In this document: positions 1-25,686 of the stretch, in pieces
How the letters are laid out: each line of letters starts with the position of its first letter
Numbering within the stretch: position 1 is the first letter of the stretch
Source of the DNA: Gammaproteobacteria bacterium
Lineage (GTDB): Bacteria > Pseudomonadota > Gammaproteobacteria > Tethybacterales > Persebacteraceae
Direction of reading: 5' to 3'
Length of the DNA stretch: 25,686 nt
Assembly (NCBI GenBank): GCA_051009095.1
Contig: JBPCWX010000121.1
Span: 1 to 25,686, forward strand
Translations under genes and position numbers: made by a program
The notes under the pieces: generated by a model
The model's database searches: none
The model's input: only the letters and a program-made list of their open reading frames with translations
Told to the model about the DNA's origin: nothing

Positions 1-807
1 CTATCTATTATGCCTGACAACTGCGTTGACCTTATCATCACATCACCACCATATGCCGAGCGGCGCCTGCACACTTATGGCGGCGTCTCCGCCGAGCGTT
101 ATGCAGAATGGTTTTTGCCTCTGTCCGACCAGTTTTTGCGCGTCCTCAAACCCACCGGAACTTTTATCCTCAACATCAAAGAACACGCCGAAAAAGGCGA
201 AAGAAGCGTTTATGTTTTAGAGCTTATTCTTGCCCTGCGAAAACAGGGCTGGCGGTGGACAGAAGAATTTATCTGGCACAAAAAAAACGCCTATCCCGGC
301 TGGTGGCCCAATCGCTTTCGCGACGCCTGGGAACGGCTATTGCAATTTAACAAAAGCAAAAACTTCACCATGTACCAAGATGCCGTAAAAGTGCCGATTG
401 GCGATTGGGCAGATGGACGACTTAGAAAATTGAGCCACAATGATTCTCAAAGAAGCCGTCCCGCAACCGGCAGCGGTATGGGGCGCAATGTGTCTCGTTG
501 GGTGGGCAAAGACACCGTCAACCCAGACAACGTTTTACATCTGGCGGCAGAATGTGGCAACAAAAAACACAGCGCCGTTTTTCCTGAATCTTTGCCCTCT
601 TGGTTTATCCGTCTGTTTACCAAAGAAGGCGACATTGTTTTGGATCCTTTCATGGGCTCCGGCACTTCTGTCGCTGCCGCACATAAACTTAATCGGCATA
701 GCATCGGCATAGAAATTTTGTCTGAACATTTTGCCATTGCCAAAGAACGGCTGGAAAAAATCAATAAACCAACTAAAAGCAAACACAAAGGCAAAAAGGC
801 GGCATAA
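1..807 (+). CDS. Site-specific DNA methyltransferase, beta class (N4-cytosine or N6-adenine), 5'-truncated by the window edge
   Basis: Catalytic motif IV 'DLIITSPPY' lies near the N-terminus and SAM-binding motif I 'VLDPFMGSGTS' near the C-terminus (beta order). 'HSAVFP' is also present. The frame is open from base 1 (CTA TCT ATT ATG), and the ATG at 10 sits just before motif IV, so the true start is probably upstream. Confidence 0.9.
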   Translation, partial: LSIMPDNCVDLIITSPPYAERRLHTYGGVSAERYAEWFLPLSDQFLRVLKPTGTFILNIKEHAEKGERSVYVLELILALRKQGWRWTEEFIWHKKNAYPGWWPNRFRDAWERLLQFNKSKNFTMYQDAVKVPIGDWADGRLRKLSHNDSQRSRPATGSGMGRNVSRWVGKDTVNPDNVLHLAAECGNKKHSAVFPESLPSWFIRLFTKEGDIVLDPFMGSGTSVAAAHKLNRHSIGIEILSEHFAIAKERLEKINKPTKSKHKGKKAA

Positions 808-1571
808 TGAATAGCGTGCAGTTAGAAAAAATACAGCAATATATATCTGATAACATTCAAGCATTTCACACCCGCCGCTTGGAAAAATTATCAGAATTTA
901 AACTCGATAAAACGCTCAAGCGGGTTAATCCCTATTTATATCGCGCGAAGAATCTGGAACTCGCACATGATTTTGTAAAGTATTTTACCGATAATTATTT
1001 GGCCTTGCAGGAACAGACTATTTTTGGTATGTTTTTGGAAGAACTTGCATTATTCGTCGGTGATGAATTGTGTGGCGGCAAAAAATCGGGCATCGAAGGC
1101 GTAGATTTGGAATTTTCCCGCGATAAAATTCATTATCTTGTGTCTATTAAATCCGGCACTAACTGGGGCAATTCCAGCGAAGTAAAAAAGCAGCGTGAAT
1201 GTTTTCACAAAGCCGCGCGGGTGATTCGCCAAAGCAAAAGTGTCAAGGCGGTAGCCGCTGTCTTGGGTTGCTGCTATGGTCGTGAATCGGTTGCAGACAA
1301 AGGCGACTACATTAAATTATGCGGGCAATCTTTTTGGCAATTTTTATCCAGCCATAAGAGCTTGTATTTGGATATTATTGAGCCACTGGGCCATCAGGCC
1401 AAGCAAAGAAATCACGCTTTTCATAAAGAATACACCGCTTTGCTTAATCAATCCACACAAAAATTTATGAATGACTTCTGCATAAACGGAAAAATTGATT
1501 GGAAAAAACTGACGGAATTTAGCTCCGCCAACCCAACTGCGATAACTCAAAAAAGCAAACCCCATGGATAA
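807..1571 (+). CDS. Type II restriction endonuclease, PmeII/EcoO109I-like PD-(D/E)XK family
   Basis: TAATG overlap with the MTase stop. Motifs 'NPYLY', 'QTIFGMFLEE', 'GVDLEF...VSIKSG', 'GQSFWQFL' and 'IDWKKL' resemble the EcoO109I/PmeII-type family as I recall it. AT-rich. Confidence 0.75.
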   Translation: MNSVQLEKIQQYISDNIQAFHTRRLEKLSEFKLDKTLKRVNPYLYRAKNLELAHDFVKYFTDNYLALQEQTIFGMFLEELALFVGDELCGGKKSGIEGVDLEFSRDKIHYLVSIKSGTNWGNSSEVKKQRECFHKAARVIRQSKSVKAVAAVLGCCYGRESVADKGDYIKLCGQSFWQFLSSHKSLYLDIIEPLGHQAKQRNHAFHKEYTALLNQSTQKFMNDFCINGKIDWKKLTEFSSANPTAITQKSKPHG

Positions 1572-1613
1572 AACTATCCGATTTTATTGATTCACACAAA
1601 AAGCAAACATATC

Positions 1614-2597
1614 ATGACCACCACTAACAATTTCGCCACTTCACTAATTGCCGAAGCAAAACGGCGACGCCAGCGAATCATCTTGCCGGAAAGCAATGAC
1701 ACCCGCGTTTTGGCGGCAGCAACCCGTGCGCAAACAGACGGCATCGCCGATTGCATCTTATTGGGCGATGAAAAAGAAACACGCAAGAATGCGCAAGCAG
1801 CGGGAATTAATTTATCCGCCGACACCATGATTGTCGCCCCAGACATTGCGCGATTGGCGCCGTTGCTGGCTTCTTTACGAGCAAGCAAAGGCATGGACGA
1901 AACAACGGCGGCACACTGGCTGAGCCAAGACCCTGTCGCTGCCGCCGCCATAATGCTCAAACACGGCGAAGCAGACGGTATGGTGGCCGGTGCGGCAACT
2001 GCATCGGCAGCAGTTTTGCGCCCTTTTTTACAAATCATCGGCAAGGCAAAAAACGCTTCCCTAGCCTCCTCTTTCTTTTTAATGTGTTTGCCCGAAGGAG
2101 CCAAATTATTTGCCGATTGTGCCTTGAATGTGCGCCCAACAGCGGCACAACTGGCCGATATTGCTGCCCAAAGTGCAGCCAATGCGCAAAAATTTGGCAT
2201 CACTCCCATTGTGGCATTACTCAGCTACGCCACCGGCGACAGCACCGCCAGTGAAGAAGTCGCGCGCATAGCCGAAGCGACAGAATTGGCCCAAAAATTG
2301 CTCCCCAACACGCCAGTAGTCGGGCCTATTCAATATGACGCCGCCATCTCGCCCACTGTTGCCGCACAAAAAGCGCCTCAGTGGAAGTCCGCAGGGCATG
2401 CCACAGTGCTCATTTTTCCCGATGTTGCCTCGGGTAATATCGCTTACAAAGCGGTGCAGCACGCGGCAAAAATTGTCGCCATTGGCCCTTTGCTGCAAGG
2501 GTTGGCCGCGCCCGCAAATGATTTATCCCGCGGAGCAACAATAGATGATGTTTATTACACGATTGCCGCTACCGCCATACAAGCAGGGCAAACATAA
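1614..2597 (+). CDS. pta: Phosphate acetyltransferase (short, catalytic domain only)
   Basis: Motifs 'RIILPES', 'ADGMVAGA', 'FADCALN..P', 'QYDAA', 'GNIAYK' and 'GPLLQGL..PANDLSRG'. ATG at 1614 preferred over the TTG at 1587. Confidence 0.9.
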   Translation: MTTTNNFATSLIAEAKRRRQRIILPESNDTRVLAAATRAQTDGIADCILLGDEKETRKNAQAAGINLSADTMIVAPDIARLAPLLASLRASKGMDETTAAHWLSQDPVAAAAIMLKHGEADGMVAGAATASAAVLRPFLQIIGKAKNASLASSFFLMCLPEGAKLFADCALNVRPTAAQLADIAAQSAANAQKFGITPIVALLSYATGDSTASEEVARIAEATELAQKLLPNTPVVGPIQYDAAISPTVAAQKAPQWKSAGHATVLIFPDVASGNIAYKAVQHAAKIVAIGPLLQGLAAPANDLSRGATIDDVYYTIAATAIQAGQT

Positions 2598-2634
2598 TAT
2601 GCCATTTCACCCATCTGGGCAAGCAAACATTAGC

Positions 2635-2664
2635 ATTGCCACCGTTATTATGGTGGCAATTTTT
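2635..2664 (+). terminator. Intrinsic terminator after pta
   Basis: 9-bp stem ATTGCCACC (2635-2643) / GGTGGCAAT (2652-2660), followed by TTTT. Confidence 0.7.
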
Positions 2665-2712
2665 GTAAGCAATTTTTACCATGCACACAATCAATTACGA
2701 TAAGATAGGACT

Positions 2713-3888
2713 ATGCAAACAGAATCTCATCCCCGTTTGTCCGATGCCATTCAATGGTTGCAGGAATTAACGGCATTTGACACCATTCCCACACACAGCA
2801 ATATACCCCTGGTGCGCCACTTGGAAGAACGCTTAGGCGCTCAAGATATTGCCACCACCACCGCACTGACACCCAATGGCGACAAAGCAACATTTCTTGC
2901 CACTATCGGACCCAACATAGACGGCGGTGTTATATTATCCGGACACACTGATGTCGTCGATGTGGCGGGACAAGATTGGGACACCCCGCCTTTTTCGCTC
3001 AGTGAAAAAAATGGGCGCTTGTATGCGCGCGGGGCTTGCGATATGAAAGGATTTCTCGCCTGTGCCTTGGCTATGGCGCCACTGTTTGCGCAAACACCGC
3101 TAACGCGCCCGGTTTATCTGGCCTTTTCGCGTGATGAAGAAATTGGTTGTGCCGGCAGCGCCGATATGCTGGCATTGATCAAGCAATGTGGCGCCAAGCC
3201 TGACGTCGCCCTCATCGGTGAACCGACGCGCATGAAAACCATTGTCGGACACAAAGCAGGGTTAACCTCGAGCACGGTCTTTCACGGGGTTGCGGCACAC
3301 AGCTCGATGCCTGCTGAAGGGCAAAGCGCCATCCCTTTTGCGGCACGGTTTATTACCCACCTTGATAATTTAGAAAAAGAAATGGCGCGACAAGCGGATG
3401 CGAAAAGCTCATTCTCGCCGCCGCACGGCACCATCAATGTCGGTATGGTGCATGGCGGCACGGCCTTGAATATTTTTGCCGCCCGCTGCGAAATGAACTG
3501 GCATTATCGCGCTATGCCGGATGAAGATTTAGACGCTTTTGTCGACCGCATTAATGATTTTTTGCAAAACACACTATTACCCGACATGCGTGCGAGCGGG
3601 CATGCCGTGGCGATTGAAAATACCGTAAACACCTGTTACCCCGCCTTGGCACCTCTGCCCGATTCGCCGGCCTTAGCGCTTGTCGCCGAATTAATCGGTG
3701 ATGTCAGCGATGATGCGGTATCTTTTGGCACCGAAGCAGGCCATTTTCAACAAGCCAGCATTCCTGCCGTTGTTATTGGCCCCGGCGACATCGCACAAGC
3801 ACACAAGCCAAATGAATATATTGAAATATCCCAACTTGCGCAATGCCTGCATTTTTTCGACAAACTGCGGAGCAAACTATCCGCCTAA
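2713..3888 (+). CDS. argE: Acetylornithine deacetylase (M20 family)
   Basis: Motifs 'ILSGHTDVV', 'ARGACDMKGF', 'DEEIGC', 'IGEPT', 'AHSS', 'FGTEAG' and 'GPG...AHKPNEY'. Confidence 0.88.
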   Translation: MQTESHPRLSDAIQWLQELTAFDTIPTHSNIPLVRHLEERLGAQDIATTTALTPNGDKATFLATIGPNIDGGVILSGHTDVVDVAGQDWDTPPFSLSEKNGRLYARGACDMKGFLACALAMAPLFAQTPLTRPVYLAFSRDEEIGCAGSADMLALIKQCGAKPDVALIGEPTRMKTIVGHKAGLTSSTVFHGVAAHSSMPAEGQSAIPFAARFITHLDNLEKEMARQADAKSSFSPPHGTINVGMVHGGTALNIFAARCEMNWHYRAMPDEDLDAFVDRINDFLQNTLLPDMRASGHAVAIENTVNTCYPALAPLPDSPALALVAELIGDVSDDAVSFGTEAGHFQQASIPAVVIGPGDIAQAHKPNEYIEISQLAQCLHFFDKLRSKLSA

Positions 3889-4022
3889 CCTCTACCCGCC
3901 ATATCCGGCCATACAAACCGCCATGCTCCCTAGGCGTAAAAAGAGTGTATGCAAAACATTAACGACGCGATGCCCTTGTAGGGTTTTACGCCCGCATCAA
4001 AAAATGGCGACCCATAAACATA

Positions 4023-5126
4023 CTAACGAGTGGGCGAATCTGCCCGCCGAAAAACCAACCAGTCTGATGACACAAAATTAAACACCGTGCCCACCAACAC
4101 CCCCAACACCAAAGCGGCAAGCCGATGCTCCATAAAAAACTCCGTTTTAGTCGTCAACAGCGCATAGGTACCCCAGTTAAGCACAAACCCCACCAAACAC
4201 ACCAGCACAAAACGCAACCATTGCGCCGCCGCCATTTCACGCGGGCGCGTCTTAAATGTCATAATCCGATTGAGAAACCAATTAGTGCTGACTGCTGGCC
4301 AAAATGCCAACCCGCGTGCCCACAAATGCGGCATCCCCAACATCAATAACAAGTAATAGATCGCCACATCCAAAACAAAACCCGTCCCTCCCACCGCGCA
4401 AAATTGCAGCACCTCCATCGGTCGCGGCCAGCGATAATGATACAACCGCCGTAAATGGCGCACATAATTTATCTGCTCTCGCAGAGTCATTTTGCTCTCA
4501 CCCCGTTGTCGGTCTTGAAAGTGTATCGGCACCTCATGAATGCGTGAATGCGGCCAACCCGCTTTGACGGCAATTTCCAAACCAATCTTGTAGCCAATGG
4601 GAGACAATTTTTCCGCCGCCGGCATGTCGGCACGGCGCAAGGCAAAAAAGCCCGACATCGGATCCGCCAGCAGCGTCAACGGACGCGCCAACACCGTCGC
4701 GCCATATGAATTTAACTTACGCAACCACGACCAGTCATCGCCCAACACCCCCCCCTGCACATAACGCGAACCAACAGCAAAATCCGCCTCACCCGCCGCC
4801 AGCGGCGCAATCATGTCAGCAATTTTATCCGGCGGGTGTGATAAATCGGCATCCATCACCACAATAAATTCCCCCCGAGCCAATGCAATCCCATCAATCA
4901 CCGCCGCCGCCAAACCTCGATTATCATGACGCGTTAGCAAGCGCAACGGCAAATCATCGGCCAGTTTTTTGCACACCTCATCCGTATTATCGCCGGAAAA
5001 ATCATCGGCAATAATAATCTCAAATGATTCGCCGACCAATGCCTCAGCGATATGCGCCGCCAGCAAAGGAATATTTTCTGCCTCTTGATATGTCGGCACC
5101 ACAATGCTGAGGCGCGGTGCGGTCAT
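4023..5126 (-). CDS. GT2 polyprenol-phosphate glycosyltransferase (DPM1-like) fused to a C-terminal GtrA-like membrane domain
   Basis: Motifs 'SIVVPTYQE', 'DD.S.D.T', 'VMDADLSHPP', 'GSRY', 'DPMSGFF' and 'R..GESK'. The last ~125 aa are four hydrophobic helices with GtrA features ('QFCAVG..GF.LD', 'NWFLNR..TF', 'FNF'). Confidence 0.85.
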   Translation of the reverse strand: MTAPRLSIVVPTYQEAENIPLLAAHIAEALVGESFEIIIADDFSGDNTDEVCKKLADDLPLRLLTRHDNRGLAAAVIDGIALARGEFIVVMDADLSHPPDKIADMIAPLAAGEADFAVGSRYVQGGVLGDDWSWLRKLNSYGATVLARPLTLLADPMSGFFALRRADMPAAEKLSPIGYKIGLEIAVKAGWPHSRIHEVPIHFQDRQRGESKMTLREQINYVRHLRRLYHYRWPRPMEVLQFCAVGGTGFVLDVAIYYLLLMLGMPHLWARGLAFWPAVSTNWFLNRIMTFKTRPREMAAAQWLRFVLVCLVGFVLNWGTYALLTTKTEFFMEHRLAALVLGVLVGTVFNFVSSDWLVFRRADSPTR

Positions 5127-5129
5127 GGT

Positions 5130-7775
5130 TTAATGGTCATCGCCGGCATCGCCGTTTTCTTCGTCGCCATTTTGCTCTTCTTCAATGCGCGCCATACCCA
5201 CCAATTTACTGCCTTTGTCCAAATTGATTAAGCGCACGCCCTGCGTATTGCGCCCCAGCCGGCGAATGTGTTTTATGTTGGTGCGAATCAAAACACCGCC
5301 ATCGGTAATAAGCATGACATCATCATGATCACCAGCCAGCACCGCCCCAATCACTGTGGCCTTGCTTTTATCCGGCAAGCGCAGCGCAATCACCCCTTGC
5401 ACGCCCCGCCCTTTGGTGGCAAACTCTTCGGCACTGGTGCGCTTGCCGCGGCCATTGTCGGCCGCCACCAAAATCGCCAATTCTTTTGCTTCGTTTACCG
5501 ACAAAGACAACATGGAAACCAACTGCTGGTCCTCTTTTAATTTCATGCCGCGGACGCCGCGCGCAGTGCGCCCCATAGCGCGCAAGTCAGCGGCGGCAAA
5601 ACGCACCGCCTTGCCCACATTGGAAAACAAAAGCACCGTGCCCTCATCTTTGCGGTCTTCGACAAGCAAAGCATCATCGCCGCCGCCACCGCCCAAGGCA
5701 GCATTGATGAGTCGATCACCGTCATTCAAAGACAAGGCGATAATGCCGACTTTGCGCGGATGAGAAAAAGCCGACAACAGGGTTTTTTTGACCACCCCTT
5801 TGGCCGTGGCAAAAATAACATGCCGCCCGCCAGCAAAATTATTCACCGGCAGCACAGTTTGCACCGTTTCATCTTCGCCCAATTCCAAAAGCCCCACAAT
5901 CGGACGCCCGCGGCTGGCGCGTGAGGCAAGCGGCAGTTCATAAACTTTTTTCCAATACACCCGCCCCAAGTTTGTAAAAATGAGCAAATAATCATGCGTG
6001 CTGGCCACAAACAAGCGGCTGATAAAATCATCTTCGCGCGTGCCTGCCGCCTGTTTGCCCCGCCCGCCACGGAGTTGTGCCGCATAATCCGACACCGCCT
6101 GCCGCTTGACATAGCCGCGGTGTGAGAAGGTGACGATCATCTCCTCTTCGGCAATAAGGCTTTCAATGTCAATATCTTCGGCATCGGCGATAATTTCACT
6201 GCGGCGCGGCGTCGCGAAGTTTTTTTGCGCCTCGCGCAATTCATCAGCAATGCGGCGATTAATTTTTTTAGGGCTGGCTAATAATTGCAGGTGTTTAACA
6301 ATTTCATCGACCACGGCGGCATAATCCGCAGCAATTTTATCGCGCTCCATTGCCGTCAACCGCGCCAAGCGCATATCCAAAATGGCCTTTGCCTGGGTGG
6401 TGGAAAAAAGATAATCACCATCATTTTGCAAACCTCGGCGACGGTCAGATTCGGCGGGCATTGTGTCTTCCGGATTTTCCAGCCGCGCCAGCATATCGGC
6501 GACAATTTGTGCCGGCCAAGCCCGTGCCATAAGCGCTTTTTCGGCGGCAGCGGGAGAAGAAGCGGATTTAATGGTGTTGACAATTTCGTCAACATTAGCG
6601 ACTGCGGCGGCATAGCCTTCCAAAAGATGCGCCCGCGCCCGCGCCTTGCCCAATTCAAAAACCGCGCGGCGCACAACCACTTCACGCCGATGACGCAAAA
6701 AGCATTCCAGCAATTCACGCAAGTTTAATTGTTGCGGCGCGCCATCCACCAGCGCCACCATATTGATGGAAAAATTATCCTGCAACTGGGTTTCTTTATA
6801 CAGATGATTGAGAATCACCTCGGCGTTTTCGTTGCGCCGCAATTCCACCACCACGCGAATCCCTTTGCGGTCGGATTCATCGCGCAAGTCGGTGATGCCG
6901 CTAATTTTTTTATCCCGCGCCAATTCAGCAATGCGCGAAATCAAAACCGCTTTATTAACCTGATAGGGCAAATCATCAATAATAATCGCCTGACGGGCGC
7001 CGCTTTTATCCAAGTTTTCTGTGTGTGTGCGCCCCCGCATGGTGACGCGTCCGCGCCCGGTTTGATACGCCGCCATCACCCCCCCCATCCCAAACAGCAG
7101 CCCCCCGGTGGGAAAATCGGGCGCCGGCATATGCTTTTGCAATTCGGCAATCTCCACCTGCGGATTATCCAGCAAAGCAAGAGCGGCACTAATAACTTCA
7201 TTCAGATTATGCGGCGGAATATTGGTCGCCATGCCGACGGCAATGCCGGAAGAACCATTCACCAGCAAATTTGGAATACGCGCCGGCAATACGGTCGGCT
7301 CTTTTTCGGAGCCGTCATAATTCGGGGCAAAATCAACCGTATCTTTATCAATATCTTCGAGCAAAGTGTGCGCGATTTTTGCCATGCGCACTTCGGTATA
7401 ACGCATGGCGGCGGGATTATCGCCGTCCACCGAGCCAAAGTTTCCCTGTCCATCGACAAGCATATCGCGCATGGAAAAATTTTGCGCCATACGCACCAAG
7501 GCGTCATAAACTGCTTCGCCGCTGTGGGGATGATATTTACCGAGCACATCACCAACAATGCGGGCGGATTTTTTATACGGTTTATTCCAATCGTTGTTGG
7601 CTTCGTACATGGCATAAAGGGTGCGCCGATGGACGGGTTTAAGCCCGTCACGAGCATCCGGCAAAGCCCGCCCAACAATCACACTCATGGCATAGTCCAA
7701 ATACGCGCTTTCCATGCGCGACTCTAAACTAACTGATGACAATTCCTTTGCAAAATCAACGCTTTCTTTTGACAC
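5130..7775 (-). CDS. gyrA: DNA gyrase subunit A
   Basis: Motifs 'YLDYAMSVIVGRALPDARDGLKPVHRR', 'KKSARIVG', catalytic 'AAMRYTE' (Y126), GyrA-box-like 'QLRGGRG' and C-terminal pinwheel repeats. Confidence 0.98.
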   Translation of the reverse strand: MSKESVDFAKELSSVSLESRMESAYLDYAMSVIVGRALPDARDGLKPVHRRTLYAMYEANNDWNKPYKKSARIVGDVLGKYHPHSGEAVYDALVRMAQNFSMRDMLVDGQGNFGSVDGDNPAAMRYTEVRMAKIAHTLLEDIDKDTVDFAPNYDGSEKEPTVLPARIPNLLVNGSSGIAVGMATNIPPHNLNEVISAALALLDNPQVEIAELQKHMPAPDFPTGGLLFGMGGVMAAYQTGRGRVTMRGRTHTENLDKSGARQAIIIDDLPYQVNKAVLISRIAELARDKKISGITDLRDESDRKGIRVVVELRRNENAEVILNHLYKETQLQDNFSINMVALVDGAPQQLNLRELLECFLRHRREVVVRRAVFELGKARARAHLLEGYAAAVANVDEIVNTIKSASSPAAAEKALMARAWPAQIVADMLARLENPEDTMPAESDRRRGLQNDGDYLFSTTQAKAILDMRLARLTAMERDKIAADYAAVVDEIVKHLQLLASPKKINRRIADELREAQKNFATPRRSEIIADAEDIDIESLIAEEEMIVTFSHRGYVKRQAVSDYAAQLRGGRGKQAAGTREDDFISRLFVASTHDYLLIFTNLGRVYWKKVYELPLASRASRGRPIVGLLELGEDETVQTVLPVNNFAGGRHVIFATAKGVVKKTLLSAFSHPRKVGIIALSLNDGDRLINAALGGGGGDDALLVEDRKDEGTVLLFSNVGKAVRFAAADLRAMGRTARGVRGMKLKEDQQLVSMLSLSVNEAKELAILVAADNGRGKRTSAEEFATKGRGVQGVIALRLPDKSKATVIGAVLAGDHDDVMLITDGGVLIRTNIKHIRRLGRNTQGVRLINLDKGSKLVGMARIEEEQNGDEENGDAGDDH

Positions 7776-7990
7776 AATAATCTTTCTGTGAGAGAGTAAA
7801 ATAAACCTCTATTTTAACACAAAAAGCAAGCACATATGCGGCTTCCGGGGGGAATGTTTATTGGCCTTTTTTCGGATAATTTGCCCATTGAACAGAAATC
7901 AAAAATTCCCCCATCAAATGCTGCCAACAAGAATGTTTTTATCGCAAAAACACCAAAGGAAAAATATCTTTTATGGCATAAAATACTCAT

Positions 7991-9076
7991 ATGAGGATTG
8001 TTCCTAACCCTACTCGCAATAGTGCCTTTTTGGGATTATGGCAGAATGACTATGAGCATTATCAAATGCCGCAGCCGCAATATTTGGGCGCCAAATACCA
8101 ACTGCTTAACTGGCTCACAAAACATATACCCATCAATGGCGGCGTTATGTTGGACGGCTTTGGCGGCTCCCAATCTGTTGCTTTTGCCATGAAAAAAATG
8201 GGGTTTGCCGTCCACACCAACGATTTTCTTAATTTTTGCCACCAAAGCGGCATCGCCTTGGTGGCAAACAAAAGCGCGATATTAAACAAAGATGATGTAG
8301 CGATGTTGTTTGCCGACAATCCCTGCCGCCGTAAAATAATGATTCGTTTCAAAAACATTTTTTTTGCCGAGTCAGAATGCGTATTGCTGGATAACTTTCG
8401 CACCAATGTTGATCAATTTTCCTGTCCACACAAACGCGCCTTAGCCTTGGCGATAATGTGCCGCAGTCTTACGCGTAAAACAATTATGGGGCATTTTGCA
8501 CATTTGCGGGCGATGGAATACGCACGCAATCCGCTTCGCGTAAAGCGCAATCCCAGCATTGCCCGCAATATCCACGACTTATTTTTAGCCTTATTGCCCC
8601 AATACAATGCCGCTGTATTTGACAACGGCCAAGACAACAAAAGTTATCACGGCAATATTTTGGAGATGCTGCCGTCATTGGCGGATGCGGATTTAGACTT
8701 AGTTTACTACGACCCGCCGTATTGCCAGAGCCACGCAGATTATCAGGCTTTTTATCATCTTTTGGAAACTTTTGTGGAAGCGTGGGAAGACAAAACATTC
8801 ATCAATGGCAATCAACGCTACCACCCTCCTCGTCCCAGCGGCTTTGACAAAGTCGGTAATGTGGAAAATTCTTTTCGCCGTTTATTCGCATTGTCAGATG
8901 ACATTCCTTATTGGCTGATTAGTTATAATGACCGCTCGACGCCGACGGTGGAAACACTGGCGCAGATGGCACGGCGGCATAAAAAAGTGCGTATAGAGGA
9001 AAAAATTTATCACACTTCCAGAGGCGGTAAAGGCTCTGTGTCTGGCAGCCGAGAATTTTTACTTATCTGTCAATGA
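7991..9076 (+). CDS. N6-adenine DNA methyltransferase, alpha class (D12/NlaIII/FokI-like)
   Basis: Motifs 'QYLGAKYQLL.WL', motif I 'DGFGGSQSV', 'TNDF', motif IV 'LVYYDPPY', 'YHLLE' and 'ISYN'. An alternative start exists at ATG 8066. Confidence 0.88.
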   Translation: MRIVPNPTRNSAFLGLWQNDYEHYQMPQPQYLGAKYQLLNWLTKHIPINGGVMLDGFGGSQSVAFAMKKMGFAVHTNDFLNFCHQSGIALVANKSAILNKDDVAMLFADNPCRRKIMIRFKNIFFAESECVLLDNFRTNVDQFSCPHKRALALAIMCRSLTRKTIMGHFAHLRAMEYARNPLRVKRNPSIARNIHDLFLALLPQYNAAVFDNGQDNKSYHGNILEMLPSLADADLDLVYYDPPYCQSHADYQAFYHLLETFVEAWEDKTFINGNQRYHPPRPSGFDKVGNVENSFRRLFALSDDIPYWLISYNDRSTPTVETLAQMARRHKKVRIEEKIYHTSRGGKGSVSGSREFLLICQ

Positions 9077-12000
9077 CTGCTCTGTTCATCATCAGTCGCT
9101 GCTCGGAATTGCTTAAGATCCTCCATTGTTTTGATGTTAATTTTTCCTGCCACTTTTTCCAACTTCTGCCGTATCTTATCCAACCACGAGGGCAATCCAC
9201 AAGTGATAAACAAAAACGCTTGAACTTCCTTTGACTGCTCCTTATCCGACAACACGGCACGAGCGAGTGCCTGATATTTAACGCATTGATATAACCCCTT
9301 TATGAGTTCGCCAGACATCACAGAAGTTTTGACTTCAACAATAACATATTCGTGTTCCGATTCAAAAACGACGTCAGCTTCGTCGTTGGTGGGAAAACCA
9401 CTCTCTATTTTAGCTACTACACTATCGGACGTAAGTCCAAATAGTTTGGGGGTTTTTGATAGTTCCTTTTTTAGCACTTTGTGTTGATCGCCTTCGCCTC
9501 CTCCACCGCCGTTCTTGATGGACGTTCCGCCCGGCTGCCTATCGTCCGGTTCACCCCCCCCTGGCGGTGTGGGTGTTAGCGGCGGCTGGGGAGGCGGTGG
9601 CGGCGGGGGAGGTGGCGGCGGCGGGGGAGGCAGTGGCGGCGGAACGCCATTTCTTTTTTCTTGCTCAACCCTTATAACTAATAAAGATTCTTCAGTTTTC
9701 CCATAATCCTCCCGCAATCTACGTAAGCACCCATCATTATTTTCCTCGTTAAGAAAATTCTCAATGTGCGGTTTATTATAAACTGAAGATTTCGACAATG
9801 ATGCAAGTGCTGCTGCCAACGCACGCACGGTGTTGTCTTTCATACTTACTTTAATAATTGAGGGCTCAGTTTCAATTTTATATTCAATTTTATAAGGGAC
9901 ATCAATATCAAAATCGGGTAACTTTTCAGATTTCAGGCATATTGATTCATATACACAAATTGTTATATCTTCAGAAAAATTACCATCATTAATAGCCTTC
10001 AAGTATAGTTTTCTATCATTATATCGTTTCTGCATCTCCTCTGTTTCACGCGACACCTCATCTTTGCACTCATACTTCGAATCCAAGTAATCGCTTAGTT
10101 CAGGCAAGTCGGATTTTTCACCTTCGGCAAGAGAACAAATAAAGATATTAATGTCTTCTTTCTCTAATAACTTGCTACGAACGACGGGAACAGCCAAATA
10201 AGATTTATCTAACCAATAATAATCGGAGTCCGCAAAATACATAAATTCACCTTTATCAGTTTTGCGGATACATGGGATTTTGAGCGAACCAGGGATAGCA
10301 CCAAAATTTTCTATGTAATGCCGATAAACTTCCTTTGTGGCTCTGGCCACTGCTCCCCTTGTCCCATCCCATCTCATATCTGCCTCATCATTAGTTTCCC
10401 TATTCTCATATAATTTCTTTATCAAATCGATAACTTCGTCTTCTACATTAGGAAGTTCTTCTTTCATGCCAAGATCTTTCATAGCGTCCCAAAACTCATA
10501 TCGTAGCCTCCCATCTTTAATTTCAATAACTTCTGGCAAAAGCCCGCCCAAACTTTTGTCCTGCGCATAAATCTCCCAAGGTTTTTTATACTCACCGCCC
10601 ATTATTCTGGACTTGCAACGAATCCATTCCAGTTGCTTTAATTGGTAAAGGGCAAGGCTATGACTGAAAAATTCAAGACGAGAACCTCGATAACAATAAA
10701 AATCTCTATGCTCCTTAGCCATTCTATGTAATCTAACTAGTATCACTGCAAACTCTTCAGACCGAATGCTCCTTATTTTCATAATAGCACTTTCGTCAAA
10801 ATAAAATTGTCGTATGTTATTTACAGAATTTAGACCCATCCTGTGCAAGTGTTGCCTGATGATGTCATTGTATTCAGGTGCCAAAGCACTAATAGATTCA
10901 TTATAATATCCTTCCATAACATACAATTTTGGTATCCGAGAAACCCCTAACCACTGAAGCAGAGGAATATATTCTTCTTTTTTAGCATCTTCTATTTTCC
11001 ATTTCTCAATAGGAAGAATAACTTTTTCCATACCATCAAATTGCTTATACCCGCCCCATTTTGATCCCGCATAGCATTCAATGGCGGGAATCCATCCTTT
11101 CTTTGTCGGCACACGAATAACCCTGCCGACTGTATTTCTCTCATCTTCTTCCCCAATTATCAAGTCATCGACCGAATTGTCCTCCAGCCACTCACTTGCC
11201 TGATGCAATATTTTTGCGCCATTATTACACCACCACTCCTGATCTTTACCCTCGCAGTGTGGCACTAAAACCTTTTCAATAAAATCTTTCTTTTCCAAAG
11301 GCACACAAGGCAATTTACTTCTATCTTTAATACCTTCAAATGCTTCCTTAAAACCGGTAGCCAAAACATCTACACGCAACCATTCTGGCCATGGCAATAG
11401 ACATTCCATTAAAATTGGACACTCGCCGTTATAACTCCGAGCCCGATTGCCCAAAAACCAAAAAGGAATTTTGCGTAAATGCTCATTAATAACAACATCA
11501 TCACTAAATTTATCAACCGCAAATTTAATGGCATTACAACAATCCCCAACACTTCCATTTTTGCAATACTTCAGTAGCCTAAAATAATCTTCCTTGTCTA
11601 TCTCTATTGCCTTTAATCCCTTTAGAATAGGATACACTTTTTTATCCTCATCCTTTTGCAATGAGCCGCACAATAAACACTCATCCTTAACTTCTGGCAT
11701 GTCCGATTTTAGCAAGTCGCCAAAATTATTTTCCCACAATTTAATTTCATTGGGTTTGCATTTACCACCCCCAAGAATCGGAACAAAATCCGTTTCCGCC
11801 ACCACTTCGGCTATGGATTGGCGCATAGTCCCAATGACACCTTCATATTCATCTTCATGTGCCTTGCCAAATGCCAACAAGCCAGTTTTAGGAGGAACAT
11901 GGCAAAGAATATCCTTTGTCATTTCTTTTATCCCCTCGCAAATATCGCCGGCATTCTCTTGCCCCTCGTCTGCCAAATGTTTCCTGTCTGCATTAATCTC

Positions 12001-12957
12001 AAATGAAGCATGAATAAGTGCGCCAATTTTGGGCAATTCCTCTTTCGATGGAAAGAAAACATGTAAAAGATTTTCGGTGTCGGTGTATGGTACTGCTTTG
12101 CCTTTATCCAACGGTAAGGCTATGGATGCGCTTATTCCTTTTCCTTCCCCAATCCACATCCATTGTTGCCAACTTTTAGATTCTTTCCGTCCGTTTTCTG
12201 TGGTAGTCAAGTCTACTTTTGATTTTTTTGCACCAAAAACACCGTCTCTTTCAAGCCGTATTTTACGCTCTATTTTTTGTGTGCCGTCTTGTATTTCAAC
12301 TTTAATACAATTCAAATGAGGGCAAAACAATAAACACTCCGCCGATAATTCCTGCAGTTGTTTTATGGTTTGCTCCCGCGCCTCAGTATCTTTAAATGGC
12401 AACCGTATAACCGTTACATACTTCTGCCCTTTTAACTCAGCAATCTCATCATCTGGTTGGCATTTATGGGGGATGCGAAAAATAGGAACCTCTTCGCCAT
12501 CGGCAATTTCCCCTATCCTTTCCCGCGTTTTGTCTTCCGAGAAACAAAAAGAAAAAGGGCCAGAGTATATTGACGGTTCTCTGGATATTTGCAATACTGA
12601 CTTAAACCCAATACCCTTCACACCTATAAGTGTAGGGGCTTTTACCGCGTCATTAGCATTTTGGAGTAATTCCAATAATAGCCGACCGCTATAATCTTGG
12701 CAAATCCTTTTTTCATGCTCCACATCCTCAGCAAGCCTGTTTTTGCTCTGATAAACGCTGAGACATTCCTGCGCAATCTCTTCTATTAAATTTAAATCAT
12801 CACCATACTCATCATTGGGAATTTCCCGCTTCCCGCTCAAATACATATAACACAAAGAAATAACACCATCACGAGTAAACGGCTCCCCCGTATTCGCAAC
12901 AATAAGCGCGCTTTCCGTAACACGAAAAAGAATGGATTGCAATTTTTGCTTTTGCAT
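9070..12957 (-). CDS. 1295-aa sacsin/NOV-like GHKL ATPase with a long central region, polyproline linker and C-terminal PD-(D/E)XK nuclease domain
   Basis: N-terminal 'DYSGRLLLELLQNANDA', 'IGVKGIGFKSV', 'IYSG..F.F' and 'T.IRLPF' are sacsin-type GHKL motifs. C-terminal 'EADVVF...VIVEVK...KGLYQCVKY' is a D...ExK nuclease core with a QxxxY helix. The ORF is uninterrupted and AT-richer than its flanks. Confidence 0.8.
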   Translation of the reverse strand: MQKQKLQSILFRVTESALIVANTGEPFTRDGVISLCYMYLSGKREIPNDEYGDDLNLIEEIAQECLSVYQSKNRLAEDVEHEKRICQDYSGRLLLELLQNANDAVKAPTLIGVKGIGFKSVLQISREPSIYSGPFSFCFSEDKTRERIGEIADGEEVPIFRIPHKCQPDDEIAELKGQKYVTVIRLPFKDTEAREQTIKQLQELSAECLLFCPHLNCIKVEIQDGTQKIERKIRLERDGVFGAKKSKVDLTTTENGRKESKSWQQWMWIGEGKGISASIALPLDKGKAVPYTDTENLLHVFFPSKEELPKIGALIHASFEINADRKHLADEGQENAGDICEGIKEMTKDILCHVPPKTGLLAFGKAHEDEYEGVIGTMRQSIAEVVAETDFVPILGGGKCKPNEIKLWENNFGDLLKSDMPEVKDECLLCGSLQKDEDKKVYPILKGLKAIEIDKEDYFRLLKYCKNGSVGDCCNAIKFAVDKFSDDVVINEHLRKIPFWFLGNRARSYNGECPILMECLLPWPEWLRVDVLATGFKEAFEGIKDRSKLPCVPLEKKDFIEKVLVPHCEGKDQEWWCNNGAKILHQASEWLEDNSVDDLIIGEEDERNTVGRVIRVPTKKGWIPAIECYAGSKWGGYKQFDGMEKVILPIEKWKIEDAKKEEYIPLLQWLGVSRIPKLYVMEGYYNESISALAPEYNDIIRQHLHRMGLNSVNNIRQFYFDESAIMKIRSIRSEEFAVILVRLHRMAKEHRDFYCYRGSRLEFFSHSLALYQLKQLEWIRCKSRIMGGEYKKPWEIYAQDKSLGGLLPEVIEIKDGRLRYEFWDAMKDLGMKEELPNVEDEVIDLIKKLYENRETNDEADMRWDGTRGAVARATKEVYRHYIENFGAIPGSLKIPCIRKTDKGEFMYFADSDYYWLDKSYLAVPVVRSKLLEKEDINIFICSLAEGEKSDLPELSDYLDSKYECKDEVSRETEEMQKRYNDRKLYLKAINDGNFSEDITICVYESICLKSEKLPDFDIDVPYKIEYKIETEPSIIKVSMKDNTVRALAAALASLSKSSVYNKPHIENFLNEENNDGCLRRLREDYGKTEESLLVIRVEQEKRNGVPPPLPPPPPPPPPPPPPPQPPLTPTPPGGGEPDDRQPGGTSIKNGGGGGEGDQHKVLKKELSKTPKLFGLTSDSVVAKIESGFPTNDEADVVFESEHEYVIVEVKTSVMSGELIKGLYQCVKYQALARAVLSDKEQSKEVQAFLFITCGLPSWLDKIRQKLEKVAGKINIKTMEDLKQFRAATDDEQSSH
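9562..9642 (-). repeat. Low-complexity CCN tract encoding PPPL-P14-QPPLTPTPP
   Basis: Read directly from the sequence: 14 consecutive Pro codons (9589-9630), built from imperfect CCTCCCCCGCCGCC(G)CCA units. Confidence 0.95.
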
Positions 12958-13407
12958 TTATCCTCCCCCCAACTTTTGCTTAACCAACTTACTCACCTCC
13001 CCCATATCCACACCAACAAGGGCGGTTTTGAGTTTAGCGATAACTTTGCCCATATCGCGCATGGACTCGGCGCCGCAGTCGGCAATGGCAGTGTCTATCG
13101 CCGCATTTATCGCTGCCTCATCAACCGGCGGCGGCAAAAAAGGCGTCAATACCGTAATCTCTTCGCGCTCACGAGTGGCCAATTCATCACGCCCCGCCTG
13201 CTCATATTGTGCCGCCGATTCTTGCCGCTGTTTAATCAGTTTTTGCACCACCGCAACCAAGCCCGCTTCATCAGCCGGCGTGCCGCTGTCAATCTCACGC
13301 GACCTAACCGCCGCCAGCAACATGCGCAACACATCTACGCGCAACCGCTCGCCCGCTTTCATGGCGGACTGTATTTCTTTTTGCAGATATGGGACGGGGG
13401 CAGCCAC
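12958..13407 (-). CDS. yqeY: GatB/YqeY domain protein
   Basis: Motifs 'AMKA....R..VLRML', 'K..KQR.ESA.QY...GR.ELA..E..EI..L..FLP' and 'DMGKV'. Lies directly downstream of rpsU. Confidence 0.92.
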   Translation of the reverse strand: MAAPVPYLQKEIQSAMKAGERLRVDVLRMLLAAVRSREIDSGTPADEAGLVAVVQKLIKQRQESAAQYEQAGRDELATREREEITVLTPFLPPPVDEAAINAAIDTAIADCGAESMRDMGKVIAKLKTALVGVDMGEVSKLVKQKLGGG

Positions 13408-13412
13408 GGCGA

Positions 13413-13625
13413 TTAGTATTTACGGGTCGGCAAAGAACGCATCCGTAACTTGCGGTGGAGTCGCTTGATCGCGGCGATTTTGAGCCGCTTGCGACGAGTA
13501 GTCGGTTTTTCGTAGGCCATGCGCATCCGCATTTCAGTAAGCAAACCGGCACGCTCCACCTGCCGCTTAAAGCGGCGCATGCCGCCTTCAAAAGATTCAT
13601 TTTCGTTCATTTGCACATATGGCAT
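13413..13625 (-). CDS. rpsU: 30S ribosomal protein S21
   Basis: 70 aa with 'ENESFE...RRFKR.VE..GL..E.R.R..YEKPT..RKR'. Confidence 0.96.
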   Translation of the reverse strand: MPYVQMNENESFEGGMRRFKRQVERAGLLTEMRMRMAYEKPTTRRKRLKIAAIKRLHRKLRMRSLPTRKY

Positions 13626-13698
13626 TTGTTCTCCTGTTTTTTGTTTTTAATAAAGCGCCAGTCGCAAAACAATCGGCTGGACAAAAGTTAAGATTTTC

Positions 13699-13704
13699 AT
13701 TATA
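13699..13704 (-). promoter_or_regulatory. Candidate sigma70 -10 box for rpsU
   Basis: Perfect TATAAT on the minus strand about 75 nt upstream of the rpsU start. No recognisable -35. Confidence 0.35.
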
Positions 13705-13707
13705 CTA

Positions 13708-13965
13708 CTAACCCCCCGTCACCGGTGGAAAAATCGCAATTTCTGCATCATCGGCAACTTCATCGTTCAACTGAGCAAACCGCTGATTAATGGCAAAACC
13801 CAGCGCCTTGTCTTCCGCCAGCTCTTCCGCCCACACTCCCCCGCGCGCTATCAACTTTTGGCGTATGCTGCACAATGAGGCAGTGGGCGCCGACCACTCC
13901 AAAATTTCCCCATCACTTTGCAGCCGCTCACGCAGGCGACCAAAAAAAAGTAAACGCAGTTTCAT
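13708..13965 (-). CDS. moaD: Molybdopterin converting factor small subunit (sulfur carrier)
   Basis: Motifs 'LLFFGRLRE', 'AINQ', 'D.EIAIFPPVTGG' with the C-terminal GG. ATGA overlap with mobB. Confidence 0.92.
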   Translation of the reverse strand: MKLRLLFFGRLRERLQSDGEILEWSAPTASLCSIRQKLIARGGVWAEELAEDKALGFAINQRFAQLNDEVADDAEIAIFPPVTGG

Positions 13966-14477
13966 TCCGTCCGCACCTCCTTGGCCGCCCGCGCCGCAAT
14001 AAAATCCGCCACCACACCGGTATCATTTAACGGCAATAATGGACACGGTAATGGCGGCGGCACATCGCTGTCTGTTGCCACTGCCACAATATGCGGATTG
14101 TCAAATGCCAAGGGTTTCGCCGCGGTTGTCTGCCGCCACACTTCCAGTTTTGGCAAGGGCGCATTTTTATACCCTTCCACCAGAATTAAATTGCAGCATG
14201 AATCAAACCGCCCACACAAGGCAAACACATCCGCCTCTTCTTCATCTGCGGCAATTTCATGCAGCAGCGCCCAACGGCGCGAAGAAGAAATCGCCATTTG
14301 ACGGCAACCCGCTTGTCGCAAACGCCATGAATCTTTACCCTCTTGGTCTATCTCAAAAGAATGATGCGCATGTTTTAGCACGGCAACAATAAAACCACGC
14401 TTTGCCAATTCGGGCAATAACCGCTCAATAAGCGAAGTTTTGCCACTGCCTGACCAACCAGTGATGCCAAAAATCAT
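13962..14477 (-). CDS. mobB: Molybdopterin-guanine dinucleotide biosynthesis protein B
   Basis: Motifs 'GITGWSGSGKTSLIE', 'KHAHH.F.ID..GKDS.R.R.AG' and 'LVEGYK....PKLEV'. Confidence 0.93.
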   Translation of the reverse strand: MIFGITGWSGSGKTSLIERLLPELAKRGFIVAVLKHAHHSFEIDQEGKDSWRLRQAGCRQMAISSSRRWALLHEIAADEEEADVFALCGRFDSCCNLILVEGYKNAPLPKLEVWRQTTAAKPLAFDNPHIVAVATDSDVPPPLPCPLLPLNDTGVVADFIAARAAKEVRTE

Positions 14478-15037
14478 TACCTGATACGCCGCAATAATAC
14501 TCGCGATGCGCCGGGATTGAGCGGCATTTCAGCATATCCCAACACCGCCGACTCGTGCCTGAGCCACTCCCGCACAGAATCGCGCAATACTGGCCCATCA
14601 CTGCTGTGTAAGCCACGCCCATGGACAACTTCCAAAAACTGCTCGCCTCTACTTTGCATCATCAATATTTTCTCGGACAATAATTCACACGCCTGCACCG
14701 CCGTATGGCCGTGCAAATCAATGGTGGCACAGCGGGTTTTTTCGCGGCACAACTGATCCAACCGCCGCCGATCAACGCCATCTGCAGTATATTTCCTGCC
14801 ATCATCAAAAACCGCAGCCTTGCTCGGACTGGGCTCAGACCTCCCCTGCTTATTGCGCCCGATTCTGTTTTTAGACAAAAACTCAGCGACATTTTCTTTC
14901 GCTAACTCAGCGGTTTGCTTAGCCTGGACAATCTTGCCGTCATCATGATTCACCGCAGTGTTCGCGCCTTGTTTGGGCGGCAAGCCAAACCCTTCGGCAC
15001 GGACAATATCGGCAAATGTTTCTTTTTTATCCGCCAT
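14477..15037 (-). CDS. Smr/MutS-domain endonuclease (SmrA-like)
   Basis: Motifs 'IDLHG.T...A', 'VVHGRG.HS....VLR..V..WL' and 'NPGA..VLL'. ATG at 15037 lies inside the 3' end of trxB. TAATG overlap with mobB. Confidence 0.85.
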
Positions 15038-15983
15038 AATTTTCGTCCAAAAATTTAATCGCATCCAAAGCCGCCATGCAGCCGGAGCCGGCACTGGTCA
15101 CGGCCTGCCGATAGATGCTGTCTTGCACATCCCCGGCGGCAAAAACCCCAGCCGCACTGGTTGCCGTTGCCATGCCGCTACTGCCGCCGCGCGTTTGAAT
15201 ATAGCCGTTTTTCATGTCCACCGCCCCCGCAAACAAAGCGGTATTGGGCGTATGACCGATGGCAATAAAAACACCATCCATCGGCAGCCGATGCGTCTTA
15301 TCATCGGTTGTCGACCGCAGTTCAACACCATTAACCCCGCGTTCATCACCCAACACTTTGGTCAGCGTGTGGTTATACAATATCTCCACTTTTCCCTCTT
15401 GCGCCCGTGCAAAAAGTTTGTCTTGCATAATTTTTTCGGCGCGCAACGAATCGCGGCGGTGAATAAGCGTAACCTTTGCGGCAATATTGGACAAATACAA
15501 AGCCTCTTCCACTGCGGTATTACCGCCGCCGACAACCAGCACATGCCTATCCTTAAAAAAGAAACCATCACAAGTGGCGCAAGCCGACACTCCCCGCCCC
15601 AAAAATTCCTGCTCCGATGCCAATCCCAGATATTTTGCCGAAGCGCCCGTGGCAATGATGAGCGCGGAACATTCATATGCGGTATTCGCACCGTGCAGCC
15701 GCATTGGGCGGGCGGATAAATCTATCGCATGAATATGGTCTTGCACCAGTTGCGCCCCAAACCGCAAGGCATGCTGCTGAAAACGCTCCATGAGTTCGGG
15801 ACCTTGCACGCCATTGGTATCGGCCGGCCAATTATCCACATCAGTTGTTGTTGTCAGTTGCCCTCCGGGTTGCACCCCGGCAATAACCAGCGGACACACA
15901 TTGGCGCGAGCCGCATACAAAGCGGCTGTCCAACCAGCGGGACCAGAGCCCAAAATCAACAATTTTGTGCGGCTAATATTCAT
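15027..15983 (-). CDS. trxB: Thioredoxin-disulfide reductase
   Basis: Motifs '[16 protein letters not shown]', '[13 protein letters not shown]', '[12 protein letters not shown]', '[12 protein letters not shown]' and '[17 protein letters not shown]'. Confidence 0.97.
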
Positions 15984-16060
15984 TGTTTTACGGCATACCT
16001 ATTTTATCGGTTTTACCGTTGTTTGAGCGGGATGGACACCGTCTCTGCAAAAAATTAACA

Positions 16061-16137
16061 TGGCGGAGTGGACGGGATTCGAACCCGCGACCTCCGGCGT
16101 GACAGGCCGATATTCTAACCAGCTGAACTACCACTCC
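16061..16137 (-). tRNA. tRNA-Asp (GUC)
   Basis: The reverse complement reads GGAGTGG-TAGTTCAGCTGGTTAGAATA-TCGGCCT-GTC-ACGCCGG-AGGTCGCGGGTTCGAATCCCGT-CCACTCC-GCCA. It is 77 nt with canonical D and T loops and an encoded CCA. Confidence 0.97.
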
Positions 16138-16141
16138 GCAA

Positions 16142-16177
16142 AAAACAAAAGCCCAGCCTATAACAGCACTGGGCTTT
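16142..16177 (-). terminator. Terminator-like hairpin between the HU gene and tRNA-Asp
   Basis: Stem AAAGCCCAG / CTGGGCTTT (16148-16156 / 16169-16177), followed on the minus strand by TGTTTTT. Confidence 0.55.
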
Positions 16178-16192
16178 GAAAGAAATCAGCAA

Positions 16193-16468
16193 TTATTTAT
16201 TAACCGAGTCTTTCAGAGTTTTGCCTGGACGAAAACGCGGCGCAGTGGACGCCTTGATCTTGAGCGGCTCACCGGTTTGTGGATTGCGCCCGGTGCGTGC
16301 TTTACGCTTTTGTGTATCAAAAGTGCCGAAACCCACAATGGTAACTGCTTTTTTCTTTTTTAGCGCACCCGTAATAGTGGCGACAAAAGCATCCAAAGCA
16401 CTACCAGCGTTAGCCTTGCTAAGACCAGCCGCATCGGCGATTTTTTCAATGAGTTCACTTTTATTCAT
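16193..16468 (-). CDS. hupB: DNA-binding protein HU
   Basis: Motifs 'MNKSELI..IA..A.LSKA.A..ALDA', 'V..VGFGTF...RKARTGRNPQTG' and 'P.F.PGK.LKD.V'. Confidence 0.94.
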   Translation of the reverse strand: MNKSELIEKIADAAGLSKANAGSALDAFVATITGALKKKKAVTIVGFGTFDTQKRKARTGRNPQTGEPLKIKASTAPRFRPGKTLKDSVNK

Positions 16469-16541
16469 AGTTAGCTCCCTTTAAGAATGGATTGAATGAA
16501 AAATAATCTGACATTTATCAGACCCAATAAAGATGGATTAT

Positions 16542-16550
16542 ATTATACCA
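16542..16550 (-). promoter_or_regulatory. Extended -10 promoter element for the HU gene
   Basis: TGGTATAAT (TGnTATAAT) on the minus strand about 75 nt upstream of the start. Confidence 0.5.
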
Positions 16551-16626
16551 ATTAGTAAAAATTTGCGCCTTTAAGCATTTTTTTTATTATCGCGTGTCCA
16601 CAGAGTATCATCACACCACATCCCCG

Positions 16627-18006
16627 CTACAACAAAAACAATGCTCCCAAGCCCAAAAAAACAAAAAAACCCAGCGTATCAACCACGCTTGTCAATACCA
16701 CCGAAGCGCCCAAAGCGGGGTCTTTGCCCATCTTTTTCATCAGCAAAGGAAAGAAAAAGCCGGTGACCGCCGCCGCAAAAAAACAAAAAGCCATGGCCAC
16801 CACCAGCACCACAGCTAAATCGAGACGACCATATAAAAGCCACGCAAAAACTCCCACCATGCCGCCCCAGACAATACCATTTACCACACTCAGCGCTATT
16901 TCACCACGAATCACCCGCTGCCAATTCATCTGATTAATTTGCTCCAAAGCCAAAGCCCGCACCGTCAAAGTCGCCGTCTGATTGCCGATGTTGCCGCTCA
17001 TGCCGGCCACAATCGGCATCAAAGAAGCCAGCGCCACCACATTGGCGATAGTCGGCTCAAACAGCCCCACTACCCGCGAAATGACAAAAGCCGCCAGCAT
17101 ATTGATAAACAGCCACCGCCAGCGATTGATAAAACGGCGCGGTAAGGAAGCAAATAAATCTTCCTCTTCCGTCACCCCGGCGCTGCTGAGCAACTCCTGC
17201 CCGCGGCTTTCTTTCATATACTCCACAATGTCATCAATGGTTAACCGCCCGGCAATTTTGTGGGCATCATCCAGCACCGGCGCCGATATTAAATCGTAGC
17301 GTTCAAAAGCCCCCGCCGCTTTTTCGGCATCATCATCGGGGCGAAAAAAATGCAAATTTTCGCTTATCATAACCTCATGCGCAGACCTATGCGGCTCACC
17401 TAAAAGCAATTTTTTTAGCGGCAAAACGCCCGACAAACGGCCGCGAATATCGGCAACAAATAATTTATCGCAGTGGCTGGGCAATTCCCCCAAGGTTCGC
17501 AACCGCTTGAGGAGGTCGCCCAATAGTTCATTTTCTCGCACAATCACCGCATTAAAATCCATCAGCGCCCCTACCGTGCCATCGGCAAAAGTCAGACTCG
17601 CGCGCACTTGCGGGTTATCCGTTAGTTTCGCCAAGCGCATGAGGCGCGCACTAATGTCGGGCTTTAGTTCACGCAGTAAGCTCGCAATTTCATCCACCGG
17701 CAGCTGCTGCAATAAGGCGGCGGTGTCTTCTTCCGCTAATTGCGGCAGCAAGTCAGCCCACACTTGCTCCGATAGTTCCGTCAGCACTTCGCTTTGCTTT
17801 TGCGGTGGCAATTCCGCCCACACCAGTAGCCGCTCTTCGCGCGGAATGGTTTCCAACACATCGGCGATGTCAGCCTCGTGCATCACCGACACAATATCGC
17901 CGATGCGCCCATTTTTTAGTTCGCCGTCTGTCTCTGCGTTGCGCAGCGATTCCAGCAACATTAATAATCTCTGTTTGTGAGGAAGCAAAGTTTCCATAAA
18001 ATGCAC
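16627..18006 (-). CDS. mgtE: Magnesium transporter MgtE
   Basis: N-terminal 'MH.ADIAD.LE', CBS pair ('GALM', 'F.RYDL.S.PV.D', 'GRLT.DD'), and a membrane domain with 'WL..N', 'MPIVAGM.GN.G.Q', 'DPAL...V.LTS..D..GF'. The start could be 17997. Confidence 0.93.
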   Translation of the reverse strand: MHFMETLLPHKQRLLMLLESLRNAETDGELKNGRIGDIVSVMHEADIADVLETIPREERLLVWAELPPQKQSEVLTELSEQVWADLLPQLAEEDTAALLQQLPVDEIASLLRELKPDISARLMRLAKLTDNPQVRASLTFADGTVGALMDFNAVIVRENELLGDLLKRLRTLGELPSHCDKLFVADIRGRLSGVLPLKKLLLGEPHRSAHEVMISENLHFFRPDDDAEKAAGAFERYDLISAPVLDDAHKIAGRLTIDDIVEYMKESRGQELLSSAGVTEEEDLFASLPRRFINRWRWLFINMLAAFVISRVVGLFEPTIANVVALASLMPIVAGMSGNIGNQTATLTVRALALEQINQMNWQRVIRGEIALSVVNGIVWGGMVGVFAWLLYGRLDLAVVLVVAMAFCFFAAAVTGFFFPLLMKKMGKDPALGASVVLTSVVDTLGFFVFLGLGALFLL

Positions 18007-18106
18007 TGGTTAATAATTAAAAACGAGTCGAGTATAACAGAGGAAAGCATGACAAAGTGTATAAAATAACGTCCACTCCATCTCATTATACTTGCACTAT
18101 GTGTGC

Positions 18107-18142
18107 CATAAAGTAATACTTTATGTTATAATGGTATTACTT
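18107..18142 (+). promoter_or_regulatory. TA promoter/operator: extended -10 flanked by inverted repeats
   Basis: TGtTATAAT at 18124-18132. Palindrome CATAAAGTA-A-TACTTTATG at 18107-18125. Inverted repeat AAGTAATAC (18111-18119) / GTATTACTT (18134-18142). Confidence 0.7.
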
Positions 18143-18165
18143 AAATTAAATGCGAAAGGCAAACC

Positions 18166-18417
18166 ATGAGCACATTAACCATCAAAGGACAAGTAACCAT
18201 TCCCGTTCATCTGCGGCGTGAACTGGGGCTTACGTCGGGGAGTCGGTTAAAGTTTACCAGAATAAACAATGAAATTAAAATCACCCCGGCCGCGCCGGCG
18301 GATGACATTGCCGCCGTATTTGGTCTGCTCAAGTCCAAGCGCAGCGTATCTTTGCGCGACATGCGGCGGGCGCGGAGTGAACGCACCATCAGCCGCTTCC
18401 AAAAGAGCATCGGCTAA
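18166..18417 (+). CDS. AbrB/MazE/SpoVT-family antitoxin
   Basis: 'STLT.KGQVTIP..LR..LGL..G..L.F......I.I.P' is the swapped-hairpin signature. Sits directly upstream of a PIN gene. Confidence 0.9.
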   Translation: MSTLTIKGQVTIPVHLRRELGLTSGSRLKFTRINNEIKITPAAPADDIAAVFGLLKSKRSVSLRDMRRARSERTISRFQKSIG

Positions 18418-18804
18418 ATGATCGGATTGGACACCAACTGTTTGGTGCGTCTATTATTGGACGACCCCAAAGCGCGGGCGCAATGCGAGCGTGTGCGCGC
18501 CACCGTACAAAAAGCGCAAAAAGTCTATATTTCCCCGCTGGTTCTGATGGAATCCGCTTGGGTGTTTGCCGCGTGCTATCAATTGAAGAAAGAAGAAATT
18601 GCCGCCACCATGAAAACATTGTTAGCATCACCAAACATTGTTTGGGACAACAAGCAGAGCATTCACCAAGCGGTGGAATTGTTCGCCGCAAGCAACATAG
18701 AATTTGCCGATGCCATGTCGCTTTGCCTGCACCGCGACAAAAAAATCACCCTGTTAACGTTTGACAAAAAACTGGCGCGCCACAAAGGAGCGCAAGCAGC
18801 ATGA
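18418..18804 (+). CDS. vapC: PIN-domain (VapC-like) toxin
   Basis: Acidic PIN residues in 'GLDTN.LVR', 'VLME..WV', 'FADA' and 'LTFDK.L'. Abuts the antitoxin stop (TAA-ATG). Confidence 0.88.
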   Translation: MIGLDTNCLVRLLLDDPKARAQCERVRATVQKAQKVYISPLVLMESAWVFAACYQLKKEEIAATMKTLLASPNIVWDNKQSIHQAVELFAASNIEFADAMSLCLHRDKKITLLTFDKKLARHKGAQAA

Positions 18805-18823
18805 TCAACCAAGGAGCAAAACC

Positions 18824-20248
18824 ATGAATGACACAATATATGATGTATTGGTAATTGGCGGTGGTCCCGGCGGCTATGTCGCCGCCATTCGTGCCGCCCA
18901 GTTGGGGCTATCCGCCGCCTGCGTGGATAAATGGAAAAACGCCAAAGGCAAAACCGTCTACGGCGGCACTTGCCTCAATATCGGCTGCATCCCTTCCAAA
19001 GCGCTGTTGGAATCTTCCTACAACTACGAGCGTGCCGCCAAACATTTTGCCGCACACGGCGTCATGGTCGGCAAGCTCAGCCTGGATTTGGCGGCCATGC
19101 AAAAGCGCAAAGACAATGTCGTCACCGCCTTAGTCGGCGGCATCGACGGTTTGTTTAAGAAAAATAAGGTCGCCGCCCTCTCTGGCGCCGCTTCCATTGT
19201 TTCAATCGGCGAGGTGTGCGAGGTGGCCATTAGCGATAACGGCAAAACCCAAACAGTGCAAGCAAAAAATCTCATTATCGCCACCGGCTCCGTGCCGCGC
19301 GCCATTCCCCCCGCCCCAGTGGACAATCAGCGCATTGTCGATAATGAAGGCGCTCTGGCTTTTGATGAACCGCCCAAAAAATTGGGCGTCATTGGTGCCG
19401 GTGTGATTGGGCTGGAATTGGGCAGCGTTTGGAGTCGGCTGGGCAGCGAAGTGAAAATTTTGGAAGCATTGCCCGATTTTTTGGGCGCGGCAGATGCTGA
19501 CATTGCCCAAGAAGCCGGCAAAATATTTAAAAAACAAGGGCTCAGCATTACCACCAACGCCAAAGTAACCGCCGCTAAAAACACCGGCAAAGCGGTAAAC
19601 GTGGTGTGGGAAAAAGACGGCGACTCTACTCAGGAAAAATTTGACAAACTTATTGTCGCTGTTGGGCGCGCGCCTTTCACAGAAGGGCTGAATGCCGAAA
19701 ATGTCGGGCTTTCTTTATCACACGGATTTATCGATGTAGACTCACATTGCCGCACCAAATTTTCCAATGTATACGCCGTTGGTGATGTAGTGCGCGGTCC
19801 CATGCTTGCACACAAGGCCGAAGATGAAGGCGCGATGGTCGCCGAACTTATCGCCGGACAAAAACCGGAGATTGAATACGACTGCATTCCATGGGTGATT
19901 TACACCCACCCCGAAATTGCTTGGGTAGGCAAAACAGAACAAGACTTAAAAACCGCCGGCGTGGAATATCGCAAAGGCGTTTTTCCATTTATGGCCAACG
20001 GTCGGGCGCGCGGGCTGGGCGAAACAGAAGGCATGGTGAAAATTCTCGCCGCCGCCGCTGATGACCGCATATTAGGTGCGCATATTTTAGGCCCGGGAGC
20101 TTCCGACCTCATTGCCGAAGGCGTGTTAGCAATGGAGATGGCTGCCGCCAGCGAAGATATTGCCCGCACCTGTCATGCCCATCCAACCCTCGCCGAAGTC
20201 TTTCGCGAAGCAGCGCTGGCCGTAGATGGGCGGGCAATTCACATTTAA
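18824..20248 (+). CDS. lpdA: Dihydrolipoamide dehydrogenase (E3)
   Basis: Motifs 'VIGGGPGGYVAAIRAAQLG', redox 'GGTCLNIGCIPSKALL', 'VIGAGVIGLELG', 'GPMLAHKA' and 'HAHPTL.E'. RBS AAGGAG at 18811-18816 supports the ATG at 18824. Confidence 0.96.
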   Translation: MNDTIYDVLVIGGGPGGYVAAIRAAQLGLSAACVDKWKNAKGKTVYGGTCLNIGCIPSKALLESSYNYERAAKHFAAHGVMVGKLSLDLAAMQKRKDNVVTALVGGIDGLFKKNKVAALSGAASIVSIGEVCEVAISDNGKTQTVQAKNLIIATGSVPRAIPPAPVDNQRIVDNEGALAFDEPPKKLGVIGAGVIGLELGSVWSRLGSEVKILEALPDFLGAADADIAQEAGKIFKKQGLSITTNAKVTAAKNTGKAVNVVWEKDGDSTQEKFDKLIVAVGRAPFTEGLNAENVGLSLSHGFIDVDSHCRTKFSNVYAVGDVVRGPMLAHKAEDEGAMVAELIAGQKPEIEYDCIPWVIYTHPEIAWVGKTEQDLKTAGVEYRKGVFPFMANGRARGLGETEGMVKILAAAADDRILGAHILGPGASDLIAEGVLAMEMAAASEDIARTCHAHPTLAEVFREAALAVDGRAIHI

Positions 20249-20297
20249 CCGCTTGCCCACCCCACAGTCAACACCGGCTGCCCACTGATAAGCGGCA

Positions 20298-20930
20298 ATG
20301 TTTGCGGAAACCATCCTCACCGCCACTGCCGCTTTTTTTGCGACCATTGGTCCTTTTGATGTGGCTGCCGTTTATGCGGTTTTGACGACTCGCTCGAGGC
20401 AAGAGGAAAAGCGCGCCATGGCCATTCGCGGGGTATTGCTGGCGGGGGTGATTTTGCTTGTTTTTGCGCTGGTGGGCACCGCTTTATTGGAAAGGTTAGG
20501 CATTTCCATGCCGGCTTTTCGCGCTGCCGGCGGAGTGTTGCTGCTATTGGTGGGCATAGAGATGGTGTTTGCACGCGATTCGACAGCCACTTCCACCACG
20601 CCCGAAGAGCATCAGGAATCACAAACACGGCAAGATATATCGGTTTTTCCTTTGGCCATGCCGCTCATCGCCGGCCCTGGCAGCATGAGCGTCGCCATGT
20701 TATTTTTTGCCGATGCCGCAGGTCAAGTCGGTCAACAAGTGGCGGTGCTGCTGGGATTGTTTTTGGTGCTGGTGCTAACGCTGGTGGCCATGCTGCTGGC
20801 CAACAAACTGCATAAATTATTGGGCATTACCGGCATGCACGTTATTGCGCGTGTGTTTGGTGTGGTGCTTTCGGCATTAGCCGTGCAATTTATTTTTGAC
20901 GGCATAAAACAAAGCGGGATTTTTGCCTAA
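20298..20930 (+). CDS. MarC-family inner membrane protein
   Basis: Six hydrophobic segments with 'LG IS.PAFR.AGG.LL...G..M', 'VFPLAMPLIAGPG' and 'R.FG..L.A.AVQF'. Confidence 0.9.
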   Translation: MFAETILTATAAFFATIGPFDVAAVYAVLTTRSRQEEKRAMAIRGVLLAGVILLVFALVGTALLERLGISMPAFRAAGGVLLLLVGIEMVFARDSTATSTTPEEHQESQTRQDISVFPLAMPLIAGPGSMSVAMLFFADAAGQVGQQVAVLLGLFLVLVLTLVAMLLANKLHKLLGITGMHVIARVFGVVLSALAVQFIFDGIKQSGIFA

Positions 20931-20960
20931 CCACACAAGCCATCAATGGCCCGCCCAATT

Positions 20961-22505
20961 TTAACGTCTCTCCAAAAACAAACGATAGGCCGGGTTATCA
21001 GATTCTGATTCAAATGGATAATTCAAATCTCGCAAGAATTGTCGAAACTGGGCGCGCTCCGCCGGCGGCACTTGAATGCCAATCAAAACCCGCCCGGTAT
21101 CAGCGCCATTATTGCGGTAATGAAACAAACTGACATTCCACCCCAAACGCCGATCGGCAAGCATAATTAAAAATTTCATCAACGCCCCCGGCCGCTCAGG
21201 AAACTCAAAACGATATAACATTTCATTCTCCGCCGCCGCACGCCCGCCCACCATATGGCGGATGTGTAATTTTGCCATCTCATTATCCGTCAGGTCCACA
21301 ATGGGCAAATGATTCTCACGCATTTTCTTGCTCAGCGCTCGGCGGTCACCGCTGGATTGAATTTCCACACCAACAAAAATATGCGCCTTATCGGGGTCAT
21401 CCATGCGATAGTTAAATTCAGTGACGGCATGTTGCCCCAACAAAGCGCAAAAACGGCGAAAGCTCCCCGGCCGCTCAGGAATAGTTACCGCAAACAAAGC
21501 CTCGCGCTGCTCACCGATTTCGGCACGCTCGGCAATAAAGCGCAAGCGGTCAAAATTCATATTCGCGCCACAAGCCACGGCAACAAGATTCTGTCGGCGC
21601 CATTTTCGCCGCGCCGCATATTCTTTCAGTCCCGCCACGGCCAAGGCGCCACTGGGCTCAAAAATCACGCGCGTATCATCATATAAATCTTTTACCGCAG
21701 CACACAAGGCATCATTATTAACCACAATAACATCATCCACCAGTTGGCGAACGAACTCAAAAGTCAGCCGCCCCGGTTTTTTTACTGCCACCGCATCGGC
21801 AAAAGTCCCCACCTGCGGCAGCTGCACGCGCCGCCCGGCTTTCAGCGAAGCGGTCATCGAGGCGGATTCTTCAGCCTCCACCCCGATAATGCGCACATCG
21901 GGGCGCAACGCCTTAACATATCCAGCCACGCCAGCCACCAAACCGCCGCCACCGATAGCGCAAAAAATCGCCCGTAATGGCGCCGGATGCTGGCGCAAAA
22001 TTTCCGCCGCCGCGGTGCCATTGCCGGCGATAACATCGGCATCATCAAAGGGCGGGATAAAAAGCGACTTTTCTTCTTTGGCCATTTGTTGGGCTGCCGC
22101 ATTGCTGTCATCAAAAGATTCACCGACAAGGACCACTCTGGCGCCGCGCGCACGGGCGGCGGCAACTTTGATATGTTGGGCATGGCGCGGCATGACAATA
22201 GTGGCGCGGCAGCCCAATTTCTTAGCCGCCAACGCCACCCCTTGGGCATGATTACCGGCGGAAGCGGCAACAACTCCATGGCGCAAACGCGCCGCCGGCA
22301 AGCGCGTCATTTTATGGTATGCGCCGCGAATTTTGAAAGAAAAAACTGGCTGCATATCCTCGCGCTTGATCAGAATGCGATTATGCGTGGTCGCCGACAG
22401 TAATGGCATCGCAGTAAGGGGCGTCTCACGCACCAAATCATAAATACGGGTATTAATCACACTCCGCAACAATGCTTCCTGCCGCTTTTTGAACGCTACT
22501 TTCAT
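20961..22505 (-). CDS. ilvA: Threonine ammonia-lyase, biosynthetic
   Basis: PLP lysine motif 'KREDMQPVFSFKIRGAY', 'ASAGNHAQG', 'GGGGL', 'EPSGALA', and two C-terminal regulatory repeats ('IPERPGSF', 'FPERPGAL', 'FHYRN'). Confidence 0.96.
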   Translation of the reverse strand: MKVAFKKRQEALLRSVINTRIYDLVRETPLTAMPLLSATTHNRILIKREDMQPVFSFKIRGAYHKMTRLPAARLRHGVVAASAGNHAQGVALAAKKLGCRATIVMPRHAQHIKVAAARARGARVVLVGESFDDSNAAAQQMAKEEKSLFIPPFDDADVIAGNGTAAAEILRQHPAPLRAIFCAIGGGGLVAGVAGYVKALRPDVRIIGVEAEESASMTASLKAGRRVQLPQVGTFADAVAVKKPGRLTFEFVRQLVDDVIVVNNDALCAAVKDLYDDTRVIFEPSGALAVAGLKEYAARRKWRRQNLVAVACGANMNFDRLRFIAERAEIGEQREALFAVTIPERPGSFRRFCALLGQHAVTEFNYRMDDPDKAHIFVGVEIQSSGDRRALSKKMRENHLPIVDLTDNEMAKLHIRHMVGGRAAAENEMLYRFEFPERPGALMKFLIMLADRRLGWNVSLFHYRNNGADTGRVLIGIQVPPAERAQFRQFLRDLNYPFESESDNPAYRLFLERR

Positions 22506-22571
22506 ATTTGGGATTCTAACATTTAGCCACCGATTTTATGCCGCCGCTATTCTTTTTATGTTAAGATTGTA

Positions 22572-22683
22572 TTTGCATAGTAATTAAACGCACTCTGTCG
22601 GGTGTCTCGCCTCATGTAAAACCGTGGGGGTATTTTCTCGTGCGGGAAAGGGCGAGGAGTCAACTGTTTAGTTACTATGCAAA
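22572..22683. mobile_element. MITE-like 112-bp element bounded by an 18-bp inverted repeat
   Basis: TTTGCATAGTAATTAAAC (22572-22589) and GTTTAGTTACTATGCAAA (22666-22683) are 17/18 complementary. Inner pairings are ACTC/GAGT and CTCGCC/GGCGAG. Non-coding. The repeat is seen directly; mobility is inferred. Confidence 0.45.
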
Positions 22684-22731
22684 CGCCCGGCACTTCGCCG
22701 GGAATTGTGGAGCAACTATGGGGGAGCAAAC

Positions 22732-25122
22732 ATGACACGACTTCTGGCACTAACATTATTGATTGGCTTTTTTGCATTTTTGCCGAGCGCATCTGCGGAC
22801 GGCGAAAACGGCTTGTTTATTATCCCCGCCGATGTACATCAATCCGCAAGTAGCGGCACGGCAATGCTAACCCTCAATGCCACCAATATTCAAGTGCGGG
22901 CAAAATGGCGGTTGGACGGCGACTCGCCTTTTGCCATCACCGATAATGGTGAACTGCGATTGACGGCGGAACTGAGCAACCCTGCCACCATAGTGGCTAC
23001 GGTTATTGTCGAAGATATGTTTAGCGAATTGAACAGCGGCTATCAAAATTTGGCGGCAACGGCATTAATCACCGTGGAATTTATGTTTGGCACCTTGCGG
23101 ATTATCAATCCGCCGGCGAGATTGCTGGCGGCTTCTGGCATGGGCGGGACCATGGCATTCCACACAAGCGGTGGTATGGGTGAGCGTATTTTTGGTATAG
23201 ATTCAGCAAGCGATTATTTTACTTTGGGCGAAACAAGCGGCATATTATCAGTGGCGGCGAGTGTGGTGGTTGGGGAATACGCAATGACCATTTGGGTGCA
23301 GGATGAGACGGCGACATTATCCATCACGGTTGTGGCGGAAGTGGGAGTACCGGAAAATTTGATTGTGGTGGGCATACCGCCATTGACCATAACGGTGGGC
23401 GATGTTTTGGCTTTGCACACACTGCAAGCAAGCGGCGGTTTGGGGACCATAACATATAAGATGCTGGGCAGTGCGGGACACTTTTTTATTGGCAAAAAAA
23501 GCGGTGTTTTGCGAGTCAATGGCGGTGCCTCAGAAGGAGTTTATATGCTGTCGGTGGAAGCGGCGGATGGAGCAATCATTCCGCAAAAGGCAACGGCAGT
23601 GGCGACGGTGGCGGTGGAAAAGAAAAAAGTAAACCCATTGATATTGAGAACGGAAGTGACCGACATATCGATAATTTTGCATGTTTTCACTTTGCAATAT
23701 GCGAATACATATGCTATTGCGGCGGGGAATGATGGTGGCCATTTTGCGATTAGCGAGATTGGCGGAACATTATGGGCTTTGGAAAATGTGCCTGAGGGGG
23801 CGTACACTCTCAGCGTAGAAATAACTTACCAATATTCTTCGGGCATTCCCCCGACTAAATTAATATCGGTGGTGGTGGTGGAAATGTCGCTTATTCCTCC
23901 GCCAATCAAAAGTGAAATTTTTGTATTTGATTACGGGGACGGGGGACTTGATTACGGGGGAGATGTGTGGTCATCGGTGGATGGTAAGTTATGGACCCTG
24001 AAAACAGCAAACGCGTCATGGTGGTTGTATCAGGGTTATCCAGTGGAATATAATGGGCGGCTGTATTTTATAAGTGGTGATGATATAGCGTCATCTGAAA
24101 ATGGCGTAAACGCAACACCGGAAACGGGAGATGCGCCCTGGCAACAGGAGCGTTATGGTTATCAGGTTGTATCGCATAATGGGCGGTTGTATATGTTGGG
24201 TGGGGATGATAGTGACGGCATTTATTACAATGATGTATGGTCATCGGTGAATGGCAGGGAGTGGACGCAGGAAACGGCAAATGCGGATTGGGCGGGGCGT
24301 GAGGATCACCAAGTCGTATCGCATAATGGGCGGTTGTATGTATTGGGCGGGCGTGGTGATTATGATGGTGATATTGCTGATCGTGATTATACTTATTACG
24401 GTGATGTGTGGTCATCAGTGGACGGCAAGTCATGGGTGCGGGTAACGTTGAGTGGGAGTTGGGCGGGGCGTTCTGGTCATCAAGCCGTGTCACACAATGG
24501 TCGGCTATATGTGTTGGGTGGTTGGTCCTGCTCGCGGCCGTCATTCTTATCAATCTCATGCGAAGATTGGGGTGAAACTTATTACAATGATGTGTGGTCA
24601 TCGGTAGACGGCAAGTCATGGACACAGGAAACATGGGGCGCGGGTTGGTCGGAGCGTTATGACCATAGAGCAGTATCGCACAATGGTCGATTGTATGTAT
24701 TGGGTGGGAATGATGAAGATTTCTTTCCTTTTTTAAATGATGTCTGGTCATCGGCAGATGGTAAAAGTTGGCGGCAAGAGACTGAGGCAGCGGGTTGGGA
24801 GGGATTTTGGGGGGGGCCTAATGTAGTGGTATTCCCGCCCAATCTGGTTTTGCACAGTGCCGACATTGAATTTAAGATTCCGAATGGGCACATAGGGATA
24901 ATCGAAACTTTTGAAGCACAGTACGGCGACGGCAATTATATCTATAGTTTACTGTCAGACATAAGCGGTTTGTCACTAAGTATCAATGGCGAATTATCAA
25001 CAGACGGCACCACAGCAACAGGTGAACACACAATCACCGTGCAAGTGGAGGACGGCGTTGGTCAAACAGCAACCTGGACCGGCAAAGTCATCATCATTTG
25101 CGCGCATTGCAAAAAGCAATAA
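22732..25122 (+). CDS. Secreted multidomain protein: signal peptide, ~4 cadherin-like/Ig-like domains, six-blade Kelch-like propeller, C-terminal cadherin-like domain
   Basis: RBS GGAG at 22723-22726 and signal peptide MTRLLALTLLIGFFAFLPSASA. ~85-aa beta-rich repeats ('YAIAAGNDGGHFAI', 'F.I...SG.L.V', 'G.Y.L.V...D'). Repeats 'VSHNGRLYVLGG...DVWSS.DG..W...W..R..H'. Confidence 0.75.
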   Translation: MTRLLALTLLIGFFAFLPSASADGENGLFIIPADVHQSASSGTAMLTLNATNIQVRAKWRLDGDSPFAITDNGELRLTAELSNPATIVATVIVEDMFSELNSGYQNLAATALITVEFMFGTLRIINPPARLLAASGMGGTMAFHTSGGMGERIFGIDSASDYFTLGETSGILSVAASVVVGEYAMTIWVQDETATLSITVVAEVGVPENLIVVGIPPLTITVGDVLALHTLQASGGLGTITYKMLGSAGHFFIGKKSGVLRVNGGASEGVYMLSVEAADGAIIPQKATAVATVAVEKKKVNPLILRTEVTDISIILHVFTLQYANTYAIAAGNDGGHFAISEIGGTLWALENVPEGAYTLSVEITYQYSSGIPPTKLISVVVVEMSLIPPPIKSEIFVFDYGDGGLDYGGDVWSSVDGKLWTLKTANASWWLYQGYPVEYNGRLYFISGDDIASSENGVNATPETGDAPWQQERYGYQVVSHNGRLYMLGGDDSDGIYYNDVWSSVNGREWTQETANADWAGREDHQVVSHNGRLYVLGGRGDYDGDIADRDYTYYGDVWSSVDGKSWVRVTLSGSWAGRSGHQAVSHNGRLYVLGGWSCSRPSFLSISCEDWGETYYNDVWSSVDGKSWTQETWGAGWSERYDHRAVSHNGRLYVLGGNDEDFFPFLNDVWSSADGKSWRQETEAAGWEGFWGGPNVVVFPPNLVLHSADIEFKIPNGHIGIIETFEAQYGDGNYIYSLLSDISGLSLSINGELSTDGTTATGEHTITVQVEDGVGQTATWTGKVIIICAHCKKQ
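24169..24835 (+). repeat. Intragenic tandem repeats of Kelch-like blades
   Basis: Near-identical 'gtatcgcataatgggcggttgtat'-type blocks start at 24169, 24316, 24487 and 24673. Unit lengths are 147, 171 and 186 nt, all multiples of 3. Confidence 0.9.
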
Positions 25123-25134
25123 TGCCGCTACTCC

Positions 25135-25164
25135 AAAAGCACTGCTTATTAGCAGTGCTTTTTT
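25135..25164. terminator. Bidirectional intrinsic terminator
   Basis: AAAAGCACTGCT-TATT-AGCAGTGCTTTT(TT): a perfect 12-bp stem between convergent genes. Confidence 0.8.
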
Positions 25165-25454
25165 ATTAACTCTTGCGCAGTGGCAATAATGTAGTGTCCG
25201 TCCTCACCCAAACTGATATGATCTGAACGAGAAACATTCTTTAACGCGGGACACTCCAACCCCTCATTAAAAATTCGTCGAGCACAACTCAGCCGAGTCT
25301 TTGCCGAACTTTCTTTGTCACCGTTCTCTTTCACCAAGACTTTCTCAGCGTCATCCTTTGTTATTTTGCCTTCTACATAGGATTGAAAAAGAGCAAAATT
25401 TTTAACAAACGCCCCCTTTCCTATGCTCTGCAACAGTCGCTCCAAATCTGCCAT
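25149..25454 (-). CDS. Hypothetical protein, 101 aa
   Basis: Strong RBS AAAGGAGG 5 nt before the ATG at 25454. Globular-looking charged sequence with no motif I can name. Confidence 0.6.
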   Translation of the reverse strand: MADLERLLQSIGKGAFVKNFALFQSYVEGKITKDDAEKVLVKENGDKESSAKTRLSCARRIFNEGLECPALKNVSRSDHISLGEDGHYIIATAQELIKKHC

Positions 25455-25519
25455 ACAACCTCCTTTGATAAACAAATTTACCATAGCACATCTTTTATTG
25501 ATGAACTAAATCGGCGATT

Positions 25520-25528
25520 ATTGTATCA
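25520..25528 (-). promoter_or_regulatory. Candidate extended -10 for the hypothetical gene
   Basis: TGATACAAT (TGnTACAAT) on the minus strand about 65 nt upstream of the ATG at 25454. Confidence 0.3.
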
Positions 25529-25686
25529 CAAATTCCAAAATAACACCGCTACCCACTTTACCACCACTTTGGCATAAAATAAGCCAATGAGAAAAAATTC
25601 CCCGCCAAGCGAACGGTAGATATGGCGGCGCTATATTCACCCCGCCCAATGATGGGCAGCCCTTAGCCATGCAGGTTTTATGGATT

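Follow-up and report, generated by a model that had tools for sequence, protein, structure and literature searches.

The window analysed here is a stretch of 25,686 nucleotides whose reverse strand carries gyrA, the gene for DNA gyrase subunit A, at positions 5130 to 7775. Translation from a GTG start yields a protein of 881 amino acids, the frame being open throughout. This protein scored 1140.8 bits with the NCBIfam GyrA equivalog model NF004043 (cut-off 902) and 1112.2 bits with TIGR01063 (cut-off 877); ParC profile models stayed below their own cut-offs. A phmmer comparison with solved structures returned E. coli GyrA chains at 934 bits, and residues 6-107 of the window GyrA aligned to residues 2-103 of the E. 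coli protein without any gap. The numbering offset is therefore +4, and the triad SGE of the window GyrA falls on G81-D82-S83 of E. coli, whose numbering is used below for positions 81 to 83. The reverse complement of positions 7503 to 7532 reads CAT CCC CAC AGC GGC GAA GCA GTT TAT GAC, that is HPH-SGE-AVYD, in which the HPH and AVYD flanks are canonical according to the translation and the phmmer alignment. The variant codons themselves, AGC GGC GAA (positions 7515 to 7523, reverse strand), encode S85, G86 and E87 at the start of helix alpha-4. A preliminary description of this DNA had read SGE for GDS, with the tyrosine at position 126 and an offset of +4; both translation and gapless alignment agree with it.

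The same description had called the gene otherwise orthodox, and besides the profile scores several features bear this out. D91 (GAC, positions 7503 to 7505, reverse strand) corresponds by translation and alignment to E. coli D87, so that this acidic residue is kept. The catalytic Tyr126 (TAT, positions 7398 to 7400, reverse strand), within AAMRYTE, corresponds to E. coli Y122 and its column is invariant in alignment A1; R125-Y126 align to R121-Y122 and the winged-helix domain is present. A motif match in the C-terminal domain, QLRGGRG (residues 567-573, positions 6057 to 6077, reverse strand), resembles the GyrA box, which has the consensus Q-x-R-G-G-x-G and distinguishes gyrase from topoisomerase IV. 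Six further variant proteins of full length have QRRGGRG; the motif check did not find the box in P0003, a partial protein of 522 aa. As compared to the canonical quinolone-resistance-determining region (G81-D82-[S/T/A]83...D/E87), Gly81 and Asp82 are missing while the acid at 87 is present.

The window genome contains a single gyrA. Its neighbours are housekeeping genes, and a profile search detected no biosynthetic cluster in this neighbourhood. No match to Pentapeptide (PF00805), the family of Qnr-like protection proteins, was obtained in the genome, of which 82% is represented. Thus, neither a second copy, nor a linked cluster, nor a pentapeptide-repeat gene, the hallmarks of an antibiotic producer's self-resistance gyrase, accompanies the window gyrA. 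AlphaFold2 models of the window GyrA (alignment A1, 32 rows; residues 1-143) and of the canonical homologue P0031 (alignment A2; residues 1-131) had pLDDT values below 50 and are uninformative on the start of alpha-4 or the interface.

Since the genome was assembled from a metagenome and is fragmented (303 contigs, completeness 82%, contamination 4.4%), the SGE motif could stem from faulty assembly or binning, or from a pseudogene. This is refuted for practical purposes and its probability is negligible. The open reading frame is intact over 881 aa. Contigs assembled from runs of three studies (X1, X2 and X4) cover positions 7200 to 7800 with one or two other letters each; among the differences listed for them there is only A>G at 7653 and none within 7503-7532, so that the codons are identical. 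These are contigs rather than raw reads, and one of the runs is possibly the source of the window. In addition, the public protein P0002, which represents 17 member sequences, matches the window GyrA at 99% identity in its first 260 residues and also has SGE. Finally, the same type of motif is found in all 18 relatives, including genomes made of a single contig. These data confirm that SGE is real, beyond chance or assembly error.

Within the host order, the pattern x-[G/Q]-[D/E/N] occupies positions 81-83 in 19/19 genomes, and D82 is absent from every one of them. Residues 82-83 are QD in seven genomes, GE in six, QE in four, GD in one and GN in one. Position 81 is G, S, A or D, with Gly in 8/19 genomes and Ser in 9/19. 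All 29 further variant proteins have only G or Q at 82 and only D, E or N at 83. In a GyrA tree built on 502 aa, the host order forms a clade with a support of 100/99, and positions 82 and 83 are among the nine columns of about 500 that cleanly separate it from the outgroup. On this tree QD and GE were exchanged at least four times, with invariant motif flanks, a pattern that points to constraint. Between the window genome (AGC GGC GAA) and a genome of the same genus (AGT CAG GAT) there are four base differences in two codons. No compensating substitution in the N-terminal ~500 residues was evident among the nine signature columns, one of which, column 19, has a Ser also found in E. coli; this fits a near-neutral local swap as well as an adaptive one. 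Position 74 is almost always L in the host order, and positions 88, 89, 98 and 100 are variable and overlap with other lineages. The members of the order are uncultured and have small genomes of 1.5-2.9 Mb. Overall, the data show that the variant is a monophyletic, order-wide lineage signature, an alternative that the preliminary description had left to a search of homologues and a phylogeny. What the whole order has in common is that D82 was lost and an acid (rarely Asn) placed at 83; S81 came later and only in some members. Therefore the idea of a register shift caused by an inserted Ser fails, the alignment being gapless, G81 being kept in 8/19 genomes and the order-wide changes lying at 82 and 83.

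In other orders of the class, D82 is kept in 15/15 GyrA read. The window GyrA and the 120 homologues scoring highest with it make up a set of 121 proteins; G-D-x occurs in 91 of them, and the remaining 30, among them the window GyrA, all have variant triads of the type found in the order. The pair [GQ][DE] at 82-83 was found in 0/398 genomes of a class sample outside the host order and in 0/300 genomes of a phylum sample; the nine pattern matches in the 398 class genomes were GDN (five), GDK (two), GEN and EQN. A motif scan of genome contigs, whose pattern also allowed D/E at 82 and N/K at 83 and which gives examples rather than a census, returned at least 120 loci, with GDN at 67 and GDK at 38 of those listed. 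The pair [GQ][DE] does occur, however, in GyrA of some Alphaproteobacteria as GGD, GGE or GQD (L176-L179, L083 and L116, from Kiloniellales and unclassified genomes), and in a Bifidobacteriaceae genome. The alphaproteobacterial variants cluster with canonical alphaproteobacterial GyrA (GDN, GDK) and apart from the host order (182 columns, SH-aLRT 83-90), showing that they have an independent origin. The three adjacent changes had been described as very unusual. This holds for the loss of D82, which alone is truly rare; natural GyrA proteins differ widely at position 83, GDN and GDK being common, and S81 is found elsewhere in SDT and SDD triads. A literature search gave no match for the strings HPHSGE, HPHGQD, HPHGGE, HPHGGD, HPHSQD or HPHSGD, and there was no gyrase paper among the matches listed for an acid at GyrA position 83.

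We also considered the type IIA topoisomerase complement. A ParC-like gene gave no match in any of the 19 host-order genomes, seven of which are in 1-5 contigs; as a positive control, the same query detected a second, ParC-like gene in 20/22 genomes of other orders. One GyrB and no ParE were found in 18/19 host-order genomes, the same-genus genome included, and gyrB had no match in the window assembly, which is 82% complete. GyrB contributes the motifs EGDSAGG and PLRGKILNVE/Q to the pocket, and each of the 18 loci that include this part has them in canonical form. A check of parC for parallel changes, as proposed earlier, has no object here, neither parC nor parE being found in the window genome or elsewhere in the host order. 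These data show that gyrase is the sole type IIA topoisomerase of the order, and the variant enzyme must therefore work. Among five independently variant genomes, three (G417, G419 and G420) keep a ParC-like gene; of the four alphaproteobacterial ones searched whole (G417-G420), three have ParC. Because these Alphaproteobacteria retain ParC, the motif is not tied to its loss. The motif as a consequence of ParC loss, considered as a candidate, is weakened by the same three of five genomes.

Quinolone-resistance alleles that break the water-metal bridge have, for example, L, F, W or I at 83 and N, G or Y at 87. The window GyrA has Glu at 83 and keeps D87. H. pylori, which has Asn at 83 as wild type, is quinolone-sensitive. 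Instead of breaking the water-metal bridge to quinolones, an acidic residue at 83 could help to hold it. At the level of the sequence, the window GyrA has lost the anchor of the novel bacterial topoisomerase inhibitors, or NBTIs (Asp82 to Gly), and carries the substitution G81S. The literature documents the roles of these residues. S83 anchors the quinolone water-metal bridge (PMC9886550) and G81 lies within the simocyclinone pocket (PMC4018983), in agreement with the roles given in the preliminary description; the latter paper reports that G81S raises the IC50 of simocyclinone D8 40-fold on E. coli GyrA. As described in PMC6723622, the Asp82 side chains of the two GyrA subunits are in contact at the winged-helix interface as long as the complex is uncleaved (D83-D83' in S. 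aureus), and D-to-N at this position (D83N) alters cleavage and disfavours the cleaved state. The role of D82 in the gate balance is disputed, because one group saw cleavage visibly unaffected by E. coli GyrA D82N (PMC9886550). A review describes a hydrogen bond between Asp82 and the basic nitrogen of NBTIs, and terms the Ser and the acidic residue 'highly conserved, but nonessential' (PMC11019561). NBTI potency drops upon an Asp-to-Gly change (PMC5855675). In K. pneumoniae, 10.1101/495630 gives a ciprofloxacin resistance of over 16-fold for GyrA D82N and a gepotidacin resistance of over 2000-fold for GyrA D82N combined with ParC D79N.

We propose, with a probability of roughly 0.6, that the window holds a functional gyrA with an alternative, selectively maintained state of the opening turn of alpha-4, the DNA-recognition helix. 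In this state, Asp82, a near-universal residue of the DNA gate, has given way to Gly or Gln and Ser/Thr/Ala83 to Asp or Glu, rarely Asn. It would have arisen once, at the base of the host order, and have been retained in all families; position 81 would then have been freed to vary (G, S, A, D), the SGE of the window being one local version. Given the contact between the paired Asp82 and the disfavoured cleaved state upon D-to-N replacement, Gly or Gln at 82 should shift the cleavage-religation balance, probably towards intact DNA, and would alter the shape of the pocket at the two-fold axis. Local negative charge may be recovered through the acid at 83. As side effects, we would expect NBTIs (for instance gepotidacin) to lose their Asp anchor, the water-metal bridge of quinolones to be changed and, where S81 is present as in the window GyrA, simocyclinone to bind less tightly. 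The functional analogies come from enzymes of E. coli, K. pneumoniae or S. aureus with a single mutation: G81S, D82N and D82G suggest a lower sensitivity to simocyclinone, NBTIs and quinolones and a shifted DNA-cleavage balance, and by the same analogy with other species intrinsic resistance is plausible.

Other explanations can account for part of the observations. A neutral lineage signature is possible but less likely; here Asp82 and Ser83, though conserved, would be dispensable, a near-neutral double change would have been fixed in a lineage of small populations and small genomes, and positions 81-83 would drift in a loose allowed set without any selected effect on mechanics or drugs. The variability of 81-83 inside the host order and the lack of an evident compensating site in about 500 columns agree with it, as do the housekeeping neighbourhood devoid of a biosynthetic cluster or pentapeptide-repeat protection gene, the label 'nonessential' in the review (PMC11019561) and the D82N enzyme without cleavage defect in PMC9886550. 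However, the set of residues is narrow, with only G or Q at 82 and D, E or N at 83 in the 19 genomes and the 29 further proteins, Asp was never regained at 82, and Alphaproteobacteria and a Bifidobacteriaceae genome arrived at [GQ][DE] independently. The narrow set and the independent recurrence point to a defined alternative state and not to free drift.

Adaptive target-site resistance to a gyrase poison of the habitat that uses Asp82, Gly81 or Ser83, simocyclinone-like or quinolone-like for instance, appears unlikely. Near-identical DNA was found in sponge and cave metagenome runs, and such habitats are rich in natural products. There is no second target enzyme in the lineage, so that one gene decides sensitivity, and positions 81, 82 and 83 are all known for resistance in PMC4018983, PMC5855675 and 10.1101/495630. 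Against this, no compound, producer or biosynthetic cluster has been linked to the lineage, NBTIs and quinolones are synthetic, and the state is order-wide with varied residues, and so exceeds the usual resistance sweep in age and breadth. Finally, the gate interface might have been retuned for gyrase to decatenate chromosomes as well after the loss of topoisomerase IV, which we regard as very unlikely. The association is complete in the order (variant motif 19/19, ParC 0/19, ParE 0/18 where GyrB was found), with ParC in 20/22 genomes of other orders and D82 in the 15 GyrA read from these, but it reflects one evolutionary event and no replicated correlation. The three independently variant genomes with a ParC-like gene also speak against it, and H. 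pylori, which is devoid of topoisomerase IV, keeps G-D (GDN, L039).

The selectively maintained state proposed above may be extended, tentatively and with more doubt than confidence, to a second stable design of the gyrase gate at its two-fold-axis corner. In such a design the D82/D82' pair would be deleted and a carboxylate placed at 83; it would have been reached convergently at least three times (host order, Alphaproteobacteria, Bifidobacteriaceae genome) and, by analogy with the mutants, would entail a lower cleavage set-point, natural insensitivity to NBTIs of the gepotidacin class and a reduced sensitivity to quinolones and, in S81 carriers, to simocyclinone. If true, it would be a natural experiment on the purpose of D82. 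On the protein side, NBTIs, gepotidacin included, are anchored mainly by Asp82 of GyrA, a residue that adjoins the quinolone and simocyclinone sites. Judging from its genes, the order possesses a stable natural variant of this major antibiotic target. A whole order living on one gyrase without Asp82 provides working natural enzymes with which the role of Asp82 can be tested by reversion, and these enzymes reveal which residues evolution tolerates at 82 and 83. The bacteria being uncultured and environmental, there is no direct clinical consequence.

As compared to known systems, the window GyrA is closest to the E. coli enzyme (6rks_A, 7z9c_A, 9gbv_A), with which it shares the full-length match of 934 bits, the HPH and AVYD flanks, D87, R121-Y122, the tower, the coiled coil, the beta-pinwheel C-terminal domain and the acidic tail. 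It differs by S-G-E for G81-D82-S83, L for I74, A-L for T88-I89, M for L98 and D for Y100. The D82N and D82G mutants (D83N and D83G in S. aureus) likewise have no Asp at 82. Gly82 of the window is the Asp-to-Gly change published as lowering NBTI potency (PMC5855675), and Gln82 of other order members resembles the D82N amide (10.1101/495630 and PMC6723622). In these mutants, however, one residue was changed in an otherwise canonical enzyme, and topoisomerase IV is usually there as a second target, whereas the variant of the host order is ancient, order-wide, paired with an acid at 83 and carried by the only type IIA enzyme. The E. coli G81S mutant, resistant to simocyclinone D8, has the identical substitution to the window GyrA, but S81 occurs in only 9/19 host-order genomes, where it followed the changes at 82 and 83. 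To our knowledge, there is no simocyclinone-like producer in the habitat. Lineage-wide natural replacement of the serine of the quinolone bridge, as here, is also observed with Asn87 of H. pylori (GDN) and with the GDK of Bacteroidota and Ignavibacteria, and mycobacteria have a natural Ala at position 83. These natural variants of position 83 nevertheless retain G81-D82, and none combines a carboxylate at 83 with a non-acid at 82. The GGD, GGE and GQD GyrA of Alphaproteobacteria do so, having the same [GQ][DE] between HPH and A-[VI]-YD through a separate origin.

The gyrA gene of the window is an open reading frame on the minus strand (5130-7775) encoding 881 amino acids. Its product reached 1140.8 bits with the NCBIfam GyrA equivalog (cut-off 902) and 934 bits with E. 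coli GyrA chains taken from solved structures. The alignment with E. coli GyrA is gapless from residue 6 to past residue 107, which sets the offset at +4 and places S85-G86-E87 on the canonical triad G81-D82-S83. Tyr126, within AAMRYTE, corresponds to the catalytic Tyr122 and D91 to D87, and a GyrA-box-like QLRGGRG is found at residue 567. Every GyrA sequence feature tested was present except the canonical G81-D82 dyad. The variant motif, HPH-SGE-AVYD, lies at 7503-7532 on the minus strand (reverse complement CAT CCC CAC AGC GGC GAA GCA GTT TAT GAC). The preliminary description had reported these SGE codons and their position on G81-D82-S83, and it was exact on both points.

Contigs from three sequencing runs of three different studies (X1, a cave metagenome; X2, a sponge metagenome; and X4) span positions 7200-7800 with one or two differing letters each; these are contigs rather than raw reads, and the window itself may derive from one of the runs. 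Only A>G at 7653 is listed as a difference, and 7503-7532 contains no listed one. The public protein P0002, representing 17 member sequences and sharing 99% identity across the first 260 residues, also reads SGE. The motif is not an error.

The host genome, G000, was assembled from a metagenome; it comprises 303 contigs totalling 1.81 Mb and is 82% complete. The collection holds 19 genomes of its order (G000 to G018, in families f1 to f4), and the triad could be read in all of them. In f1, it is SGE (G000, G009), SQD (G001), DGN (G002), AGE (G003), GQD (G004, G006, G010), GGE (G005, G008) or SGD (G007). It is SQD (G011) or GQD (G014) in f2, SQE (G012, G015, G017), GQE (G016) or SQD (G018) in f3, and GGE (G013) in f4. 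The form x-[G/Q]-[D/E/N] is found in 19/19 genomes and Asp82 in 0/19, so that the lineage signature envisaged in the preliminary description is established. In a GyrA tree (34 sequences, 502 residues), the order forms a clade with support 100/99, and positions 82 and 83 are among only nine alignment columns that cleanly split it from the outgroup. Gln82 is carried by f2, f3 and some f1 genomes, Gly82 by f4 and other f1 genomes. Position 81 varies (Ser 9, Gly 8, Ala 1, Asp 1). From this distribution on the tree, together with the variability of position 81, the order's basal change was loss of Asp82 with gain of an acid at position 83, Ser81 being a later, local change. The other reading proposed at the outset, a Ser inserted before G-E with a shift of register, is rejected, given the gapless alignment and the location of the basal change at 82/83.

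At least four switches between Q-D and G-E at positions 82-83 are seen on the tree within the order. One of them separates G000 (AGC GGC GAA) from G001, of the same genus (AGT CAG GAT), with four base differences in two codons. A return of Asp at position 82 is never seen within the order. The two positions are loosely coupled, since the pairs Q-E (4 genomes), G-D (1) and G-N (1) also occur. The flanks GK[YF]HPH and A[VL]Y[DE] are near-constant, with AVYD in 16/19. From these sequence patterns, the triad of the order would be a defined alternative state under selection, with position 81 freed from its usual constraint.

Asp82 is present in 15/15 GyrA sequences read from other orders of the class (GDS 6, GDT 6, GDA 2, SDT 1). 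In a set of 121 proteins comprising the query plus its 120 best homologues, G-D-x is carried by 91, the closest named ones being from Rhodocyclaceae (76-77% identity), and the other 30, query included, carry SGE, GQD, SGD, GGE, SQD, DGN or AGE. A sample of 401 genomes of the class was searched with the pattern K[YF]HPH-x-[G/D/E/R/H/Q]-[D/E/N/K]-A, which matched three members of the order and 9 of 398 other genomes (GDN 5, GDK 2, GEN 1, EQN 1); [G/Q][D/E] was found in none of these 398. With D or E required at position 83, 0 of 300 other genomes of a phylum sample matched. Both patterns demand the K[YF]HPH and Ala84 context and miss variants in other contexts. The EQN case (G296:C49:26515-26540, another order of the class) reads K-F-H-P-H-E-Q-N-A; G81 and D82 are both replaced, differently, in what is either a GyrA or a ParC. 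In a further order of the class, the GyrA N-terminal match at G019:C10:30734-32749 is split into query segments 6-129 and 125-250, separated by about 1.3 kb within a single 1332-aa open frame, which looks like an intein beside the catalytic tyrosine.

Concerning the topoisomerase complement, a GyrA query revealed a second, ParC-like gene in 20/22 genomes of other orders. In the order, whose 19 genomes include seven assembled into 1-5 contigs, the same query gave no ParC-like gene in 19/19, and G000 has no second gyrA; the parC comparison suggested in the preliminary description thus found no gene to compare. The only extra matches in the order were a 26-residue fragment (G003) and a GyrA-like fragment (65% identity) at a contig end of the most contaminated genome (G014). 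One GyrB and no ParE were found in each of 18 genomes of the order. No gyrB was found in G000 (82% complete, 303 contigs), though it is present in every relative, an absence that we attribute to the incomplete assembly. The part of the quinolone pocket that GyrB contributes is canonical (EGDSAGG, PLRGKILNVE/Q) in 18/18 loci holding it. Gyrase is the order's only type IIA topoisomerase, and the variant enzyme must therefore be functional. In one genome of the order assembled as a single contig, the sole gyrB (L165, G005:C1:1378570-1380972) has one in-frame TGA within the match, which is odd given the expected essentiality of the gene and could stem from a sequencing error, from recoding or from breakage of the gene.

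A scan of species genomes returned at least 120 loci; among the matches listed, 67 were GDN, 38 GDK and few others, and nine had a non-acid residue at position 82. One of these nine (L147), from a record titled 'Betaproteobacteria bacterium', falls within f3. The remaining eight listed come from seven assemblies: two Kiloniellales (GQD, GGE), three Alphaproteobacteria records (GGD, GGE, and GGD twice in one assembly), one 'Pseudomonadota' record (GGD) and one Bifidobacteriaceae record (AGE). The repeated GGD corresponds to the same GyrA fragment on two contigs (L083, L130) and could reflect gene duplication, two strains per bin or assembly redundancy. A 182-column tree, built on a short alignment and modestly supported, places the alphaproteobacterial variants with the canonical GyrA of Alphaproteobacteria (GDN, GDK) rather than with the order (SH-aLRT 83, 90). 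A ParC-like gene is kept in three of the five independently variant genomes searched whole; [G/Q][D/E] is therefore a recurrent solution and not a simple result of topoisomerase IV loss. These three ParC-like genes, from Alphaproteobacteria (L181, L182, L183), read SEQ, GEV and GET, with Glu for Asp at the equivalent of GyrA position 82.

The genes neighbouring gyrA are housekeeping ones (pta, argE, a glycosyltransferase, mobB, trxB, mgtE, lpdA, ilvA), and no biosynthetic cluster was found among them. No pentapeptide-repeat protein was found in G000 (82% complete). Within 7991-12957, a 361-aa plus-strand open frame with no NCBIfam match is convergent with a 1295-aa one that matches a sacsin-like P-loop ATPase domain at its N-terminus. 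The open frame running off the 5' end of the window (1-807) has weak matches to adenine-specific DNA methyltransferases (CcrM-like, 75 bits, far under cut-off).

Published mutants bear on the properties to be expected. In uncleaved complexes of S. aureus gyrase, the pair of GyrA Asp83 residues (E. coli Asp82) lies so close at the winged-helix interface that the two could touch; the pair parts en route to the cleaved state, and D83N disfavours this transition (PMC6723622). E. coli D82N showed no visible cleavage defect in the hands of the authors of PMC9886550. By analogy, the two-fold-axis corner of the order's gyrase may be remodelled, with a cleavage set-point that is probably lower, a reading to which we give a probability of roughly 0.4. 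Asp82 hydrogen-bonds the basic nitrogen in novel bacterial topoisomerase inhibitors (NBTIs) (PMC11019561), whose potency drops when the aspartates are changed to glycine (PMC5855675). GyrA D82N with ParC D79N confers gepotidacin resistance of >560-fold in E. coli and >2080-fold in K. pneumoniae, and GyrA D82N alone confers >16-fold ciprofloxacin resistance in K. pneumoniae (preprint 10.1101/495630). Having neither the NBTI anchor nor topoisomerase IV as a second target, the order's gyrase is likely to be NBTI-insensitive. The quinolone water-metal bridge reaches Ser83 and Asp87 (PMC9886550); reduced quinolone sensitivity has slightly under even odds, the uncertainty being that a carboxylate at position 83 might still carry the bridge. 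Simocyclinone D8 is hydrogen-bonded to Gly81, and G81S increases the IC50 40-fold (PMC4018983); for carriers of Ser81, including G000, the chance of a less simocyclinone-sensitive gyrase would be about even. Resistance of the variant gyrase, raised in the preliminary description, is made plausible by such mutants.

The six variant motif strings had no occurrence in the main texts of the papers searched; the preprint 10.1101/495630 mentions a supplementary database survey of D82N, which may list related natural variants. The nearest known changes are the laboratory and clinical GyrA mutants D82N, D82G and G81S, and the nearest natural ones are position-83 variants such as the GDN of H. pylori. 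What sets this case apart is a fixed, ancient, order-wide combination that includes an acid at position 83, belongs to the only type IIA enzyme present and recurs in other phyla.

Follow-up and report, generated by a model that had tools for sequence, protein, structure and literature searches.

A Tiamat-Like GHL ATPase with Two Transposed Core Blocks, Shared by a Large Clade of Relatives

Introduction

To our knowledge, descriptions of the Bergerat fold, which occurs in gyrase, Hsp90, MutL, histidine kinases, MORC and sacsin, have invariably given a single order of motifs. The canonical Bergerat/GHL order is I-II-III-IV, in which the block carrying the G1 box (motif II) lies between the N-box helix (motif I) and the G2 box (motif III). 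The window analyzed here, a stretch of 25,686 nucleotides from a gammaproteobacterial genome (GCA_051009095.1, JBPCWX010000121.1), raises the question of whether a natural ATPase of this type can depart from that order. A previous sequence-only reading of the window had noticed that an open frame within positions 12595-12957 encodes the motifs in the order II-I-III, and had proposed either a naturally rewired ATPase fold, possibly derived from a tandem duplication with loss of complementary halves, or a split remnant. Here we ask whether the order is genuine, how widely it is shared, and what it would mean for the working of the protein.

Results

Reading Frame and Protein Identity

One intact open reading frame on the minus strand (Table 1) encodes a protein of 1295 aa, here called P0001, and positions 12595-12957 encode its residues 1-121; across the same interval the plus strand is crowded with stops. 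The idea of a split remnant found no support, since the gene is one intact frame with all of its blocks under conservation. The PADLOC TmtA profile PDLC03964 matched the protein with an E value of 1.1e-68, and seven further TmtA models matched with E values from 2.9e-41 to 4.9e-08. We take P0001 to be a Tiamat (TmtA)-like protein, a GHL ATPase whose C-terminus is probably of PD-(D/E)xK type. Tiamat is an anti-phage system made of one gene; the B. cereus Tiamat, laid out as a GHL ATPase, a variable middle region and a PD-(D/E)xK nuclease, hydrolyses ATP and cleaves ssDNA (bioRxiv 10.64898/2026.09.30.754977). P0001 resembles Tiamat in that a sacsin-type GHL ATPase, extended by a transducer-like part, forms its N-terminus, and in its long variable middle region, its flexible tether and its putative C-terminal PD-(D/E)xK-type nuclease.

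Table 1. Features of the P0001 gene and its neighbours in the window (aa, residues of P0001)
Feature	Coordinates	Strand	Evidence
Tiamat (TmtA)-like protein P0001, whole gene	9070..12957	-	ORF list, translation; PADLOC PDLC03964, E 1.1e-68
GHL ATPase and transducer-like module, aa 1-460	11578..12957	-	AF2 pLDDT 92.8, pTM 0.90; Foldseek and VIA matches
Block II (G1-box block), aa 5-45, relocated to the N-terminus	12823..12945	-	Own HMM, NF047352, PDLC03964
Variable linker from block II to leader, aa 46-57	12787..12822	-	Unmatched by canonical HMM
Leader helices H54-68 and H72-88 with N-box helix H93-103, aa 58-107	12637..12786	-	Own HMM, PDLC03964
N box (motif I) ELLQNANDA, aa 96-104	12646..12672	-	Conservation in 141 permuted sequences; lies in helix H93-103
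G2 box GVKGIGFKS, aa 112-120, 7 residues past the N box	12598..12624	-	G112, G115 and G117 invariant
Candidate motif IV YVTVIRLPF, aa 180-188	12394..12420	-	T182 at least 90% conserved in permuted proteins, equivalent T206 at least 90% in canonical ones
Transducer-like motifs FFPSKE ... HASF ... NADRKH, aa 301-327	11977..12057	-	P303, H316 and R325 at least 90% conserved
Poly-proline (aa 1106-1132) and Gly-rich (aa 1133-1157) tether, ahead of the C-terminal domain	9487..9642	-	Direct reading
Candidate PD-(D/E)xK nuclease motifs D...EVK, aa 1192-1210, and QxxxY, aa 1224-1228	9274..9384	-	Weak matches
yqeY, unrelated host gene, upstream neighbour	12958..13407	-	Pfam YqeY, E 2.3e-42
D12-class N6-adenine DNA methyltransferase, convergent to P0001	7991..9076	+	Pfam PF02086, E 1.6e-10

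The tether, with 27 residues of poly-proline and 25 Gly-rich residues, is unusually long and of unusually low complexity for a bacterial protein. Matches of the C-terminal domain were weak, namely Cas4 TIGR00372 (E 0.005) and the PADLOC Cas4 profile, and in close orthologues the C-terminus gave weak matches to PDDEXK_1, Tox-REase-9 and AHJR-like models. No profile match to NOV_C/DUF3883 (PF13020) was obtained with P0001, and both it and its close orthologues lack NOV_C, which is present in many other members of the permuted clade described below. Assignment of the P0001 C-terminus as NOV_C was also rejected on a BLASTP comparison with the NOV_C region of one such member, P0015, which revealed no similarity. 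Since the D...EVK...QxxxY signature is accompanied by weak matches only, we infer a restriction-endonuclease-fold effector and withhold the NOV_C label. At 9178-9390 of the minus strand, and likewise in the orthologues P0002-P0009, the NOV_C domain typical of Tiamat is replaced by another PD-(D/E)xK-type domain, and the replacement looks like an effector swap within the permuted clade.

Genomic Setting

The P0001 gene and the methyltransferase gene, whose 3' ends overlap tail to tail by 7 nt (9070-9076), form an AT-rich islet flanked by gyrA and yqeY-rpsU. The yqeY stop codon adjoins the P0001 ATG at 12957, the two ORFs sharing a frame with one stop between them, and GC falls from 0.57 to 0.42 at this boundary. 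We considered a hidden canonical N box reached by read-through of the upstream ORF (12958-13407) and discarded it: that ORF is the GC-rich yqeY, following rpsU. The 88%-identical orthologue P0002 lies in the same synteny (yqeY, Tiamat-like gene, methyltransferase, gyrA), with the methyltransferase and Tiamat-like genes 18 nt apart. The methyltransferase was rejected as a conserved partner of the permuted clade, being found only beside this 88% orthologue and at none of the other 79 loci. A profile search of the neighbouring genes found no helicase adjoining P0001.

The source genome is a metagenome-assembled genome (MAG), 82% complete in 303 contigs, with one copy of the P0001 gene; no copy was found among 40 genomes of its relatives that were searched. 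The GC of the islet, the single copy and the absence from the 40 relatives fit horizontal acquisition. A contig of run X3, from the sponge metagenome, follows yqeY but past 12965 becomes 255 nt of unrelated AT-rich sequence, which suggests strains with other cargo, or none, at an insertion point at 12965. Elsewhere in the window, both genes of a type II restriction-modification system lie in a lower-GC stretch at 10-1571 (plus strand), first an N6/N4 DNA methylase (PF01555, E 4e-43) and then an endonuclease of the EcoO109I family (PF14511, E 7e-75), and positions 22705-25122 (plus strand) encode an 805-aa protein with cadherin-like and Kelch beta-propeller repeats, unrelated to the P0001 finding.

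Motif Order and Profile Matches

Direct reading of the translation places FRVTESALIVANTGEPFTRDGVISLC...SGK at residues 11-43, ELLQNANDA at 96-104 and GVKGIGFKSV at 112-121, just as the sequence-only reading had located them. The first of these segments contains LIVANTGEPF and, within it, the G1 box ANTGEPF (residues 21-27), which follows strand E17-22 and precedes helix H29-36; block II as a whole consists of a beta-hairpin (E8-13/E17-22) that ends in N22-x-G24, helix H29-36 and then S41-G-K43. The second fits the N-box pattern E-x3-N-x2-D, and the third contains the G2 box motif GVKGIGF (residues 112-118), which fits G-x-x-G-x-G. From the sequence, E96 and N100 of the N box are the putative general base and the putative Mg2+ ligand, YVTVIRLPF is a candidate for motif IV, and R325 is a candidate gamma-phosphate sensor. 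In canonical relatives the transducer-like equivalents are conserved to at least 90% at F332-P333-T334, and R354 is invariant.

The order II-I-III in one frame, as previously proposed, was confirmed by three sets of profiles (NF047352, our own HMM and the PADLOC TmtA profiles), and with the candidate motif IV the full order in P0001 is II-I-III-IV instead of the canonical I-II-III-IV. Our HMM, built from the N-termini of 77 canonical relatives, matched P0001 in three pieces: residues 5-45 aligned with HMM positions 72-112 (E 2.7e-13), residues 58-107 with positions 19-69 (E 5.7e-15) and residues 109-164 with positions 114-173 (E 1.8e-18). With E values of this size the out-of-order matches are far beyond chance. 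The block of leader and N box is the N-terminal block in canonical relatives, and by this alignment the apparent linker of 50 aa between the G1-box block and the N box is the homologue of the canonical N-terminal leader. When P0001 was un-swapped in silico (leader and N box, then block II, then the rest), the same HMM aligned with it end to end as a single domain of 152 bits. The matches in three pieces and the colinear alignment of the un-swapped sequence therefore indicate, at the level of sequence, that two neighbouring blocks were cleanly transposed at sharp breakpoints and that the domain as a whole was not circularly permuted.

The published profiles gave the same picture. All six PADLOC TmtA profiles that matched the P0001 N-terminus are canonical and showed the same inversion; PDLC03964, for example, aligned residues 8-44 with its positions 69-105 and residues 57-106 with positions 12-62, whereas its alignment with the canonical relative P0072 was colinear (residues 13-112 with positions 12-111). 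NCBIfam NF047352, a model of 80 positions, aligned residues 7-45 with 17-55 and residues 109-131 with 58-80; it scored 45.7 bits on full-length P0001 against a curated cut-off of 50, and 53.3 bits on residues 1-260, a value that is the sum of three out-of-order stretches. Pfam PF25794 (SACS) scored 22.5 bits, below its gathering threshold of 32.8, and covered only residues 108-202 (profile positions 96-200). Permuted proteins in general matched SACS only from about profile position 93 onward and below threshold, whereas P0072 scored 40.5 bits with a match that begins at profile position 14. We attribute the sub-threshold scores to blocks being out of order, given the summed NF047352 score on residues 1-260. 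A second NxG motif at the canonical place, which would have spoken against the permutation, is lacking in P0001, as only 7 residues separate the N box from the G2 box.

Assembly Check

Local misassembly had also been named as a possible source of the unusual order. No signal of it was found: Logan contigs of three studies (a cave metagenome, a sponge metagenome and 'organism A') lie on 12300-13200, and no joints were reported. One contig of the third study, at 12454-12910, runs from the G2 box through the N box and leader into block II, most of which it includes; the best holder has two zero-difference contigs, 12515-12676 and 12659-12880. Because the best holder may be the source sample, conservation across the clade is a stronger argument than the contigs; the block order of P0002, 88% identical, is that of P0001. 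In runs X2 and X4, strain variants carry a 6-nt insertion at 12636, adding two residues to the spacer between N box and G2 box. The insertion matches the longer spacer of the orthologues P0002-P0009, and the new junction is a spot of variable length.

Relatives and Conservation of the Block Order

A word-indexed search and an exhaustive HMMER search, in which the best 150 of 1911 matches were inspected, together retrieved 261 proteins, and these were sorted by their block order against the canonical HMM. Homologues with the order of P0001, which the sequence-only reading had suggested looking for, number at least 170, all of them among the 261; the others comprise 83 proteins in canonical order and 8 fragments truncated at the N-terminus. 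Intermediates in which a block is duplicated (I-II-I-III or II-I-II-III) were not found among the retrieved relatives. Between N box and G2 box, the spacer of permuted proteins measures 11 aa at the median and never more than 20, compared with 46-60 aa in canonical ones, and permuted proteins begin at a median of 3 residues ahead of block II. Identity of the permuted members to P0001 ranges from 24 to 88%, and their hosts include Latescibacterota, Gemmatimonadota (Longimicrobiales), Planctomycetota, Binatia, Nitrospirales, Alpha- and Deltaproteobacteria, Verrucomicrobiota and one Woesearchaeota MAG.

In an alignment of 141 permuted N-terminal modules, with a mean column identity of 26%, residues G24, Q99, D103, G112, G115 and G117 are invariant, and N22, F27, G31, K43, Y89, R92, E96, N100, T182, P303, H316 and R325 are conserved to at least 90%, as are L97, L98 and A104 of the N box. 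The equivalent positions are conserved likewise in the canonical alignment.

Predicted Structure and Dimer

The AF2 model of residues 1-460, computed with the 141-sequence alignment, had a mean pLDDT of 92.8 and a pTM of 0.90, although a familiar fold could in principle be forced by co-evolution signals. Its elements run in the order hairpin E8-13/E17-22 and H29-36 (block II), H54-68 and H72-88 (leader), H93-103 (N box) and H115-123 (G2). The model of the canonical control P0072 (residues 1-462, 82-sequence alignment, pLDDT 90.3) runs H12-27 and H29-45 (leader), H50-61 (N box), hairpin E69-75/E79-84 and H91-98, and H117-124 (G2); the two models thus share their secondary-structure elements in swapped order. 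In agreement with the view that block II is part of the domain, the P0001 model places residues 8-36 inside it with pLDDT 94-98. To judge from alignment ranges and residue counts, block II is predicted to lie in the ATP pocket, with each block in its usual place. The linker (residues 46-57) has the lowest pLDDT of the N-terminal module, about 70, and its length varies in the clade alignment.

Foldseek and VIA matched the model structurally to Hsp90, GyrB, MORC, SMCHD1 and sacsin SR1. The alignment with sacsin SR1 begins right past the sacsin N-box helix, and exactly the 35 residues of leader and N-box helix are lost. A sequence search of the PDB returned insignificant sacsin matches only (E 0.23-0.29), which served to locate the sacsin motifs.

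A homodimer prediction for residues 1-340 with ATP and Mg scored 0.64, compared with 0.00 for the best control. In a calibration that, unlike this job, had no small molecules, 21 of 30 proteins whose structures had been solved as pairs of one chain attained this mark, and none of 23 solved as single chains did. Because of these small molecules, and because GHL dimers are present in the PDB, the pass may reflect likeness only. The confidently predicted interface comprises residues 33, 37-40, 46-48, 64-84 and 155, that is, the end of block II, the linker and the leader helices; most of it is contributed by leader residues 64-84, which are internal in P0001.

Origin of the Permuted Clade

A FastTree phylogeny was computed on the colinear part only (the G2 box and 330 aa). 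All 141 permuted sequences fell within one clade of 154 tips (support 0.96), which contains a main permuted clade of 117 tips (support 0.97) and a second of 18 tips (support 0.98); 13 long-branched canonical sequences were interleaved among the permuted groups at weakly supported nodes, so that strict monophyly of the permuted proteins was not recovered in this quick tree. In an AU test on 63 rows, permuted monophyly was not rejected (delta lnL 15.8, p-AU 0.155). It is most economical to assume one origin; a reversion or two origins are possible because of the 13 interleaved canonical sequences. Duplication followed by complementary loss is a standard route for such rearrangements, and it is a plausible one here. 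The likeliest origin would be a single ancient event, for example a tandem duplication of the leader-I-II module, after which the first leader-I and the second II would have been lost, followed by horizontal spread over many phyla.

Discussion

The proposal of a naturally rewired ATPase fold is supported by the results, as a large clade has the swap in fixed form, with its catalytic residues conserved and a normal GHL fold predicted. We consider it very probable that P0001 is a Tiamat-like defence protein whose GHL domain carries a fixed, non-circular permutation, keeps the predicted canonical fold and pocket, and would act as an ATP-using dimer. In this protein a G1-box block of about 40 residues (beta-hairpin, NxG, helix, S-x-K) has moved to the very N-terminus, leaving the leader and N-box helices between G1 and G2, the sequence position of the ATP lid. 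The domain would still bind and hydrolyse ATP, with N22 and G24 at the adenine, K43 as a further contribution of block II, E96 and N100 at the water and Mg2+, G112, G115 and G117 at the phosphates, and T182 of motif IV together with R325 of the transducer-like part completing the site. Dimerisation would take place through the now-internal leader helices and would, as in canonical Tiamat, drive both the sensor region further downstream and the PD-(D/E)xK-type nuclease at the C-terminus. Since the leader and N-box helices replace the lid loop and there is no free N-terminal strap, nucleotide binding, lid closure and dimerisation may be coupled otherwise than in the GHL ATPases studied so far. 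A bolder version, which we regard as rather doubtful, holds that the swap has consequences for function: one segment would have lid closure, catalysis and dimerisation hard-wired in it, or the site would be formed in trans, with gating unlike that of studied GHL ATPases, and the protein would represent, as far as we have searched, the first natural non-circular permutation of a Bergerat fold.

The swap might instead have broken catalysis and left a degenerate pseudo-ATPase that serves the nuclease, independently of nucleotide, as a scaffold or for dimerisation. The scores of SACS (22.5 versus 32.8 bits) and NF047352 (45.7 versus 50 bits), both under the curated cut-offs, would agree with this, as would the presence of some 70 helical residues between G1 and G2 in place of the ATP-lid segment. 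However, the residues that contact the nucleotide are all either invariant or conserved to at least 90% in the 141 sequences, where column identity is otherwise about 26%, the canonical clade has the same pattern of conservation, and the low scores are explained by block order, the summed score on residues 1-260 being 53.3 bits; we therefore think loss of catalysis quite unlikely. A site assembled in trans by three-dimensional domain swapping, in which block II on a flexible linker of 12-20 residues completes the pocket of the partner protomer, seems less likely still. Although the linker is variable and of the lowest N-terminal confidence, and the predicted dimer interface takes in the end of block II and the linker (residues 33, 37-40 and 46-48), block II is packed in cis in the monomer model (pLDDT 94-98, pTM 0.90), and hairpin residues 8-22 are absent from the list of predicted interface residues.

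That the order is an artefact, in which a frameshift, a misplaced start codon or local misassembly mimics a permutation, is barely conceivable. The source is an incomplete MAG in many contigs, and the ORF begins immediately past the stop codon of an in-frame upstream ORF; but the latter is the unrelated yqeY, block II would not fit into the short spacer between N box and G2 box, the same order recurs in 170 independent relatives taken from many assemblies, and contigs of three studies cover the junctions without joints.

Compared with canonical Tiamat, P0001 is colinear from the G2 box onward, its position 110 matching canonical position 110. It differs in having the G1-box block ahead of the leader and N box, an order opposite to that of all six matching PADLOC TmtA profiles and of 83 canonical relatives, in the nuclease of its subclade, which has no NOV_C score, and in having no adjoining helicase. 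An adenine methyltransferase has been described as a neighbour of Tiamat, only together with the helicase (bioRxiv 10.64898/2026.09.30.754977); P0001 likewise adjoins an adenine methyltransferase, though without a helicase. Sacsin SR1 (PDB 5V44) has the canonical order I-II-III, unlike P0001, and the permuted model can be aligned with it from sacsin residue 125 on or through the N-box helix, never both together. P0001 has in common with Hsp90, MutL, GyrB, MORC and SMCHD1 the same catalytic motifs and, as predicted, the Bergerat fold with a transducer-like second domain. These proteins undergo ATP-dependent N-terminal dimerisation by leader or strap elements, and a similar behaviour is predicted for P0001. 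In them the strap is a free N-terminus and the lid loop lies between G1 and G2, whereas P0001 has an internal leader that is attached to the chain at either end and itself lies between G1 and G2 in sequence.

No earlier description of a fixed non-circular block swap in a Tiamat-family GHL ATPase was found in the literature searched. The Tiamat/NOV preprints, including bioRxiv 10.64898/2026.09.30.754977, make no mention of permutation, a search for the Bergerat fold with circular permutation found no description, and a search for permuted GHKL ATPases returned, as judged by titles and abstracts, only unrelated work. The permutations in the HEPN paper were rejected as a precedent, as they concern HEPN and not the ATPase.

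A natural clade in which two core blocks are transposed while the catalytic residues are kept is a ready-made experiment, and it bears on the role of chain connectivity in ATP-lid dynamics and in strap-mediated dimerisation. It also bears on how the family is counted. InterPro-based curation would tend to miss the ATPase in the permuted clade because the Pfam and NCBIfam models fall below threshold, and the 2026 Tiamat survey required an annotated ATPase domain. Surveys with such a requirement would probably miss the permuted clade or file its members as lacking an ATPase, and such misses would distort the counts and the classification of the Tiamat defence family.
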